DNA of 64,000 nt from Candidatus Poribacteria bacterium (GTDB taxonomy: Bacteria > Poribacteria > WGA-4E > WGA-3G): the NCBI GenBank assembly GCA_965262955.1, contig CBDHGE010000001.1, forward strand, positions 3,103,637 through 3,167,636. The letters are read 5' to 3'. Position numbers and translations under genes: made by a program. Every line of letters begins with the position of its first letter. Positions within the stretch are counted from its first letter, which is position 1. Below, piece by piece: positions 1-64,000 of this stretch. Under the pieces are notes generated by a model that ran no database searches, was not told the origin of the DNA, and was given only the letters and a program-made list of their open reading frames with translations.

Positions 1-1288
1 GGGCATTACACATCCCTGCCATCTCATGTGCAGGAGGACCGAGTTCCGCACGCACACGCGTAATCGCGACCGAAATGGCAAAGAAAAAGGCAAAGAAAGG
101 GAGAATAATTGGAAGGGTCATTCCCGCCTTCAGGCAGAACCAGATGATATAGAGACCGGAGAGAGTGATCAACAAAATTGCTGTCCGGTAGCGGATGGGC
201 TCTTGTGAATCGTCAATAGCACCTGGCATGCCCAAGACTGTGCGCACGACGTTTGCAATATGTCTACGCGTTACAATCAAAGCAATGACAAAGATCGCCA
301 TCCAACCGCCAATCGACTGTTCGCTACCATACGGGAAAGGGGCTGGGATTGCGAGCGCGCTACCGGCAACTCGCTGGAGTTTCTCAAATATGTAGAAAAA
401 CCAAAGGGAGAACGAGAGATCAAGCGGTAAAAGGAACCCTAAACCAATTACAAACGGATAGAGTGGGACAGGAATGTTGCCGACGGCATTCCACGGTTTT
501 TCAGTAAAGGCGGCGCCCCAGTTCCGAGCGTTATGACGGACACTAAAATCTGGAAGTATTGGGAAGAAGTGTGCCAGACCGTGCCAGATATTCAATGCTG
601 CAGCGATGATGAATCCATACCAGAGGACACGGTTTCGGAAGAGTTGCGCGGCACCACCTCTTTCTGTGATTGCCATCGGAAGTTGGATGATCGGGTACGC
701 TAATTTCTCGTGCTCTGTCCACTGTTTCCGAATCAGCACATTTATGCAGATCATAATGGTGCCAAGGGCGAAAACGAGCGATGTCCACCACAAAGTCGGC
801 ATTATCCATGCCCCACCGATTTTGGCGTTATAAAAGGGCGTGTTGCCTTCGTAAAATCCACGAATAATCTCCTTGTCTGAAACAACGAGATGTTGTGGAA
901 TGTAGTTATGGAACATGTCCGCCCAGTCGTTTTCAATTGTTGCGAACCAGAATGCGTGCGGAAGTGCCGGAATCGTTAAAGCTAACGTATCGTGACCAGC
1001 CAAACCTGACGCGATAGAGAGCATCGCGTAGATCGTAATCATCTCGCCCTGCGTTAGTGCCGATCGTGGGGCGAATCGCTTTAAAACGAGATTTATCAAA
1101 ATTAAAAAGAATATATTGAGGACGACATTCCAAAATAGGGAGATGGTCGTTGGATGTCCTGAATGCCAAACACACTCAACTTCGATGACCCAAAAGACGT
1201 TAGGTGGGATTAAAAAGATCGCAATGAGTATAGCACGCCATGTAACACCAGACGCACGGCGTTGGTCTTGTTGGTCTAAATTTTCCAC
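1..1288 (-). CDS. Multi-pass membrane protein of unknown function, partial (N-terminus at 1288, C-terminus beyond position 1). Paralog of the partial CDS at 63658..64000.
   Basis: Own translation of the minus strand: GTG at 1288..1286 preceded by in-frame TAG, then an uninterrupted frame to position 1 (VENLDQQDQRRASGVTWRAILIAIFLIPPNVFWVIEVECVWHSGHPTTISLFWNVV...GEMITIYAMLSIASGLAGHDTLALTIP...). Absent from the ORF track because no stop lies in the window. Hydrophobic helices throughout. Clear similarity to the 63658+ ORF (GVTLKSILIAVILIPINCYWVIEMEVIRYSGHPVTISLFFNV...LSIASGITGHDMLE). Confidence 0.55.
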   Translation of the reverse strand, partial: MENLDQQDQRRASGVTWRAILIAIFLIPPNVFWVIEVECVWHSGHPTTISLFWNVVLNIFFLILINLVLKRFAPRSALTQGEMITIYAMLSIASGLAGHDTLALTIPALPHAFWFATIENDWADMFHNYIPQHLVVSDKEIIRGFYEGNTPFYNAKIGGAWIMPTLWWTSLVFALGTIMICINVLIRKQWTEHEKLAYPIIQLPMAITERGGAAQLFRNRVLWYGFIIAAALNIWHGLAHFFPILPDFSVRHNARNWGAAFTEKPWNAVGNIPVPLYPFVIGLGFLLPLDLSFSLWFFYIFEKLQRVAGSALAIPAPFPYGSEQSIGGWMAIFVIALIVTRRHIANVVRTVLGMPGAIDDSQEPIRYRTAILLITLSGLYIIWFCLKAGMTLPIILPFFAFFFAISVAITRVRAELGPPAHEMAGMCNA

Positions 1289-1437
1289 AGGCTATTTTTC
1301 GCTTTCTGCCGATTATCGTAAAATCCGAAAATGCTTTTAGCAGTCATAGGATTTATATTATGTATGATTCGTTTGTTGGTGTGTTTCTTCATAAAATGCG
1401 CAGCTAAAACATTGCTTTCAGAGTTATTGTCATGAAG

Positions 1438-2964
1438 TCAAAAGTGTGTAGGAGGTTCAAGTTCTTTCAACTCCCACAGGATGTGCCCGAATTCAAATGC
1501 ACCTGGTGCATTACCCCTAATCAATTCCGCGTCGATTCCCCAAGCGAGTTTGTAAGCCGCGAGAATTTGAGTCAACGAACTCTCCACGTTCCCGTGGCAG
1601 AGTAAAGCGACAGTGCCTCCTCCTCCGCCACCTGTGATTTTAGCACCATAGATGCCACCCTGTCTGCCAATTTTCCGAGCGATATTCACAAGTCCATCGA
1701 CTTCAGGTGAACCGAGTCCTGCCAAGTCGCGATAACTGGCATTGGATTCGTACATGAGGTCACCCGCCTCTCTGAGATAGTCTGATGTGTGATCTGGATC
1801 GTTATCGGCATTTTTTATAGCGGTTATGAATTGCTTGACGCGGGCATTTTCATAAATGGCATGTTCCACTCGATCCTTCACGACATACAACTTTTCGGGT
1901 TCTACTTGCGTGACGGTATCAACGGTTTCACCGTACCTTTCGAGAAACTCGTCGCCCCGCATCTGTTCAGGCAGTAAGGGTACGCACTGTTCATGGAATT
2001 CTTGCACAGAAAGATTGCACAAGTAGTTATCCGCTAATGCTTCCGACATTTTTCGATCGCGATCGTTCTCTCCAGAATCGGACTTATCTGTGGTATCGGT
2101 CCCTGATGCAAAAGCCGCTTTAAGGATAGTGAGTCCCATAAAGGCCCCAGTCCGCGTATCAATGTAGGCGGTGCTGGTTGTACTTCTGCGTACTTTCGTG
2201 TACATACCCACAAAACTTACATTCGACGGGCATGAAACAAATTCCAAGATTTTGTCTGGTTGACAAAGAATTGAAACAATTTTAGTCGACATGCCTGCGA
2301 CAGAAGTTACCTGATCCATAATCCCGCAAGGGGCACCAACAACCTGGTTTTCAACAGTTTGTGCAAGCCGCGCTATTTCTATCATGTCTAACTTTAAGTT
2401 GTAGAGTCGGTTGAGTGCTGTTAACGTCGCTACCTCAATGGCTGCAGAAGAGGAAATACCACCACCCATTGGGATATTACTGTTGATAACGATTGTGGCA
2501 CCGTGGGGGAACTGCTCAATTTTTCCTTCCTTAAGAAGCACATAAAATGCACCGAGTATGTAACCCGCCCACGCGGTACTTTGTTCTTTGTTAAAGAGTT
2601 CTCGAATCTGAGAATATGTTTTAAGAGTGCCATCGGTATAAAAATTATCAAGCGAAAGATGAAAATTAGGGCGCAATTCAGTTCCGGCATTCAGCGTGAC
2701 TGCACACAGGTGTCTGTCTTCTCTGGCTTGGCACGCGGCGATTGCGTTTCGGTTAAGGGGCATCTCAAAAACGTTCGATCCGCAGTAATCAGCGATGCCA
2801 CCCATAATGTCGAGCCTTGCCGGCGCACAGGTCACGATCACCTGTCCTCTTTTTTGTAAGCCAAAGGAAAAGAAAAGGTCAGGAGAGTCATCTTGTAAAA
2901 GGTATTCCAACTCAGAGACCTGAAATGGTTTCACGTTGGTGCCGTGGAGTTGTTCAACTTTCAT
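1438..2964 (-). CDS. GHMP-family sugar kinase (galactokinase-like)
   Basis: ARLDIMGGIADYCGS (GalK-like N motif), PMGGGISSSAAIEVA (GHMP ATP-binding motif), C-terminal KITGGGGGGTVALL. ATG at 2964. Confidence 0.75.
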   Translation of the reverse strand: MKVEQLHGTNVKPFQVSELEYLLQDDSPDLFFSFGLQKRGQVIVTCAPARLDIMGGIADYCGSNVFEMPLNRNAIAACQAREDRHLCAVTLNAGTELRPNFHLSLDNFYTDGTLKTYSQIRELFNKEQSTAWAGYILGAFYVLLKEGKIEQFPHGATIVINSNIPMGGGISSSAAIEVATLTALNRLYNLKLDMIEIARLAQTVENQVVGAPCGIMDQVTSVAGMSTKIVSILCQPDKILEFVSCPSNVSFVGMYTKVRRSTTSTAYIDTRTGAFMGLTILKAAFASGTDTTDKSDSGENDRDRKMSEALADNYLCNLSVQEFHEQCVPLLPEQMRGDEFLERYGETVDTVTQVEPEKLYVVKDRVEHAIYENARVKQFITAIKNADNDPDHTSDYLREAGDLMYESNASYRDLAGLGSPEVDGLVNIARKIGRQGGIYGAKITGGGGGGTVALLCHGNVESSLTQILAAYKLAWGIDAELIRGNAPGAFEFGHILWELKELEPPTHF

Positions 2965-3173
2965 TGGTCTTCCCGGTTAGGATGTCTTTGTAATAATGGT
3001 GGTCGACAACGCCTTGATGTAAGTGCAGAACGGAAAATCCAGTTGAACGAATATGATTTCAATTGCTCTAACTATCGCTTTAAACACGTTCCGAGTGCCA
3101 CTCAGAGAGTAAACATCTACTATATCATGTTATGCCAATTGCGTTAATTTATCAAGTCTATTTTATTGGATCA

Positions 3174-3219
3174 TTTAGTTTTCCAATAATTTACATCCGG
3201 ACGCCCGAACTTGTTCGGG
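3174..3219 (+). repeat. Interspersed repeat family A, partial copy (3' core tttagttttccaataatttacatccggacgCCCGAACttGTTCGGG with terminal palindrome)
   Basis: Near-identical to 30600..30644 and 40505..40559. The CCCGAAC/GTTCGGG arms are perfect inverted repeats. Confidence 0.6.
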
Positions 3220-3272
3220 GTAAGGCGCGTGAACCCTAACAAGGATGTAATTCAAAGAATGGATTTAGTCTA

Positions 3273-4880
3273 TTAAGGGTTAACAACCCTAACGTCCTCT
3301 CCCTCTTTTAAAGAGTGTTGTCCAGCAGTGACGACGGCATCCCCTTCCATGAGTCCGCTGATAACTTCAGCCTGACTGCCTCGTAAAAGTCCTATCTCCA
3401 CGACACGCCGTCTGCTCACATTATCTTCGATGACGAAGACGTTTTGTGTTTTTGTATTGACATTCTCAATGAGTGAAGCACGCGGAATCAGAAGTGCGTC
3501 TGTATGTACTTTGATAGGAACGGTAACTTTCGCAAACATTCCTGGCTTCAGAGTGCCTTCGGGATTGTCAATGCGAACCTCGACAGTTGCTATTCGCCGA
3601 GACGCTTGTAGCGTCGGGCTGATGAAAGTGATTGTGCCTGACATCGGTGTATCTATGCCATCAATTTCTATTGTTGCCTGTTGGTTGAGTGCCAATTGGC
3701 TCAACTGCGTCTCGATGACATCAACGGTAGCTATGACACTATCAATATTGACAATTTCAAAAAGTGGTGCTGCTGGAAGTGCCATTCCACCTAAATCTAA
3801 ATAGCGTTTGGAGATAACACCCGAAATCGGAGCGTAAATCGTAGCATCTTTCAGACGTTTTTGGGCGAGTTTGAGAGCAACCTGCGCTTGTGTACGTGCT
3901 GTTTTTGCCGATGTGATCTCTGCTTCCCAACTTTTCGCAGTTTCTAAGGCTTCGGCGGCAGTGAGTCCTGCACGTGCTGTTTCGACTTGCGAACGGGCAA
4001 GTTCAATATCTTTTTCCCATGTTTTTGTAGCCGCTTGTGTCTCTGCCAATCGTAGAGACGCTTCTGCTTGTTCGACCTGTGCTTCCATCGCTTGAATGTC
4101 CTCGACGCGAGCACCATTATCAATAAGTTGCAGTTGCTCTGTAGCGATCTTATGCTGCGCTATTGCGATGTCTAACTGCGTCTTCGCACTTTCAAGGGAT
4201 TGCTGGCTGATCGCACCGTTTTGGAAGAGTTCGGTCATTCGATCGTGATTGCTTTTAGCATTGGCGAGGTTCGCATCGGCTTGGTTTAGACCGGCTTCTG
4301 CTTGTCTCCGATCTTCAGCACGGGCACCACTTTTAATTTTCTGCAGATTTGCGACAAGCGATTCTAATGCTGCTTGTGCTTGTTCTATTTGCGTGACCGT
4401 TCGGATTTCAGAAAGGTCTACTACCTGTTGTAGTCCTATCTCTGCGGCGTGAAGTTGTGACTTCGCTTGCGCAATTTGTGTATGGACTCGGACTTCCGCA
4501 AGCTGCTTTGCCTGAGAATAGGCTGTTTCTGCTGATTCCAGGATGGCTTCTGATTGTTGCACTGCGAGTTGTAGTTCCTCATACTCCACAGTGGCAAGAG
4601 GGGCGTCTTTCTCAACACGGGCACCTTCATCTACATTTAAAGTGATAATACGTCCAGCGATCTTGGGGTAAACGCTAACTTGTGATTCTGCTTGAATGGT
4701 ACCCGATAGTTGATGTTCTAAACGGATCTCACCCCGTTTTGCCTTTGTGACTTCTACCGGTTTAAGCACAATAGCTTCAGCTTGTTGGGGCGCGGGGCTT
4801 TCACGTTTCATAAATCTTGGCACGGCTAAAATCACTGCGATTATTAATAATATACCGATGCCAATCAGTACTTTCTTCAA
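3273..4880 (-). CDS. Efflux membrane-fusion protein (HlyD/RND periplasmic adaptor family)
   Basis: N-terminal TM anchor, about 300 aa of coiled-coil (repeated AQ/LE heptads), C-terminal beta-barrel/lipoyl-like region (GMFAKVTVPI...ALLIPRASLI). Start is TTG at 4880 with AAGGAG 10 nt upstream. Confidence 0.8.
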   Translation of the reverse strand: MKKVLIGIGILLIIAVILAVPRFMKRESPAPQQAEAIVLKPVEVTKAKRGEIRLEHQLSGTIQAESQVSVYPKIAGRIITLNVDEGARVEKDAPLATVEYEELQLAVQQSEAILESAETAYSQAKQLAEVRVHTQIAQAKSQLHAAEIGLQQVVDLSEIRTVTQIEQAQAALESLVANLQKIKSGARAEDRRQAEAGLNQADANLANAKSNHDRMTELFQNGAISQQSLESAKTQLDIAIAQHKIATEQLQLIDNGARVEDIQAMEAQVEQAEASLRLAETQAATKTWEKDIELARSQVETARAGLTAAEALETAKSWEAEITSAKTARTQAQVALKLAQKRLKDATIYAPISGVISKRYLDLGGMALPAAPLFEIVNIDSVIATVDVIETQLSQLALNQQATIEIDGIDTPMSGTITFISPTLQASRRIATVEVRIDNPEGTLKPGMFAKVTVPIKVHTDALLIPRASLIENVNTKTQNVFVIEDNVSRRRVVEIGLLRGSQAEVISGLMEGDAVVTAGQHSLKEGEDVRVVNP

Positions 4881-4958
4881 TTTGTCTCTCTCCTTTTATC
4901 GACGTTATGCGGAAATTATATCTGTTTTGTCCGAGGCAAGATTCCTGTATTCTATTTT

Positions 4959-6362
4959 CTATTGTAGACTTTGTCCTATCGCTTTTTCCAGTCTTACCAA
5001 ACCGACGACGTAATCATGATGTGCTTGAAGGCGATTAACTTCTGCTTGTGCGAGGGCGAGTTGTGTGTCAGTCAACGCAACGGTGGTAATAATACCGTTT
5101 TGAAATTGTAGGTTAGCGATACGGACACTTTCTCGTGCTTGTGCGATAGCCTCGCGCTGAACATCGATAAGGGTTTGTGCGCCAAGAAGGTTGAGATAGG
5201 CGGAGCGGACCTCAAATTCGACACCTACTTTGACTTGGTCGCCACCTAACTGGATCTGTTTTAGAGCAGATTCGGTCTGTTGCACGGCTGCGCTCGTTGC
5301 GAATCCATCAAAAATCGGGATGTTAATTTGAAAACCGACACTCCAGATCCTGTTCATTTCCGTAAGTCGTTCATTCTGTGAAATCTGATAATTTGAGAAC
5401 AGACCGAGGTCGGGAAGCCGTCGCGTTTTAGCAATGTCAATCTGTTTGTAAGCCGCTTGTTCACTAAATTGTGTGCGGCGTACCTCTGGGCGATTTTCGA
5501 GTGCTTGTTGTATTAATTTATCAAGATTTAACGCCGGCATTTGATGATTTTCTGGTATTGCGAGTGTGCCTTTTACTGTTACATCCTGTGCGAGTGGGAC
5601 GTTAAGCACTGTTTTATAGGCGTTTTTAGCGGTACGAACGCCATTTTCGGAGCGAATTAGCGTTGATTTAGCGTTTGCGAGTTGAACCTTTGCACGAAGG
5701 ACATCAAAGTTAGTCGCTGCACCTGCTTCAAGCGATACCTCCGCAATTGCAAGTTGTTCTTCAACGAGGGAAACGCTCTGCTGCGCTACTCTAACGAACT
5801 CTTGTGCGACCAAAGCACCGTAGAAGGCTTCGGATACGTCTAAGCGGAGTTGATTATAGGCAGCATCGACATCGCGTTGTGTAGCCTGATAGTTGAGTTG
5901 TGCGGCTTGGTAGCCATAATAATAACGTCCCCAGGCAAAGATCGGCTGTGTTAAATTAACTGTGCCTTGGGCGTTGTGATGTGCACCAAATTCCAATTCA
6001 ATCAGGTCGGCTTCGTTATCCGCACTGGGCGGTTGCATCCCATTCATTGCTTCGCCCGGCATTGGAAATCCGAATCCGCCATCGGCTCGAATTACTGATT
6101 TTTGGATGTCCTTAAAATAGGTGTAATTGCCGCTTGCTGCAACCCGTGGTAAGAGTCCCCCGAGTGCTGCACGAACTTGTGCTTCGGCGGCTTTAAGGTT
6201 TTGTTCGGCGGTCTGAACGGTCAGATTGTTCTGTTTGGCAATTTCAATGCTCTCTTCTAACGTCAAAACCTTCGGTTCTTGCGCCATAGCAGAGAGGTGT
6301 ATTAGGAGTAATAATAAGGTTCCACCAACACAGATGAAGTGGCGGAACCGTAGTGGGTGCAT
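4959..6362 (-). CDS. Outer-membrane efflux protein (TolC-like OMF)
   Basis: Signal peptide then LTLEESIEIAKQNNLTVQTAEQNLKAAEAQV... Two tandem TolC repeats (QLRLDVSEAFY..., LGGDQVKVGVEFEVRSAYLNLL). Start moved to ATG at 6362 (GGAGG upstream). The ORF track's longer 6461 start lacks a signal peptide. Confidence 0.8.
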   Translation of the reverse strand: MHPLRFRHFICVGGTLLLLLIHLSAMAQEPKVLTLEESIEIAKQNNLTVQTAEQNLKAAEAQVRAALGGLLPRVAASGNYTYFKDIQKSVIRADGGFGFPMPGEAMNGMQPPSADNEADLIELEFGAHHNAQGTVNLTQPIFAWGRYYYGYQAAQLNYQATQRDVDAAYNQLRLDVSEAFYGALVAQEFVRVAQQSVSLVEEQLAIAEVSLEAGAATNFDVLRAKVQLANAKSTLIRSENGVRTAKNAYKTVLNVPLAQDVTVKGTLAIPENHQMPALNLDKLIQQALENRPEVRRTQFSEQAAYKQIDIAKTRRLPDLGLFSNYQISQNERLTEMNRIWSVGFQINIPIFDGFATSAAVQQTESALKQIQLGGDQVKVGVEFEVRSAYLNLLGAQTLIDVQREAIAQARESVRIANLQFQNGIITTVALTDTQLALAQAEVNRLQAHHDYVVGLVRLEKAIGQSLQ

Positions 6363-6480
6363 TGTCCTTGTGTCCTCCAAGGTTGGGTAAAGGCAGGTTT
6401 TTAGCAGGTTCACCTCTACAAATGAAATCGTGAAGGTAGGTGGGCAATGGGCTTTGCCCACCTAAGTTGGATAAGCAAGA

Positions 6481-8370
6481 TTAATAGCGAATGATAGTCG
6501 TCGAATCGCCGATTGCCCAAAGTGTGCCACTTGGTGTTTGGACAAGATCCCACAGATCACTTGCAGTCGGTGATTCCTGCATCAACCAAGTGACACCACC
6601 ATCGGTTGTGTGGAGGATTGTGCCATTTTCTCCAGCTGCCCAGCCTTCGTTGGCATCATGAAACAGAATAGCGTTGAGATTCGTTTGCGTTGGGACTGTC
6701 TGCTCGGTCCACTCTACACCACCATCCGTAGATTTCATAATGGTGCCTTGTTCTCCAGCAACCCAGACAGTCTGTGCGTCAAGAGCGAAAGCATCTTTTA
6801 AAGTTGCCCCTCTCTGCATAGGTGTCCAAGTCTGGCCCGCATCCATAGTCTTTGCGATAGTTCCAGCATCACCAACGACCCAACCGGTTTTGTCGTCTAT
6901 AAAGTGGACCCCGTAGAGGTTATTAAAACCTGCGCCTGTCATCATTGGGTCTATATCTTGTCCGATCCATGTTTGTCCTGCATCGGTGGTATGCATAACT
7001 CTTCCGGTTTCCCCGACAGCCCATGCGTGTGTCGCTGTTCCGAAACTCATGGCGTAGGATCCCATTGCACTACGCCAACTCATCATGCCTTCAAATATAA
7101 TGCGTTTGGCAGTACCGTGTCCTTCATCACCTGGGTCGCTAACCCCATGCCATGTTTTCCCGCCATCAAGTGTTTCTGCAAGTGCTGCATTGCTTCCAAC
7201 GATGTAACCTCTGTTAGCATCCACGAATCCGACGCCGAAAAGTTCAAAGACGTTTCCACTAAGTTGCGGTTTCCACGTTTCACCGCCATCATTGGTATGC
7301 AGAACGCTCCCTGACAAGCCGACCGCCCAGCCGAGTTTGTCGTCATGAAAATAGACACTCCGTAAATGGCTTGAACTGGAGACGATGTCCCAGGTGTCTC
7401 CACCGTCAGTTGTATGTATGATAGTTGCATCATTTCCGACCATCCATGCTTCGGTTGGACTGAGCATGTGGATACCTTGTAAACGAGACGCAACGGGGCG
7501 CGGATCAAGGGGTGCCCAACTTATGCCACCGTCTGTTGTACGGAGGATTACACCGAATTCGGCGGCGGCAATACCAACCTTTTCATCAGCAAAGTGAACA
7601 TCCCAAACAGGTTCAGGCATACCGTTAGAATTTGGGACTCTACTCTCTTGGACTTCCCAATTGGTACCATCAACTGTTGCAACAATAGCACCACCGGCAC
7701 CGACTGCCCATCCGACTTTTTCACTTAGCATAGAGATTGCATCGAGTGTATTAACTGTCGCACTGGTCTGGAATTCCCATGTCTCTCCACCATCTTTGGT
7801 ATGGAGAAGGGTGCCACCGCCGCCTGCTGCCCAACCGACCGTCGCACTCACAAAGTCGACCCCTTCAATTGTATTGTTGGTATCGATTTCCTGTTTTGCC
7901 CATGTCGTGCCACCATTTTTCGTGCTAATGATGAGACCCCCATCTCCACTCGCCCATCCGTGTTGTGCATCGGCGAAGGAAACACCTAAGAGGGCGGTGA
8001 GGGTGCCTGTGTTCTTTTTCATCCACGTCTGCCCGCCATCTGTGGTTTTCAGAACCATACCATCGTCCCCAACAACCCAACCGGTTTGCGGGTCTATAAA
8101 GCGGACTTTCTTTAGTACAAGGTCAAATGGCAGCGGTTGACTCGGCTGCCTGTTCCATGTTTTCCCACCATCTTTGGTATGTAGGATTGTTGAATTGCTA
8201 CCTACGATCCAGCCATGTTGTGCATCTACAAAAAAGACATCGGAGAAGTGCGCCTGCCACTCGGATTCACTGACTTTCATCCACGCTTTTTGGGCAAGCG
8301 CTAACTGCACAGTGCAGAGCAAGAGCAGGGCTACCAAAATAGATAATATATGTTTTCTCGGTTTCATCAA
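6481..8370 (-). CDS. Secreted BNR/Asp-box repeat protein (Ycf48-like / sialidase-fold beta-propeller)
   Basis: Signal peptide and at least 12 S/T-D-G-G-x-T-W Asp-box repeats (KDGGKTW, TDGGQTW, KNGGTTW, KDGGETW, TDGGISW, TDGGDTW, NDGGETW, LDGGKTW, TDAGQTW, MDAGQTW, TDGGVEW, TDGGVTW). Confidence 0.75.
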   Translation of the reverse strand: MMKPRKHILSILVALLLLCTVQLALAQKAWMKVSESEWQAHFSDVFFVDAQHGWIVGSNSTILHTKDGGKTWNRQPSQPLPFDLVLKKVRFIDPQTGWVVGDDGMVLKTTDGGQTWMKKNTGTLTALLGVSFADAQHGWASGDGGLIISTKNGGTTWAKQEIDTNNTIEGVDFVSATVGWAAGGGGTLLHTKDGGETWEFQTSATVNTLDAISMLSEKVGWAVGAGGAIVATVDGTNWEVQESRVPNSNGMPEPVWDVHFADEKVGIAAAEFGVILRTTDGGISWAPLDPRPVASRLQGIHMLSPTEAWMVGNDATIIHTTDGGDTWDIVSSSSHLRSVYFHDDKLGWAVGLSGSVLHTNDGGETWKPQLSGNVFELFGVGFVDANRGYIVGSNAALAETLDGGKTWHGVSDPGDEGHGTAKRIIFEGMMSWRSAMGSYAMSFGTATHAWAVGETGRVMHTTDAGQTWIGQDIDPMMTGAGFNNLYGVHFIDDKTGWVVGDAGTIAKTMDAGQTWTPMQRGATLKDAFALDAQTVWVAGEQGTIMKSTDGGVEWTEQTVPTQTNLNAILFHDANEGWAAGENGTILHTTDGGVTWLMQESPTASDLWDLVQTPSGTLWAIGDSTTIIRY

Positions 8371-8763
8371 GTTTCACAGCGTCAAAACACACGCCCATTA
8401 GGTGTGAAGTGAACGCTGACCTCCTTACTTCTTAGAATGGGCTTGCAAGCAACGCCCCTCGTTTTAGATAGTGCCTTTACTCCTCAAGGACTATGAACTG
8501 AAGTCTATATGCTTTGTTCTATTTTATATAATACTACTCTTGAAAGATTATGTCAACCGAAAAGTAAGGGCATTTAGATCGTTTAGCTTTCCTTTTTCCG
8601 CAGTAGGCGAGGTTTGTAACCTTGCCGATCTACCTTACCAATCCACTTCTTTCCTCTATCCTGCAAATCTTGGTTCAGACAACTCATAACCCACAACCTA
8701 CTACCTTCTTAACTAACCGCTGATAGCTGATAGCTGAGAACTGGACACCCTATAAAAATTGGG

Positions 8764-8799
8764 TTGACGCTTGCCTTAGTCTTGTGGCATAATCATAAT
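8764..8799 (+). promoter_or_regulatory. Putative sigma70 promoter for LamG-1 (TTGACG, 18-nt spacer, CATAAT; duplicated cataat)
   Basis: ttgacgcttgccttagtcttgtggcataatcataat, about 90 nt upstream of the 8888 start. The -10 is imperfect. Confidence 0.3.
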
Positions 8800-8887
8800 T
8801 GGATTAGGTTCAAAAAGATCTCGCTAATCTGTTAGATAAATTCGTTTTGTTGGGACAAAAATATCTCAACACATTTAGGAGGTTTTT

Positions 8888-9691
8888 ATGAAATTTATGA
8901 CCCAATTGATCTGTGTAGGATTTAGTCTCATTTTAAGCCTATGCCTATTTCTCACACCTGCCTTCGCCCAGCTTGGGATGGATACCTTAGTGGGGCTTTG
9001 GCTGTTTGATGAAGGTAGCGGCGACACCGCTATGGATTCTTCCGACAGTGGGCTTGATGCAACCTTGGTAGGGAATCCGAGCTGGGTAAGTGGCGTATTT
9101 GGTTCAGGACTGGAGCTTGACGGTTCAGGTGCCTACGTTGAGGTCCCCGCACACGTAAATCCGACTGATGCAATCACCGTCTCAATCTGGGTGAAAAGTA
9201 TGACGGATGATTGGAATCAGCACGGTTGGATGGTTGAAAAGCGGAATGCATATATTATCCATCCAAACCAAGGGACCAAAAACGTTTCCTGGCCCATCTG
9301 TAACAACGGTTGTTGGAACAAACCCGGTGGCTGGCGCGATGGCGAAGTCGGACCCGATGACATCACCGAATGGCATCTTTACACCGCTACTTTTGACAGC
9401 GCAAGCGGTGAGTGGAACATCTATATCGACGGTGTAGCAGAAAGCACAATGGAAATCAATACCGATCCAATTGATGCTGACGATGGTCCGGTTTTTATCG
9501 GTCGGGATACCTGTTGTGATGGCAGATTTGGCGATGCAGTCATCGATGAAGTCGCTATCTTCAACGTTGCCTTGACCGAAAGTGAAATCCAGATGATGAT
9601 GGATAAAGGGCTTTCAGCATTGCTCCTGACCCCTGTTGAACCCGAAGACAAGCTCTCTACGACTTGGGCAAATGTGAAACAACAGTATTAA
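8888..9691 (+). CDS. Secreted LamG-like (Laminin_G_3 / concanavalin-A-like jellyroll) protein, paralog 1
   Basis: Signal peptide, LVGLWLFDEGSGDTAMDSS...GNPSWVSGVFGSGLELDGSGAYVEVP (canonical Laminin_G_3 opening), C-terminal ...LSTTWANVKQQY. RBS AGGAGG 7 nt before the ATG. Confidence 0.7.
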   Translation: MKFMTQLICVGFSLILSLCLFLTPAFAQLGMDTLVGLWLFDEGSGDTAMDSSDSGLDATLVGNPSWVSGVFGSGLELDGSGAYVEVPAHVNPTDAITVSIWVKSMTDDWNQHGWMVEKRNAYIIHPNQGTKNVSWPICNNGCWNKPGGWRDGEVGPDDITEWHLYTATFDSASGEWNIYIDGVAESTMEINTDPIDADDGPVFIGRDTCCDGRFGDAVIDEVAIFNVALTESEIQMMMDKGLSALLLTPVEPEDKLSTTWANVKQQY

Positions 9692-9698
9692 TCGCATT

Positions 9699-9736
9699 CA
9701 GTAGGCGAGCAACGTTTCTTCCCTGCTCGCCTACTG
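9699..9736 (+). terminator. Strong hairpin downstream of LamG-1 (13-bp perfect stem CAGTAGGCGAGCA/TGCTCGCCTACTG, 12-nt loop). Likely a terminator or attenuator.
   Basis: Perfect inverted repeat read directly. No clear T-run follows. Confidence 0.4.
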
Positions 9737-9915
9737 CACTATCAACTTTCCTGCCCTATAGGAACCTCTCCACACATCCACAATTTCCTTGACATCAATT
9801 CACCCCTATGCCATACTGAACAACGAAGTTCGGGCTTGATATCCGATTGTTGATATCAAGCCGTAGCTTGCGCATACTGCTTAGATTTCGTCTTGAGAAA
9901 GGAACATTTATTATT

Positions 9916-10974
9916 ATGGAACCCGTAAAAGTGGGTGTGATTGGGTGTGGTGTCATCGGAAGCAGACATCTCAGTATTGCCTCGGATGCACCGCACATTG
10001 AGTTGGTCGCTGCGGCAGACCTGATTGAGGCGAACAGAACCACTGCTGCTGAACGCTTCAATCCACCCAAAATGTATACAAACGACATTGACCTGCTTGA
10101 TGACGATGAAGTTGAAGCAGTTGTCTTGGCATTTCCAACGCAGTACCGGACTGAGGTAGCCTTACGGGCGTTTGAGAGAGGTAAGCATGTTCTGATTGAA
10201 AAACCGATCGCCATGAACGCTGCTGAAGTTGAGAAACTCATCGCTGCGCGAGGTGATTTAGTCTCAGGATGCTGCTCATCCCGAAAGCGTTTTACACCAT
10301 CCGCGCAGCTCGCAACGCAACTGATTACCACTGGTGGTTTGGGCGAGCTGCGGACCGTCTACTGCCGCGCTATCATAGGAGCAAGGGAAAAACCGGATAC
10401 ACCGCGCCCTGCTTGGCGATTAATCAAGGCACTCAACGGAGGCGGCATCCTCGTTAACTGGGGATGTTACGATCTTGATTATCTACTCGGCATTACAGGC
10501 TGGAACCTCAAACCGCAAACTGTATTTGCCCAGACGTGGACCGTGCCTCAAGTCTTTAAATCGCACATCGCTCCCGGTTCCGATGCCGAAACGCACTACA
10601 CCGCACTCATCCGATGCGAAGGCGATATTGTTCTAAGCGTGGAACGAGGCGAGTTTATGACAATGCATTCGCATGCAGATTGGGAAATTATCGGCACTGA
10701 AGGCTCTCTTAAACTAAATATGCAGGATGGAAAACCGGACAGCGTCATCCACAATCGCACGACTACAGAAGGCGGCGTAGAGTCTACATCCCTCTCTGAC
10801 GCAGATGAAACGACTGAGGCACACCATAGCACGCCGTTGTCCGATTTCGCTGCCGCTATCCGAGAAAAACGACAACCCTCAACGAGTTTGGAAAAAGCCC
10901 TTGTTGTTCAGAAAATAACCGATGCTATTTACACTTCCGCAGAGACAGGAAAAGCTGTGGAGATAGGAGAATGA
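9916..10974 (+). CDS. Gfo/Idh/MocA-family NAD(P)-dependent oxidoreductase
   Basis: VKVGVIGCGVIGSRHL Rossmann motif, EKPIAMN, C-terminal alpha/beta domain. Start moved to ATG 9916 (AAAGGA RBS). The ORF track start 9847 adds 23 non-conserved residues. Confidence 0.85.
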   Translation: MEPVKVGVIGCGVIGSRHLSIASDAPHIELVAAADLIEANRTTAAERFNPPKMYTNDIDLLDDDEVEAVVLAFPTQYRTEVALRAFERGKHVLIEKPIAMNAAEVEKLIAARGDLVSGCCSSRKRFTPSAQLATQLITTGGLGELRTVYCRAIIGAREKPDTPRPAWRLIKALNGGGILVNWGCYDLDYLLGITGWNLKPQTVFAQTWTVPQVFKSHIAPGSDAETHYTALIRCEGDIVLSVERGEFMTMHSHADWEIIGTEGSLKLNMQDGKPDSVIHNRTTTEGGVESTSLSDADETTEAHHSTPLSDFAAAIREKRQPSTSLEKALVVQKITDAIYTSAETGKAVEIGE

Positions 10975-10976
10975 AC

Positions 10977-11735
10977 ATGAAATTCCGTATATTCGTAGGA
11001 TTGTGCACTATTTGCCTTAGTCTCATTATCGTCTCACTCGGCAATGCTGAAATTAATCTTGACGATTTTGCTGGTATATGGCTCTTTGATGAAGGTAAAG
11101 GTCAGGTTGTTAAAGATTTTACTGAGAATGGGAATGATGGTGAATTTGACGGACCCAAATGGATAGATGGGCAGTTCGGCAAGGCACTGGAATTCGATGG
11201 AAGCCCTAAGTATGTCATTATTGAACATAACGACCTTTTCAACTTCGAGGATGATGACTTTACTGTCGGATGTTGGATGAACTCGGAGAATAAAGATGCT
11301 TACGTCGTCATTAAACGGAACGGTGGTGCCGGTTTTTGGGCGATGAGTTCAAGCATTGATAGAGACACCGGCTTTTTCATCTTTGAGGGTGGTGGACAAC
11401 ACATTGACGATGGTAAAACCGATATTGTTGGAGGAGGTTGGCATCACACTGTCGCTGTTCGTAAAGACGGTGTTATTTCCCTATATGTAGATGGCGAGCT
11501 GGAAACCGAGCGAAACGTCGGCGCGAATATGGATAATCCCGCTATTCTGAAATTCGGTGGTTGGGGAAGTGAGAACCTCATCGGCGGATTGGATGAAGTA
11601 TTTATCACGAAAAAGGGCGTAGCGTTGGAAGAAGAGGATATCCAACTCCTTGCCGAGGAAGGTTGGGAAGTCGCCTTAGATGTTTCCGCAAAAGGAAAAA
11701 TGGCAACCACGTGGGCAAGGCTAAAAGCCCAATAA
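10977..11735 (+). CDS. Secreted LamG-like (Laminin_G_3) protein, paralog 2
   Basis: LDDFAGIWLFDEGKGQVVKDFTENGNDGEFDGPKWIDGQFGKALEFDGSPKYV..., C-terminal MATTWARLKAQ. The TGA of the upstream oxidoreductase (10972..10974) overlaps the first ATG (10971). The second ATG (10977) has better AGGAGA spacing. Translationally coupled to the oxidoreductase. Confidence 0.7.
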   Translation: MKFRIFVGLCTICLSLIIVSLGNAEINLDDFAGIWLFDEGKGQVVKDFTENGNDGEFDGPKWIDGQFGKALEFDGSPKYVIIEHNDLFNFEDDDFTVGCWMNSENKDAYVVIKRNGGAGFWAMSSSIDRDTGFFIFEGGGQHIDDGKTDIVGGGWHHTVAVRKDGVISLYVDGELETERNVGANMDNPAILKFGGWGSENLIGGLDEVFITKKGVALEEEDIQLLAEEGWEVALDVSAKGKMATTWARLKAQ

Positions 11736-11789
11736 ACGACATCTATACCTTAAGGCGCGCCTTACACACGCCTATAAAAATCGGCAAAT

Positions 11790-12776
11790 CTATACAAAAA
11801 ATTTCTCAGCAACTTGGGTTATAAAATTTTTGCCCATAACGCGATAGCCCTCCGCATCGGGGTGTAGGTCATCCGGGAGCAGGTGGACGTAGTCCTCCCC
11901 AAATACACTTAACCCGTCAACGTAATGGACCTGATTATCGCCGTGTCCCTGAAGGGCTTCGGCGGCGGCTTGTACCTCTTCACGCATTCCTTTCAGATGG
12001 AACCCTACGGCGTTTGCAGTCTCCTCCCGCGGTGGTGAACAAATAGGCGACATCAACACGAGTGGGATGTCTGGATGCTTCTCACGAACAATCTGAACTG
12101 CACCGATAATCGCTGGACGGAACGCTCGCGGTCCTAAACTCGACGCACCTTGGATATTAATACCGACACACATTGAGATGTAATCAGCAGATAGGTCACG
12201 AATCATCCGTGCTACCATGGCATCGAGATGACACTGCCCACCGTAACCAAGACAAGTTAAATTCAACCCACGTTCACGTGCAACAATCGCTGGCCACGTC
12301 TGCGTCGCCGATGCTGCTGTTCGGCACTGCGTGATGGAGCTGCCGTAAGTCACCCACCGTTTTCGTGGGTCTGTAACCGAGTCCAAAGTTGCCCCGTCAT
12401 CAATTTCTAAGCTGCGGAGTTGAAAACTTCCGAATTGCGGCAGCCACAACTCAATCAGTTTTTCCCCATCGGACAAATTGTCAAAAACAAAACTGTCTTT
12501 TTGAGTCAGGTCGAGCGATGCTACGACTTCACCATCACAACAAAGGTCAAGTATACCGCTTTCATTTTGTGGAACGATATTGCCTGAAACCTGTGTCGTA
12601 TTGCTCCGAAAACTAATGCGAACCCCTGCAGGCATTGCCGAGCGTTCAAGTAACGGCTCAGGGAATAGGACATGCATCGGGTGCGGTGTGCGCCACGGCA
12701 TCACCCAGTCTTCAGTTTTTTGTAAGGAGATGCTCCCCTGCCAAGTCAATTGGGGTGCATCCGGCTTCAATTGCAT
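11790..12776 (-). CDS. SGNH/GDSL-like hydrolase (putative carbohydrate esterase) with N-terminal beta-sandwich region
   Basis: WVTYGSSITQC (GDSx-type nucleophile block), ...YISMCVGINIQG..., PDDLHPDAEGY (catalytic D-x-x-H block). Confidence 0.55.
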   Translation of the reverse strand: MQLKPDAPQLTWQGSISLQKTEDWVMPWRTPHPMHVLFPEPLLERSAMPAGVRISFRSNTTQVSGNIVPQNESGILDLCCDGEVVASLDLTQKDSFVFDNLSDGEKLIELWLPQFGSFQLRSLEIDDGATLDSVTDPRKRWVTYGSSITQCRTAASATQTWPAIVARERGLNLTCLGYGGQCHLDAMVARMIRDLSADYISMCVGINIQGASSLGPRAFRPAIIGAVQIVREKHPDIPLVLMSPICSPPREETANAVGFHLKGMREEVQAAAEALQGHGDNQVHYVDGLSVFGEDYVHLLPDDLHPDAEGYRVMGKNFITQVAEKFFV

Positions 12777-12803
12777 TATATTCTCCTCTACGCATAGGGG
12801 TTG

Positions 12804-13616
12804 TTACATCGCATCGACTATAGCGCGCAGTTGCCGTACGCCTCTCAACATATCTTCTGGTTGTCCCCAGTGTTCGATACTCGCCGAACCCGTGAACCCG
12901 TCAGCAGCCAGAGTTTCCAGCAGCTCCTCATAGTGCAATCCTGTATCACCAATAGGATTCAGATTTTTCTCACTGTTTGGTTTTACATGCACATGCCGCA
13001 CCAATCCCTTAATATGTGCGTATCCTTCCGGTAATGGATTTTCTCCACAATGTAACCCGTTATTGACATCCCAACAGGAGGTAAGTGCTGGGCTATTTCC
13101 GAGCGCGTTGATGACAGCACGTGTCTCTTCACACGTTCCGGCAAGACATGCACTTTCGTTTTCAAAGCAGAGCGTAACATCCCCACTCTCTGCAACCGGG
13201 ACGACAAGTGAGAGTTTTTCCACGATACGTTCCATGTAGTCATTAATGTCTGGGCGCGGCGCGCCTTTAATACGGCGATTCGGATTCCAAAATGTAAATC
13301 CACGAATAACTTGGGTATCAAACGCTTGTGCCAGTGTCACCATCCGATCAAAGTACTTTCGGTGTTGATCATATTCTTCGGGATCGTCAATTGAGCATTT
13401 CCCAAAAGGGGACCCAACACTCGCAACCCGGACGTTGTAAGTGCTGAGCACATCCTGAACGCGTTTGACATCGTCATCGTCAATTTCGGTTACGTGTTTG
13501 CCCCAAACACCGCCGCGTATTTCAACAGTGTTGGCACCGGCTTCAACGCCGAGTTTAATGGCTTCCTCAAAATCGGTTTTAGAAACTTCGTCAGCAAAAT
13601 AGCAGACGTCAATCAT
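12804..13616 (-). CDS. Sugar phosphate isomerase/epimerase (xylose-isomerase-like TIM barrel)
   Basis: MIDVCYFADEVSKTDFEEAIKLGVEAGANTVEIRG..., family-typical metal-ligand His/Glu/Asp pattern. Confidence 0.8.
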   Translation of the reverse strand: MIDVCYFADEVSKTDFEEAIKLGVEAGANTVEIRGGVWGKHVTEIDDDDVKRVQDVLSTYNVRVASVGSPFGKCSIDDPEEYDQHRKYFDRMVTLAQAFDTQVIRGFTFWNPNRRIKGAPRPDINDYMERIVEKLSLVVPVAESGDVTLCFENESACLAGTCEETRAVINALGNSPALTSCWDVNNGLHCGENPLPEGYAHIKGLVRHVHVKPNSEKNLNPIGDTGLHYEELLETLAADGFTGSASIEHWGQPEDMLRGVRQLRAIVDAM

Positions 13617-13639
13617 ATCAAATAGACTCCTTTGGCAAT

Positions 13640-14281
13640 TTACAGTTCTTTTAGTTCTGCGAGAATATGATCAGGACCGGTGCGAGTTCCAAACGTATCC
13701 AGGAATTTTGATACGACACGCCCTTCCTGATTGATAATGTAGGTTGCTGGACGTGCTATATCCGTGTCGCTCGGGTCAACGACATTGTAGGCAGCGATTA
13801 CCACCATGTCTGTATCTACGAGTAAGGGGTACGTAAGTTCAAGCGTCTTTTGTGTTGAGTCAACAACCGTCAGAGGATCGGCACTCATGGCGATCAGTGC
13901 AGCACCTTCCGCTTGAATGTCTGCATAACCAGTTTGCAACTCACCGAGTTGCAGACGACAGTTGCCTCACGTGCCTGTACGGTAGAAGACAATGACCAGT
14001 TTTTGTCCCTTGTACTGCGAAAGATTGTGGGTATTTCCCTTGCTATCTGGTAGGGAAAAATCAGGTGCAAGTGCCCCAATATCTAATCCCTCGCCCGGAG
14101 GGAGTTGTTCAGCTGCCTCCTCTGGTAATGTTATGAGATCTGTTGTTCGTTCGGCGTTGTCGCAAGCAAGACATAAGAAAATGAGAGCACTTAATAGAAA
14201 TGAGAAGCCTATTAAATTAGCCTTGTGCGAAAACAGCGATTTCAAGTTTGCCAGGTAATCGTCCATCAGTTTGAGTTCCAT
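13640..14281 (-). CDS. Selenocysteine-containing AhpC/TSA-redoxin (peroxiredoxin/thiol-disulfide oxidoreductase-like) lipoprotein. In-frame UGA (13967..13969) read as Sec.
   Basis: ORF-track fragments 13967..14281 and 13640..13939 are in the same frame. Own translation across the TGA: ...APDFSLPDSKGNTHNLSQYKGQKLVIVFYRTGT-U-GNCRLQLGELQTGYADIQAEGAALIAMSADP..., i.e. a redoxin fold with U-x-x-C in place of CxxC. N-terminal lipobox FLCLAC. SECIS-like hairpin follows the UGA. An alternative start at M6 (14266) gives an ATGA overlap with the sulfatase stop. Confidence 0.7.
13935..13953 (-). promoter_or_regulatory. Candidate bacterial SECIS hairpin for the Sec-redoxin (UGCAACUC-GGU-GAGUUGCA: 8-bp stem, G-rich apical loop, 14 nt 3' of UGA)
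   Basis: Perfect inverted repeat tgcaactcaccgagttgca on the + strand. Position and loop composition match bacterial SECIS expectations. Confidence 0.5.
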
Positions 14282-15597
14282 GTTTCTGGTTCTCCTTTAT
14301 CATTTTGTGAGTCCATCCAGTCGCGGACATCAGCGCGCATCTTTTCAAGGATCAGATGCATATCCGTCCTAAAGGCTAAATTGTTGAACTCATACGGATC
14401 CGTCGTTAGGTCATATAGTTCTTCCACTGGATGGTGTTGTGTAAGATAAACGAGTTGCGCCGTTTGAGGATCCACTTCCGCTTTTTCCACCCAACTTTTC
14501 CATACTTCAGCGTGACTCTCTGGAATATCTTCAACTTCAGTAAAGTGGGTTGTCCAACTATTTTGAGGCATCAGATTCAAAATGTATTTGTAACGACTGT
14601 CGCGGACACAACGCTGCGGGAAAATATTCATATTTCCATCGCGGGTGTGCGTACCGTAGATTTTATCTCGGAAGGTTTCCTGCTCTCCAAGTAAGACTTT
14701 CTTAAAACTTCTGCCATCTAAACTGTCAGGCGGGTCGCCGCCTCCAATATCAATGAGTGTTGGTAAAAAGTCAACGTGTGAAATCATCGCATCAGAAACA
14801 GTAGCGGTTGGAATTTCGCCGTGCCATTTCGCAAGGAACGGCAGACGAGTGCCGGTATCATACAGCGTCCATTTACAGTGGGGCCACTCTGCACCGTGGT
14901 CGGTCGTGTAGATAAAGAGCGTATTATCAGAATATCCGTGTGTCTCCAGCATTTTATTAACTTCACCGATGCGGGTGTCCATTGTGGTAATGTCTTGATA
15001 GTAGTTAGCAAGTGCCTTACGAGCGATGGGCGTGTCAGCGATATATGGCGGTAAAGGCAGAGACTCTGGATCATAAATCTTGTTCGGTTCCCATGTAACA
15101 TGGGGGTTGCTATCGCCGAGGATAAGACAGATGGGCTGCCCCGAATTTTCTTGTCGGTGGCTTGAAAGAAAATCTTCGACAGGTGCTGTATCAAGTCCTT
15201 CCGCCCGATATTTCCGATTATTCTCGGCACGCTTTGGAAGGAATCCGCCAATGTATTCAAAGTCAAAGAGGGTTTCCGGTTTAACATGTGTTTTCCCAGC
15301 GATTGCTACGCGATAACCCAGTTCTCGGAGCAACTTAGGCAAAGCTTTGAGATGCGCGTGACACTCGGTATGATTTCCCATCGCTCCGTGCCGAGCCGGA
15401 TAGAGTCCAGTGTAGAGGGTAGAGCGGGACGGAGCACAAGTCGGTGTCGGCGTGAAAGCGTGTGTAAAACGAATCCCTTCTTCTGCAATACTATCCAAGT
15501 GTGGTGTTTGAATATGTTCATTCCCGTAACAACCGAGGTATTCCCAGCCGTGGTCATCGGATAGATAGACGATGATGTTAGGTTTCTTCAATGACAT
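14266..15597 (-). CDS. Arylsulfatase (formylglycine-dependent sulfatase family)
   Basis: PTCAPSRSTLYTGLYPARHG (C-x-P-S-R FGly motif), GKTHV, TTDHG metal-site blocks. Confidence 0.9.
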   Translation of the reverse strand: MSLKKPNIIVYLSDDHGWEYLGCYGNEHIQTPHLDSIAEEGIRFTHAFTPTPTCAPSRSTLYTGLYPARHGAMGNHTECHAHLKALPKLLRELGYRVAIAGKTHVKPETLFDFEYIGGFLPKRAENNRKYRAEGLDTAPVEDFLSSHRQENSGQPICLILGDSNPHVTWEPNKIYDPESLPLPPYIADTPIARKALANYYQDITTMDTRIGEVNKMLETHGYSDNTLFIYTTDHGAEWPHCKWTLYDTGTRLPFLAKWHGEIPTATVSDAMISHVDFLPTLIDIGGGDPPDSLDGRSFKKVLLGEQETFRDKIYGTHTRDGNMNIFPQRCVRDSRYKYILNLMPQNSWTTHFTEVEDIPESHAEVWKSWVEKAEVDPQTAQLVYLTQHHPVEELYDLTTDPYEFNNLAFRTDMHLILEKMRADVRDWMDSQNDKGEPETWNSN

Positions 15598-15600
15598 AGA

Positions 15601-16473
15601 TCAGTCCTTAGCGGGTGGAAACGGTTTCACAGGTTCATTAATTTGATTTCCTCTTGGGATAGGTTCCGGTGGAAATTGCGTGAAAATCTCACCATTCTTC
15701 ATCGCCCATCGGGCGTTGGGGAAGAAGCGTTTGTTCCTCCCAGCAATCTCTGGATTTGTCCAAACGCCAGCAACGGCAACACGACTCTGCTCACTTTTGT
15801 TTGGTGGACTGTAGTGCCACATATTACTGTGCCAAAAGACAACGTCTCCAGTCCCTAATTCAATATGGCGTACACCGTGCTTTTCGATCATCTCCTGAAC
15901 GGCTTTGCGTGGCAATTCACCGTGAATACTGTCTGGGTATAGGACGTGTTCGATAATCTCGGTTTTGTGACTGCTCGGTATAAACTGCATGCATCCGTTT
16001 TCGCGAGTTGCAGGTTCAAGTGCTACCCAGAAATTGAGAGGTTCAGTATCGCCATCTCGCCAGAGTCCGTTGTCTTGGTGCCACGGGGTTGCAGCACCTG
16101 TGCGCGCCGGTTTGAGGAAGCTACTATTGAATTTCACAATCACGTCGTCTCCCAAAAAATAGCGGGCAATGTTCAGCATGGCAGGACCGGTATGGATATT
16201 GTGCCATATCAGCGGAGATTGAACACAGAAATTAGCGAGTTTACGGTAGCGTGCGATGCGTCCTTGCGGTGAGTCCTCCATCGGGTTCATTGGATCGAAA
16301 TCGGCAAACTCGCCAGGGTTGGGCAGCATAAGCACGTTGCGAATGACGCCGCGGAGTTGTGCTGCCAAATCTTCTGAGATAACATTGCGCTCAATAAAAT
16401 AGCCTTCACTCTCATATCGCGCTTTTTGTGCAGCGGTTGGTTGCCAGTTTCGCATGAAAATGTTTCCAGTCAT
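15601..16473 (-). CDS. Phytanoyl-CoA dioxygenase (PhyH) family Fe(II)/2OG oxygenase, tandem copy A
   Basis: WHQDNGLWRDG...FWVALEPATRENGCMQFIPSSHK...VFWHSNMWHYSPPN (HxD...H facial triad). About 88% identical to 16511..17422. Likely true start is M7 (16455), by alignment with the paralog. Confidence 0.85.
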   Translation of the reverse strand: MTGNIFMRNWQPTAAQKARYESEGYFIERNVISEDLAAQLRGVIRNVLMLPNPGEFADFDPMNPMEDSPQGRIARYRKLANFCVQSPLIWHNIHTGPAMLNIARYFLGDDVIVKFNSSFLKPARTGAATPWHQDNGLWRDGDTEPLNFWVALEPATRENGCMQFIPSSHKTEIIEHVLYPDSIHGELPRKAVQEMIEKHGVRHIELGTGDVVFWHSNMWHYSPPNKSEQSRVAVAGVWTNPEIAGRNKRFFPNARWAMKNGEIFTQFPPEPIPRGNQINEPVKPFPPAKD

Positions 16474-16510
16474 TTAGACAACAACGTCTCTTTTCTTCGA
16501 TGATATAAGA

Positions 16511-17422
16511 TTAGTAGCCCTTAGCGGATGGGAACGGCTTCGGTGCTTTAGCAGTTTGATGTTCCATCTGGACAGCTTCCGGTGGAAATTGTGTGCACAC
16601 CTCACCGTTTTTCATCGCCCATCGGAAGTGTCCCCAGAAGCGTTTACTAATCTTGGTGATCTCTGGATTTGTCCAGACACCGGCAACGGCAACACGGCTC
16701 TTCTCACTCCGATTGGGTGGGCTATAATGCCACATATTACTGTGCCAAAAGACAACGTCTCCGGTACCTAACTCGATGTGATGTACACCGTGCTTTTCTA
16801 TCATCTTCCGAACCTCCTCACGCGGAAGTTCGCCGTGGATGCTATCTGGGTATAACACGTGTTCAATAATCTCAGTTTTATGGCTGCCGGGTATAAACTG
16901 CATGCATCCATTTTCTCGGGTTGCTGGCTCAAGCGGCGTCCAAAAATTGAAAGGTTCAGTTTCACCATCTCGCCAGAGTCCGTTGTCTTGATGCCACGGG
17001 GTCGCGGCACCAGTACGCGCTGGTTTAAGGAAGCAACTATTAAACTTCATGATGATATCGTCGCCAAGGAAATAACGGGCGATGTTGAGAAGGGCAGGAC
17101 CCGCAAAGGTGTTGTGCCATATCAATGGGGCTTGGACACAAAAGTTGTTAAGTTTACGGTAGCGTGCAATGCGTCCTTGTGGTGAGTCTTCCATTGGATC
17201 CATGGGATCGAAATCAACAAACTCACCCGGGTTGGGCAGCATAAGAACATTCCGAATGACACCACGGAGTTGTGCTGCCAAATCTTCTGAAATAACATTA
17301 CGAAGGATAAAATAACCTTCGTCCTCATATTGTGCTTTTTGTGCAGGCGTTGGTTCCCATCGTTCCATTGTTAATTTCCTTTGCTTCTTTGTGGGGCTGA
17401 TGCGCTTGCGATGCCTACCCAT
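16511..17422 (-). CDS. Phytanoyl-CoA dioxygenase (PhyH) family Fe(II)/2OG oxygenase, tandem copy B
   Basis: Same motifs as copy A. Probable start is MERWEPT at 17368 (AAGGA RBS). The ORF track's 17422 start adds a basic N-extension. Confidence 0.85.
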   Translation of the reverse strand: MGRHRKRISPTKKQRKLTMERWEPTPAQKAQYEDEGYFILRNVISEDLAAQLRGVIRNVLMLPNPGEFVDFDPMDPMEDSPQGRIARYRKLNNFCVQAPLIWHNTFAGPALLNIARYFLGDDIIMKFNSCFLKPARTGAATPWHQDNGLWRDGETEPFNFWTPLEPATRENGCMQFIPGSHKTEIIEHVLYPDSIHGELPREEVRKMIEKHGVHHIELGTGDVVFWHSNMWHYSPPNRSEKSRVAVAGVWTNPEITKISKRFWGHFRWAMKNGEVCTQFPPEAVQMEHQTAKAPKPFPSAKGY

Positions 17423-17544
17423 AAATTACGCAAAGATGCCTTGAACCTGACATTGGAACTCTTCAACAACATCACTATCATCAGAATGTTTAAGAAGTCA
17501 CAGTTTCTTATATGATAACACTTGAGAAGATGTGTGTCAAGCCA

Positions 17545-18288
17545 CTAACGATCCTTAAGTCGTCCCCACGTCGTCGTAAGTAAACCGTTTGGTGAAACAG
17601 GCAGAACCGCCTCTACACCTTCCATCAACGCTCCGATTTCTGCTTCTGTGATACCTCGATCAAAAAAGATAATCTCATCCAATCTACCAATGAATTTCTC
17701 ACCACCAAATGTACCAAACAGCAATTCCGCTGACTGGTCTACATCGCCGCCTTGTTTGGTCGTGGCTTCGAGCGTGCCGTCTACATAAAGTTGCATCTCA
17801 CTTCCATCGTAAAGTCCAACAATATGATACCACTTTTCGGGGTCAATGACGGTTTTTCCCCACACACCGCCGGTAAACCCACCACCCGACCAGATACCGA
17901 ACACATAACCTCCGGGTACTCGCTCAGTTTGTGATTGGACCTCCAATAAATAAGAGCCGTTCCGTCGAATGGCGGTATCGGAAATCCCTTTATTCATATA
18001 GACCCAAGTTGCGATGGTCATCTGATCCTTAAAGTTGAGGCTATCGGAGGGTTCAACCCTCACAACATGCGGTGGTTCAAATTCCAATGCCCCGCCGAAT
18101 TTGCCTTCTGCCCACTTTGCACCGGTAATCGCACCATCGTTCCCGTTGCCCGACGTATCCGCAGCAACTCCACCTTTACCTTCATCAAAAAGCCAAATAC
18201 CAACGGCATCGTCTAACAGTTCTGCAGAGAGTGGACTATTTACTATGCACACACCAATAACGATAGCAAACCAATATATCTGTTTCAT
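17545..18288 (-). CDS. Secreted LamG-like (Laminin_G_3) protein, paralog 3
   Basis: Signal peptide, LLDDAVGIWLFDEGKGGVAADTSGNGNDGAITGAKWAEGKFGGALEFEP..., C-terminal LTTTWGRLKDR. Confidence 0.7.
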   Translation of the reverse strand: MKQIYWFAIVIGVCIVNSPLSAELLDDAVGIWLFDEGKGGVAADTSGNGNDGAITGAKWAEGKFGGALEFEPPHVVRVEPSDSLNFKDQMTIATWVYMNKGISDTAIRRNGSYLLEVQSQTERVPGGYVFGIWSGGGFTGGVWGKTVIDPEKWYHIVGLYDGSEMQLYVDGTLEATTKQGGDVDQSAELLFGTFGGEKFIGRLDEIIFFDRGITEAEIGALMEGVEAVLPVSPNGLLTTTWGRLKDR

Positions 18289-18425
18289 ATCCCTTTCCTC
18301 CCTTAATAGTATATGAGTTTAGCATAAAGTAGGAAATATGTCAAGGATCGCGCCGCTACGGCTACGTCTTTTGCGTTGAATTATTTGGCGGAATGTGATA
18401 GATTAAAAAAAACATACATTATTCT

Positions 18426-19178
18426 GTGAATTGGAAAATGCTGACGCAAGAAATGGTAGCCGATGTTCCATCAGATCCAGGGGTTTACTTCTTTCGCGGA
18501 GTTACAGGGACAATCCTTTATATCGGCAAAGCGAAATGTTTGCGAAAACGGGTACGTTCCTATCTCCATAAGGTAAAAAAACGCCCAAGCAAAATCAAAC
18601 GACTTATTCGGTGGACGACAGGTGTTCGATATCAGGTGTGTCGCTCCGAACAGGAAGCACTCTTCTTAGAGTCGAGGTTAATCCAAGAACATCAGCCGAG
18701 TTATAATACGGCTATGAAGTATGGGCGGCAGTCGTGGTATATTCGGATAGATGTTGGGGACGCATTTCCCCAGCTTGAGCGTGTATCAGAGACACAACCC
18801 GATGACGCGCGGTATTTCGGTCCCCTGTCGAGTCGGCGATGGACGGATGAGGCAATTGATGTTTTACAGCGGATTTTTCCGGTACGCACATGTGAGGGCG
18901 AAATTACACCTACGCCAGGGTTTCGTGCCTGTTTTCAGTATGATTTGAAACGTTGTAATGCACCGTGCGCAGCACTGATTACAAGCAAACTCTATAAAGA
19001 AACGATAACGGATATTGTTAATCTGTTGGATGGCGAGTACGAAGAAGTACAGACGAGTCTGGTTGCAAGACGGGATAATGCGGCGGAGGCACTGCAATTT
19101 GAGCGTGCCGCTGCGTTTCACAAACAACTCCAACGGATTCAGAAAGTGTTTACTTTCCTTGATGTGCATCGGAGGTAA
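18426..19178 (+). CDS. GIY-YIG nuclease resembling the N-terminal half of UvrC (GIY-YIG, Cys-rich region and UvrB-interacting UVR domain). Lacks the C-terminal RNase-H-like/HhH half.
   Basis: PGVYFFRGVTGTILYIGKAKCLRKRVRSY (GIY-YIG), YFGPL...IFPVRTCE, CFQYDLKRCNAPC, UVR-like helix LQFERAAAFHKQLQRIQKV. 250 aa versus about 600 for full UvrC. GTG start as called. Confidence 0.7.
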   Translation: MNWKMLTQEMVADVPSDPGVYFFRGVTGTILYIGKAKCLRKRVRSYLHKVKKRPSKIKRLIRWTTGVRYQVCRSEQEALFLESRLIQEHQPSYNTAMKYGRQSWYIRIDVGDAFPQLERVSETQPDDARYFGPLSSRRWTDEAIDVLQRIFPVRTCEGEITPTPGFRACFQYDLKRCNAPCAALITSKLYKETITDIVNLLDGEYEEVQTSLVARRDNAAEALQFERAAAFHKQLQRIQKVFTFLDVHRR

Positions 19179-19182
19179 CCGA

Positions 19183-19539
19183 GTGACAACAGAGAAGACA
19201 ACAAAAGAGATTCTTGGTGGACCCAATGGAACTGCACGTTGTCGTTGTGGTCGACTCCGCTATCCGCGTTATTCCTTGTGTCCCAAATGTTATTACGAAC
19301 GATCTGAACCCTCTCCAAATCCCAAGAAATTGTCCCGTGCCGATCTCCTGAAGATGCAAGCTACAAAACCGATGCCGCTTTCTGATCGACAGGAGCGGAT
19401 CCAATTCTTGGAAAAACGATATGGGGCACAATTGCGGGGACAGGACATCCGTTTTATCAAAACCTCCGAGTCTAAAACCCCCGCATTGATTCGGGGGATA
19501 CAGACTCGCCCTTGTGAATTAGACCACAGTGTGATGTAA
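19183..19539 (+). CDS. Hypothetical small Cys-rich (zinc-ribbon-like) protein
   Basis: GTG at 19183 with GGAGG 7 nt upstream (overlapping the TAA of the upstream gene). CRCGRLRYPRYSLCPKCYYER motif. The ORF track's 19015 start overlaps the upstream gene. No recognisable family. Confidence 0.35.
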   Translation: MTTEKTTKEILGGPNGTARCRCGRLRYPRYSLCPKCYYERSEPSPNPKKLSRADLLKMQATKPMPLSDRQERIQFLEKRYGAQLRGQDIRFIKTSESKTPALIRGIQTRPCELDHSVM

Positions 19540-19560
19540 AAAAAGTTGTTGATTTTTTTT

Positions 19561-20960
19561 TGTAGGTTCTGCTATACTCTTTAGACCAGTTGGCAGACAT
19601 ATCGAGCGTTGTCGCAAGGCAACGTGTCTGCCTACCCACTCGATAGGGGTTAACGGCTGGTAACTGGTACATCTTGAGAACCTACACATACAAAGTTCAG
19701 CACCATAAACGCAACCGTCATTTGCGTTCGGATACGCGTATCATCTCGCAAGTGCATAATCACTTCATAGCGTTGACGCGTCGGCACTACCGGATTTACG
19801 GATGCTGCGCAGGCTATAAGCGTGCGACCTATAACCGATTGAGTCGGCACTTGACGAAGTTGAAGAAACTCGAAAGATATGCTCACTGGCGTATCCCATA
19901 TGCTTGGGCGTTGCAAGAGTGCTTGAAACGTATTGAGTTGGGGTATCTCAACTTCTTTGAGAAGCGTGCCAAGCGTCCGCCGAAGTTCAAGTCGTGGCGA
20001 AACTACCGCTCTATGACCTTCAACGGCAATCAGGTCAAGGTTGAAACCGTATTTGAGAAGGAACGCCACAAGAGACGTGTGCCCGTTGCGAAAATACGCC
20101 TTGCTGGACGGTGGTATCGGTTCTGGTATTCTCGTGAGATAAAAGGTAATATCAAACGTATAACCGCCAAACGTGACGCACTCGGTGATTGGTATATCAG
20201 TATCACAACAGATTATGAAGGACTTACCCCCGAACCCAAGACGGGTGATGCTGCAGGGTTCGACTATGGCAACAAGACCTTTCTGACCTGTTCGGATGGC
20301 ACGAAATACGAATCGCCTGAGTTCTATAAGCAGTCTGCCAAGAAGGTAAAACAAGCCAATCGGGAGTTGTCTCGTAAGGTTAGAGGTAGCAACAATCGCA
20401 AACGTGCGAACAAGCACTATGCCCGAACCCATCGCAAGATTCAGAGACAGCGCGAAGATCACCACTGGAAACTTGCTTTGGAACTTGTCGGCAAGTTTGA
20501 CCTCTGTTTCTTTGAGGACTTGAACCTTGACGGCATGAAACGACTTTGGGGACGCAAGGTCTCTGACCTCGCCTTTGGTGAGTTCCTTGAGAAAATCCGA
20601 TGGCAAGCGAAAAAACGGGGAAAGCGCGTTGAGACGATAGGACGTTGGGAGGCGACAACGCCAGTTTGCCACAACTGCGGGCAAAAGCACCTCTTCATAG
20701 ATTTGAGTGTTCGCGATTGGTTCTGCCATAGTTGTAAAATCCATCATGACCGCGACATAAATGCGGCGATAAATATCCTCAAGGTTGGGGCATCAACCTT
20801 TGGAGGAGAGGGTATCAGACTTGCGATCGCAAGCAACCCTTGTTGATACCAGAATCCACCCGAAACGGGGGACACTTAGAATCCCCCGAATTCATTCGGG
20901 GGAGTATGTCAAGAAGAATTCGCAGCTGTATGCCCTATCAGAGCAGGCGGGCTATCGGCG
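19561..20960 (+). mobile_element. IS200/IS605-family, TnpB-only (IS1341-like) insertion element: structured left end, tnpB, and 3' hairpin-rich right end (probable omega/reRNA scaffold)
   Basis: Nested inverted repeats at 19563..19685 (GTAGGTTCT...AGAACCTAC, GACCAGTTGG...AACTGGTAC, GGCAGACA...TGTCTGCC). tnpB at 19674..20846. Downstream hairpins cccgaaacggggg and cccccgaattcattcggggg at 20855..20915. Exact boundaries not determinable from one copy. Confidence 0.6.
19674..20846 (+). CDS. tnpB: TnpB (IS605 OrfB) RuvC-like RNA-guided nuclease
   Basis: N-terminus MRTYTYKVQHHKRNRHL (TnpB-typical), RuvC blocks, C-terminal zinc finger CHNCGQKHLFIDLSVRDWFCHSCKIHHDRDINAAINI. Confidence 0.9.
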   Translation: MRTYTYKVQHHKRNRHLRSDTRIISQVHNHFIALTRRHYRIYGCCAGYKRATYNRLSRHLTKLKKLERYAHWRIPYAWALQECLKRIELGYLNFFEKRAKRPPKFKSWRNYRSMTFNGNQVKVETVFEKERHKRRVPVAKIRLAGRWYRFWYSREIKGNIKRITAKRDALGDWYISITTDYEGLTPEPKTGDAAGFDYGNKTFLTCSDGTKYESPEFYKQSAKKVKQANRELSRKVRGSNNRKRANKHYARTHRKIQRQREDHHWKLALELVGKFDLCFFEDLNLDGMKRLWGRKVSDLAFGEFLEKIRWQAKKRGKRVETIGRWEATTPVCHNCGQKHLFIDLSVRDWFCHSCKIHHDRDINAAINILKVGASTFGGEGIRLAIASNPC

Positions 20961-21074
20961 TCGATGAATTTATATATCAGACGCGTAATTTGGCATTTGT
21001 GAAAAAAAATGTTGCGAAAAAAAAGCATATCCGTTAAAATATTATAGACAACTAATTATTCAAGGAGGTTACCC

Positions 21075-21470
21075 ATGCATATCGCGAGATTATCGCTCAT
21101 TTGCCTTGTTGCCCTTGTATTCATGGTAGGGTGTGGTATGCTCGGAGAGAAAGCAGAGATGTCCGAGACTGCAGCCACTTCTGATTCCGCGGGAAAAACC
21201 GTAATGGAATCTGAAGCCAAAGACATGGCGAAATCCATGGAAAAAGCCGCCGTTGAAGAGATTACACTGAATGTCACAGGCATGACATGAGGCGCGTGTA
21301 CCAGTAAAGTGCAGGATGCACTTAGCAAGGTCACAGGCGTTTCCGAAGTGGTGAGCGTCTCTTCAGATACCAATACGGCTGTTGTGAAGGTTGAGAAGGG
21401 TAAAGTTACCACTGATGCCCTTACCGAAGCAGTTTCAGGTGCTGGTTTTAGTGCCGAAGCCGCTCAATAA
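21075..21470 (+). CDS. Selenocysteine-containing heavy-metal-associated (HMA; CopZ/MerP-like) lipoprotein, copy 1. UGA at 21288..21290 read as Sec.
   Basis: ORF track stops at TGA after ...EEITLNVTGMT. Continuing in frame gives U-GACTSKVQDALSKVTGVSEVVSVSSDTNTAVVKVEKGKVTTDALTEAVSGAGFSAEAAQ* (TAA 21468..21470), i.e. the HMA G-M-T-C-x-x-C site with U as first ligand. Lipobox FMVGCG. AAGGAGG RBS. SECIS-like hairpin 16 nt 3' of the UGA. Confidence 0.7.
21307..21323 (+). promoter_or_regulatory. Candidate SECIS hairpin for HMA-Sec copy 1 (AAGUGCA-GGA-UGCACUU)
   Basis: 7-bp perfect stem with GGA apical loop, read directly. Confidence 0.5.
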
Positions 21471-21482
21471 GGCTTAATAGGA

Positions 21483-21509
21483 GGGTGGGTTTACCCACCC
21501 TTTCTTTCT
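21483..21509 (+). terminator. Rho-independent terminator after HMA-Sec copy 1 (GGGTGGG-tta-CCCACCC + TTTCTTTCT)
   Basis: GC-rich hairpin followed by a T-rich tract. Confidence 0.6.
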
Positions 21510-21584
21510 ATATAACAAGTTGCAAGCCCCAATATAAGAGTCCGCGATCTTCAGGTCGCTACTACAAATAAGAGGTATAAACGC

Positions 21585-21944
21585 ATGCGTCACTTAAACG
21601 TGAGGGTAGTATTTGTCTGCCTTGCGGCACTTCTACTTGTGATTGCGTGTGCAGACACGCAAAAGAAGACAACTGAAGCACCAAGCCAAACGGCAGAAAC
21701 ACCAAGTCAAACGGCAGAGGTCGCCGTTGAGGAAGTGACACTCGCCGTGACTGGCATGACATGAGGTGCGTGTACCAGCAAAGTGCAGGATGCACTCACA
21801 CAGGTTACCGGTGTCTCTGAGGTTGTCAGTGTTTCTATGGAAGAGAATAAGGCTGTCGTAAAGATTGAGAAGGGCAAGGTTGAAAAAGACGCGCTCGTGA
21901 AGGCGGTTACAGACGTCGGATTTAGCGCACAAGTTGCCAACTAA
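21585..21944 (+). CDS. Selenocysteine-containing HMA (CopZ/MerP-like) lipoprotein, copy 2. UGA at 21762..21764 read as Sec.
   Basis: ATG 21585 (AAGAGG RBS): MRHLNVRVVFVCLAALLLVIACADTQKK...EEVTLAVTGMT-U-GACTSKVQDALTQVTGVSEVVSVSMEENKAVVKIEKGKVEKDALVKAVTDVGFSAQVAN* (TAA 21942..21944). Not in the ORF track at all. Same UGA position and same downstream hairpin (AGUGCA-GGA-UGCACU, 21782..21796) as copy 1. Confidence 0.7.
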
Positions 21945-21957
21945 GCTTGAGTCCGCA

Positions 21958-21984
21958 GGGCGAGGTTGACTCGCCCTTTTTTCT
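21958..21984 (+). terminator. Rho-independent terminator after HMA-Sec copy 2 (GGGCGAG-gttga-CTCGCCC + TTTTTTCT)
   Basis: Canonical hairpin plus T-run. Confidence 0.7.
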
Positions 21985-22074
21985 ATTATACAAACGAATT
22001 CATAATGATAATGCGAGGTCCCTGCACCTCGCATTTTTATTGTCTACAAGAATTTAGAGATTGTGGTGTTCAAC

Positions 22075-22983
22075 CTACTGCTTCTTCGCGTAAAGCGGGT
22101 CGTCAAGCAGAGATTGCACTTCGTAGATTGAACCTTTTAGTTCTGCGTAAGGTTCCGGCATACGAACAGGTGCAGCGACCATACGTGGCTCATTCGTCGA
22201 TTCGCCACGGATGATGCAGTTGTTGAAAGTCTCCCAATCTGGAATGCCTTTTAGGGGCCAGGCATCTACCGCACAGTACTGGGCAAGCATTAATCGGCGC
22301 GGTTTGCTGGAGGTGTTCGGGGCAGAACCGTGCAACGCTCGGACATGATGGATCGTGATCCCACCCGCCTTCAACTCAACAGGGACAGCACCTTCTGGTG
22401 TGAAATTGGGATCTGTTACTGCACCAATAAACGCTCCGTTCTGATGGTGATCTAAAGTCGGTCCCTTGTGGGAGCCAGGAAGTATCATCAATGCACCGTT
22501 TTCCACGGTCATATCATCAATCACCACACCGACTGCGAGTAAATCGTCGTTAGTGTGCGGGTAGAATGCCCAGTCCTGATGCCATTCAACAGGACTCCCA
22601 AACTCCGGATACTTCATGTTCAATTTATGTCCATTATACCGAACCCCCGGTCCAATGAGCTGCTCCACAATGTCCAAGATTCTGGGATGTCGTAAAGCGT
22701 AATCGTAAACGACGTGGTGTAGTCCCGGATTTTTGATGCGTCGGACGCGTGGATTAGCAGGAGAATGCCCTGGCTCGAGATCAAAGATGTCAGTATGTTC
22801 CGTAACTTCTCTCGATTTTTCGACAAATTCATTGGTGACGCGTTGGAGATCCGCGACCTCTTCTGCTGTTAGGACTGCCTCAACGCCGAGATAACCGTTT
22901 TCACCATAAAAGTCAAGTTGTTCTTGCGTGAGCATTGGTTCGTCAACTCCTCTTAGCGAAATGATACTGTTATTATACGTCAA
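22075..22983 (-). CDS. PhyH-family Fe(II)/2OG dioxygenase
   Basis: WHQDWAFYPHTNDD...ALMILPGSHKGP...ITIHHVRALHGSAPN. Confidence 0.85.
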   Translation of the reverse strand: MTYNNSIISLRGVDEPMLTQEQLDFYGENGYLGVEAVLTAEEVADLQRVTNEFVEKSREVTEHTDIFDLEPGHSPANPRVRRIKNPGLHHVVYDYALRHPRILDIVEQLIGPGVRYNGHKLNMKYPEFGSPVEWHQDWAFYPHTNDDLLAVGVVIDDMTVENGALMILPGSHKGPTLDHHQNGAFIGAVTDPNFTPEGAVPVELKAGGITIHHVRALHGSAPNTSSKPRRLMLAQYCAVDAWPLKGIPDWETFNNCIIRGESTNEPRMVAAPVRMPEPYAELKGSIYEVQSLLDDPLYAKKQ

Positions 22984-22996
22984 TCCGTTAAAAATT

Positions 22997-24088
22997 TCAA
23001 CCTTTTAACAATTTCTTATAAATGTCCTCTACCTTTTGGACGTGTGTTTCAACACCGAACGCCTCTTCAGCACGTTTTCTCGCCCGTTGTCCCATGCGTC
23101 TGTTTTGTTTCGGATCCGAGGCAAGTTCCATAATCTTCTTTGCTATATCTTCCATACACTCTGACTGCATAATGTATCCCGTTACACCGTGAACAATCAT
23201 TTCAGCGGTACTACCGACTGGGGTACCAATAACGGGTTTACCAGCCGCCATCGCCTCCGCAATGACACTCCCCGCTGAAAGCGTTACAAGCAAGTCGAGT
23301 TCTTGCATTGCTTTGGGCATATCGGTACGGTGTCCTGTGAAGTGGACGACCTCTTGTAACCGATGTTTCGCTATCAACTGATGTACTTCCCGCGCATAGG
23401 CACGATGTTCTGCCGTATCGAGTACGCCACCGATGATGTGAAATTTGACCTTCTTGTTCTGTGTTGCGACCTTAGCGGCTATCTCAACAAACACTTTTTG
23501 GCGTTTGAAGGGTTCAATTCTGCCTACGATACCGACAACATATTCCTTCGAGTCCGTTGGTCCAGGAACGGGTTGAAAAGCCGATAAGTCAACACAGTTT
23601 AAGACAACATCAATCTTTTCAGCATCAATCCCTGCTTGAATCAAAGGAGTTTTACTCTGTTCCGAGATAACAATAGTCCTGTCCATCTGGTCAAACCTAT
23701 ATTTTCGCACTTGGGAGAGCGTGAGCAGCGTCCGCACGTGTGAAATGACAGGAATTTTCAGCTGCTCTCTAATATGCCGTAAGTACGGGTTAAACCAAGA
23801 ATCAGAAGTATGGATTAGCTGCGCGTTATGTGCCTTAGCGAGTGCAGTTAACTTTTTCGCAGCACTGTGCCTCGCTATCAACGATTTCACTTTTCGCCAC
23901 GGAGGAAGATTGAGTATCGCTGTGGGAATAGCAGCACACCTTAAATGCTCAGCGAAAACGCCATCATCAGGGCAAACGACAAGCGGTTGATAATGCTTTT
24001 GATTGATATTGGTAACGAGATATGCGAGTTGCTTTTCACCCCCGCCGATGCTCGAACCGCAATGGCTGAGGTAGAGTATCGGAACCAT
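22997..24088 (-). CDS. Glycosyltransferase family 4 (GT-B fold, group 1)
   Basis: VGRIEPFKRQKVFVEIAAKV..., GSVIAEAMAAGKPVIGTPVGSTAEMIVHGVTGY (EX7E-type C-terminal domain). Confidence 0.8.
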   Translation of the reverse strand: MVPILYLSHCGSSIGGGEKQLAYLVTNINQKHYQPLVVCPDDGVFAEHLRCAAIPTAILNLPPWRKVKSLIARHSAAKKLTALAKAHNAQLIHTSDSWFNPYLRHIREQLKIPVISHVRTLLTLSQVRKYRFDQMDRTIVISEQSKTPLIQAGIDAEKIDVVLNCVDLSAFQPVPGPTDSKEYVVGIVGRIEPFKRQKVFVEIAAKVATQNKKVKFHIIGGVLDTAEHRAYAREVHQLIAKHRLQEVVHFTGHRTDMPKAMQELDLLVTLSAGSVIAEAMAAGKPVIGTPVGSTAEMIVHGVTGYIMQSECMEDIAKKIMELASDPKQNRRMGQRARKRAEEAFGVETHVQKVEDIYKKLLKG

Positions 24089-24121
24089 CTATTTTTGTCA
24101 GTATGGGTGACTGTCCCGTAA

Positions 24122-25117
24122 TTATACTGGAAAATTGAGCTGCTGATCCCGGAAAACTTGGCTGACTGATCGGTGCTGGTGGACTCTCAATATGGCTTCG
24201 GAAAGAAGTGGCGCGATAGAAAGCACCTTAATTTTTCCATCTAACTGCTTTTCCGCTGGCACAGGGATTGTGTTGGTGGTGACCACCTCGCGAATTGCTG
24301 GATGACTGAGGCGTTCCAACGCCGGCCCAACTAATATGGGATGCGCGATACTCACGTAAGCAGGTTCTGCACCAGCCTCCGCCAACGCTATGGCTTGTTG
24401 ACGAATAGTGCCTCCTGTCTGTATTTCATCGTCAGTGATAATAGGGGTCTTACCCCTGACATCCCCAACAAGTTCGACGAATTTAATGCTCTGTCCATCA
24501 ACGCCTGTTCGCCGCTTGTGCATAATGGCTAACGGAAGTCCGAGAATATCAGCATATTTTTCTGCTAATTTGGCGCGGCCTGCATCAGGGGCAACGATTA
24601 CGCCATTTTCGACCTGCTTCTCGCGGAAGTAATTGGTCAAGGTCGTTAGGGCAGTCAAGTGATCCATAGGGATGTCGAAAAAGCCTTGTATCTGCGGAAC
24701 GTGTAAATCGATAGCCATGACGCGACTTGCACCAGCCGTGGTCAAGAGGTTGGCTACAAGTTTCGCGCTAATCGGTTCTCGCCCTGTCGTTTTATGATCT
24801 TGACGCGAATACCCAAAATACGGAATGATGGCAGTAATCTGACGGGCTGATGCACGTTTCATCGCGTCAATCGTGATCAGCAGTTCCATCAGGTTTTCGT
24901 TGGCAGGTTGACTTGTTGGCTGCACGACATAAATGTCCGTGCCTCGGATACTTTCCTCAATCTGAATCCGAGTTTCATCGTTAGGAAATGGACCGATCGT
25001 AATTTTACCGAGTTCAACGCCTAAAATCGCACCGATTTCTTTCGCCAACGCCGGATTCGCGCTCCCAGCGAATAGCCTGAAATCCCTACGCACTTGCTGA
25101 TCCATCGGTGTAGACAT
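24122..25117 (-). CDS. prs: Ribose-phosphate pyrophosphokinase (PRPP synthetase)
   Basis: LFAGSANPALAKEIGAILGVELGKITIGPFPNDETRIQIEESIRGTDIYVVQPTS, PRPP-binding loop VIVAPDAGRAKLA, DDEIQTGGT. Confidence 0.9.
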   Translation of the reverse strand: MSTPMDQQVRRDFRLFAGSANPALAKEIGAILGVELGKITIGPFPNDETRIQIEESIRGTDIYVVQPTSQPANENLMELLITIDAMKRASARQITAIIPYFGYSRQDHKTTGREPISAKLVANLLTTAGASRVMAIDLHVPQIQGFFDIPMDHLTALTTLTNYFREKQVENGVIVAPDAGRAKLAEKYADILGLPLAIMHKRRTGVDGQSIKFVELVGDVRGKTPIITDDEIQTGGTIRQQAIALAEAGAEPAYVSIAHPILVGPALERLSHPAIREVVTTNTIPVPAEKQLDGKIKVLSIAPLLSEAILRVHQHRSVSQVFRDQQLNFPV

Positions 25118-25217
25118 GCCAAATCCTCCTTATATGAAGTTAAATATATTTGTCACATACTACTTTACTAAAATAGGAAACTGTAAATCCTGCACCTGCT
25201 GCCGTACCTTATGTATT

Positions 25218-25529
25218 TTAAGAACTAAGAACCGTCCATAGGAAAATTAGAGCGAAAGCAAGTGCAAGGCCAATTACGGAATGACGTACCTGAACGCTTC
25301 GACTATGTGCTTTGTAATAATCTGTATAGAGGGCTGCATATTCCGGTGATTTCTCGAGTAACCGTGAAGCAGGCGGAGTCGGCTCATGGACAGAAGCGAT
25401 AAGGATTCCGAGTATATTTCCAAAAAAACCGATAAGAACCCAGCGGATCTTTCTGGCATCGGATCCCGCATCTTCTTCAGCCATCGCGTTGATTTCCGCT
25501 GTAACAGGATGCTGTTGATAGTCATTCAT
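25218..25529 (-). CDS. Hypothetical small two-TM membrane protein
   Basis: Two hydrophobic segments (WVLIGFFGNILGILIASV; VIGLALAFALIFLWTV). No family recognised. Confidence 0.3.
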   Translation of the reverse strand: MNDYQQHPVTAEINAMAEEDAGSDARKIRWVLIGFFGNILGILIASVHEPTPPASRLLEKSPEYAALYTDYYKAHSRSVQVRHSVIGLALAFALIFLWTVLSS

Positions 25530-25561
25530 TATAGAAATCTTTTTTCACACATTCTGATATT

Positions 25562-27184
25562 CTAAAAAATAAGCGATTCACCGGTTATCTCAGGCGGTTG
25601 TGCTAAACCGAGTAGGTGAAGTGCTGTCGGGGCAATATCGGCAAGTCTTCCGTCCGTACGGAGTTGTTGCCCTCTGAGTTGGTTATCGACAAGGATGAGA
25701 TCCACATCGTACGTGGTATGTGCAGTGTGAATCCCACCGGTTTCAGGATCGATCATCTGCTCACAGTTACCGTGGTCGGCAGTGACAATGAGCGCACCGT
25801 CCTTTCTAAGCACGGCATCAACGATTTTTCCTACACCGGCATCAACCGCCTCAACTGCTTTAATAGCCGCTGGAAGCGAACCTGTATGACCCACCATGTC
25901 ACCATTAGCATAATTGAGAACCATCAAGTCATATTTGTCGGAGCCGATCCGACGCAGCATCTCTGCTGTTACACCAGGTGCGGACATCTCCGGTTTCTGA
26001 TCGTAGGTAGTCACGTCACGTGGAGAGGCGATAATTTGTCGATCTTCGCCTTCATAGGGTTCATCTCGGTAGTCGTTGAAAAAAAAGGTTACGTGTGGAA
26101 ATTTTTCGGTCTCTGCACATCGGAATTGTGTTAAGCCTGACTGACTGACATAAGCACCAAGCGTGTTTTTCATTTTGGGAGGTTTTTTGACAGCCGCTTC
26201 AACGGGCATTCCTTGCTCGTACTCCGTCATTGTTACAAATTTAACGTCAAGTTTGCAATTCCGTTTAAAACCCATTTGTCGCACAACACCATCTTTTCCT
26301 TCTGCCTCAAACGGGAATTCATCCAAGCAAAAGGCTTTGGTAAGTTCACGCGGTCGGTCGCCTCGGAAATTATAGAAAACAACAGCATCTCCATCGGTAA
26401 TGCGAGGAAGTGGTTTGCCGTCACTCCCAACAACGACACTTGGGCGCACAAACTCGTCACCCTTGCGGTTATCGTCATCGGGATTGTCGTAATAGGCACG
26501 ATAGGCATCTGCAGCAGCGGAAACGTAGTTATCAACGCCTTCAGTTAAAAGGCGATATGCTACTTCAACGCGTTCCCAACGGTCGTCCCTGTCCATCGCA
26601 TAGTAGCGACCGATAACAGATGCGATCTGTCCGATGCCGATCTCTTTCAACTTCGCTTCAATTTGTTCACAGAATTGAATTCCGAGGTCGGGCTGGCAAT
26701 CACGTCCGTCGCTGAAATTGTGAATCAAAACTTGGTCAGGCTTTAGTCCATTCGCCTTGGCAAGTCTGAGGAGTCCATAGAGGTGCTCAAGTGAGCTATG
26801 AACACCAGCGTCACTTGCCAATCCCATGAGATGGAGATGTGTTCCATGCGTTTTAACGTGAGCAATCGCATTTAAAAGGACTTCGTTCTGGTCAAACTCG
26901 CCGGAGCGGATCATTGTGCTGATACGGAGGAGTTCTTGATTCACGATGCGCCCTGCACCGATGTTCTGATGACCGACTTCACTGTTGCCGATAACCCCAG
27001 CGGGTAAACCGACATCTTCGCCAGAGGTGTGGATTTGAACGTGTGGATAGTTCTGCAGAAGCCAATCATCTGCAGGAGTCTTTGCGAGATGAACGGCATT
27101 CGCATGCTGAAATTCGGGATACGGGTTATTGCCCCAGCCGTCTCGGATGATGAGAACGACGGGGCGTTTCTGTTCGGTTGTCAT
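25562..27184 (-). CDS. gpmI: 2,3-bisphosphoglycerate-independent phosphoglycerate mutase
   Basis: VVLIIRDGWGNNP, catalytic region, LIVTADHGNCEQM. Start taken at MTTEQKRP (27184) to avoid overlap with the LamG-4 stop. Confidence 0.85.
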   Translation of the reverse strand: MTTEQKRPVVLIIRDGWGNNPYPEFQHANAVHLAKTPADDWLLQNYPHVQIHTSGEDVGLPAGVIGNSEVGHQNIGAGRIVNQELLRISTMIRSGEFDQNEVLLNAIAHVKTHGTHLHLMGLASDAGVHSSLEHLYGLLRLAKANGLKPDQVLIHNFSDGRDCQPDLGIQFCEQIEAKLKEIGIGQIASVIGRYYAMDRDDRWERVEVAYRLLTEGVDNYVSAAADAYRAYYDNPDDDNRKGDEFVRPSVVVGSDGKPLPRITDGDAVVFYNFRGDRPRELTKAFCLDEFPFEAEGKDGVVRQMGFKRNCKLDVKFVTMTEYEQGMPVEAAVKKPPKMKNTLGAYVSQSGLTQFRCAETEKFPHVTFFFNDYRDEPYEGEDRQIIASPRDVTTYDQKPEMSAPGVTAEMLRRIGSDKYDLMVLNYANGDMVGHTGSLPAAIKAVEAVDAGVGKIVDAVLRKDGALIVTADHGNCEQMIDPETGGIHTAHTTYDVDLILVDNQLRGQQLRTDGRLADIAPTALHLLGLAQPPEITGESLIF

Positions 27185-27195
27185 GCAAAATCCTT

Positions 27196-27942
27196 TTAAC
27201 GGTCTTTTATTTTCCCCCACGTTGTGGTGAGTTTACCACCTGCTTCGACATCCTGTGGTGAGTCCATAACTATTTGAATATCCGCTTCGCTCAAGGTTTT
27301 TTCATAGAGGCGAACCTCATCAATTTTACCCGGGAAGTGGTCGGTGGCGTTGCCGAGATCATCGCCACCAATCCAGAGATCTAAGGGAGAGGGGGCGATC
27401 GGCACGTTGTTGGGGGCGTCGCCTTCGAGTTTACCGTTTATATAAACCTTCATGTCCTTTCCATCAAAGGTTCCTGCGAAGTGATACCATTCGCCGACTT
27501 TCCAATCGGTTGTTGTGGATTCAGCAAAGGTGTTGTTCGGTTTGACAAGAAAGTCGATACTGCTTGCGTTACCGAAATCAAAAATGACGAAGATGGAGTT
27601 ATTTTTACTCATTAAGCGGTGACCGGTGAGAACATCGTTTGGACTGAACCACATCATAAGGGTAATATTTTCCTCGATTGCGAAGGCAGGATCATCTGCG
27701 ACAATGACATGATCGTCCTCACCGTCGAATTCGAGTGCAGTGCCGTATTTTCCCTCAACCCACTCGGGATCATCGTTAAACTCTCCATCGTGTCCATTGC
27801 CTGTAACATCTATAGCTTCTTTACCCTTACCTTCGTCAAAGGGCCAATAAGCAACAAGTCCATCTTCCGCAACGTTGGCGATACTGAGGTTAGCGATAAT
27901 GAGGAGGGAGCACAGCAAAAATACAGAGATAACTTTGGACAT
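27196..27942 (-). CDS. Secreted LamG-like (Laminin_G_3) protein, paralog 4
   Basis: Signal peptide, VAEDGLVAYWPFDEGKGKEAIDVTGNGHDGEFNDDPEWVEGKYGTALEFDGEDDHV..., C-terminal LTTTWGKIKDR. Confidence 0.7.
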   Translation of the reverse strand: MSKVISVFLLCSLLIIANLSIANVAEDGLVAYWPFDEGKGKEAIDVTGNGHDGEFNDDPEWVEGKYGTALEFDGEDDHVIVADDPAFAIEENITLMMWFSPNDVLTGHRLMSKNNSIFVIFDFGNASSIDFLVKPNNTFAESTTTDWKVGEWYHFAGTFDGKDMKVYINGKLEGDAPNNVPIAPSPLDLWIGGDDLGNATDHFPGKIDEVRLYEKTLSEADIQIVMDSPQDVEAGGKLTTTWGKIKDR

Positions 27943-28374
27943 AGCAATTTCTCCTATGGAAGCGCAAAATCTTAGATTTTTACTTTAGAAGACTTGCAAC
28001 TATTATAACATATTTTTGCAAATAAAGTGTAAAAAAATTACGATTCGGTGGAAAAATTCAGTTAGTGGAAAACGTATTGATTGTCCGAATCGCGAATGAG
28101 GCAAATTGCGCGAATGACGCTATTTTAAGAGAGAACCTCTTCTTTTCTCCGCGAAATCTGTATAAATCCGTGATAATCCGCGATTCAGACAGCAATTATG
28201 AGTTACCCACCCCTAATTGTACCTAAGTTGCTACCTGAAAAAAGCGGTGTTGTTTTCTGGATGTATTTAGCCCCAGCGGGACGATATATGTATAGAAGGG
28301 CGATCAACCACCCTCTAAAACCCCAGCGGGGCGACAGGTGTATTGTTGTGTTGGGGATTCGCAGTGATGGTATA

Positions 28375-29028
28375 TTAAACAGCACGCTCAATCGACCAAT
28401 GACGGTCAGTGCTCTGGACGACCTCTGCTCCCGGCATATCCATCTGCGTCAGCATCTCATTAACTTCAGTAATGGTAAACGCCGCAAGGAAAGAATCATA
28501 ATACAACTTCTGTTGATAAGGAGTATCATCCGCAGCATACAGATCCACAAAGGCTTGGGCATCTGCTGGCGTTTCAGGACGGATAAGATCGCGGATAAGC
28601 ACAACACCTTCGGAACGAGCAACTCTGCCCATCTCTTTGAGTGCGCTCATCGCATCGTGGATATGGTGGACGATGCTATTAGAAATGAGTCCGTCGAAGG
28701 TATTGTCGGGGTAGGGTAAAGTTTTGGCATCAACGAGTTCAAGAGTGATCCGATCAGTAAGACCGGCGTCTGCGACGTGACGTTTCGCTATTTTTAGCAT
28801 TTCCTCGGACAGGTCGATGGCGGTAATGTGGATGTTCGGACAGCGTTGCGCGAGAAGAAGAGGGATTTGTGCGGGACCGGTGCCGACATCAAGAAAATGT
28901 CCAGTGTTCGCACCCAGTGCGACAACGCGATCGACAAAAGCGCGGTCAACCTCGCCATGCTCCATCGCATCGTAGGCTTCGGCGGCTTCCGCTGTATCCA
29001 TAACTTCGGGTTCTACAATTCGATTCAT
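28375..29028 (-). CDS. Class I SAM-dependent methyltransferase
   Basis: LDVGTGPAQIPLLLAQR (motif I), ...DGLISNSIVHH (motif II/III). Confidence 0.75.
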   Translation of the reverse strand: MNRIVEPEVMDTAEAAEAYDAMEHGEVDRAFVDRVVALGANTGHFLDVGTGPAQIPLLLAQRCPNIHITAIDLSEEMLKIAKRHVADAGLTDRITLELVDAKTLPYPDNTFDGLISNSIVHHIHDAMSALKEMGRVARSEGVVLIRDLIRPETPADAQAFVDLYAADDTPYQQKLYYDSFLAAFTITEVNEMLTQMDMPGAEVVQSTDRHWSIERAV

Positions 29029-29812
29029 GCTCTACTTTCCTAATAAGTTCAGAAACAGTTAGCGCGTTCTGACGGATCTGATCCGGTTGAAATCGTGTAT
29101 ACATGCCAACCGCCATAGCGTCCGTCGGTTTGATATTTTCAAGGGCGAGTTGAAAGGCTTCACGAGGCTCGTTTCTACCAGCCGCTAATACCTTTATAGC
29201 AATGATCGGCATCGGTATTGCTTGTATCGCTGCAAATGCTGCATAGCGATCGTTTGGCAGATACAACTCTCTATGTGTTGTGTGATTATACAACGCACAG
29301 ACATAAAAGTCAACATCGTATCCTTCGGAATAACAGTACTTGAGGATCTGAGGATCGTGCGTGCCGAGTCCAACCGCACAGCCGAGATCGCGGATGTATT
29401 TCAGACTTTCGCGCAATGAATCGAGGCGTCCTTCGGCATACAATTTATCGGTCGTACCACCGTGATGGTAAATAGCAATCGGTTTATAGCGCGCAATAAT
29501 CCCTAAATATTCATTGAGATCTGCGTATTCTGTATCTTTAGGGGTCTGCGCAATCCACTGAATTGTGCCGCCCGCGTTCCAGTATTCGTTGAGAGTTCGC
29601 ATAATATGTCTATCGGCGCGAGCGAGGACAGTGTTAATTCCATTCTTCTCTGCCTGACGGAGATCCATCATAATTTGGATCGTCGTATAGTAATCTTCCA
29701 TAGCTTTCGATGCTTCTGGAGAGCGATGCGAGATGCCACTATACGGATTACCGCCGATAATGAGTCGCGTGACACGATGTGATGCGATGGAAATTGTAGG
29801 TATTTTAATCAT
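28946..29812 (-). CDS. Conserved hypothetical protein, family X copy A (paralog of 56153..56989)
   Basis: Shares blocks with 56153..56989: LIIGGNPYSGISH / LVIGDNPIYGYSH, GINTV / GINGW, GGTIQW / GGTINW, GLGTHDPQIL / GLSVHDPKLL, DVDFYVCALYN / DIDYYMTGLYN, KVLAAGR. No family confidently recognised. The 3' end overlaps the methyltransferase start by about 80 nt. Confidence 0.5.
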   Translation of the reverse strand: MIKIPTISIASHRVTRLIIGGNPYSGISHRSPEASKAMEDYYTTIQIMMDLRQAEKNGINTVLARADRHIMRTLNEYWNAGGTIQWIAQTPKDTEYADLNEYLGIIARYKPIAIYHHGGTTDKLYAEGRLDSLRESLKYIRDLGCAVGLGTHDPQILKYCYSEGYDVDFYVCALYNHTTHRELYLPNDRYAAFAAIQAIPMPIIAIKVLAAGRNEPREAFQLALENIKPTDAMAVGMYTRFQPDQIRQNALTVSELIRKVEHESNCRTRSYGYSGSRRSLRCDGAWRG

Positions 29813-29851
29813 TTTATTTCGTGAAGTCCTGTCTTCTTAAGGCAACTCGCT

Positions 29852-30319
29852 CTACTTCCACTTGAATTCACTTGCCGAATCATAATTCTCTTTTATATCG
29901 GTTTTGTAAATTGTCCCGTTTGGACGCGCATAAAACGTGAGTTGGTAGGTGTAACCGGTTGATATGTATCTTCCACCTACTGCCCGCATGCCACCGGGAC
30001 GACGTCGGGGATGAATCTCGTGGTCTTGTCGAAGCTGGAACCCCCGCGCCCGGCTTTCTTGCTTGGCTATAAAACCATGTACAGGTATTTCCCAAATATA
30101 AGTGTGCCAACCTGTTCCATTATCGCTAATTTCATCCGGTGATCCCCACTTCTGAATCGCCTTTGAAATGTGCGTGTCCTTCCATACGGATATAGTTTGC
30201 TGCATTTTCTCATCTTGTGTAGGTTCGGATTTGTTCACCAAATGTGCAGGTGCCGTACACCCTACCAGTAAAATGCTTGCGATAAACACAAGAGGCAAAA
30301 GTAATAAAAATCTGTTCAT
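29852..30319 (-). CDS. Hypothetical lipoprotein
   Basis: MNRFLLLLPLVFIASILLVGC (signal peptide plus lipobox). Start moved to 30319. Confidence 0.4.
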   Translation of the reverse strand: MNRFLLLLPLVFIASILLVGCTAPAHLVNKSEPTQDEKMQQTISVWKDTHISKAIQKWGSPDEISDNGTGWHTYIWEIPVHGFIAKQESRARGFQLRQDHEIHPRRRPGGMRAVGGRYISTGYTYQLTFYARPNGTIYKTDIKENYDSASEFKWK

Positions 30320-30534
30320 TTTCAAATCCCTTCCTTCTCTCCTATTGTACGCAATCAACCAGATTCGCATTGCTTTTCTGTTACTAAATAAGCAATTTCC
30401 ATGCCAAATTTAAAATAGGGGACAGAACGGGAAATATAGTGGATTCAGTGGCGAAACGTAAGTTTCGACTGCACAAAATAGGGCAAATAAGGAGATAACT
30501 GCACGGATTTGGGCAGAGGCAGATAGGAAAAAAC

Positions 30535-30644
30535 GTGAGTTCGAGAAAGAAAACTTGTACCGTAAACTGTTAGTTTGCAATACTTCTGGGTAGGTTCATT
30601 CAGTTTTCTAATAATTTATATCTGGACGCCCGAACTTGTTCGGG
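30535..30644 (+). repeat. Interspersed repeat family A, full copy (about 110 bp ending in CCCGAACttGTTCGGG)
   Basis: gtgagttcgagaaagaaaacttgtaccgtaaactgttagtttgc...ttttctaataatttatatctggacgcccgaacttgttcggg. About 85-90% identical to 40439..40559. Confidence 0.6.
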
Positions 30645-30768
30645 ATAAATGAAAAAAGATGTCCCTGTCGCGGACGTCCAGATTTAGCCTGTGAATAGAC
30701 TGGATTTAGTCTGGGATTAGACTAAATTTTGCCCACACGCGGCACAATTTGTCTTTGCTTTACATTAA

Positions 30769-31725
30769 TTATCGAATGGCGATCGGATTGCCAGGAGAAC
30801 CCGTCGCACCCTTAAGGCGAAGCGGCGCAAAACTGAAAGCAAATTCGTAAACCTTCGCCGCCGCTAACTCCTCCGTGATAATGTTCTCAAGATTGTAGAT
30901 GCCGTGTTTGACAATAAACAATTGATGCACTGGAAACGCTAATGATTCGTCAGGGTTCGGAACGACTTCAATTCCCCAGTTATCGGAACATAACATCACA
31001 ATCTTCTGGTCAACGAGGTATTGTCCCGCCTCCATTCCGATGCCGGGTTCTGTGGCTCCATAGCGATCATTATCCGTCATCCAGAACTTACCCCAACCAG
31101 TGTGAATGATGACGACATCGCCGGGTGTAATTTGGACCCCTTGCTTTTTCAGAGCACCCTCCAGATCGGCGCGCGTGATTTCGTAACTATCGCTGAGATG
31201 CTCAACGCCTTTATAACCAGCGACATCAATGAGGACACCGCGCGTCACAATCGGTCCTACATTCTCAACACCGAGTTCCGTGAGACCTTCGGCTTTGGCA
31301 AAATCGCGCTGGTTCAACCCGTTGTAGTAGAGGTCACCGATACCGATGTGACCGAGTCCATCAAATTGCGTGCCAATTTGACCGATCTCGCCACTGAAGA
31401 TTTCTTCAAACCACGTTGTTTTATTTTCACCAAGCGGACCTGACATCGCCGGAATTCGCAAGCTATAATGCCGCGTTCCAAAGACGGGGATACCACTTTC
31501 ATAGACTCTGCCGAGTTGATAGACCTCACCGGTTTTAATCAAACTCGCCGCTTCCAATACTTTCTCAGGCGTTAGTCGGTTGACAGCACCCCGCCGATCA
31601 TCAGCACCCCATTCAGAAGGGAACCACGATTCTTGTGTGAGGGTAACAGTTGATGTGAGGGCAAGTATGCCAAAGACAAGCCCAAATAGAATAAAACGCT
31701 GGTGTTTTTTCGGTTTTTTGAACAT
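30769..31725 (-). CDS. Cyclase-family protein (kynurenine formamidase-like metal hydrolase)
   Basis: Signal peptide. GTQFDGLGHIG (HxGTHxDxPxH-type block). Confidence 0.8.
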   Translation of the reverse strand: MFKKPKKHQRFILFGLVFGILALTSTVTLTQESWFPSEWGADDRRGAVNRLTPEKVLEAASLIKTGEVYQLGRVYESGIPVFGTRHYSLRIPAMSGPLGENKTTWFEEIFSGEIGQIGTQFDGLGHIGIGDLYYNGLNQRDFAKAEGLTELGVENVGPIVTRGVLIDVAGYKGVEHLSDSYEITRADLEGALKKQGVQITPGDVVIIHTGWGKFWMTDNDRYGATEPGIGMEAGQYLVDQKIVMLCSDNWGIEVVPNPDESLAFPVHQLFIVKHGIYNLENIITEELAAAKVYEFAFSFAPLRLKGATGSPGNPIAIR

Positions 31726-31792
31726 AATTAACCTCCTGTGGGGTTAGAAAAAGAACGACACAAGATCGTTGGCTACAAATAACGAGGGGTAT

Positions 31793-32683
31793 ATGGCTCT
31801 TACTTCAATCGCTTTAGTTCTGCTGTCAGCATTTTGCCACGCCTTATGGAATTTCTACGGCAAATCCAGTAGAGATACACGAATTCTCTTTTTTTGGTGT
31901 GGATTTTACACGATAGCAATTGCCTGTGTGGCATTTAGTATCAAGGAACCGGGAATTCCAAAACCGGTATGGATCTATATTGCTGGCTCCGCCTTCATCC
32001 ATGTGTTATACAAGCTATCTTTAACGCACGCCTATACCGTTGGCGAGATTTCATTTGTTTATCCTATTACGCGCGCCGCTCCAGCTTTCCTGCCACTCTT
32101 TGCCTTTCTTTTCCTAAAGGAACGAATTTCCGCGCAAGGCTTGATAGGTATCGTATGTGTAATGGTCTCCATACTATTTTATCAACAACGCGAAGAGCGC
32201 ATCCAGTTCAAAGCGTTCTTTCGATTCCTTCGCGAACCCGATGCACTTTGGGCGTATGCCACACTGGCAAGCGTCATTGGATACTCATTGATAGACAAGC
32301 AAGGGATGTCTGAATTTCATCGCTATTCAACGGATGCACCCTTATGGCGAGCCGTGACCTACTATTTAATGGAGAACAGTATCTCGCAAGTTCTTTACGG
32401 ATTGTCCTGCCTCGCTCGGTTTCCACATCAGCGGATTGCAGAGATTGGACGAATAGAATGGAAACGGGCACTTGCTATCGTTGTACTCTCGTTGGTATCC
32501 TATTCGCTTATTCTCTACGTCTTGATGACAGAAAAGGTTAGCTATGTGACCGCCGTTCGGCAGTGTTCTGTCATTTTCGTTGTTTTGCTCGGTGGATACG
32601 CCTTGAAAGAAACTTATACAAAACGCCGATTTATCGCCGCTGTTGTGATGGTAATCGGTATCTTTTTGATTGCCAATCAGTAG
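31793..32683 (+). CDS. DMT-superfamily (EamA-like) membrane transporter
   Basis: About 10 TM helices, N-terminus LTSIALVLLSAFCHALWNFYGKSS. The ORF track start is TTG. First ATG is 31793, with GAGGGG RBS. Confidence 0.6.
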   Translation: MALTSIALVLLSAFCHALWNFYGKSSRDTRILFFWCGFYTIAIACVAFSIKEPGIPKPVWIYIAGSAFIHVLYKLSLTHAYTVGEISFVYPITRAAPAFLPLFAFLFLKERISAQGLIGIVCVMVSILFYQQREERIQFKAFFRFLREPDALWAYATLASVIGYSLIDKQGMSEFHRYSTDAPLWRAVTYYLMENSISQVLYGLSCLARFPHQRIAEIGRIEWKRALAIVVLSLVSYSLILYVLMTEKVSYVTAVRQCSVIFVVLLGGYALKETYTKRRFIAAVVMVIGIFLIANQ

Positions 32684-32726
32684 TCCACAGCAAACCGGCT
32701 GTTTCTGTATGACTGCCGTAGACTCT

Positions 32727-33701
32727 TCAACCAAAGGAAACACCCAATTTAACGCTCCGTTCAGGGTGATTGTCCATCTCTATATAGGCTTCAACTGAAT
32801 CCTCAAACGGCACAACTGGGTCAACGACCTCTTCGCAGTCAAATCGACCATCTGCAAGCCATTTCCAGCAGGTATCAACAATACGTTTGAAATTCCAACG
32901 CGGATGATCGCGGTTCGGATCGCTGTTGGCGCGTGCAAAGATTATGTTCGGAATGTTGACGTGTGCGACAGCACCAAGGTCAAGTCCACCTGTACATGCT
33001 TTCGCCCGTCCAGCATAGACGATTGTCCCTTCAAAAGTGACGCTGCGAAGCGCATCATCAAGTGCTTCGTAGATCGCACTCGTTTCTACAGCCACATCAA
33101 CGCCAAGCCCACCAGTCGCTTCTTTGAGCACTTCGCCAGTATTGCAGGCAAGTGGGTCGATGACAAGCTCCGCCCCGGTCTTTTCAGCGACTTTCCGCCG
33201 TCTTTCAAGCGGATCTACAGCTGCAACGAAGTCAGCCCCAGCGATCCGCGCCATCTGTACCGTCATCAATCCAATCGCACCAAGTCCAAACACAGCCACT
33301 CGTTCGCCAACACGTACCTTTCCATCACGAATAGCAGACATCGCGAAATGTGCTGGATCGTAACAGACCGCTTCCTTCCATGTCATCTGATCGTGCAGCT
33401 TAAGAAGTCGACTTGCATTCCACGTGTGTGTCTCTTTGAGATGCCCGTGACTCGTAACGCGTTCCCCAATCTCGAAACCTTCAACGTCGTCGCCGATTTC
33501 AATAATTTTCCCAACGCACATATTCCCAAGTCCCAGTGGAAAATTTGGGTTGTTGTATCCGTAGTACGCCGTCAGTTCCGTACCGCGTTTGGGGGCACCG
33601 AATTCGACTTGAACGCGGACACTGTCTGCTGGAACAGGTCCATCCTCGTATTCTCTCAAAACAGGTTGCCGAGGAGCAACCGCAACTAATTCTTTTGGCA
33701 T
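32727..33701 (-). CDS. Zinc-dependent alcohol/polyol dehydrogenase (MDR family)
   Basis: Catalytic Zn ligands (C..GH..E), GLGAIGLMTVQMARIAGA Rossmann motif. Confidence 0.85.
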   Translation of the reverse strand: MPKELVAVAPRQPVLREYEDGPVPADSVRVQVEFGAPKRGTELTAYYGYNNPNFPLGLGNMCVGKIIEIGDDVEGFEIGERVTSHGHLKETHTWNASRLLKLHDQMTWKEAVCYDPAHFAMSAIRDGKVRVGERVAVFGLGAIGLMTVQMARIAGADFVAAVDPLERRRKVAEKTGAELVIDPLACNTGEVLKEATGGLGVDVAVETSAIYEALDDALRSVTFEGTIVYAGRAKACTGGLDLGAVAHVNIPNIIFARANSDPNRDHPRWNFKRIVDTCWKWLADGRFDCEEVVDPVVPFEDSVEAYIEMDNHPERSVKLGVSFG

Positions 33702-33871
33702 GCTTGTCTCCTTTAGGATTTACGCATTCTTCTTAAAGTCCCCCTGATAAGGGGGATTTAGGGGGTTAAATAGAAGAAAATAAAGATTTCTCACAAAATA
33801 CGACTAATGTGCGTAAGTCCTTTTTTAAAGTAATAGGCACACGCCGTGTACCGTAAACCGAAAACAGGCTA

Positions 33872-36379
33872 TTAATGCGGAATCCCCAATTGGTGCATCC
33901 GACGGTGAATTGCTTCTCGTGCTTCTTGGAACGGACGAGAGAGGAATTCCAAGTGATCATCCTCACCGTGATGGTGCGTCACAGTCCCGTGTTCGTGGTG
34001 GCGTGCCGTTTGCTGGATATAGGACAGCCCACCCTCAATCAGAGTCAACATGTAGTTTGCCGTTTCTGGATCGAACATCCACCACTCACCGCCGACAGCA
34101 ATATAGACGGGTGAGGTGTGGGCAATAATGCCCCGTCCCCAGCCATCGTGATGTGGAATGGCTTCCGCATAGTTAGGTCCGCCACATCGCGCAGCAATCC
34201 AAGAGTGCTTATCCACCTTCAGGTTGGCTTTCAGGCGTAAATGCGATTTACCCTCTTTGTCCTCAGTGGAAGCAACCACCTGTCCTGCCTGAATAATCTG
34301 CAGCGTATGGATCGGGAAAATGGAATCCGCAGAGGCTTCCACCTCGACAGTGCCGCCATTACCGGGAAGGTTGATCGTGCTACCAATCGGTTGCCCGTCA
34401 ACGGTGAGACCGATCATGGGACCGCCACTCAGGAAAGTGTTACCAGCACTCATGTATTTACACCAGTTATCGTAATTGAATTCCTCATCATCGGGAATGT
34501 GGACGTATGTGCGATAAACGCCTACTGGTACATCACTACTCATCTTATCTGTCCCACCCACGAGAGGCAATTTATAGCCACAGTTAAGATAACGGTAATA
34601 CTCAATATGTCCATACATGGCATTGGTAAGATACTCAACGGCATCTACCCGTCCAGTGGCAATCAGTGTCGCTGGTTCGCAGTTCGGATTCGGAATATGC
34701 GGTAAGACAACAGTCCCACCTTGTGCATGACAGGCATCTGCCCAGTGGGAGAGTGTGACCTCCATATTTCCACCGAGTTCGGCTTCTCCAGGTCCATCAG
34801 AACACCACGGCGCGACCTGTTCCTTTAAACCGAGAAGTGTAAGATGACCGAGGAGATGCTGACGGTTCTCTTGGGTCGCATAGACGATGCTTCGTCCGTC
34901 GGCGGATGTCGTGGGTCTACCGATGAACTCCTCTGTATTCGTGAAGAGATGCCCCCACTGTGAAAGAAGAAGATTCACGACGCCGAGGTCTTCACCTTGT
35001 GCTTCAGTGTGTGCACCTTGTGTAGACAAGAAATGGACGTGCGTATCGCCGCTGAAATAACGTTCAGCGTTCATATCACACCACCGTTTTATCCGCAGCG
35101 TCAACTCGCGTTGCCCGGGTTTTATATTCACGGTCGTCCGTAGTGGTGTGTATTCAAAGCCGCGGGCAACATCAACAATAACATCCCCGCGAGGCAGCCA
35201 TCCTTGACACGTGCCGTCAATATAGGCATAACTAATCTGTCCGAGTCGTACATCACCACCGACATCTATGTGCCATGTGCCGTTGTTTGAGTTGACGTGA
35301 GCGTGATGTCCGTGTGGCGCGTACGGCACACCGTGCGGGGAACGGAAATGGATACGACACGGCACGGGTTTGCCTGTATCTTCATCAATCACTGTGGTAT
35401 GCACCCAGTTCCTGCCAGAGTCGATGACCTCCACCTTGACGCGTTCGTTGGGTTGAACACTTCCCTTTTCTTGGACTTCACCCCAGTTGACGCTGCCGAG
35501 GGTTTCACCGTGGTTCTTGACTTCAACAGTAGCCGATGGAGTAGCAGATACCTCAGTGTACGCAGGGCTACTCTTGTCGTTTTGGGATTCACCCCAGCCT
35601 TTGAAATCGTCGTTAATAAAGGCATCGGGAGCATTTTCCGGCAACGGATAAGGGTAGGTTGCTGAGCCACGGTCAACGTTGACTTCTATGTCAAAAGGTT
35701 TATCAGCATCATCAGATTGAGGAAGCGTGATTTTGACTTCCCGACGAGGACGACGCGGTATCGGACTTTCGTCGAGGTAACCAAGCGTGATTGCTGCAAC
35801 AATAAATCGTCGTTCCTGTGGTTGAATCTCAATTGATGCTATTTCAACGCCATCCCTCGGATTTTTCCACACCCACAAATAGTAGTCGCGCGGCGTCCCT
35901 TGGGTTGCCTCAGTTTGTCGGTTACCCGCTGAACCCCATGCCCCTTCATGCCGAGGTAATAAACCTTCTTGTCGGTCAGGTATGGCGAGGAATGTCTGTT
36001 GTCCCCATCCTTGCGGAACGCCGCCAATCTCAAAGCGTTCACGAATCGGCACACTGACCGTTTCACCGTCAGTGTAATGGAATACATAATTGGCGATTAA
36101 TCTGGCTATCGGTTCGCCTTCAGGTATGCGCGACTCAAGCAAGCGATGTACAAAGATAACTCGCTTTGGGTCTTCGTTGACAGAAACTTGGATGGAATCG
36201 CTATTAACCCCTTCGCCGAAGCCCAAAAAACAGGATGCACCTTCAGCGATTTCAAAAGGAAGCCCGTGGAACGTCTGTGACCCAACACTCGGCGTTGCGT
36301 CCGCACCGATAACTTCTGGACCGACATTACACAAACCAGAAAGTGAAATAGGTTGGTAGTCTCGCATAATAAACCTCAA
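33872..36379 (-). CDS. Large (835 aa) hypothetical protein with His-rich putative metal-dependent hydrolase region
   Basis: ERYFSGDTHVHFLSTQGAHTE (HxH), PHGVPYAPHGHHAHVN, C-terminal HHEHGTVTHHHGEDDH. Possibly PHP/CehA-McbA-like. No signal peptide. Function not established. Confidence 0.45.
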   Translation of the reverse strand: MRFIMRDYQPISLSGLCNVGPEVIGADATPSVGSQTFHGLPFEIAEGASCFLGFGEGVNSDSIQVSVNEDPKRVIFVHRLLESRIPEGEPIARLIANYVFHYTDGETVSVPIRERFEIGGVPQGWGQQTFLAIPDRQEGLLPRHEGAWGSAGNRQTEATQGTPRDYYLWVWKNPRDGVEIASIEIQPQERRFIVAAITLGYLDESPIPRRPRREVKITLPQSDDADKPFDIEVNVDRGSATYPYPLPENAPDAFINDDFKGWGESQNDKSSPAYTEVSATPSATVEVKNHGETLGSVNWGEVQEKGSVQPNERVKVEVIDSGRNWVHTTVIDEDTGKPVPCRIHFRSPHGVPYAPHGHHAHVNSNNGTWHIDVGGDVRLGQISYAYIDGTCQGWLPRGDVIVDVARGFEYTPLRTTVNIKPGQRELTLRIKRWCDMNAERYFSGDTHVHFLSTQGAHTEAQGEDLGVVNLLLSQWGHLFTNTEEFIGRPTTSADGRSIVYATQENRQHLLGHLTLLGLKEQVAPWCSDGPGEAELGGNMEVTLSHWADACHAQGGTVVLPHIPNPNCEPATLIATGRVDAVEYLTNAMYGHIEYYRYLNCGYKLPLVGGTDKMSSDVPVGVYRTYVHIPDDEEFNYDNWCKYMSAGNTFLSGGPMIGLTVDGQPIGSTINLPGNGGTVEVEASADSIFPIHTLQIIQAGQVVASTEDKEGKSHLRLKANLKVDKHSWIAARCGGPNYAEAIPHHDGWGRGIIAHTSPVYIAVGGEWWMFDPETANYMLTLIEGGLSYIQQTARHHEHGTVTHHHGEDDHLEFLSRPFQEAREAIHRRMHQLGIPH

Positions 36380-36500
36380 TTATTGGCTGTCAGCTGTCGG
36401 CTATCAGTTTTCAGATTTCGGTAGATTATTGTGCGGATGCCACCATTGTCTTCAAATACAACGATCTCTGGAAACCGACTGCTGACTGCTGACTGCTACT

Positions 36501-37508
36501 TTAAAGCGGAAAATCAATTGACTTTCCCTGTTCAGAGGACATATAGAACGCTTGCATCAACTCTGTGAGGTTGCGTCCATCTTGGATAGTAATCGTCATC
36601 GGTTCATCGCGAAGAATAGCGTTAATCCACTGTTGTATCGGTTCAGGTGGTGCTTCCGGGGCATTGGCGATATATTCTGCTTTTTCTTCATCAGAAAGTT
36701 TGCGGGTCTCAAAATGCATCTCACCGTGTCCCGCAGCGAATGAACCCTCAGTCCCGAAAATCTCAAGCATGTTCGGACCCGAACGATGTGTCCATGCAAC
36801 ATCAATCACGCCGAGTGCCTTATTTGCGAATTCAACAACTGATACGCTGTTATCATCAATCGGGAAATTACCAGTGAAATTGTTAATTTTAGCGATAGCA
36901 CTTTTAGGTTCACCCATCAACCACCGGATAACATCGACACGATGACATCCCAAGTCGAAAAGTGCACCGCCACCGGCGCGCTCAGGATCTGCGAACCATG
37001 CGCTTGTACCACTGAACCAACTGTCCAGCGCGGCAGAATGTGCAATCCGTCCCCTACCAAATGTAATGTCTCCAAGCAGTCCATCGTCAATCGCCTTTTT
37101 CGCAAATAGGATTTCGGGGTTAGCCCGCGAAGGCAGCGAAATCATGAACTTTACACCGGCTTTCTCAACGGCTTCGATGATTGGATCGCACTCCGCAACA
37201 GTAATGGCAAGGGCCTTCTCGGTAAAGATGTGTTTCCCAGCTTCAGCAGCGGCGATCATCACGCGCGGATGATCAGACGTGATCGCATCAACAGCGACTG
37301 CGTCTACGTCGTCACGACTAAGGACTTCATCCAGATCGGTATAAAATGGAACTTCATATTGTTCCGCTGCCTCTCTACCGCCCCCGCCATGGTCAAAGTC
37401 CTCTTCATCCCAGACAGCGACGAGTTCAGTTTCAGGGTTTTCGTTAATTTTTCGGGCGTAGCCACCAGCGTGGACGTGTGCCATGCTAATCTTTGCGACT
37501 CTAATCAT
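36501..37508 (-). CDS. Gfo/Idh/MocA-family oxidoreductase
   Basis: N-terminal Rossmann fold, EKALAIT, dimerisation domain. Confidence 0.85.
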   Translation of the reverse strand: MIRVAKISMAHVHAGGYARKINENPETELVAVWDEEDFDHGGGGREAAEQYEVPFYTDLDEVLSRDDVDAVAVDAITSDHPRVMIAAAEAGKHIFTEKALAITVAECDPIIEAVEKAGVKFMISLPSRANPEILFAKKAIDDGLLGDITFGRGRIAHSAALDSWFSGTSAWFADPERAGGGALFDLGCHRVDVIRWLMGEPKSAIAKINNFTGNFPIDDNSVSVVEFANKALGVIDVAWTHRSGPNMLEIFGTEGSFAAGHGEMHFETRKLSDEEKAEYIANAPEAPPEPIQQWINAILRDEPMTITIQDGRNLTELMQAFYMSSEQGKSIDFPL

Positions 37509-37543
37509 TTAATTCTCCTTTTTGAAGGGTGTGCTGTATAAAA

Positions 37544-38317
37544 TCATATAATCCTTCCCACAGAAGAGCGGGTTGCCAGATGATTCCAGCCACGAAGAAC
37601 CAGTTTGACGTTGGTATGGCGGTTTTCGGCTTCGATCTCATCATCACCAGCATGCATCTGAACCAGAACACTTTTTCGGGTTTTGTTGGAATGGTTCGGC
37701 ATCGAACCGTGTAGCGTGAAGTAGCTAAAGAAAAGGACATCTCCCGGTTCCGCTTCTAAAACGGTTGCCTTCTCAATCGGGTATCGCTCCGTAACCTCAG
37801 CGTTAGCACCACTTCCCATCATGCCGTCGGTGCGTCCCAGCTGCTTGTGAGAGCCGGGATAAACGCGAACACAACCCATCTCATCGGTAGCTTCTGAAAC
37901 GTAGATCATAGCCGCTATCATTGTGTCTTTGACAGAGGGAAAATACTGCCAATCTTGGTGCATTGGGAAAGGAGAGCCTGTCTCCGGCGGCTTACAGAAA
38001 AGTTTGGAATGGTGAAGCATTATATCTGGTCCGAGAATGGCTTCAGTGACATCAAGAAACCTTTCCTGCATGAACGCTTGCATCCAAACGCCAGAGAAAC
38101 TCTGAATATTATGGGTATGGATAATAACGGATTCACCACCATCAAGGGCATCCATCAATCTACCACCCCAACGGGCGTTCACGTTCTCGTCGCTTTTAAG
38201 AAGCTGATCCACCACGCGATCGAAGTCGTTTTCCATCGCCGTGATTTCTTCAACTGAATAGACACCCTTGGCGAAGTAATACCCGTTTTCGTGAAAAAAT
38301 TTTCCTATATCTGACAT
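37544..38317 (-). CDS. PhyH-family Fe(II)/2OG dioxygenase
   Basis: MHQDWQYFP...VRVYPGSHK...FFSYFTLHGSMPN. Confidence 0.85.
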   Translation of the reverse strand: MSDIGKFFHENGYYFAKGVYSVEEITAMENDFDRVVDQLLKSDENVNARWGGRLMDALDGGESVIIHTHNIQSFSGVWMQAFMQERFLDVTEAILGPDIMLHHSKLFCKPPETGSPFPMHQDWQYFPSVKDTMIAAMIYVSEATDEMGCVRVYPGSHKQLGRTDGMMGSGANAEVTERYPIEKATVLEAEPGDVLFFSYFTLHGSMPNHSNKTRKSVLVQMHAGDDEIEAENRHTNVKLVLRGWNHLATRSSVGRII

Positions 38318-39081
38318 TACGGTTTTGTAACCTCCAGAAAAAAATTATGGAACCAATCTAACGAGGATGTTTCTACGGTATCGACTTCGGTGATCTCCTC
38401 GCGCAGCTCACAAAACGTTTTGAACGCTGCGAACCGTCCATCACGCAGAATTCCAATGAATTTTCCATCTTGCGAATCTGTATTGCACAACCTATGGACA
38501 TCCTCAAGGCGGTTGGTAGCAAGTACAATGGTTTTTCCCATCGCTCGAAGTTCTTCAAGCAATGCTACCATCTCGATCTGCCCACCCGAATCAAGCGGCG
38601 TGAGCGGTTCATCAAGCAACCATAACTGCGGTTCGTGCAGGAAGGTTTTAGCGAACAATAGTCGCTGCCGTTCTCCTGTTGATAGGATACCGATTTTGGT
38701 GTCGCGTAGATTTTCAATATCCATTAACTCAAGCGCTGCGTTGATTGCAGCATCACGTTCGCGTTTGTCCAATTTATATGCAGCGGCGAAAAACTTGAGG
38801 TAATCGGTAACGGATAACTCAGAATACCCTTCAAAAGCAACGGGGATATATCCGATAGATGAACGCACCTGTCTCAGGTTCGCAAATGCATCGATCCCGT
38901 TGATAGAGACGCTACCCGATGTTGGTTCCGCTAACGTTGCTAAAATGTTGAGCAGGAGTGTCTTACCTGCCCCATTTCTGCCAAGTAGCACGAGACACTC
39001 CCCAGCTGCCACCTGAAACGTAAGTTCCGTGAGGAACGGTTTCTGGTCAAAGGATTTGGACAGGTTTTGAACATCAAGCAT
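38317..39081 (-). CDS. ABC transporter ATP-binding protein (no adjacent permease)
   Basis: Walker A GRNGAGKT, signature LSTGERQRL, Walker B LWLLDEP. The start of the downstream PhyH gene overlaps the stop by 1 nt. Confidence 0.85.
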   Translation of the reverse strand: MLDVQNLSKSFDQKPFLTELTFQVAAGECLVLLGRNGAGKTLLLNILATLAEPTSGSVSINGIDAFANLRQVRSSIGYIPVAFEGYSELSVTDYLKFFAAAYKLDKRERDAAINAALELMDIENLRDTKIGILSTGERQRLLFAKTFLHEPQLWLLDEPLTPLDSGGQIEMVALLEELRAMGKTIVLATNRLEDVHRLCNTDSQDGKFIGILRDGRFAAFKTFCELREEITEVDTVETSSLDWFHNFFLEVTKP

Positions 39082-39159
39082 TTTTAACAGTTCGCCATGT
39101 AAACCGTGGATTTTCTTGTAAGGCCTGCTTTTCGAGTCTGGAGAAGCTGTTGTATTAAT

Positions 39160-40206
39160 TTAACGCAAGTCCACTTTAACAGGTCTGCCGAGTTCTGCGG
39201 ACTGCCACGCAGCTTCAGTTAATTGAATAACACGTAATCCGTTCTCGACACCGATCGGATTATCTGTCCGTTCACCTCGGATAAGCTCAATAAAGGTGAC
39301 ATCCTTGTTACCTGATGCCGGCATTTCAGACGCGTCGACAAGTTCCGGATTACCTTCCCGTCCTTGGCGATAGAGTTGACCTGCGCGAAGATAAAGCGCG
39401 CCTTCCTCAAGCCAGATAGAAAAATCTTCTCGAACGCCTCCAAAAGCGTGTCCGACAATGCTAATATTACACAAGGCGCCCGTATCAAACTTGATTGACA
39501 TCGCCGTGAGAACATCTACTTCAATGTCCAAGTTGTCTATCATCGCGAAAACGGTGTCAGGACTCGCTTCCAATACCCAAAGGAGAATGTCAATCAGATG
39601 GCTCCCTGAGTCGTTCAATTGTCCACCGCCGCCAAGAAATGGATCTTGTCGCCACTTCCCCTGCTGATTTCGATACCAGTTCTGCGATTGATGCGCCGAC
39701 ACAAAGTTCACGCGACCCAATTCACCACTCTGGACTATATTGCGGCAGTATTGATAGGTCGGACTCAGATGGCGTTGGTAGCCGATCATCAGGTGCAAGC
39801 CGGTCTCTTCCACTTTTGCGATCACCTGTTTAGCGTGATCCACGGTGCAGACCATCGGTTTTTCCGTGTGCACATGGCATCCTGCATCAAGTGCGTCCAT
39901 GATGTGCTGGAAATGCAGACCGTGCGGTGAGCTAATGACAACAGCATCAGGCTTCGCAGCAGCCAGCATCTCAACGTGATCCGAATAGGTAGGCAGAGAT
40001 GCGTCTAAACCAACGTTTTCCTTGAAGGCATCGAGTGAACTTCCACTCGGATCCGCAAGGGCAACAATCTCTACATCTTCAACACTTGATACGCTCCGTC
40101 CGTGTCCACGGGCGTTACCACCACATCCGATGAAGGCAAAATTTAGTTTCTGTTTTGACAATTGTATATCGCTCCCGTACTTAAATCTTGGTGCATAACC
40201 TATCAC
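39160..40206 (-). CDS. Gfo/Idh/MocA-family oxidoreductase
   Basis: LNFAFIGCGGNARGH Rossmann motif, EKPM block. Confidence 0.85.
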   Translation of the reverse strand: MIGYAPRFKYGSDIQLSKQKLNFAFIGCGGNARGHGRSVSSVEDVEIVALADPSGSSLDAFKENVGLDASLPTYSDHVEMLAAAKPDAVVISSPHGLHFQHIMDALDAGCHVHTEKPMVCTVDHAKQVIAKVEETGLHLMIGYQRHLSPTYQYCRNIVQSGELGRVNFVSAHQSQNWYRNQQGKWRQDPFLGGGGQLNDSGSHLIDILLWVLEASPDTVFAMIDNLDIEVDVLTAMSIKFDTGALCNISIVGHAFGGVREDFSIWLEEGALYLRAGQLYRQGREGNPELVDASEMPASGNKDVTFIELIRGERTDNPIGVENGLRVIQLTEAAWQSAELGRPVKVDLR

Positions 40207-40359
40207 AACCTATAATAAAAGTGCAAGCGTTAATTTCTGATCCAAAATGCGAGATATATTGTGTAAAAATGCTTATTTAAACTTGAACTCGATAATAGAG
40301 ATGCAAATGGACATCCTAAAGTCAAACCCACATTAGATAAGTAACATTTTAAATTTAAC

Positions 40360-40388
40360 TTGACATAAGTTAATAAAAATAATATAAT
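40360..40388 (+). promoter_or_regulatory. Perfect-consensus sigma70 promoter (TTGACA, 17 nt, TATAAT) inside an AT-rich island
   Basis: ttgacataagttaataaaaataatataat read directly. Points toward repeat-A copy 3 and the TonB-dependent receptor about 1 kb downstream. Confidence 0.45.
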
Positions 40389-40438
40389 ATATCATGACTC
40401 TTTTCACATGTAGAAAATCGGCAATTTGATAAAGAAAT

Positions 40439-40559
40439 GTGAGTTCGAGAAAGAGCACTTGTACCGTAAACTTTTAGTTTGCGTGCCTCTGAGTAGAATA
40501 GTTCAGCTTTCTAATAATTTACATCCGGATGCCCGAATGGATGCCCGAACTTGTTCGGG
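40439..40559 (+). repeat. Interspersed repeat family A, full copy with internal duplication of the gcccgaa unit
   Basis: gtgagttcgagaaagagcacttgtaccgtaaacttttagtttgc...tttctaataatttacatccggatgcccgaatggatgcccgaacttgttcggg. Confidence 0.6.
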
Positions 40560-40647
40560 ATACCTTCATCAATCGACATCAGCATATAATTCTGCAAATC
40601 CTAAAAATCCTGTAAATCTTGGTTCAGACAAAATAAAAAATAAACAA

Positions 40648-40750
40648 GCGCACTTTCCAGACACTTTCACTGACACAGTGTGTCACTTTCAGTAGCACTT
40701 TGAGTGTCACTTTCAACAGCACTATGACAGTCATAGTGCTGTGCACTTTT
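40648..40750 (+). repeat. Cluster of CACTTT direct repeats plus two perfect palindromes (TGACACAgTGTGTCA at 40671..40685; AGCACTATGACaGTCATAGTGCT at 40718..40740). Candidate operator array.
   Basis: Read directly. Lies between the consensus promoter and the TonB-dependent receptor gene. Confidence 0.45.
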
Positions 40751-40989
40751 ACAATATACCCCACTTATAAGCACAAAAACCCCACAATTTGCGGCGTACT
40801 CGCTAAAATGCGACGTGCATTCAGCCCCTCCAGACCCAATCACCAACACCCATATTTTCAGAGTAACTTTCACAACAACTTTTCCCTAAAGCCAGAAAAA
40901 CCCAGTCAGTGTATGGGTTCGTAGTCTCTTTCCCAATTTATCATTTTCCGATTTTACTCTGAACACTCTGAAATTAGGATGGATCCTCA

Positions 40990-41045
40990 TGCCCAACTTC
41001 TTCCTGTAGGAGCGAGTGTTTTTGCTTGGGTATTTTCCCATGCTC
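40990..41045 (+). repeat. Interspersed repeat family B, copy 1 (about 56 bp, imperfect hairpin GGAGCGAG...CTCGCGAC)
   Basis: ttcttcctgtaggagcgagtgtttttgcttgggtattttcccatgctcgcgacttc. Near-identical to 50010..50066. Confidence 0.55.
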
Positions 41046-41353
41046 GCGACTTCTATATCCTCCAATTTTGATATAACATAGCAATGGTAACTGCCACACC
41101 TAACTGCTAATTACTAATCGCTAATCACCAATTACCAACTTCACATTATTTGAAAATACCTCAGTGAGTGAGCGGAAGTGTCCAATAAATGAACAGCACT
41201 GAACAAATTATGAAAAAGATAAATCGAAATTCACCTGTTTTAAGCCGAATTACAGTTGGCACGCAATTTGCTACGGTTATGATAAAGCAGGGATCAGATA
41301 TTGTAGGATGCCTACCAGACATCCAGAAAAGTGGATTTGAAGGAGAATGCGCA

Positions 41354-43675
41354 GTGCAAAAATTAAGTTATCTTTTTTTTCTCATAAGTTTAAGTCTATT
41401 AGTGGGTTGGGTGCCACAGATGGGCGCGGAAAGCGATAGAGAAAGTAGTGAGGAAGCTGTCACTCTTGAGGAAATAACGGTTACAGCCACACGTGCCGAG
41501 AAGGACCCTTTCAAAACGCCTAATACTATCACCGTCCTCAATTTAAAACAGTTGGAACAGACCAACGCGGACATCGCATCCAATCTACTGCGTGATGCAG
41601 TCGGCGTTGAGGCACAGCAGACGACGGTAGGGCAAGGTTCTCCATTACTCCGGGGCTTGACTGGCTACCAGACCGTAATACAAGTTGACTGGGTTCGCCT
41701 CAATAATTCAACATTTCGTTCAGGACCGAACCAATACGCCGCAACCCTGGCACCGGAAACCTTAGAGCGAGCAGAGGTGCTACTCGGCTCAAGTTCCATG
41801 CTATATGGAAGCGGCGCGATGGGTGGTGTTATCAGCATGTTTACCAAAGAGGTGCCGCTTGACCCATCACAAGAAACTTGGAATATCCATCCACGACTAC
41901 TTGCCCGCTACGCGACGGCTACTCAGGAACGGCTTGGTAGGTTAGAGATGACGGGGAACAAAGGACGTTTTGGATTCATTGCTGGCGGTGGCATGCGATC
42001 CTACGGTAATATAACCTCTGGAAGTGGATACGACCTCCACTACAAAAATCGGAAGTTTGAAATAGTAAACGAGAAACCAAGTGGCGTGGAACTCTTTGAT
42101 GAGATGCCAGCGACGCCGCCTGAGAGATGGCTCATTGACGAAGAAGGTCCGCTGGGTTGGAAAGCCTATGATGCCGACGCAAAAATTGCGTATCAGCTCA
42201 GCGATACGAGTACTGTCAACGTTGCCTACCAGATGTGGAGGCAACCGCAAACACCACGCTATGATAAAATCGCCCCACGGGAGTTTGACGAATTCTATTT
42301 TGAACCGCAAAATCGGGATCTCGTTTATGCCAATTATATAGTGAATCCAATAGCAAGTAGCATCGACACGGTACGCCTGACGGCGTCTTATCATCGCCAA
42401 AAAGAGGGACGAAACGAACTGAAGCTCAATTCAACATCTCGACGGCAGCGGTATGATACGGTTAACACCATCGGCTTGAGCGCGCAAGTAATCAGCACGA
42501 TTCTTCCTCGGCAACGCTTGGTCGGTGGTGGAGAATTCTACTTTGATATGCTGCAGAGTCGGACCATCAAAACAGATATCAAGACGCGCAAGGAAGATGT
42601 TGATGAAAATCTTGGGCGTTTCATTAACGGTTCTCAATTCTGGGATGCAAGTTTGTTCCTCCAAGATGAAATCATGATCCACGAGCGGGTAGAACTGACC
42701 ATCGGGGGTCGTGCAACCCTTTATCAAACAAATGCTGACCTCAGTTTGCGTGATCCCAGTTTCGATAAATTCAATGAATTCGATAGCAGTTTAACCGGTA
42801 GTGCTGGGATCGTTATCGGGCTTACAGATTCTCTAAACTTTGTCAGTAGTTTTGGAACCGCATTTCGCGCGCCCTCTCTAAATGATACAACCGCAGTAGA
42901 GGTTACCAATGAAGGCGTTACTGCGCCCAGTCCCGATTTGGGTCCTGAAACCTCATGGACGGTTGAGAGCGGACTCAGAGCGAGACATTCCTACTTCCGG
43001 GGTGCTCTAACGTTATTTCACAGTCGGGTCAACGGTTTAGTTGCACGCAGACCTGTCCAAGAAGCTTACACAGGTGAAACATTACCCCAACTCCATCAAG
43101 ATCTGATTACTGAATATAAGGATATTGATGTACTCGTATTTGACAACGTTGATGAAGTGCAATTTCAAGGCATTGAATTAGCAGGGCTAATCCCAATGCA
43201 TTCCGATTGGTCGGTCTATGGTAATGCAGCATTGATACGCGGGCAAGTCCTCAAGATTAACGGTGAGGCACCAGATCCTGCGAAGCCTTGGGAAGCACGT
43301 ACGCGTAGAGAACCTCCATTGAACGGAATCTTTGGAATCCAGTGGGAACCGAGGCACACGCAGTTTTGGGCGACGTTCTTTGTGAGAGGTGCAGCAGAAC
43401 AGAGGCGACTGAATCGGAGCGACATCCGCGACCCGCGGATACAGGGCTCAACGCGCGATCCGGCGGAAGTTAAATTTGACACCAATGGTGCCGCAATAGA
43501 TGCTGGGACGCCAGCATGGTGGACCCTCAACATTCGTGGCGGTGTTAAGCTCTTTGATTACACACGTTTGACCCTGTCACTTGATAATCTACTTAATCGG
43601 CGGTATCGTCAGCACGGTTCCGGTATAAATTCTCCAGGTTTCAATGTAGGTTTAACTCTGGACAATCGATTTTAG
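41354..43675 (+). CDS. TonB-dependent outer-membrane receptor
   Basis: Signal peptide, plug domain (ITVTATRAEKDPFKTPNTITVLN...), 22-strand barrel region, terminal ...GLTLDNRF (C-terminal Phe). Start moved to GTG 41354 (AAGGAG 8 nt upstream, directly before the signal peptide). The ORF track start 41189 adds a 55-aa non-secretory leader. Confidence 0.85.
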   Translation: MQKLSYLFFLISLSLLVGWVPQMGAESDRESSEEAVTLEEITVTATRAEKDPFKTPNTITVLNLKQLEQTNADIASNLLRDAVGVEAQQTTVGQGSPLLRGLTGYQTVIQVDWVRLNNSTFRSGPNQYAATLAPETLERAEVLLGSSSMLYGSGAMGGVISMFTKEVPLDPSQETWNIHPRLLARYATATQERLGRLEMTGNKGRFGFIAGGGMRSYGNITSGSGYDLHYKNRKFEIVNEKPSGVELFDEMPATPPERWLIDEEGPLGWKAYDADAKIAYQLSDTSTVNVAYQMWRQPQTPRYDKIAPREFDEFYFEPQNRDLVYANYIVNPIASSIDTVRLTASYHRQKEGRNELKLNSTSRRQRYDTVNTIGLSAQVISTILPRQRLVGGGEFYFDMLQSRTIKTDIKTRKEDVDENLGRFINGSQFWDASLFLQDEIMIHERVELTIGGRATLYQTNADLSLRDPSFDKFNEFDSSLTGSAGIVIGLTDSLNFVSSFGTAFRAPSLNDTTAVEVTNEGVTAPSPDLGPETSWTVESGLRARHSYFRGALTLFHSRVNGLVARRPVQEAYTGETLPQLHQDLITEYKDIDVLVFDNVDEVQFQGIELAGLIPMHSDWSVYGNAALIRGQVLKINGEAPDPAKPWEARTRREPPLNGIFGIQWEPRHTQFWATFFVRGAAEQRRLNRSDIRDPRIQGSTRDPAEVKFDTNGAAIDAGTPAWWTLNIRGGVKLFDYTRLTLSLDNLLNRRYRQHGSGINSPGFNVGLTLDNRF

Positions 43676-43742
43676 AGGTTACTTACCAATGGTAGGCGCG
43701 GTTTCTAACCGCTCCCGTAACTTTTCTAACTCCACCCACAAC

Positions 43743-44255
43743 TTACAGCACTTCAAATTTCTTCTTGATAAATTCGACCACGATTTCTGGCACCATCTCC
43801 TGTAACTTCTCCTCCTTTATCTTCCGCTGTGCCATCTGCACGACCTCCATCACCAGCGTTGAGCTAATATGTGCGTACTGAGTGTTAGCCATCATAAAGA
43901 GGGTATCAATATCCGGCGCAATCTGCTGGTTCATCCGTGCCATCTTGAATTCCCATTCAAAATCTGAGATTTCACGTAACCCGCGGATGATAGCGCACGC
44001 GCCGCGTCTCTGCGCGTAATGCACCGTTAATCCAGTGTATCCAGCAATGGACGCTTGCGGATACGGGCCAATGACAATTTCAAGCATCTCAGTACGTTCC
44101 TCAAGCGTGAAACGCGCCGGCTTAGCAGGGTTAACACCGATAGCCACTATGAGTTCGTCAAAAATACCGAGATTGCAAATTCGATCGATAAGATCAACAT
44201 GCCCGTTCGTGACGGGATCAAAACTGGCAGGAAAGATGGCAATTTTTTTCGGCAT
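43743..44255 (-). CDS. coaD: Phosphopantetheine adenylyltransferase
   Basis: IAIFPASFDPVTNGHVDLI (HxGH nucleotidyltransferase motif), ...ISSTLVME. Confidence 0.9.
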   Translation of the reverse strand: MPKKIAIFPASFDPVTNGHVDLIDRICNLGIFDELIVAIGVNPAKPARFTLEERTEMLEIVIGPYPQASIAGYTGLTVHYAQRRGACAIIRGLREISDFEWEFKMARMNQQIAPDIDTLFMMANTQYAHISSTLVMEVVQMAQRKIKEEKLQEMVPEIVVEFIKKKFEVL

Positions 44256-44430
44256 GTAGATTCCTTTCTGGTGAGAATTAAGGCTTTTTTCGTAGTTGTG
44301 CGAACCCCTGATCTAATTGCTATATCATTATACCACAAGACCCTGTGTCACACAAATTCATCAAAAAAAATTGCCCTATTTCTGCACGTGTGATATAATA
44401 GCGGGTATTACATAACAAGGAGGCTTACTA

Positions 44431-45063
44431 ATGGGAAAAATTAACACACTCGTTTTTGCAGGTGGCGCAATCCATGATTGGAAAGGATGTAGCGACGAAA
44501 TCGTGAAAGTGCTTTCACAGGGAGATGAATTTGAGATTACCAGAGTAGAGGAAGACTTAGATGCTCTTGTCTCACCAAATTTGGATCCCTATGATCTCGT
44601 TGTCTTCTACTATACGATAGGAGAAATTTCGGACGCGCAGAAGAACGGTCTACTCAACCATGTCGCTTCGGGGAAAGGCTACGTCGGTGTTCACTCGGCG
44701 GCGGATTCGTTCCGTGGATGTCCGGAGTATCGTTCAATGGTAGGTGGCTATTTTGTTACACATCCGCGCTACCGCGACTACCAAGTCAGCATCGTCGATA
44801 GCGAACACGCGATCACCGAAGGACTTGATGAGTTTGTCGTGACAGATGAACAATACATCCTTGACTACGATCCTCGGAATCATGTGCTTGCATCAGCGTT
44901 GTGGCAAGGTGCTGCAGCACCCGTTGCATGGACAAAGAATTGGGGTGAAGGCAAAGTTTTCTACCTCGCACTCGGTCATGATGCAGCAGCCTGTCAGCAC
45001 GAGATGTTTGGAACACTTCTGCAGCGCGGAGCACTCTGGGCAGGCAGGAGCAACGGTGAATAA
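44431..45063 (+). CDS. ThuA-like class I glutamine-amidotransferase-fold protein
   Basis: NTLVFAGGAIHDW...VFYYTIGEISDAQKNGLLNHVASGKGYVGVHSAADSF. Confidence 0.65.
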   Translation: MGKINTLVFAGGAIHDWKGCSDEIVKVLSQGDEFEITRVEEDLDALVSPNLDPYDLVVFYYTIGEISDAQKNGLLNHVASGKGYVGVHSAADSFRGCPEYRSMVGGYFVTHPRYRDYQVSIVDSEHAITEGLDEFVVTDEQYILDYDPRNHVLASALWQGAAAPVAWTKNWGEGKVFYLALGHDAAACQHEMFGTLLQRGALWAGRSNGE

Positions 45064-45214
45064 ATGCTATAACCTTTTGTTGTAGCGAATATACCCTCCC
45101 GTTGAAGCGCGAGGTCTTCATAATACAGACTTTCAAGCGATAACCTTTGAACCTCGCGCTCACTACCACTTCACATTCCTATGGACAGCGTTCTTCTTAT
45201 AACAGCAGAAAGAC

Positions 45215-45895
45215 ATGAGACAGCAAATTACGGATATTCAGGCAGTTCCTGAATTACCCTCACATTGCCAACTCTTTCTGGATGGTGAACCGTTTGTTGT
45301 AATTCATGCTATTTTAGTTGAAAATTTTGGGTTACGCATCGGTTTACAGATTGAACCCGTAGTTATCGAGAAGTTGATCGCTGCAGATGAGGTGATGCGC
45401 GCGAAAAACTACGCGCTGGGGTTATTACGTGAAGAAAAGGCTGACGATGCAGAGGATGAAGTAGAGGATTCTCATCCTACGGTAAAGTCAAAAACCTATA
45501 CCAAAAGTGGGATGGCGCAGCGGCTCGAACGAGAAGGTTTTTCGGAAGAAGCTGTTGAGACGGCTGTTGAGGAGTTGATTGATTCAGGACATATTCGGGA
45601 CCGGAAGTACGCAGAGAATTGGGTGGCTCGCAGGCAAAAATCAAATCCGCGAGGCAAGACCTTACTAAAACATGAACTTTTTGACAGAGGAGTTGATCGC
45701 GAAACAGCAGAGCAAGTTGTGGCGCAGGTAGAGACCGAAGACGAAGCTGTTCTCGCATTTCAGATCGCACTGAAACGAATGAAGCAGTATCGACAGTTAC
45801 CAACGCATGTCGCTAAACGTCGATTACACGGATTTCTGGCGCGGCGTGGATTTGAAGCGGAAGTTGTACGACAGGTACTTGAACAGATTTTTTAG
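45215..45895 (+). CDS. recX: RecX-family regulatory protein (divergent N-terminal region)
   Basis: Three-helix repeats: IDSGHIRDRKYAENWVARRQKSNPRGKTLLKHELFDRGVDRETAEQVV...RRLHGFLARRGFEAEVVRQVL. Confidence 0.6.
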   Translation: MRQQITDIQAVPELPSHCQLFLDGEPFVVIHAILVENFGLRIGLQIEPVVIEKLIAADEVMRAKNYALGLLREEKADDAEDEVEDSHPTVKSKTYTKSGMAQRLEREGFSEEAVETAVEELIDSGHIRDRKYAENWVARRQKSNPRGKTLLKHELFDRGVDRETAEQVVAQVETEDEAVLAFQIALKRMKQYRQLPTHVAKRRLHGFLARRGFEAEVVRQVLEQIF

Positions 45896-46001
45896 TGCAT
45901 CAGAGAAATTTAATGAAAATTGTCCAACCAGATTTTTGCCTTGACTTCTCTATTCAAGATAGACTATAATAAGGACAGAAAAAACAGGAGAAAGTCTAAA
46001 C

Positions 46002-48659
46002 ATGACATCAGATGAAATCAGAGCCAGTTTTCTTGAATACTTCCGTAAACACGGACACACAATTGTCCCGAGTGCGTCTTTGATACCCGCCGATGATCCG
46101 ACGTTATTGTTTACCAATGCCGGTATGAACCAATTCAAAGATGTGTTTCTCGGTATCGGACAACGTGAGTATACGCGCGCCGTTGATACGCAAAAATGTC
46201 TGCGTGTTAGCGGCAAACACAATGACCTTGAAGAAGTCGGTTACTCACCAAGCCATCATACCTTCTTTGAGATGCTCGGAAACTGGTCGTTCGGCGATTA
46301 TTACAAGCAGGAAGCTATCGCTTTTGCTTGGGAATTGGTGACCGAACTTTGGCAAATTCCCAAGGAACGCCTCTGGGCAACGGTATACCTTGAAGATGAC
46401 GAAGCGGAAAAATTCTGGTTGCAAGAAACCGATCTGCCACTCTCACGTATCCGTCGCTGTGATAAGGATAACTTTTGGGAAATGGGAGAGACGGGTCCCT
46501 GTGGTCCCTGTAGCGAACTCTTCGTTGACATGGGTGTGGAAGCCTTCCCCGAAACCGCAAATGACCCCGATGCTGGTCCTAACACCAGTGATCGGTTCCT
46601 AGAATTCTGGAATCTTGTATTCATTCAGTACAATCGGAACGAAAGCGGCACGCTTGAACCCCTTCCTGCAACGCATGTGGATACAGGCATGGGCTTCGAG
46701 CGGATTACCTCCATATTGCAAGGTGTCGACTCAAACTACAAGACGGATCTGTTCACGCCACTCTTAGCAACAATTGCCGATATGACAGACACCGCTTATT
46801 TTGATGATGACCGTGGATTACCGCATCGGGTTATTGCTGACCATATTAGATGTTTGACCTTCGCAATCGGGGATGGTGTAATGCCATCTAACGAGGGACG
46901 CGGCTATGTCATCCGTCGAATTTTACGACGTGCTGTGCTTTACGGCAAGAAATTGAATATGAACGAAGCCTTCATTTATCGGCTCGTTGATAATGTCGTC
47001 GAATTGCTCGGTGATGTTTTCCCTGATGTTTTGCCGCGCCATGAATTTATTACCCGAACGATTCAAGGTGAGGAGCATCGCTTCCATCAAACGATTGAAC
47101 GCGGTTTAGAACTCCTTGATTATTCATTTGATACCCTCACAGAGAAAAACGATACCCAACTCGATGGAAAGCGCGCCTTTGAGTTGTATGATACGTTCGG
47201 TTTCCCCCTTGATTTGACCCAGATGCTCGCACGTGAACGTGGATTTACTGTTGATGGTGCTGGCTTTGAGCACAGTATGGAAGAGCAACGGGCGCGTGGA
47301 CGGGCCGCGTGGGAGGCAAAAGGCGGCGCAAAAGATGAAGAAATCGCTGTTTACGCCGAAATCCTTAAAGAACATGGAGAAACTGAATTTGTCGGTTACG
47401 CACAAGACAATGTTGAGTCTGAAATTGTCGCTTTAATTGCCGATTCTGAGTCAGTAGCCAGCGCGCAAGAGGGGGACGAGGTATTTGTCCTTCTAAATCG
47501 TACACCCTTTTATGGTGAGTCTGGTGGGCAGGTCGGCGATGTCGGCACAATTGAAAACCAAAGCGCAAAGTTAAGAGTACAAGACACGCTTAAACCTTCC
47601 GCCGATTTGGTTGTCCATAGGTGTAAAGTGCTTGAAGGTGAAATTACACCATACACCGCTGTGCATGCACAGATTGATACCGGGCACCGAAGTGCTGTTG
47701 CTGTCAGCCACACCGCGACGCATATCCTGCACAGTGGACTGCGACGTGTGCTCGGAACACATGTCGGTCAAGCCGGATCCCTTGTTGAAGCCGGTAGACT
47801 CAGATTTGACTTTTCACACTACGAATCTGTTTCGTCGGAACAACTGCGCGACATTGAGGGATTTATCAACGAGAAAATTCGTGGAAATGATTCTCTCGCT
47901 ATAAGTGAAATGCCTTTAGATGAGGCAAAAGCGAAAGGGGCTTTAGCCTTCTTTGGCGACAAATACGGTGATATCGTGCGTGTTGTACAAACCGGAGAGT
48001 ATAGTGTTGAATTGTGCGGTGGCACGCATGTTGATGCAACTGGTGAACTCGGTTTCGTGAAACTGATGGGTGAGAGCAGCATTGCTGCTGGGGTCAGACG
48101 TGTTGAAGCATTGACAGGTATAGCAGCAGTAGCAGATGTCCAAGGTGATACTGCTCTGCTTGCCGATGTAGCGAATTTGCTGAAGACGCCCAAGACCGAT
48201 GTCTCTGAACGGATTCGACGGTTGTTACAAGAGCAACGGGAATTGGAACAGCAACTCCAACAACTGAAAGGACAGCAGGCACTTGCTAATGTCAGTACGT
48301 TAGTCGAAGGCGCAACGGTAATAGAAGATGTGCGGGTTGTCGCTTCTGTCGTGCCGGACACAGATAGAAATGGATTGCGGAAGCTCGTTGACGAACTCAA
48401 AAACCGCTTAGAGTCTGGCGTTGTCGCACTCGCCTCTGTTACAGGGGACGGGATAGCATTTGTAGTCGGCGTAACCTCCGACTTAGTGAAGAATCGCGGT
48501 TTGCACGCAGGTAAAATCATCTCTGAATTGACCCAATTGGCGGATGGTCGCGGTGGCGGGCGCCCTGAACTTGCACAAGGGGGCGGTAAGAATCCAAGCA
48601 AAGTGAATGCTGCGATTGACGCAGCGACTGAAATCGTCAAAAAACAAATTGAAGTTTGA
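46002..48659 (+). CDS. alaS: Alanine--tRNA ligase
   Basis: MTSDEIRASFLEYFRKHGHTIVPSASLIP...FTNAGMNQFK (class II motifs), editing-domain HxxxH/CxxxH, C-terminal DHHA1 region. 885 aa. Confidence 0.95.
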   Translation: MTSDEIRASFLEYFRKHGHTIVPSASLIPADDPTLLFTNAGMNQFKDVFLGIGQREYTRAVDTQKCLRVSGKHNDLEEVGYSPSHHTFFEMLGNWSFGDYYKQEAIAFAWELVTELWQIPKERLWATVYLEDDEAEKFWLQETDLPLSRIRRCDKDNFWEMGETGPCGPCSELFVDMGVEAFPETANDPDAGPNTSDRFLEFWNLVFIQYNRNESGTLEPLPATHVDTGMGFERITSILQGVDSNYKTDLFTPLLATIADMTDTAYFDDDRGLPHRVIADHIRCLTFAIGDGVMPSNEGRGYVIRRILRRAVLYGKKLNMNEAFIYRLVDNVVELLGDVFPDVLPRHEFITRTIQGEEHRFHQTIERGLELLDYSFDTLTEKNDTQLDGKRAFELYDTFGFPLDLTQMLARERGFTVDGAGFEHSMEEQRARGRAAWEAKGGAKDEEIAVYAEILKEHGETEFVGYAQDNVESEIVALIADSESVASAQEGDEVFVLLNRTPFYGESGGQVGDVGTIENQSAKLRVQDTLKPSADLVVHRCKVLEGEITPYTAVHAQIDTGHRSAVAVSHTATHILHSGLRRVLGTHVGQAGSLVEAGRLRFDFSHYESVSSEQLRDIEGFINEKIRGNDSLAISEMPLDEAKAKGALAFFGDKYGDIVRVVQTGEYSVELCGGTHVDATGELGFVKLMGESSIAAGVRRVEALTGIAAVADVQGDTALLADVANLLKTPKTDVSERIRRLLQEQRELEQQLQQLKGQQALANVSTLVEGATVIEDVRVVASVVPDTDRNGLRKLVDELKNRLESGVVALASVTGDGIAFVVGVTSDLVKNRGLHAGKIISELTQLADGRGGGRPELAQGGGKNPSKVNAAIDAATEIVKKQIEV

Positions 48660-48729
48660 GCTTGTAGGCACCACACCTCTTTAGCAGATATGAGAGGAAA
48701 ATGTGGTCAATATACACGAAGGAGAAATT

Positions 48730-49299
48730 ATGGATTGGAGTTTTATTGCTTCAATTTTCTGGAAATTTAGTCTTGGTATTTTGCTACTCGCACTTACGGC
48801 ACTCGCTGGTTATTTATGTGCGGCAGTTGGAAGTCTTCGCAATTCGTTGAATAGCATCCGAAACACGTTAAATTCTACCGAAAGTATCGTCAATCAGGAA
48901 CTTGGTGACTTGATAGGTGATGTGGATAAGACTGTGAAAGAGGTAAACAAAGAATTACCCGAATTGCTACAGAACCTAAACGGTTTGACGGCTTCCTTGC
49001 AGGGGATTAGCGAGGCTGAAATTCAACCCACTGTGCATAATATTCAAGAAATGAGCGGTGCCTTGAATCAAAGTATTCAAGAACTTGAGGGACTGGTTCA
49101 AAAGGTAACGAGTTTTTCTGGGCAGACGATTGAACAAGCAGCTTTTTTCCGTAATCAGTTGGCTGTTTCATTGGCGGATATTGTAAGCGTGTGGCAAGGT
49201 GTTAAGGCGGGATGGGACAGTTTTACTGCTACTCGATCGCCTGAACCAGAGGAACCGAAAGAAGAAACAGGGGCGTCTGAAGGATCAAGTGATGACTAA
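48730..49299 (+). CDS. DUF948-like membrane-anchored coiled-coil protein
   Basis: N-terminal TM (FSLGILLLALTALAGYLCAAV), then coiled-coil. AAGGAG RBS 7 nt before ATG 48730. Confidence 0.5.
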   Translation: MDWSFIASIFWKFSLGILLLALTALAGYLCAAVGSLRNSLNSIRNTLNSTESIVNQELGDLIGDVDKTVKEVNKELPELLQNLNGLTASLQGISEAEIQPTVHNIQEMSGALNQSIQELEGLVQKVTSFSGQTIEQAAFFRNQLAVSLADIVSVWQGVKAGWDSFTATRSPEPEEPKEETGASEGSSDD

Positions 49300-49504
49300 T
49301 AGAATGAAGTTCGAGGGTCGCCATATTAAATCCACATGGTGTTTGCATTGTAATAGAAGTGTTATGAGAAAATAATTGCACTGAGAGAAGAAGAAATATC
49401 AAAATTGAAACCTTTTCTGTTGATTCTCGTAAACTTTAACGCCATGTTTTAGGTTATATATGGCACCAGAACAGAATTAATTATTTAATAGAAAGGATAG
49501 AAAA

Positions 49505-49915
49505 ATGAGCAACGATGGACAGAACAACGGATTGGGAATGATTTTCGCCTTTTTCACGGGTTTTATGGCAGGCGCAGTTATCAGTCTGCTCTACGCACCG
49601 AGTTCCGGTAAGGAAACCCGACAGAAAATTCGCGATAAATCCATTGAGGCAAAAGACCGGACGGTTGAATTCGCACATCAGACCTCTGATAGCGCGCGGC
49701 GCAGTGCTCAACACCTTATGGAACAAGGTAGAGAGAGCGTCCAAGGCATCGTAGATAGTGGTAAAGGACATCTCCAAGAAGCAGGTGAACAGGTGAAGGG
49801 TGCTGTGGAAGCCGGACGTAAAGTTTCCGCAGATGTTCGCGCTAAGATCACTGGTTCCATTCCGGGTGTCGGCGACCCAGAGAGTGCCGATAATGAGGCT
49901 GCCGAAGAAGCCTAA
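49505..49915 (+). CDS. YtxH-like small membrane-anchored protein
   Basis: GMIFAFFTGFMAGAVISLLYAPSSGKETRQKIRDK (YtxH signature region). Confidence 0.5.
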   Translation: MSNDGQNNGLGMIFAFFTGFMAGAVISLLYAPSSGKETRQKIRDKSIEAKDRTVEFAHQTSDSARRSAQHLMEQGRESVQGIVDSGKGHLQEAGEQVKGAVEAGRKVSADVRAKITGSIPGVGDPESADNEAAEEA

Positions 49916-50009
49916 GCGTTTTTTACACTATAGAGTGAGCGGGCGTCAAGCCCGCTCCTCTGGTTACAGGGGCACTTAGTTTTCCAGTAGGACGATCTCT
50001 GAATCCTGA

Positions 50010-50066
50010 CTTCTTTCTGTAGGAGCGAGTGTTTTTGCTTGGGTGTTTCCCCATGCTCGCGACTTT
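50010..50066 (+). repeat. Interspersed repeat family B, copy 2
   Basis: ttctttctgtaggagcgagtgtttttgcttgggtgtttccccatgctcgcgactttt. Confidence 0.55.
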
Positions 50067-50169
50067 TGGACCAGAATAGCGAAAAAAAACGAAAACTGAA
50101 TAGCCCTACTCTGCTTACAGGCGCAGCGGATTTTGGATAGATTATAGGGAAACTTCTATTGTTAAATAA

Positions 50170-50919
50170 ATGGAAATCGAAAAATTAAAAGTCCTACTTG
50201 AACAGGTTAAAAATGGGCAGGTTGATGTAGAAGACGCCCTACAGTCTCTCCGTACGCTTCCGTTTGAAGATTTAGGGTTTTCAAAAATTGATCACCATCG
50301 TCAACTTCGCACGGGATTTCCTGAAGTCATTTTCTGTGAAGGAAAGACGGTGGCACATATGAAGCAGATTAGCGAGCGTATCCTCGCGGCAGGACATCCA
50401 CTTCTTGCAACTCGTGCTACCCCAGACATGTATGAAGCCGTAAAGGAAATTGAGCCTACTGCGCGCTATAACGCCCTTGGACGAACTATAACCGTCGCAC
50501 AGTCTGAAGATGCAGGTGTTTCAGGGATCCTCGTTGTTTCTGCAGGGACATCCGACTTGCCCGTAGCAGAGGAAGCTGCTGAAACCGCGCAGATAATGGG
50601 AAACCAACCAGAACGCCTTTATGATGTCGGCGTTGCAGGGTTACATCGCTTAATAGGCAATCATGAAAAACTTCTGACTGCCCGCGTTATTATCGTCGTT
50701 GCGGGTATGGAGGGAGCACTGCCAAGCGTAGTCGGTGGATTGGTTAATTGCCCCGTCATTGCAGTGCCAACGAGCATTGGTTATGGCGCAAGTTTTGGTG
50801 GTCTTGCTGCACTATTAGGCATGCTAAATAGTTGTGCATCTGGCGTCACTGTTGTGAACATTGACAACGGTTTCGGTGCCGGTTATAGCGCGTCGCTCAT
50901 CAATCAACTCACAACGTAA
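50170..50919 (+). CDS. larB: LarB (PurE-like pyridinium-3,5-biscarboxylic acid mononucleotide synthase, nickel-pincer cofactor pathway)
   Basis: N-terminal helical domain ([18 protein letters not shown]), PurE-like fold ([17 protein letters not shown]...[18 protein letters not shown]). Confidence 0.75.
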
Positions 50920-50941
50920 CTTGAAGTTTCCGTATCAAATC

Positions 50942-51550
50942 CTATCCCGTTTCCTCACCTCTAATTTTCAGTACAGCAGTTGCACTTGCCCCTTTTGATC
51001 CACCCTGTGAACCGAAACCTGCTTTAGAGAAATAGTGATCAGCCTTTACTTGGACGGCACTGGCGTTGATACTGAGAGTGACAACATCGTTTCCAATTTT
51101 GCATCGGATTTGGTATGGGATTGATTTAGTTTTGATTTCTCCATAGGAACGCTGTCGCCATACTACACCGGAAATTTCGGCGTAAGTTGTGAGCGCGGTT
51201 ACCACCGCTTCTTCGACATTGTTGCTGGTGTTGAGAACATGTTGAGCGGCTTGTGCAGCATTATTTGCAGCATGCTCCAAACGTTCCTGCACAGTTTTTG
51301 CTTCCATCTGTTCTGTTTTATCGTCGGTACTACTTTTTCGCAACGCAACATAGATTATTGCACCCACAACACCAACAAAAGCGATAGTGCTGAGGATAAC
51401 GGTCCGTCTGAGTTCACGCCGACGCGTCATGTTTTCAAAGTCTTCACGATGGTGTGGATAAAAAGCGTCGTGTGCGGAGATCGGTGTGCTCCAATATAGT
51501 ATACCAGTAAGTAACAGTAGTGCTGCAAAAAGGAGAAGGAATCGAAACAT
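50942..51550 (-). CDS. Hypothetical membrane-anchored protein
   Basis: MFRFLLLFAALLLLTGILYW N-terminal TM, second TM, then soluble domain. Start moved to 51550. No family recognised. Confidence 0.4.
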   Translation of the reverse strand: MFRFLLLFAALLLLTGILYWSTPISAHDAFYPHHREDFENMTRRRELRRTVILSTIAFVGVVGAIIYVALRKSSTDDKTEQMEAKTVQERLEHAANNAAQAAQHVLNTSNNVEEAVVTALTTYAEISGVVWRQRSYGEIKTKSIPYQIRCKIGNDVVTLSINASAVQVKADHYFSKAGFGSQGGSKGASATAVLKIRGEETG

Positions 51551-51779
51551 CGGTTTGTGCCTACCTTTCCAGCTATTGTAGCAGCAAGACCCTGAAGCGT
51601 CAATCCTATATAATCTGGATACAGTTCTGTGTCTAATTGAAAGATTTACGGTTGGAGTCTTCATCTCGAAAGAGGAACCTGGAAATGAGACACCTATGAG
51701 TTGCATGAATGAAAAATTTGACTTTAAATTGTAAATTTGGTACAATAGACAAGTAGATACAAATTAAGGAGGCAGAGAG

Positions 51780-52457
51780 TTGCAGCAGAGAACACCAATT
51801 GAAGAACAGATTGATCTCCCTTTTCTCGAATCGCTACGGATTAGTTTTCAAAGTTTGAAAATCCGTTTTGGACGTTCGATTATCACGACCGCTGGCATTA
51901 CACTGGGCATTGCATTTTTAGTTTCAGTATGGACGAATAACGAAATCGGGCTTGCCTTACAGGAGAGTGGACGGCAATCGACAATTAACACTTTTGAAGA
52001 GACAACAGAAAAAGGCATTTCCACGAAAGATATTTGGCTGATTGTTATGTCCTTGATTGTCTGTGTGGTAGGAATTGCAAATTCGATGTTAATGGCGGTC
52101 ACGGAACGCTTTCGCGAAATCGGTACAATGAAATGTCTCGGCGCGTTAGATGGATTCGTTGTTCGACTATTTCTCCTTGAATCTGGGTTCCAAGGGTTTT
52201 CCGGTGCCCTTATCGGCGCACTTATTGGAACATTGGGAGCAGTTCTCTTGGGGCTTAAGGACTATGGATTAGATCTGTTTTTCTATTTCCCTTTGCTACC
52301 AGCACAGCCTGAGGACGGACCTATGCAACTTGGTGTAATAGTTGTTATCTTGTTAGGATGTTTTCTCGGTATGGTTTTGGCTGTGATTGGCTCCTCGTTC
52401 CCGGCATGGCGCGCAGCAAAACTTCCACCTGCTGAGGCAATGCGGACAGAGGTATAG
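51780..52457 (+). CDS. FtsX-like ABC transporter permease (4-TM, MacB/LolC-type C-terminal domain only)
   Basis: TM1 then FtsX block MLMAVTERFREIGTMKCLGA, 3 further TMs, C-terminal WRAAKLPPAEAMR. Confidence 0.7.
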   Translation: MQQRTPIEEQIDLPFLESLRISFQSLKIRFGRSIITTAGITLGIAFLVSVWTNNEIGLALQESGRQSTINTFEETTEKGISTKDIWLIVMSLIVCVVGIANSMLMAVTERFREIGTMKCLGALDGFVVRLFLLESGFQGFSGALIGALIGTLGAVLLGLKDYGLDLFFYFPLLPAQPEDGPMQLGVIVVILLGCFLGMVLAVIGSSFPAWRAAKLPPAEAMRTEV

Positions 52458-52552
52458 GTCAATTACTCGCTTCTTGTAAGCTGCATAAAGAAGACCGGGT
52501 CTCGAATCTACAATCCCACTGGAGAAGAAAAATTGGGAAAAAGGAATAGGTT

Positions 52553-53281
52553 ATGGCTGATATCGTTGTGAAAACTGAGGATGTCGTGAAAGAATATCGG
52601 ATGGGTTCAAACGTCCTCCGTGCCTTGGATGGCATCAATATTGAGATTGAACGCGGGGAGTACATCTCGTTGATGGGACCATCCGGTTCTGGCAAATCTA
52701 CGCTCTTTAATATGATTGGCGCGCTCGATACCCCTACGGAAGGACAAGTTTATATTGACGGACAGAATATGTCTCAACTTTCCCAGAGACAGATTGCAGC
52801 GTTCCGGTGCCACCGGGTGGGTTATATTTTTCAGAGTTACAACCTATTACCTGTCCGAAGCGCACATGGAAATGTAACCCTACCGATGATTTTTGCCGGT
52901 CTCCCTGAAAAAGCACGCAATGAGAAAGCGGAACAGCTGCTGGATATGGTAGGCTTGGGGGATCGGATGTATCACCTTCCTGATGAACTGTCGGGTGGTC
53001 AACGACAACGCGTCGCTATCGCCAGAGCTCTCGCCAATGACCCAAGTATTGTCCTCGCCGATGAACCGACGGCGAATCTTGATACCGTTATAGGGCGTGA
53101 AATTATTGACTTGATTAAACAGTTAAATGAGGATCAGGGCGTTACTGTAATTTCTGCCACACACGACCTGAAGATGCTTGACGTCTCTGACAGGATTGTA
53201 GACATCCGAGATGGACTCGTTGAACGTATTAGAAGCCGAGACGAGATTGAAATCGAAGTCGGCGAAGTTGGTGGTCATTGA
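52553..53281 (+). CDS. ABC transporter ATP-binding protein (MacB/LolD-type)
   Basis: GPSGSGKST, LSGGQRQRVAIARAL, VLADEPTANLD. Confidence 0.9.
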   Translation: MADIVVKTEDVVKEYRMGSNVLRALDGINIEIERGEYISLMGPSGSGKSTLFNMIGALDTPTEGQVYIDGQNMSQLSQRQIAAFRCHRVGYIFQSYNLLPVRSAHGNVTLPMIFAGLPEKARNEKAEQLLDMVGLGDRMYHLPDELSGGQRQRVAIARALANDPSIVLADEPTANLDTVIGREIIDLIKQLNEDQGVTVISATHDLKMLDVSDRIVDIRDGLVERIRSRDEIEIEVGEVGGH

Positions 53282-53296
53282 TCGGCTCCACGATTC

Positions 53297-54322
53297 CTAA
53301 GACGAGATCTCAGATAGGCGGACTGGGCGGTTTTCACGAAGCGACTTTAGCGCAGCCAATCCCATCACAACAGGCACGCGTCCGTCCTCACCCGTAACTG
53401 ACGGTGGTGTATCCTCTTGAATGCACGCAAAAAACGCTTGTAATTCCGAAAGATATGCTGGCTTATAGCGTTCCACAAAAAAGTACGGCGGTAATCCAGC
53501 GCGAGTCTCCTTACTACCGCTGAAGGTCACAGTATCCATCAATGGATTTGCTACCGTAACCATTCCCTTTGAGCCAAATACCTCAACACGCTGATCGTAA
53601 CCGTAAATAGCCTCTCTACTGTTATCAATGGTTGCGATAACTCCATTTTTGAATCGTAAGGTGATAACGGCGGTATCAATGTCTCCTGCCTCGCCGATTT
53701 CTGGTTCTATCCGCACATCCCCGGTTGCATAAATCTCCACAACTTCATCCCCGATAAGATAGCGTGCCATATCAAAATCGTGAATAGTCATGTCAAGAAA
53801 AATGCCACCGGAGACCTTGATATATTCAATCGATGGTGGTGCTGGATCACGACTCGTAATTCGCAGGATGTGCGGTACACCAATCTCTCCAGAGGCAACT
53901 GCTTCGCGGACATGCATGAAACTGACATCAAACCTACGCTGAAAGCCTACCTGGAACTTAACCCCTGCCTTCTCCACAATAGCCAAAGTTTCATCAATCT
54001 GTTTCAAGTCTAACGCAATCGGTTTCTCACAAAAGATATGTTTACTGGCTTTCGCGGCCTCCTGGCTGATTTCCACATGCGTATCAGTAGCGGATGTAAT
54101 TAGTACGGCGTCAATTTGCGGATCGGCTAGTAGTTCAGTATAATCATCAGTGGTCTGTGGGACATTAAACTGTTTCGCGAGGCTATCCATACTTGGACGG
54201 TCCAGACTACAAAGTGCCACGAGATCGGCTGCCGGTGTCCCCTGAGCGAGATGTTCAATGTGCATTCTGCCGATACGTCCAGTTCCAATGACGCCTACCC
54301 GAATTTTAGGGGTTTTGTTCAT
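53297..54322 (-). CDS. Gfo/Idh/MocA-family oxidoreductase (inositol 2-dehydrogenase-like)
   Basis: IRVGVIGTGRIGRMH, EKPIAL. Confidence 0.85.
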   Translation of the reverse strand: MNKTPKIRVGVIGTGRIGRMHIEHLAQGTPAADLVALCSLDRPSMDSLAKQFNVPQTTDDYTELLADPQIDAVLITSATDTHVEISQEAAKASKHIFCEKPIALDLKQIDETLAIVEKAGVKFQVGFQRRFDVSFMHVREAVASGEIGVPHILRITSRDPAPPSIEYIKVSGGIFLDMTIHDFDMARYLIGDEVVEIYATGDVRIEPEIGEAGDIDTAVITLRFKNGVIATIDNSREAIYGYDQRVEVFGSKGMVTVANPLMDTVTFSGSKETRAGLPPYFFVERYKPAYLSELQAFFACIQEDTPPSVTGEDGRVPVVMGLAALKSLRENRPVRLSEISS

Positions 54323-54383
54323 TTAGGAGCTACTCCTCAGTCGCGTGTATGGTGTTGATTTCGATTTATTTCTTTTGGGAGTT

Positions 54384-54749
54384 CTATGTAGGTAGGTGTT
54401 TTTCTTTTAAGCTGAATTCAGCAGTAATCTTGCCTAAAGTGTTTCCTCTGCTCTGAGCCAGAGCCATGAGTGCTTCAATACGCTTCAGATTCCGTGCTTC
54501 CAGTTGACTCAATAATGTCTGATACTCTATCAGTTCATCTTCGCTTAAGATTTGATCTTCACACTTGCGCCACAGCTGCTGGTATCGCTGCTGTTCTTTT
54601 TTTGGCAATTGCGAATCTTCTTGGATAATCGCCAGCAGAGAGATTTCCTTATCCGTGCTGTGTTTTTGCATCCCTGCATGGTTAGGATCTTGTGAGTTAG
54701 TTTGTGCCATGAATTTTCCCCTTGAGTATACCAAGCAGATGTGAGACAA
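54384..54749 (-). CDS. Hypothetical protein
   Basis: ORF only. No family recognised. Confidence 0.3.
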   Translation of the reverse strand: MSHICLVYSRGKFMAQTNSQDPNHAGMQKHSTDKEISLLAIIQEDSQLPKKEQQRYQQLWRKCEDQILSEDELIEYQTLLSQLEARNLKRIEALMALAQSRGNTLGKITAEFSLKEKHLPT

Positions 54750-54944
54750 GAATGTTTGTTAAATACCTAATATGTGTCTGAGTGACGGATTGTGTGCTTT
54801 GGTGTCTGCAATCATTAAATTCAGTATAGCGTAGCAAGCAGCCTGATGTCAAATTAAAAAGAAACCATATTGTTAATGTTTATGCCTATTGACCCAAATA
54901 AAGAATAGGATAAATTCTATTGTCTATGACCTATAACTTAAAAT

Positions 54945-54973
54945 TTGGCACAAAACATCAACTGTGCTATGAT
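54945..54973 (+). promoter_or_regulatory. Putative sigma70 promoter for the M42 peptidase (TTGGCA, 17 nt, extended -10 TGcTATGAT)
   Basis: ttggcacaaaacatcaactgtgctatgat read directly, 40 nt upstream of ATG 55013. Confidence 0.4.
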
Positions 54974-55012
54974 GTCTCTAAATTATAGCACAATTGCCGA
55001 AGGAACGCAATA

Positions 55013-56086
55013 ATGGATGAAACATCAATTGAACTACTTGAATCACTGACACAGGCAGATGGAATCCCGGGACATGAAGCTGAGGTGCGGGAGATCTTTC
55101 GTGATAGACTCTCAGGTGTTGGTACAATAGGAACCGACAGACTCGGTAGTATTTTCTGTACGCGTACTGGCAGTGCGGAACATCCGCGGATCTTACTCGA
55201 TTCACATCTGGACGAAGTCGGTTTTATCGTGCAAAATGTGACCGATGATGGCTATGTCAAATTCCTACCTGTGGGTGGCTGGTGGGCACATACGCTGTTA
55301 GCACAACGTGTTACGATCACAACAAAGTTGGGAAAAGTTCCCGGAGTCATTGGCTCTACCCCACCGCATCTGCTTAGTGCTGGTGCCCGCGATAAAGTTG
55401 TGGACATGAAAGATCTCTTTATTGATGTAGGTGCGGAGAGTCAGGAACAAGCGATGGAAGAATTTGGTGTGCTCCCGGGGTGTCCAATCGCGCCGTATGG
55501 TCCGTTTCTGTCGTTGAAAAATAGTAAATTGTTTTCCGCGAAAGCGTTTGATAACCGTGTCGGTGTTGCGATTGTAATTGAGACACTCCTGGAGCTTAAA
55601 GAGCATCCGAATACCGTTATCAGTGCGGGCAGTGTTCAGGAAGAGGTCGGTTTGAGGGGTGCGAGAACAGTCGCAGCAAGCGTCCAACCCGACATCGCAA
55701 TTGTGCTCGAAGGACCGCCTGCAGATGATACACCCGGATTAGGCGGCGGTGCGTCCCAAGGTAAACTCGGCGGTGGCGTACAGATTCGGTTATATGATCC
55801 CTCCATGATTGTCAATCCAAAATTAGGAGAATTTGTAATTGAAACCGCGAAGCGGCATCAGGTCCCATATCAAATTGCTGTTCGTCAGTCTGGCGGGACC
55901 GATGGTGGTTCGATTCATCAAGTTAACACCGGTGTGCCCTCAATCGTGCTCGGCGTGCCAGCGCGTTATGTTCATAGCCACGTTTCGATTATCAACACTG
56001 AGGACTACACGGCAACGTTGGAATTGGTTAAGCATCTCGTACTTGAGATTGACGCGTCTGTTTTGGAAGGATTTTTGTTCGGTTAG
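55013..56086 (+). CDS. M42-family metallo-aminopeptidase (FrvX/CelM-like)
   Basis: IPGHEAEVREIF, DSHLDEVG, FDNRVGVA, EEVGLRGA metal-site blocks. Confidence 0.8.
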   Translation: MDETSIELLESLTQADGIPGHEAEVREIFRDRLSGVGTIGTDRLGSIFCTRTGSAEHPRILLDSHLDEVGFIVQNVTDDGYVKFLPVGGWWAHTLLAQRVTITTKLGKVPGVIGSTPPHLLSAGARDKVVDMKDLFIDVGAESQEQAMEEFGVLPGCPIAPYGPFLSLKNSKLFSAKAFDNRVGVAIVIETLLELKEHPNTVISAGSVQEEVGLRGARTVAASVQPDIAIVLEGPPADDTPGLGGGASQGKLGGGVQIRLYDPSMIVNPKLGEFVIETAKRHQVPYQIAVRQSGGTDGGSIHQVNTGVPSIVLGVPARYVHSHVSIINTEDYTATLELVKHLVLEIDASVLEGFLFG

Positions 56087-56152
56087 ACACACAGTTCGTT
56101 TTGCTGTAGAACGCTTTGGAGTCATGTGTTTCACTTCATTGGAGGATAGGCA

Positions 56153-56989
56153 ATGGCAACCTTATCGAAAATCTCGTTTTGTAATCATCAAATCAGTAAA
56201 TTAGTAATTGGGGATAACCCGATTTACGGCTATTCTCACTTTAATCAGCTCCTTTCCCAACATCAGAAGGCGTATCACACGCCGGAACGGGTCGTGGCAA
56301 CGCTCAAACGGGCAGAGGAGGCAGGGATTAACGGTTGGCAAAACAGTCTAACGGAGCGTTCTCTCTCTGACCTACAGCGTTACCGGAATGAGGGTGGCAC
56401 GATAAACTGGTTCTGCCTCAGTCCAGGTGGACTTTGGTATGATGAGCCGGACGCTGTCTTTGAAGCAGCGAAGCACGATCCGTTCGGCATGGCACCACAT
56501 GGTGGTGGAGTCGGACACAGGTGTTTGCGCGAAAATAGGCTCGATCACTTGCAAGACATCCTCAAACGGATTCGCGATACCGGAGTGTTGGTGGGTTTGT
56601 CTGTACATGATCCAAAGCTCCTACATATTGCTGAAGACGAGGCGTGGGATATAGATTACTACATGACTGGACTCTATAATCTCCACGGTGGTGCTGAGAA
56701 ATTCAGGGAGAAGTTCGGCTATGCAGCCTTGGGTGAGATTTACGCGCGGGAAGACCGCGATGAAATGTGCAAGGCAATACAACGCACAGATAAGCCGTGC
56801 CTCATCTTCAAAGTGCTCGCGGCAGGCAGGACAATCGGGAGTCCACAGCAAATTCGGGAAGAAATCAAATTCGCATTAGAACACGCTAAACCGATTGATC
56901 CGTTATTATTGGGCATGTATCAGCAGTTCGGTGATCAGATTGGTGAAAATGCCCAATTGATTGGGGAACTCTGCGAGGAATTGGGGTAG
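56153..56989 (+). CDS. Conserved hypothetical protein, family X copy B (paralog of 28946..29812)
   Basis: See 28946..29812 for the shared blocks. Confidence 0.5.
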   Translation: MATLSKISFCNHQISKLVIGDNPIYGYSHFNQLLSQHQKAYHTPERVVATLKRAEEAGINGWQNSLTERSLSDLQRYRNEGGTINWFCLSPGGLWYDEPDAVFEAAKHDPFGMAPHGGGVGHRCLRENRLDHLQDILKRIRDTGVLVGLSVHDPKLLHIAEDEAWDIDYYMTGLYNLHGGAEKFREKFGYAALGEIYAREDRDEMCKAIQRTDKPCLIFKVLAAGRTIGSPQQIREEIKFALEHAKPIDPLLLGMYQQFGDQIGENAQLIGELCEELG

Positions 56990-57089
56990 TTTAACAGCAA
57001 GTCTTGGCTTGCAAACTGCACCGTAATTGTATCTAACGTCCTATCGTGCGAGGTATATTGCCTCGGTTAAACATCATGGAGGCTGAAAA

Positions 57090-58073
57090 ATGGAAAGGCG
57101 TACATGTGGAAAATCTGGAATTGAGATTTCATCGATGGGAATAGGTTGCTGGTCGTACGGTGGTGGTGATTATTGGGGACCACAGGCGCAATCAGATGTC
57201 ACCGATGTTGTGAATGCCGCATTGGATGCTGGCATCAATTTCTTCGATACGGCAGAAGGATACAACTCTGGACGGAGCGAAGAAGCGCTCGCTGTCGCAC
57301 TGGAGGGCAGACGACACGAGGCAATCATCGGCACGAAGGTAAGCAGACCAGATCCTGCTACGATGCGGGAGCATTGCGAGGCAAGTCTCCAGCGATTACA
57401 GACGGATTATGTTGACATCTACATGATTCACTGGCCCCATGACGAGTTTGCTATCGAAGAGAGTATGGCTGAATTGATGCGTTTGCAGGAGGATGGACTC
57501 ATCCGCGCCATCGGTGTGAGTAACTTTGGGGTAGATCAACTCACAGCCGCTCTTAATACAGGCGCAACTATTGCTGTAAATCAGGTCTGCTATAACCTCT
57601 TGTCGCGTGCAATAGAACCCAAGGTACTGCCGCTATGTAAAGAGCAAAATGTGGGCATTTTGGGATATATGCCACTGCTACAAGGAATTTTGACTGGACA
57701 GTATAAAAGCGCAGATGAGATACCTCCGGTACATGCTCGGTTTCGCCATTTTCGGGATGAGCGGCCCGAGGCTTCGCATGGTGAAGAAGGTGCTGAGGAA
57801 GAAATGTTTGAGACACTGGAGAGTATCCGGGAAATCGCAGACGCTGAGGGAATTCCGATGAGTCGGCTTGCTATTGCATGGGCAATGGCGAGACCCGGTA
57901 TTACCTGTATGCTCGTTGGTACCCGGAATGTAGATGAATTGAAAATGAATCTGCAAGTTGTTGACTATTCTCCGTCTGCCGATGTGATTGAAAATCTCGA
58001 TAATATAACCGCACCGCTGCTGGAGGCACTCGGAGAGGATCCAGACTATTTTGCAGGTGGACGTATCCGTTAG
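57090..58073 (+). CDS. Aldo/keto reductase
   Basis: GIGCWSYGG, FFDTAEGY, IGVSNF, catalytic D/Y/K/H pattern. Confidence 0.85.
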   Translation: MERRTCGKSGIEISSMGIGCWSYGGGDYWGPQAQSDVTDVVNAALDAGINFFDTAEGYNSGRSEEALAVALEGRRHEAIIGTKVSRPDPATMREHCEASLQRLQTDYVDIYMIHWPHDEFAIEESMAELMRLQEDGLIRAIGVSNFGVDQLTAALNTGATIAVNQVCYNLLSRAIEPKVLPLCKEQNVGILGYMPLLQGILTGQYKSADEIPPVHARFRHFRDERPEASHGEEGAEEEMFETLESIREIADAEGIPMSRLAIAWAMARPGITCMLVGTRNVDELKMNLQVVDYSPSADVIENLDNITAPLLEALGEDPDYFAGGRIR

Positions 58074-58128
58074 TTCCGCGTTAGGGCGGATCCCTTTTGC
58101 CCTACGTGAACTAAAAAGGAGTGGATTC

Positions 58129-59001
58129 ATGAAATTCAACAAGGACTTAGGGCGTCCGTTGGCAACAACATCTGTTGATATTACACAGACAAACGCCGAT
58201 GGGAAACCTGTTGTCCCGCTGACGCAGGAGCAGAAATACCTCTTCGACAAAAACGGTTGGCTCTTGGTTCCCGGTGTCCTTACGGAATCGGAAATTGAGG
58301 AGATGCGCGATTTCTGCCACCGCTTAAAGCACTCGCCTGAAACAATTCCACAACATCACCGCTCCACTTACGGCGGTCCTTTAGAGCAACTAACAGATCA
58401 TCCGGTTGTGGTAGCATTTGGAAACGAATTTCTCGCATCAGCCTACCTTGCTTCGGATGTATGTTACGGCTTCCGTATGGAGATGAGTTTTTTGGCGTTG
58501 CGTTCTACCAAGGACGAGGTTCCTTTCTCGTTCCATGCACACAACGGCAACGGTATGCTGCGCATGCCCGGCGACTGCCATCAGTACTCATGTCTTCCCG
58601 GACAGGCGTATAGCGGCTTGACGCGCGTCGTTTGGGAACTTAACCCTGTGGAAAAAGGCGACGGTGGTACGATGTTCATTACAGGCAGCCACAAAGCCGC
58701 ATATACTGCACCAGAGGGTGCTCACACACAAGGATGGGAGTTCTGGGATACCTATTCTTGCCCTGCTGGATCGGTTATTATTTTTACGGAGGCGATTACA
58801 CATAGCGGACAACCGTGGCAAAATCCCGATACCGACCGCGTCGCGGTTTTCAATGCCTACAATTCTGTAGATAAACGGTGGAGTTTGTCGAAACCACCAC
58901 AGGCGTTACTTGAAACAATGCCACCCAAGCGCCAGACGCTCTTCCGCGATGCTTATGTGAAAGGCAACGTAACCGGCACAGACTTTGACATGGCAATGTA
59001 A
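58129..59001 (+). CDS. PhyH-family Fe(II)/2OG dioxygenase
   Basis: FHAHNGNG...MFITGSHKAAY...IIFTEAITHSG. Start moved to ATG 58129 (AAAGGAG RBS). Confidence 0.8.
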   Translation: MKFNKDLGRPLATTSVDITQTNADGKPVVPLTQEQKYLFDKNGWLLVPGVLTESEIEEMRDFCHRLKHSPETIPQHHRSTYGGPLEQLTDHPVVVAFGNEFLASAYLASDVCYGFRMEMSFLALRSTKDEVPFSFHAHNGNGMLRMPGDCHQYSCLPGQAYSGLTRVVWELNPVEKGDGGTMFITGSHKAAYTAPEGAHTQGWEFWDTYSCPAGSVIIFTEAITHSGQPWQNPDTDRVAVFNAYNSVDKRWSLSKPPQALLETMPPKRQTLFRDAYVKGNVTGTDFDMAM

Positions 59002-59060
59002 TGTACTGATTCGCTTGTTGTAAGAACGATCTCCAATTGTAACGAGGAAAGACCGTAAAT

Positions 59061-59885
59061 ATGACACCAAAACAACGCTATCTGTTTGATGTAACCGGAT
59101 ATCTGCACTTGGAAAACGTCATCACCGATGATGCGTTAGCGAAGGCTTCTGAGGCGGTTGATAGGTATCTCACGTGTCCGCCTGATGAATTACCACCCGG
59201 TTTTGAAATCCAGGGGCTTCATCAGCATGGATTTGCTTTTGATAAATCCCTTGAATGCTTAACATCGCACGCTGCACTATGGCCCATGATCAAGGAGTTG
59301 ACAGACGATCAACCGCGGTTTGGTAGAGGTTCACTGAAGCATGATAAACACGATTTGTGGGAAGCTGGCGAACGGGCAAAAGTGAACCCCGGGGGTCTCC
59401 ACTGCGCACGTGATGACTACGGGTGGTATAGTACCCGTTATGAGGTTGACAACGGGCGTATTTACTGCGACAATTTTGTCTGTTTTCCCTATTTTACGGA
59501 TGTCTATCCGGGTGATGGTGGACTCATCGTGATTCCGGGTTCGCATAAAAGCGAGTTTAATCGTCCGCAGGAACTGTTGACACTTGACGAAGCAGATGGC
59601 ATTGATCCTCTTGAAGATCCGATTTTTGTCAATATTACCCCAAAAGCAGGTGATGTTGTTATTATCTCGGAATTACTAACGCACGGTGTACTGCGTTGGA
59701 AACCGAAGGATCGGGATCGACGGTTCCTTGTTTTGCGATATTTCCCACAATTCTCAGGGACACACAATTTTCCACAACCTATTCTGGATCGATTGTCGCC
59801 GGAGACGTTAGAATTGGTGGCATCTGCACCGTATGGACATATCAAGGAAATTGTGAAACAAGATGAGGTTACGTTGACAGTGTAG
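59061..59885 (+). CDS. PhyH-family Fe(II)/2OG dioxygenase
   Basis: LIVIPGSHKSEF...VVIISELLTHG. Confidence 0.8.
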   Translation: MTPKQRYLFDVTGYLHLENVITDDALAKASEAVDRYLTCPPDELPPGFEIQGLHQHGFAFDKSLECLTSHAALWPMIKELTDDQPRFGRGSLKHDKHDLWEAGERAKVNPGGLHCARDDYGWYSTRYEVDNGRIYCDNFVCFPYFTDVYPGDGGLIVIPGSHKSEFNRPQELLTLDEADGIDPLEDPIFVNITPKAGDVVIISELLTHGVLRWKPKDRDRRFLVLRYFPQFSGTHNFPQPILDRLSPETLELVASAPYGHIKEIVKQDEVTLTV

Positions 59886-59954
59886 TTCCCCTCTCTTCTG
59901 ATTTATGCAGTGTCTGTGTTCATAGATGTGTTCTCTAATTGAGGAAATATAAGA

Positions 59955-60650
59955 GTGCAAGCCATCATTCTATGCGGTGGTCTCGCGACGCGGCTCGGTG
60001 AGACAGCGAAAACGCTTCCAAAAATCTTGTTAGAAATCGGTGGGAAAACCGTCTTGGAGTGGCAAATCCACTTGTTGACAGATGTGGGGGTTACAGAGGT
60101 TGTCCTCGCGTCGGGACACCTACACGATGTGCTTTATGAACGTGTTGGTGAGGTATATGATGGAATGTATATCCGCTATGCAAAAGAGGAGAAGAGACTT
60201 GGGACTGGTGGTGCAATTCAGAACGCAATGAAGCAGATTGATACGTCTCCTTTTTTTGTCCTCAATGGAGATATCCTGCTTGCAAATTTTTCACTCCGAG
60301 AGATGTTGGTTCAATTTCATGAGGGGATGGCAGGTGTGCTTCTGAGTGTACATGTCCCCGATATCCGTCCTTACGGCGAAATTGTGTCCGACAACGATGG
60401 CAAAATTCAGGCATTTCGTGAAAAACAACCTACCTGTCGCGCCGGATATGTCAACGGTGCCATATATCTTTTCGATCAGAGTATTGCTAACGCTTTTCCG
60501 AAGGGGCAAGAGGTTTTTTCTCTGGAACGAGAGGTTTTTCCGTCCGTTTCTAATCTATATGCGTTACAAACGGATGCAGATTGGATTGATATCGGTGTGC
60601 CAGAGCGGTTAGTATACGCCCGTGAACATTTCTCATTACTTGAAAATTAA
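59955..60650 (+). CDS. Sugar-1-phosphate nucleotidyltransferase (NTP_transferase family)
   Basis: AIILCGGLATRLGETAKTLPKILLEIGGKTVLEW (G-x-G-T-R-L signature). GTG start. Confidence 0.75.
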   Translation: MQAIILCGGLATRLGETAKTLPKILLEIGGKTVLEWQIHLLTDVGVTEVVLASGHLHDVLYERVGEVYDGMYIRYAKEEKRLGTGGAIQNAMKQIDTSPFFVLNGDILLANFSLREMLVQFHEGMAGVLLSVHVPDIRPYGEIVSDNDGKIQAFREKQPTCRAGYVNGAIYLFDQSIANAFPKGQEVFSLEREVFPSVSNLYALQTDADWIDIGVPERLVYAREHFSLLEN

Positions 60651-60652
60651 GA

Positions 60653-61609
60653 TCAGATTTCTGCCGTATCTTCCGTGCGCAGCACAACGTAGCTTCGATA
60701 GCGTTCAGTGTGTATCTCGCCAGATTCAACCGCATCTTGGATCGCACAATCGGGTTCAGCGATGTGGGCACAATCGTTGTATTTGCAGTTACCAAGATGA
60801 GGTTCCATCTCTGGGAAGTAGTATTCTAAATTTTCAGTGTCAACACCCCACAATCCAACCTCTCGGATACCCGGAGTATCAGCAACTTCACCGCCAAATT
60901 CTAAGGTAAAGAGTTCCACAAGCGTAGTCGTATGCCGTCCCTTTTGAGTTTTGATACCAACTTCACCTATGCGTAACCCTAAGTTCGGTTGGATCGCGTT
61001 CAGCAGGCTGGACTTTCCGACACCAGACGCCCCTATGATAACACTGAATTTATCCTGTAGTGCGTGCCGAAATGCTTCAAGGCTCTCAGGAGCGTTAATG
61101 CTGGTATAGAGGACACTGTATCCCAGTTTCTCATAATTGGCAAAAGCAGCGAAAAGTCCTTCCTGCTGTGTTGTATCTACCAAATCCATCTTATTCAGAC
61201 AGATCACAGCCTCCATATCACCTGCCTCAGCTAAAATTAGAAATCTGTCCAGCGTCCTGAAGTTGAGCGGTGGCATTAGTGTTGATGCGACGGCTACAAT
61301 TTGATGGGCATTGGCAGCAATGACTTGTTCGATATCACCGTGCTTTCCAGCGTATTGCCGCGAGAACTTCGTCTCGCGAGGCAAAATATCTTCCACTACA
61401 CCTTCCTCTTCATCGAGTTGCGTGAAGATAACCCAGTCCCCGACAGCAACCGGATCCGCGTATAATCTACGTCCAGTCTCAGAGCGGTGTTTCCGTTTGA
61501 GGGTGCCACGGAGTGTGCATCGCAGGGTTAGATCTCCATGCTGAACGTCATAAAATCCTGTTCGTGCACGGACGACTCTGCCTTGTTCGCGGGTCAAGAT
61601 GGGGTCCAC
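60653..61609 (-). CDS. rsgA: Ribosome small-subunit-dependent GTPase A
   Basis: OB-fold N-terminus, circularly permuted GTPase (VIIGASGVGKSSLLNAI; DTPGIRE), C-terminal zinc knuckle CKYNDCAHIAEPDCAI. Confidence 0.9.
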   Translation of the reverse strand: MDPILTREQGRVVRARTGFYDVQHGDLTLRCTLRGTLKRKHRSETGRRLYADPVAVGDWVIFTQLDEEEGVVEDILPRETKFSRQYAGKHGDIEQVIAANAHQIVAVASTLMPPLNFRTLDRFLILAEAGDMEAVICLNKMDLVDTTQQEGLFAAFANYEKLGYSVLYTSINAPESLEAFRHALQDKFSVIIGASGVGKSSLLNAIQPNLGLRIGEVGIKTQKGRHTTTLVELFTLEFGGEVADTPGIREVGLWGVDTENLEYYFPEMEPHLGNCKYNDCAHIAEPDCAIQDAVESGEIHTERYRSYVVLRTEDTAEI

Positions 61610-61667
61610 CTCCTAAAAGCGTCAAAATCTTCCTACTGGAAGGGGCTGATGCTATATTGAGAATCTC

Positions 61668-62435
61668 TTAGACGTAAGCCTTCATAGTTTTCAGAGCCGT
61701 TTCGACATCAGCATCAAAGTCGTCAAACTTGCACTCACACGAGACGCGACCGTCGTATCCGGCTTTTTGAAGCGCACTAAAAAAATCGGTAAAGTCGAAA
61801 TCGTCATTTCCGGGATATGAGCGTTTGACAGGTTCTGCGATATGGACGTGTGTGAGCCACTCAGCGGCATCAATGGTATTTTGCATCGGTTCTTCTTCCT
61901 GCCAAATGTGATAGAGATCCGCCAATGCTTTTATACCTTTGCGATTCACCCGTTTCGCCATAGCGACGCCATCTGCAACCGTTTGAAGGATATTCCCTTC
62001 TCGCCAGCAAATGGGTTCGATGACGATAGTCATATCATGCGCTTCGGCGTGATCTGCCGCCATATCGAGAAATTCGGCGATTTGTGATAGTGCCCGTTCG
62101 CGTGAATAGCCTTCTTCTATGCTCCGTGAACCGCTGCTTCCATAGACGATAATCTCGCCGCCAATTTCATTAGCCCTGCGACAGGCTGTTTCTACATAGT
62201 GAGATAAACGTGGGAAGTCCACGGCATCACCTACCACGCGCAGATCCCTTGGGATAAACCCAGAGTACGATTCTGGCTTTAAAGGTGCTTTCGCCACCTG
62301 CTCGCGGATTTTCTGAAATTCGGTTTCGTCCGCTTCGGGCATTAACGCCGGTTGGACACCTAATTCGATATAGTCATATCCAACTTCTGCGAGCCGATTG
62401 ACATTTTCTAAACTGGTGCAAATTCCAAATCGCAT
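61668..62435 (-). CDS. Sugar phosphate isomerase/epimerase (xylose-isomerase-like TIM barrel)
   Basis: MRFGICTSLENVNRLAEVGYDYIELGV..., family metal-ligand pattern. Confidence 0.8.
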   Translation of the reverse strand: MRFGICTSLENVNRLAEVGYDYIELGVQPALMPEADETEFQKIREQVAKAPLKPESYSGFIPRDLRVVGDAVDFPRLSHYVETACRRANEIGGEIIVYGSSGSRSIEEGYSRERALSQIAEFLDMAADHAEAHDMTIVIEPICWREGNILQTVADGVAMAKRVNRKGIKALADLYHIWQEEEPMQNTIDAAEWLTHVHIAEPVKRSYPGNDDFDFTDFFSALQKAGYDGRVSCECKFDDFDADVETALKTMKAYV

Positions 62436-62524
62436 GCATTCATTCCTTTTTATTTGTATATAGGGATGGAAATATAGAATGTAACAACTTGTGCAATTCT
62501 GGGCAGAGAAACCATAATTGCATT

Positions 62525-63328
62525 TTATTTTCCAAATCGCCGCTTACGTTGGCTATAGGCACGCAAGGCACGGAGGAAGTCGATTTTTCGAAACGACGGC
62601 CAATACGTATCGCAGAAATAGAATTCTGAGTAAACGCTCTGCCACAGTAAAAATCCTGATAACCGGACCTCTCCACTGGTGCGGATGATGAGTTCGGGGT
62701 CTGGGAGATTTGAGGTATATAAGTAAGGTGCTATCTGGTCTACAGTGAGTTCGTCGGCAATTTGGCGGATCGTTTTACCGCTTTCGCTTTCGGCTTTTAG
62801 GTGTCCTCGAAAAGCTTCTATGATTTCCTCTCTCCCTCCGTAAGCGACAGCCACATTCAAGATGAATTTATCATAGTGCTGCGTCGCTTCCTCTGCTTGA
62901 CGAATTGCCTCTTGAAGGCTGGGTGGTAGCAATTCTATTTGACCCATTGCGCGCACTTTAATCTGATTCGCATGAAGGCCCTCAATTGTAACGAGTTCGC
63001 GCATTTTTCCTTCGATAAGTCCGAGAATACCTTCTACTTCATCCGCTGCACGTTTAAAGTTATCGAGTGAAAAAATCCAGATCGAAAAAATCTCAACCCC
63101 CAGTTCGTCACACCAGTGGAGGACCTCTTCTAATTTGTTAGCACCTTCGTGATGTCCTTTGATAACATTATCAAGTCCGCTTGCTTTAGCGTAACGGCGG
63201 TTTCCATCAAGAATTACACCGATATGGCGTGGAATGTTCCACTCGCTCGCCGCAGATTCCAAACGCTTCTGATAAGCATTGTAAAAAAATCTCTCAATTC
63301 GATTTTTAATATAGCTGAATGGCTTCAT
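62525..63328 (-). CDS. uppS: Undecaprenyl-diphosphate synthase (cis-isoprenyl transferase)
   Basis: PRHIGVILDGNRRYAKASGL, ...RTSGEVRLSGFLLWQSVYSEFYF. Confidence 0.9.
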   Translation of the reverse strand: MKPFSYIKNRIERFFYNAYQKRLESAASEWNIPRHIGVILDGNRRYAKASGLDNVIKGHHEGANKLEEVLHWCDELGVEIFSIWIFSLDNFKRAADEVEGILGLIEGKMRELVTIEGLHANQIKVRAMGQIELLPPSLQEAIRQAEEATQHYDKFILNVAVAYGGREEIIEAFRGHLKAESESGKTIRQIADELTVDQIAPYLYTSNLPDPELIIRTSGEVRLSGFLLWQSVYSEFYFCDTYWPSFRKIDFLRALRAYSQRKRRFGK

Positions 63329-63657
63329 GTTCGGGTCCTGATATGTTGTGGCAAGCTGCGAATTGGGGTGTCCCTTGCCAGCTTATGTTACACATTCTAT
63401 TATAACATGGAGGCGTTATAAAAAAAAGCCTATTTTGCTGATTCGGCCTCTCCTCCAGATTGCTATTTCTTGGTGACTTCGCAGTTCGGTCTTAGCTAAT
63501 GATTTTAAAATGTTGACATGTTGTGAGGCGTATGATAAATTTATTTAAAAATGCACGGCAGTGTGCCATAAAAAGTAATTATAAACCAAGCACGCCTACC
63601 GATTCCACCCATTGAATACGTCAAAATTACCTTGTTTTTGTTGGAGCCATATTTTAT

Positions 63658-64000
63658 ATGGAAGTTGAAACTTCCCCTTCGTTAGTAGCATCTAAAGTTC
63701 CTGCCCACGGTGTCACACTCAAATCTATACTTATCGCTGTTATCCTAATACCGATTAACTGCTATTGGGTTATTGAGATGGAGGTTATCCGGTATTCGGG
63801 TCATCCTGTGACAATTTCCCTGTTTTTCAATGTGATTTTTAGTCTGTTTGTCGTGATTGGTGTGAACCAACTGTTTCGACGTTTCCTACCGATCCTGACG
63901 TTGGCGCAGAGCGAATTGGTCGTTGTTTATCTGATGCTTTCCATCGCTTCGGGTATCACTGGGCACGATATGCTTGAGATATTGGTACCAATGCTTGGGC
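63658..64000 (+). CDS. Multi-pass membrane protein of unknown function, partial (3' end beyond the window). Paralog of 1..1288(-).
   Basis: MEVETSPSLVASKVPAHGVTLKSILIAVILIPINCYWVIEMEVIRYSGHPVTISLFFNV... aligns with the N-terminus of the edge gene at 1288. Confidence 0.5.
   Translation, partial: MEVETSPSLVASKVPAHGVTLKSILIAVILIPINCYWVIEMEVIRYSGHPVTISLFFNVIFSLFVVIGVNQLFRRFLPILTLAQSELVVVYLMLSIASGITGHDMLEILVPMLG

Follow-up and report, generated by a model that had tools for sequence, protein, structure and literature searches.

Results

Genes of the locus and the comparison sample

The sequence analysed here, called the window below, is a stretch of 64,000 nucleotides from a Candidatus Poribacteria genome (assembly GCA_965262955.1, contig CBDHGE010000001.1), in which a GFO/IDH/MocA oxidoreductase gene on the minus strand is followed by a TonB-dependent receptor gene on the plus strand (41354-43675; Pfam Plug and TonB_dep_Rec_b-barrel domains). 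The oxidoreductase gene probably starts at the TTG at 40161, which yields a protein of 333 aa, equal in length to all of its orthologs, and because this start is the most likely one, the true spacer between the two genes runs from 40162 to 41353 (1192 bp). The start of the receptor gene at 41354, as originally proposed, was upheld by the ortholog alignment: the GTG codon at this position fits the ortholog lengths of 770-787 aa, an ATG and an AGGAG are aligned here in 10 loci, and in the window the Shine-Dalgarno sequence AGGAG occupies 41341-41345 (site as a whole, 41341..41356, plus strand).

The original prediction had described the 1.1 kb upstream of the receptor as an AT-rich island carrying a perfect promoter, two repeats and a pair of palindromes, and had taken these to suggest a heavily regulated long 5′ leader or a separate non-coding RNA gene. 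All of these features are present where they had been placed, including the AT-rich stretch (40207-40440), which is 73.5% AT versus 52.7% for the window (window GC, 47.3%). Their interpretation was examined against a sample composed of the window and 99 further loci (830 kb in all, mostly Poribacterial and repeat-rich); these loci, which carry the prefix L below, come from genomes other than that of the window.

An insertion between the two genes

In 12 of the 14 orthologous loci, most of this spacer is missing and the two genes lie only ~290-330 bp apart. An 864-bp lineage-specific insertion (40282..41145), which is a mosaic of dispersed non-coding repeats, is found only in the window and in its closest relative (L001/L002), while the loci that lack it include relatives with receptors 75-88% identical, some of them at 87-88%. 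Spacers of ~1.2-1.3 kb occur solely in the window and L001/L002; insertion-free spacers measure 284-620 bp (L003, L004, L096, L099, L105, L106), and in L005, L095, L097 and L098 different genes occupy this position. The sequences that border the insertion on both sides are kept in all relatives. To its left lies an AT-rich control region that adjoins the oxidoreductase gene (40162..40281, minus strand), recurs in every orthologous locus and appears to be ancestral; it contains a promoter-like site on the minus strand (TTGCAC-17-TAGGTT), is 89% identical to the corresponding sequence of L001 and can be aligned to the insertion-free loci L003, L004, L096, L105 and L106.

The insertion is flanked by a putative 9-bp target-site duplication, with its left copy (TTATTTAAA) at 40273..40281 and its right copy (TTATTTGAA) at 41146..41154. 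The two copies, which agree at 8 of 9 positions, are present alike in the window and L001, and a single CTTAYGAAR-like copy is found in the insertion-free loci. In addition, the ends of the insertion, CTTGAACTCGATAAT and ATTACCAACTTCACA, form a weak terminal inverted repeat (probability by chance, 0.016 in L001 and 0.09 in the window). Within the ~830-kb sample, the 864-bp unit does not recur in full length; what recur are its modules, namely the promoter, the REP unit and repeats B, C and D, all described below. Evidence that a single transposition event gave rise to the insertion is modest.

Repeats inside the insertion

Every named feature in the interior of the insertion is a member of a dispersed Poribacterial repeat family or a tandem array. 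Repeat A, which had been reported at this site, spans 40432-40562 on the plus strand, with one further complete copy (30528-30648) and half of another (3168-3223). It consists of a 5′ shell (GTGAGTTCGAGAAAG...TTAGTTTGC) and an arm (TTCAGCTTTCTAATAATTTACATCC), followed by a REP singlet, the 21-mer GGATGCCCGAACTTGTTCGGG (40538-40558, plus strand), and it contains a 12-nt duplication at 40527-40549. It is a nested insertion and is missing from L001. The window has three copies of the 21-mer, and GTDB genomes have it in at least 89 stretches, with many copies per Poribacterial genome. Most copies in relatives have the architecture of a REPIN, two inverted units on either side of a spacer of 12-18 nt; the second hairpin of a REPIN is missing from the 40538-40558 copy and from both other window copies, all of which are singlets. 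In a related Poribacterium, five copies of the 21-mer flank a gene for a REP-associated tyrosine transposase (L047, 2453-3052, minus strand), the product of which scores 88.3 bits against the NCBIfam model REP_Tyr_transpos (cutoff, 80), with Pfam Y1_Tnp as a second match.

Repeat B, confirmed at 40975-41052 with a further copy at 49988-50065, is a REP-like hairpin with a GTAG tag (TGTAGGAGCGAG...CTCGCGAC; 40975..41062 in its full extent, plus strand), the core of which (41005-41052) has a small insert in the loop. The core sequence TGTAGGAGCGA occurs 14 times in 830 kb versus 0.4 times expected. Like repeat A, repeat B is a nested insertion; L001 carries a different GTAG-type repeat in its place.

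Between these two elements lie a short dispersed repeat, a minisatellite and a G-poor element, all given on the plus strand. The first, repeat C (40588..40632), is built of (AATCCTGNA)n followed by TTCAGACAA, with a period of 9 according to Tandem Repeats Finder, and has copies at 8657 in the window and in L029, L032, L062, L068 (three), L082 and L090. The CACTTT direct repeats of the original prediction proved to be a 12/24-nt tandem array, a minisatellite with CACTTT-type 12-nt units (40648..40752; hairpin z-score, -3.5), which holds both of the predicted palindromes, TGACACAgTGTGTCA (40671-40685) and AGCACTATGACaGTCATAGTGCT (40718-40740). Each palindrome is indeed perfect. The suggestion that they serve as operators fared less well: they are unique in the window, absent from all comparison loci and not kept even in the closest relative, since L001 has at this position a regular GAGTATCACTTT array without a perfect palindrome. 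Arrays of a different unit, TAGCGCGTTCTG, occupy the same relative position in L068 and L081. The G-poor element, D (40845..40976), is bounded by an inverted repeat of ~13 bp (TTTTCAGAGTAA, 40855-40866; TTTACTCTGAACA, 40953-40965), in which two positions change compensatorily among copies; other copies are present in L001, L068 (5035-5155) and L081. A terminator-like hairpin on the minus strand (40794-40782) falls in a 31-nt stretch that is missing from L001. A hidden small gene, called in L001 as a 34-aa reading frame on the minus strand (5339-5443), was rejected on the loss of its ATG in the window (CAT to CGT).

The right end of the insertion is a heptamer microsatellite (CTAACTG/CTAATTA/CTAATCG/CTAATCA/CCAATTA; 41095..41145, plus strand), which accounts for the ctaat/ccaat iterations noticed earlier (41107-41132, period 7). 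It is common to the window and L001, and similar heptamers adjoin module copies in L062, L068 and L081.

The perfect σ70 promoter as a probably portable module

The predicted promoter, TTGACA-17-TATAAT on the plus strand, is real in its sequence: the -35 (40360-40365) and -10 (40383-40388) hexamers match the consensus at 12 of 12 positions, and no other perfect match occurs in the window. Sites with at most one mismatch number five in the window versus 0.36 expected, and this enrichment of near-consensus sites indicates that the σ70 consensus applies in this organism. The argument that perfect-consensus promoters are rare does not hold in this clade, in which they are not very rare (eight counted in 830 kb). 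Transcription from 40360-40388 is predicted to start at ~40395, and the ~40 nt of initial transcript that follow are common to the copies of a module of ~85 nt, which in the window lies within 40340..40433.

Two independent copies of this module are available, the one in the window being shared by orthology with L001. The orthologous promoter of L001 reads TTTACA-17-TATGAT, and over 40281-40393 the window and L001 are 87% identical versus 66-69% at fourfold-degenerate sites. A non-orthologous copy with perfect hexamers is found in another Poribacterium (L062, 5046-4967), where it is kept from about -40 to +45, lies upstream of murB and is aimed at this downstream gene. The module thus occupies unlinked loci, and in each of them the gene downstream has a proximal promoter of its own. 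Scans of JGI metagenomes for additional copies of the module recovered none, the only hits being five unrelated AT-rich chance matches. The perfect σ70 promoter is part of the inserted DNA and is not the ordinary promoter of the receptor, in agreement with the original view that it is not a simple receptor promoter. Conservation in excess of the neutral expectation, together with the paralogous copy in L062, makes it probable that the module acts as an active and portable promoter.

Conserved probable control signals next to the receptor gene

On the receptor side of the insertion, a different set of signals is shared by all of the orthologous loci. A σ54-type -24/-12 promoter, TGGCAC-N5-TTGCT (TGGCACGCAATTTGCT), is located at 41257..41272 on the plus strand, the only exact match in the window. 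In every orthologous locus its TGGCA and TTGC are invariant and have a fixed spacing (TGGCA-N6-TTGC), while the bases that flank them and a σ70-like -10 hexamer are not conserved among orthologs. The start predicted from this promoter, ~41283, leaves a leader of ~70 nt, and consensus base pairs were not detected in the proximal receptor leader of 10 orthologs. Farther upstream, at about -96, the palindrome TGTCCA-ATAAA-TGAACA (41179..41195, plus strand), followed by the conserved sequence AAATTATG, is a candidate site for an enhancer-binding activator. This TGTCCA-N5-TGAACA palindrome varies little or not at all among the orthologous loci. The distance from its center to the downstream TGGCA is exactly 70 nt in 12 of 13 loci and 71 nt in the remaining one. 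Both sites, here separated by 78 nt and including a full TGGCACG-N4-TTGCT, are found again at a non-orthologous locus (L015) that has cell-surface genes downstream. Comparison of the sequences thus points to a conserved σ54-type promoter close to the gene as most likely the receptor's own. Tblastn with segments of RpoN and NtrC gave no match in the window and the 99 loci, which represent partial genomes (830 kb).

Discussion

An ordinary control region of ~290 bp, cut in two by an 864-bp patchwork of selfish DNA repeats, likely accounts for the 1.1-kb gap in front of the receptor gene. The order of events would be as follows. A divergent control region of ~290 bp between the oxidoreductase and receptor genes represents the ancestral state, which the 864-bp non-coding insertion would have entered before this lineage and its closest relative separated; the REP-type repeats A and B would have nested in the insertion later. 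The perfect σ70 promoter, as cargo of the insertion, presumably fires into a G-poor repeat tract; the resulting untranslated RNA would more probably stop through Rho or at REP hairpins than serve as a dedicated leader of the receptor. The palindromes would have arisen incidentally as the 12-mer minisatellite evolved and would not be operators, and the receptor may instead be served by σ54 RNA polymerase driven by an enhancer-binding activator at the TGTCCA-N5-TGAACA palindrome.

Overall, the region is a known kind of feature, and most of its parts have counterparts elsewhere. REP and REPIN elements are mobilised by REP-associated tyrosine transposases, or RAYTs (Bertels & Rainey 2011, PMC3116915; Di Nocera et al. 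2013, PMC3733652). Like them, repeat A carries at its end a 21-nt unit with a palindrome, which occurs scattered through intergenic DNA and, as seen in L047, flanks a RAYT gene; unlike REPINs, the window copies are singlets inside a longer MITE-like shell. Assignment of the repeat A unit to one of the four published CGTC REP families (PMC3733652) was rejected on the grounds of GC-rich stems and no CCA tail. Repeat B resembles GTAG REPs in having an unpaired 5′ GTAG tag followed by a stem-loop, within a multi-copy family. REPs are normally lineage-specific, and the spread of an identical 21-mer over genomes with other labels (among the matches listed, Armatimonadetes, Anaerolineae, Nitrospira, Desantisbacteria and Abditibacteriales) is unusual for such elements.

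The promoter module likewise has precedents. Promoter-carrying MITEs are exemplified by the Correia elements of Neisseria, and putative mobile promoters have been described by Matus-Garcia et al. (2012, PMC3488235). As in those cases, the module recurs at unlinked loci and is tied to no single gene; unlike promoter-carrying MITEs, it is known in only two independent copies and has no demonstrated terminal repeats, and its mobility is inferred. We regard it as possible, although with low probability, that the module is a selectively maintained portable Poribacterial cassette, which would either supply an extra constitutive σ70 input to genes already equipped with a regulated promoter (here the σ54-type promoter of the receptor) or form the 5′ end of G-poor non-coding RNAs, a new family borne by a mobile, protein-less 0.9-kb element.

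An alternative of low probability is that the promoter belongs to a separate non-coding RNA gene with a function of its own, which would specify a discrete small or long RNA; starting at 40395, this RNA might, for instance, reach the REP hairpin at 40558 or continue across the G-poor arrays. This part of the original prediction stands to the extent that the module exceeds neutral conservation and is retained in L062 through +45, and it gains from a downstream sense strand that is G-poor in the window and, by reading of the sequence, apparently also in L062, as well as from the ability of REP hairpins to define or stabilise 3′ ends (PMC3733652). On the other hand, neither the window nor L062 has a predicted terminator, the sequences past +45 are wholly different among the window, L001 and L062, and the segment from +1 to +41 has no significant fold (z = 0.32). 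The search of Rfam that had been proposed as a check gave no gathering-score match in the window and, at E <= 10, only chance-level matches in 40100-41500; a scan of eight loci with complete REP units likewise found nothing real. Finally, the idea that the promoter and the downstream arrays form one transcription unit was rejected because no strong sense promoter precedes the equivalent arrays of L068 and L081 and that of L081 lies between convergent genes.

The signals next to the receptor could also be read in another way, with TGGCAC-N5-TTGCT as part of a σ70 -35 region (TTGGCA-16-TATGAT) or a repressor operator and the palindrome as a repressor site or LexA-like box. A promoter scan of the window does return TTGGCA-16-TATGAT (10 of 12 positions matched), L001 reads TTGGCA-16-TATAAT, which fits σ70 as well, and rpoN was not matched by the query segments in 830 kb. 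We nevertheless consider this reading unlikely, because the -10-like hexamer is lost or shifted in more distant orthologs, in which TGGCA and TTGC persist at exact spacing, and because several orthologs read ATGGCA or GTGGCA, to the detriment of the -35 interpretation. The fixed distance of the palindrome and its recurrence in L015 fit activator-dependent σ54 promoters. Such -24/-12 promoters with an upstream activator site include glnAp2 with NtrC and nifH with NifA (TGT-N10-ACA). Like these, the receptor element matches the consensus TGGCACG-N4-TTGCW exactly, is preceded by a dyad-symmetric site at a fixed distance of ~70 nt from the -24 element, and together with this dyad is conserved in orthologs and recurs at a second locus; unlike NifA and NtrC sites, the dyad is TGT-N11-ACA (TGTYCA-N5-TGAACA).

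Least probable is the heavily regulated leader of the original prediction, a structured transcript of ~960 nt that would run from the 40360-40388 promoter into the receptor gene, with the palindromes and repeats as operators or RNA switches: the promoter does face the receptor, as the L062 module faces its downstream gene, it is conserved in L001, and the lack of a predicted plus-strand intrinsic terminator in 40395-41353 makes read-through possible, but ~860 bp of this leader are absent from 12 of 14 loci in spite of receptors that are 75-88% identical, the window and L001 cannot be aligned beyond ~+45 apart from dispersed repeat modules, Rfam offers no match, the palindromes are unique and not conserved, a conserved proximal promoter is already present, and an untranslated G-poor tract of >900 nt (13% G on the plus strand of 40560-41000) is, judged by its G content, a likely substrate for Rho. 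The absence of the palindromes elsewhere and the lack of conserved RNA structure are two of the three outcomes that the prediction had itself named as counting against it.

To our knowledge, regulation is unmapped in the Poribacteria, an uncultured phylum. Our analysis tells a regulatory-looking feature apart from the signals that are likely to control the receptor, and suggests that the textbook promoter and palindromes are mostly repeat debris. Because no general principle is changed, its value lies mainly in annotation, in Poribacterial regulation and in the biology of REP elements, for which it offers three leads. One is a conserved σ54-type promoter with a palindromic upstream site, which would control a TonB-dependent receptor of high conservation as well as one or more further surface-protein loci. 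Another is a REP/RAYT system that, along with several families of non-coding repeats, shapes Poribacterial intergenic regions, and the third is a promoter cassette that seemingly moves among loci and is kept by selection.

An insertion in an older control region

The gene upstream of the spacer encodes a GFO/IDH/MocA oxidoreductase whose orthologs are all 333 aa long, so that its start is probably the TTG at 40161 and the real spacer 1192 bp. The downstream TonB-dependent receptor (Plug and TonB beta-barrel domains) starts at the GTG at 41354, a position that ortholog lengths and an aligned start codon and Shine-Dalgarno sequence uphold. Fourteen orthologous loci were fetched (L001-L005, L095-L099, L105, L106); receptor orthologs share 75-90% identity, the named ones belonging to Candidatus Poribacteria, and most loci have a common gene order (ABC ATPase, PhyH, GFO, receptor, cytidylyltransferase, ThuA, RecX, AlaRS).

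By comparison of these loci, the spacer appears to be a short ancestral control region that a recent insertion has interrupted. It measures ~280-330 bp in L003, L004, L096, L105 and L106, the last two with receptors 88% and 87% identical to that of the window, and 1.2-1.3 kb only in the window and its closest relative (L001/L002; receptor 90% identical). In the alignments, 40162-40281 and 41146-41353 are common to all loci and 40282-41145 is confined to the window and L001. A CTTAYGAAR-like sequence is present as a single copy in loci without the insertion, while in the window TTATTTAAA lies directly to the left of the insertion and TTATTTGAA directly to the right, matching at 8 of 9 positions. 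This match, together with the weak inverted repeat formed by the insertion ends (chance probability 0.016 in L001, 0.09 in the window), makes a single transposition-like event likely, but not proven. When the insertions of the window and L001 are aligned, matching blocks alternate with lineage-specific pieces, and every block is a member of some repeat family. The region as a whole is of a familiar type: repeats of the REP and MITE types have enlarged a control region.

Repeat families of the insertion

Repeats A and B are present as predicted, at 40432-40562 and 40975-41052, with further copies of A at 30528-30648 and, partial, at 3168-3223, and of B at 49988-50065. Both are absent from the L001 insertion, which has other GTAG-type repeats there, arguing that each lineage separately acquired a different REP family at the same two spots of the insertion. 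The L001 repeat, GTAGGTTGGGTTGAGCGG... (also in L079), occupies 5028-5045, 5507-5530 and 5587-5610.

Repeat A terminates in GGATGCCCGAACTTGTTCGGG. Among GTDB genomes, scanned at one per species, this 21-mer turned up in at least 89 stretches, many per Poribacterial genome, and complete copies show it to be one of the two halves of a double-hairpin unit (outer stem GGAYG/CRTCC, hairpin 1, 12-18 nt linker, hairpin 2) within a ~150-nt shell with terminal inverted repeats. Locus L047 is REPtron-like at 2233-3261: a RAYT gene (2453-3052, minus strand, 199 aa) has five flanking REP copies, including a tandem REP cluster at 3081-3261. The gene reaches 88.3 bits with NCBIfam REP_Tyr_transpos, for which the cutoff is 80, and has a Pfam Y1_Tnp match too. 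Given the double-hairpin half and this RAYT gene flanked by the 21-mer, repeat A is classed as a REP singlet, corresponding to one half of a REPIN as understood in PMC3116915. One strand of the L047 REP bears a CGTC-like tag; CGTC REPs have been reported without a dedicated transposase (PMC3733652).

The exact REP 21-mer GGAYGCCCGAACTTGTTCGGG, usually in double-hairpin form, is also multicopy in genomes labelled Armatimonadetes, Anaerolineae, Nitrospira, Desantisbacteria and Abditibacteriales (L009, L013, L016, L018, L031, L034, L046, L048, L052, L071, L078 and others), where hairpin 2 stem variants are compensatory (CCCGAA, CCCCAA, CCTCAA, CCGCAA). An identical REP in different phyla is unusual and suggests horizontal spread of RAYT/REP or mis-binned contigs. 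A recurrent junction, CCCGAACAAG followed by AATGTAATAYA..., marks one or more other elements inserting precisely in the hairpin 2 loop (window 3225-3275 and 30650-30735; L015, L043, L056, L067, L083, L089, L090, L094, L032). One type goes on as ...TTGTCCCGCAAGTCCACACGCGA; another is a ~45-nt hairpin element, GGATTTGGTCT-ATTCCC-AGACCAAATCC, which in the window forms a 22-nt tandem at 30681-30733.

Repeat B, of the form TGTAGGAGCGAG-loop-CTCGCGAC, is a GTAG-tagged REP by the definition of PMC3733652; its core occurs 14 times against 0.4 expected in 830 kb (the window plus 99 mostly Poribacterial loci, a repeat-rich sample). Its second copy lies, within 49935-50065, immediately 3′ of a GC-rich hairpin, gagcgggcgtcaagcccgctc, located where the preceding coding stretch ends (stop ~49914); REPs are usually found in such a position, 3′ of a gene.

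Repeat C (40588-40632; (AATCCTGNA)n-TTCAGACAA) recurs at 8657 in the window and in seven loci. Another repeat-rich divergent spacer, 8371-8887, holds that window copy, which leads into heptamers (8657-8720); the spacer also has a GCTGATA tandem (8719-8737) and, on the minus strand, a promoter close to consensus (8556-8528, 11/12). Element D (40845-40976) is found again in L068 and L081, with compensatory changes between copies in its 13-bp inverted repeat and with a 12-mer array and heptamers of different unit sequence alongside.

In the CACTTT segment (40648-40752) the units repeat in tandem with a period of 12/24, and the heptamer run lies at 41107-41132. Two perfect palindromes (40671-40685, 40718-40740) do occur within the 12-mer array; their proposed role as operators is not supported, as L001 has a regular GAGTATCACTTT array with no perfect palindrome at that place and no copies were found beyond the array in the window or the fetched loci. 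In our view they arose locally as the array evolved. The 11-bp-arm palindrome, 40718-40740, corresponds to an imperfect quasi-palindrome, CACTTTCAGTGTCACAGTG, at L001 5268-5290; perfecting such a sequence would take several coordinated substitutions, which suggests, speculatively, a template-switch mutation in the minisatellite. The Rfam check proposed for the region downstream of the promoter found no matching family, nor did complete REP units match one.

Elsewhere in the window, a 300-nt direct repeat (15603-15902/16516-16815, 77% identity) lies within two adjacent ~300-aa genes, probably tandem paralogues, and a 137-nt inverted repeat (11061-11197/18077-18213, 70% identity) has its arms 6.9 kb apart.

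A portable sigma-70 promoter

The TTGACA-17-TATAAT promoter at 40360-40388 (plus strand), the sole perfect match in the window, lies within the insertion and in the AT-rich island 40207-40440 (73.5% AT versus 52.7% for the window). The original prediction stressed its rarity; because the sampled 830 kb has roughly one perfect consensus promoter per 100 kb, perfection by itself is not exceptional here. From 40281 to 40393 the window and L001 are 87% identical, against 66-69% at fourfold-degenerate sites of the two flanking genes, so that the promoter module is under constraint; the L001 counterpart reads TTTACA-17-TATGAT. Another Poribacterium has a non-orthologous copy with perfect hexamers, conserved from ~-40 to +45, in the 689-bp spacer that precedes murB, and this murB has its own proximal promoter as well. 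Two JGI metagenome scans returned no more copies. Past +45 the three copies share nothing, and no terminator is predicted downstream of the promoter in the window or the murB-upstream copy. Our reading is an active, portable promoter as in PMC3488235, whose predicted transcript would be untranslated and enter a G-poor tract (13% G). Since arrays like those 3′ of it are also found in L068 and L081, where no strong sense promoter precedes them, promoter and arrays are separate modules.

Control signals of the receptor

Downstream of the insertion, every ortholog carries TGGCAY-N5-TTGCW in an equivalent position (window 41257-41272), with TGGCA and TTGC invariant and the bases around them variable. 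The motif matches the sigma-54 -24/-12 consensus. Upstream of it is a palindrome, TGTYCA-ATAAA-TGAACA (window 41179-41195), whose centre is exactly 70 nt away in 12 of the 13 loci and 71 nt in one; the pair has the layout of an activator-dependent sigma-54 promoter, in which a candidate activator would bind the palindrome. The same site could be a sigma-70 promoter, TTGGCA-16-TATGAT, in the window and L001, a weaker reading because the -10-like hexamer is not kept in the other loci. The main weak point of the sigma-54 reading is that tblastn of the 830 kb with NtrC and RpoN segments found no rpoN or enhancer-binding protein. The ~70-nt receptor leader has no conserved structure among orthologs.

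The pair recurs in the unlinked locus L015 (~3840-4012, minus strand), where the palindrome, TGTCCAGAAATTGAACA, lies 78 nt upstream of TGGCACGAAAATTGCT; the genes that follow encode a BNR/Asp-box protein and a WD40 protein, the latter with a T9SS sorting domain (Por_Secre_tail). A small sigma-54 regulon of surface proteins is possible. A sigma-54-like TGGCATGGAAATTGCT with one mismatch (30391-30406, minus strand) also lies 20 nt upstream of ORF 29852-30370 (172 aa, no Pfam match), in a spacer shared with the second repeat A copy.

All features listed in the original prediction are thus present, and its interpretation, a heavily regulated long leader or a separate non-coding RNA gene, is supported in part. 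Moderate interest attaches to two points, the sigma-54-type architecture and the portable promoter, both of them conserved.
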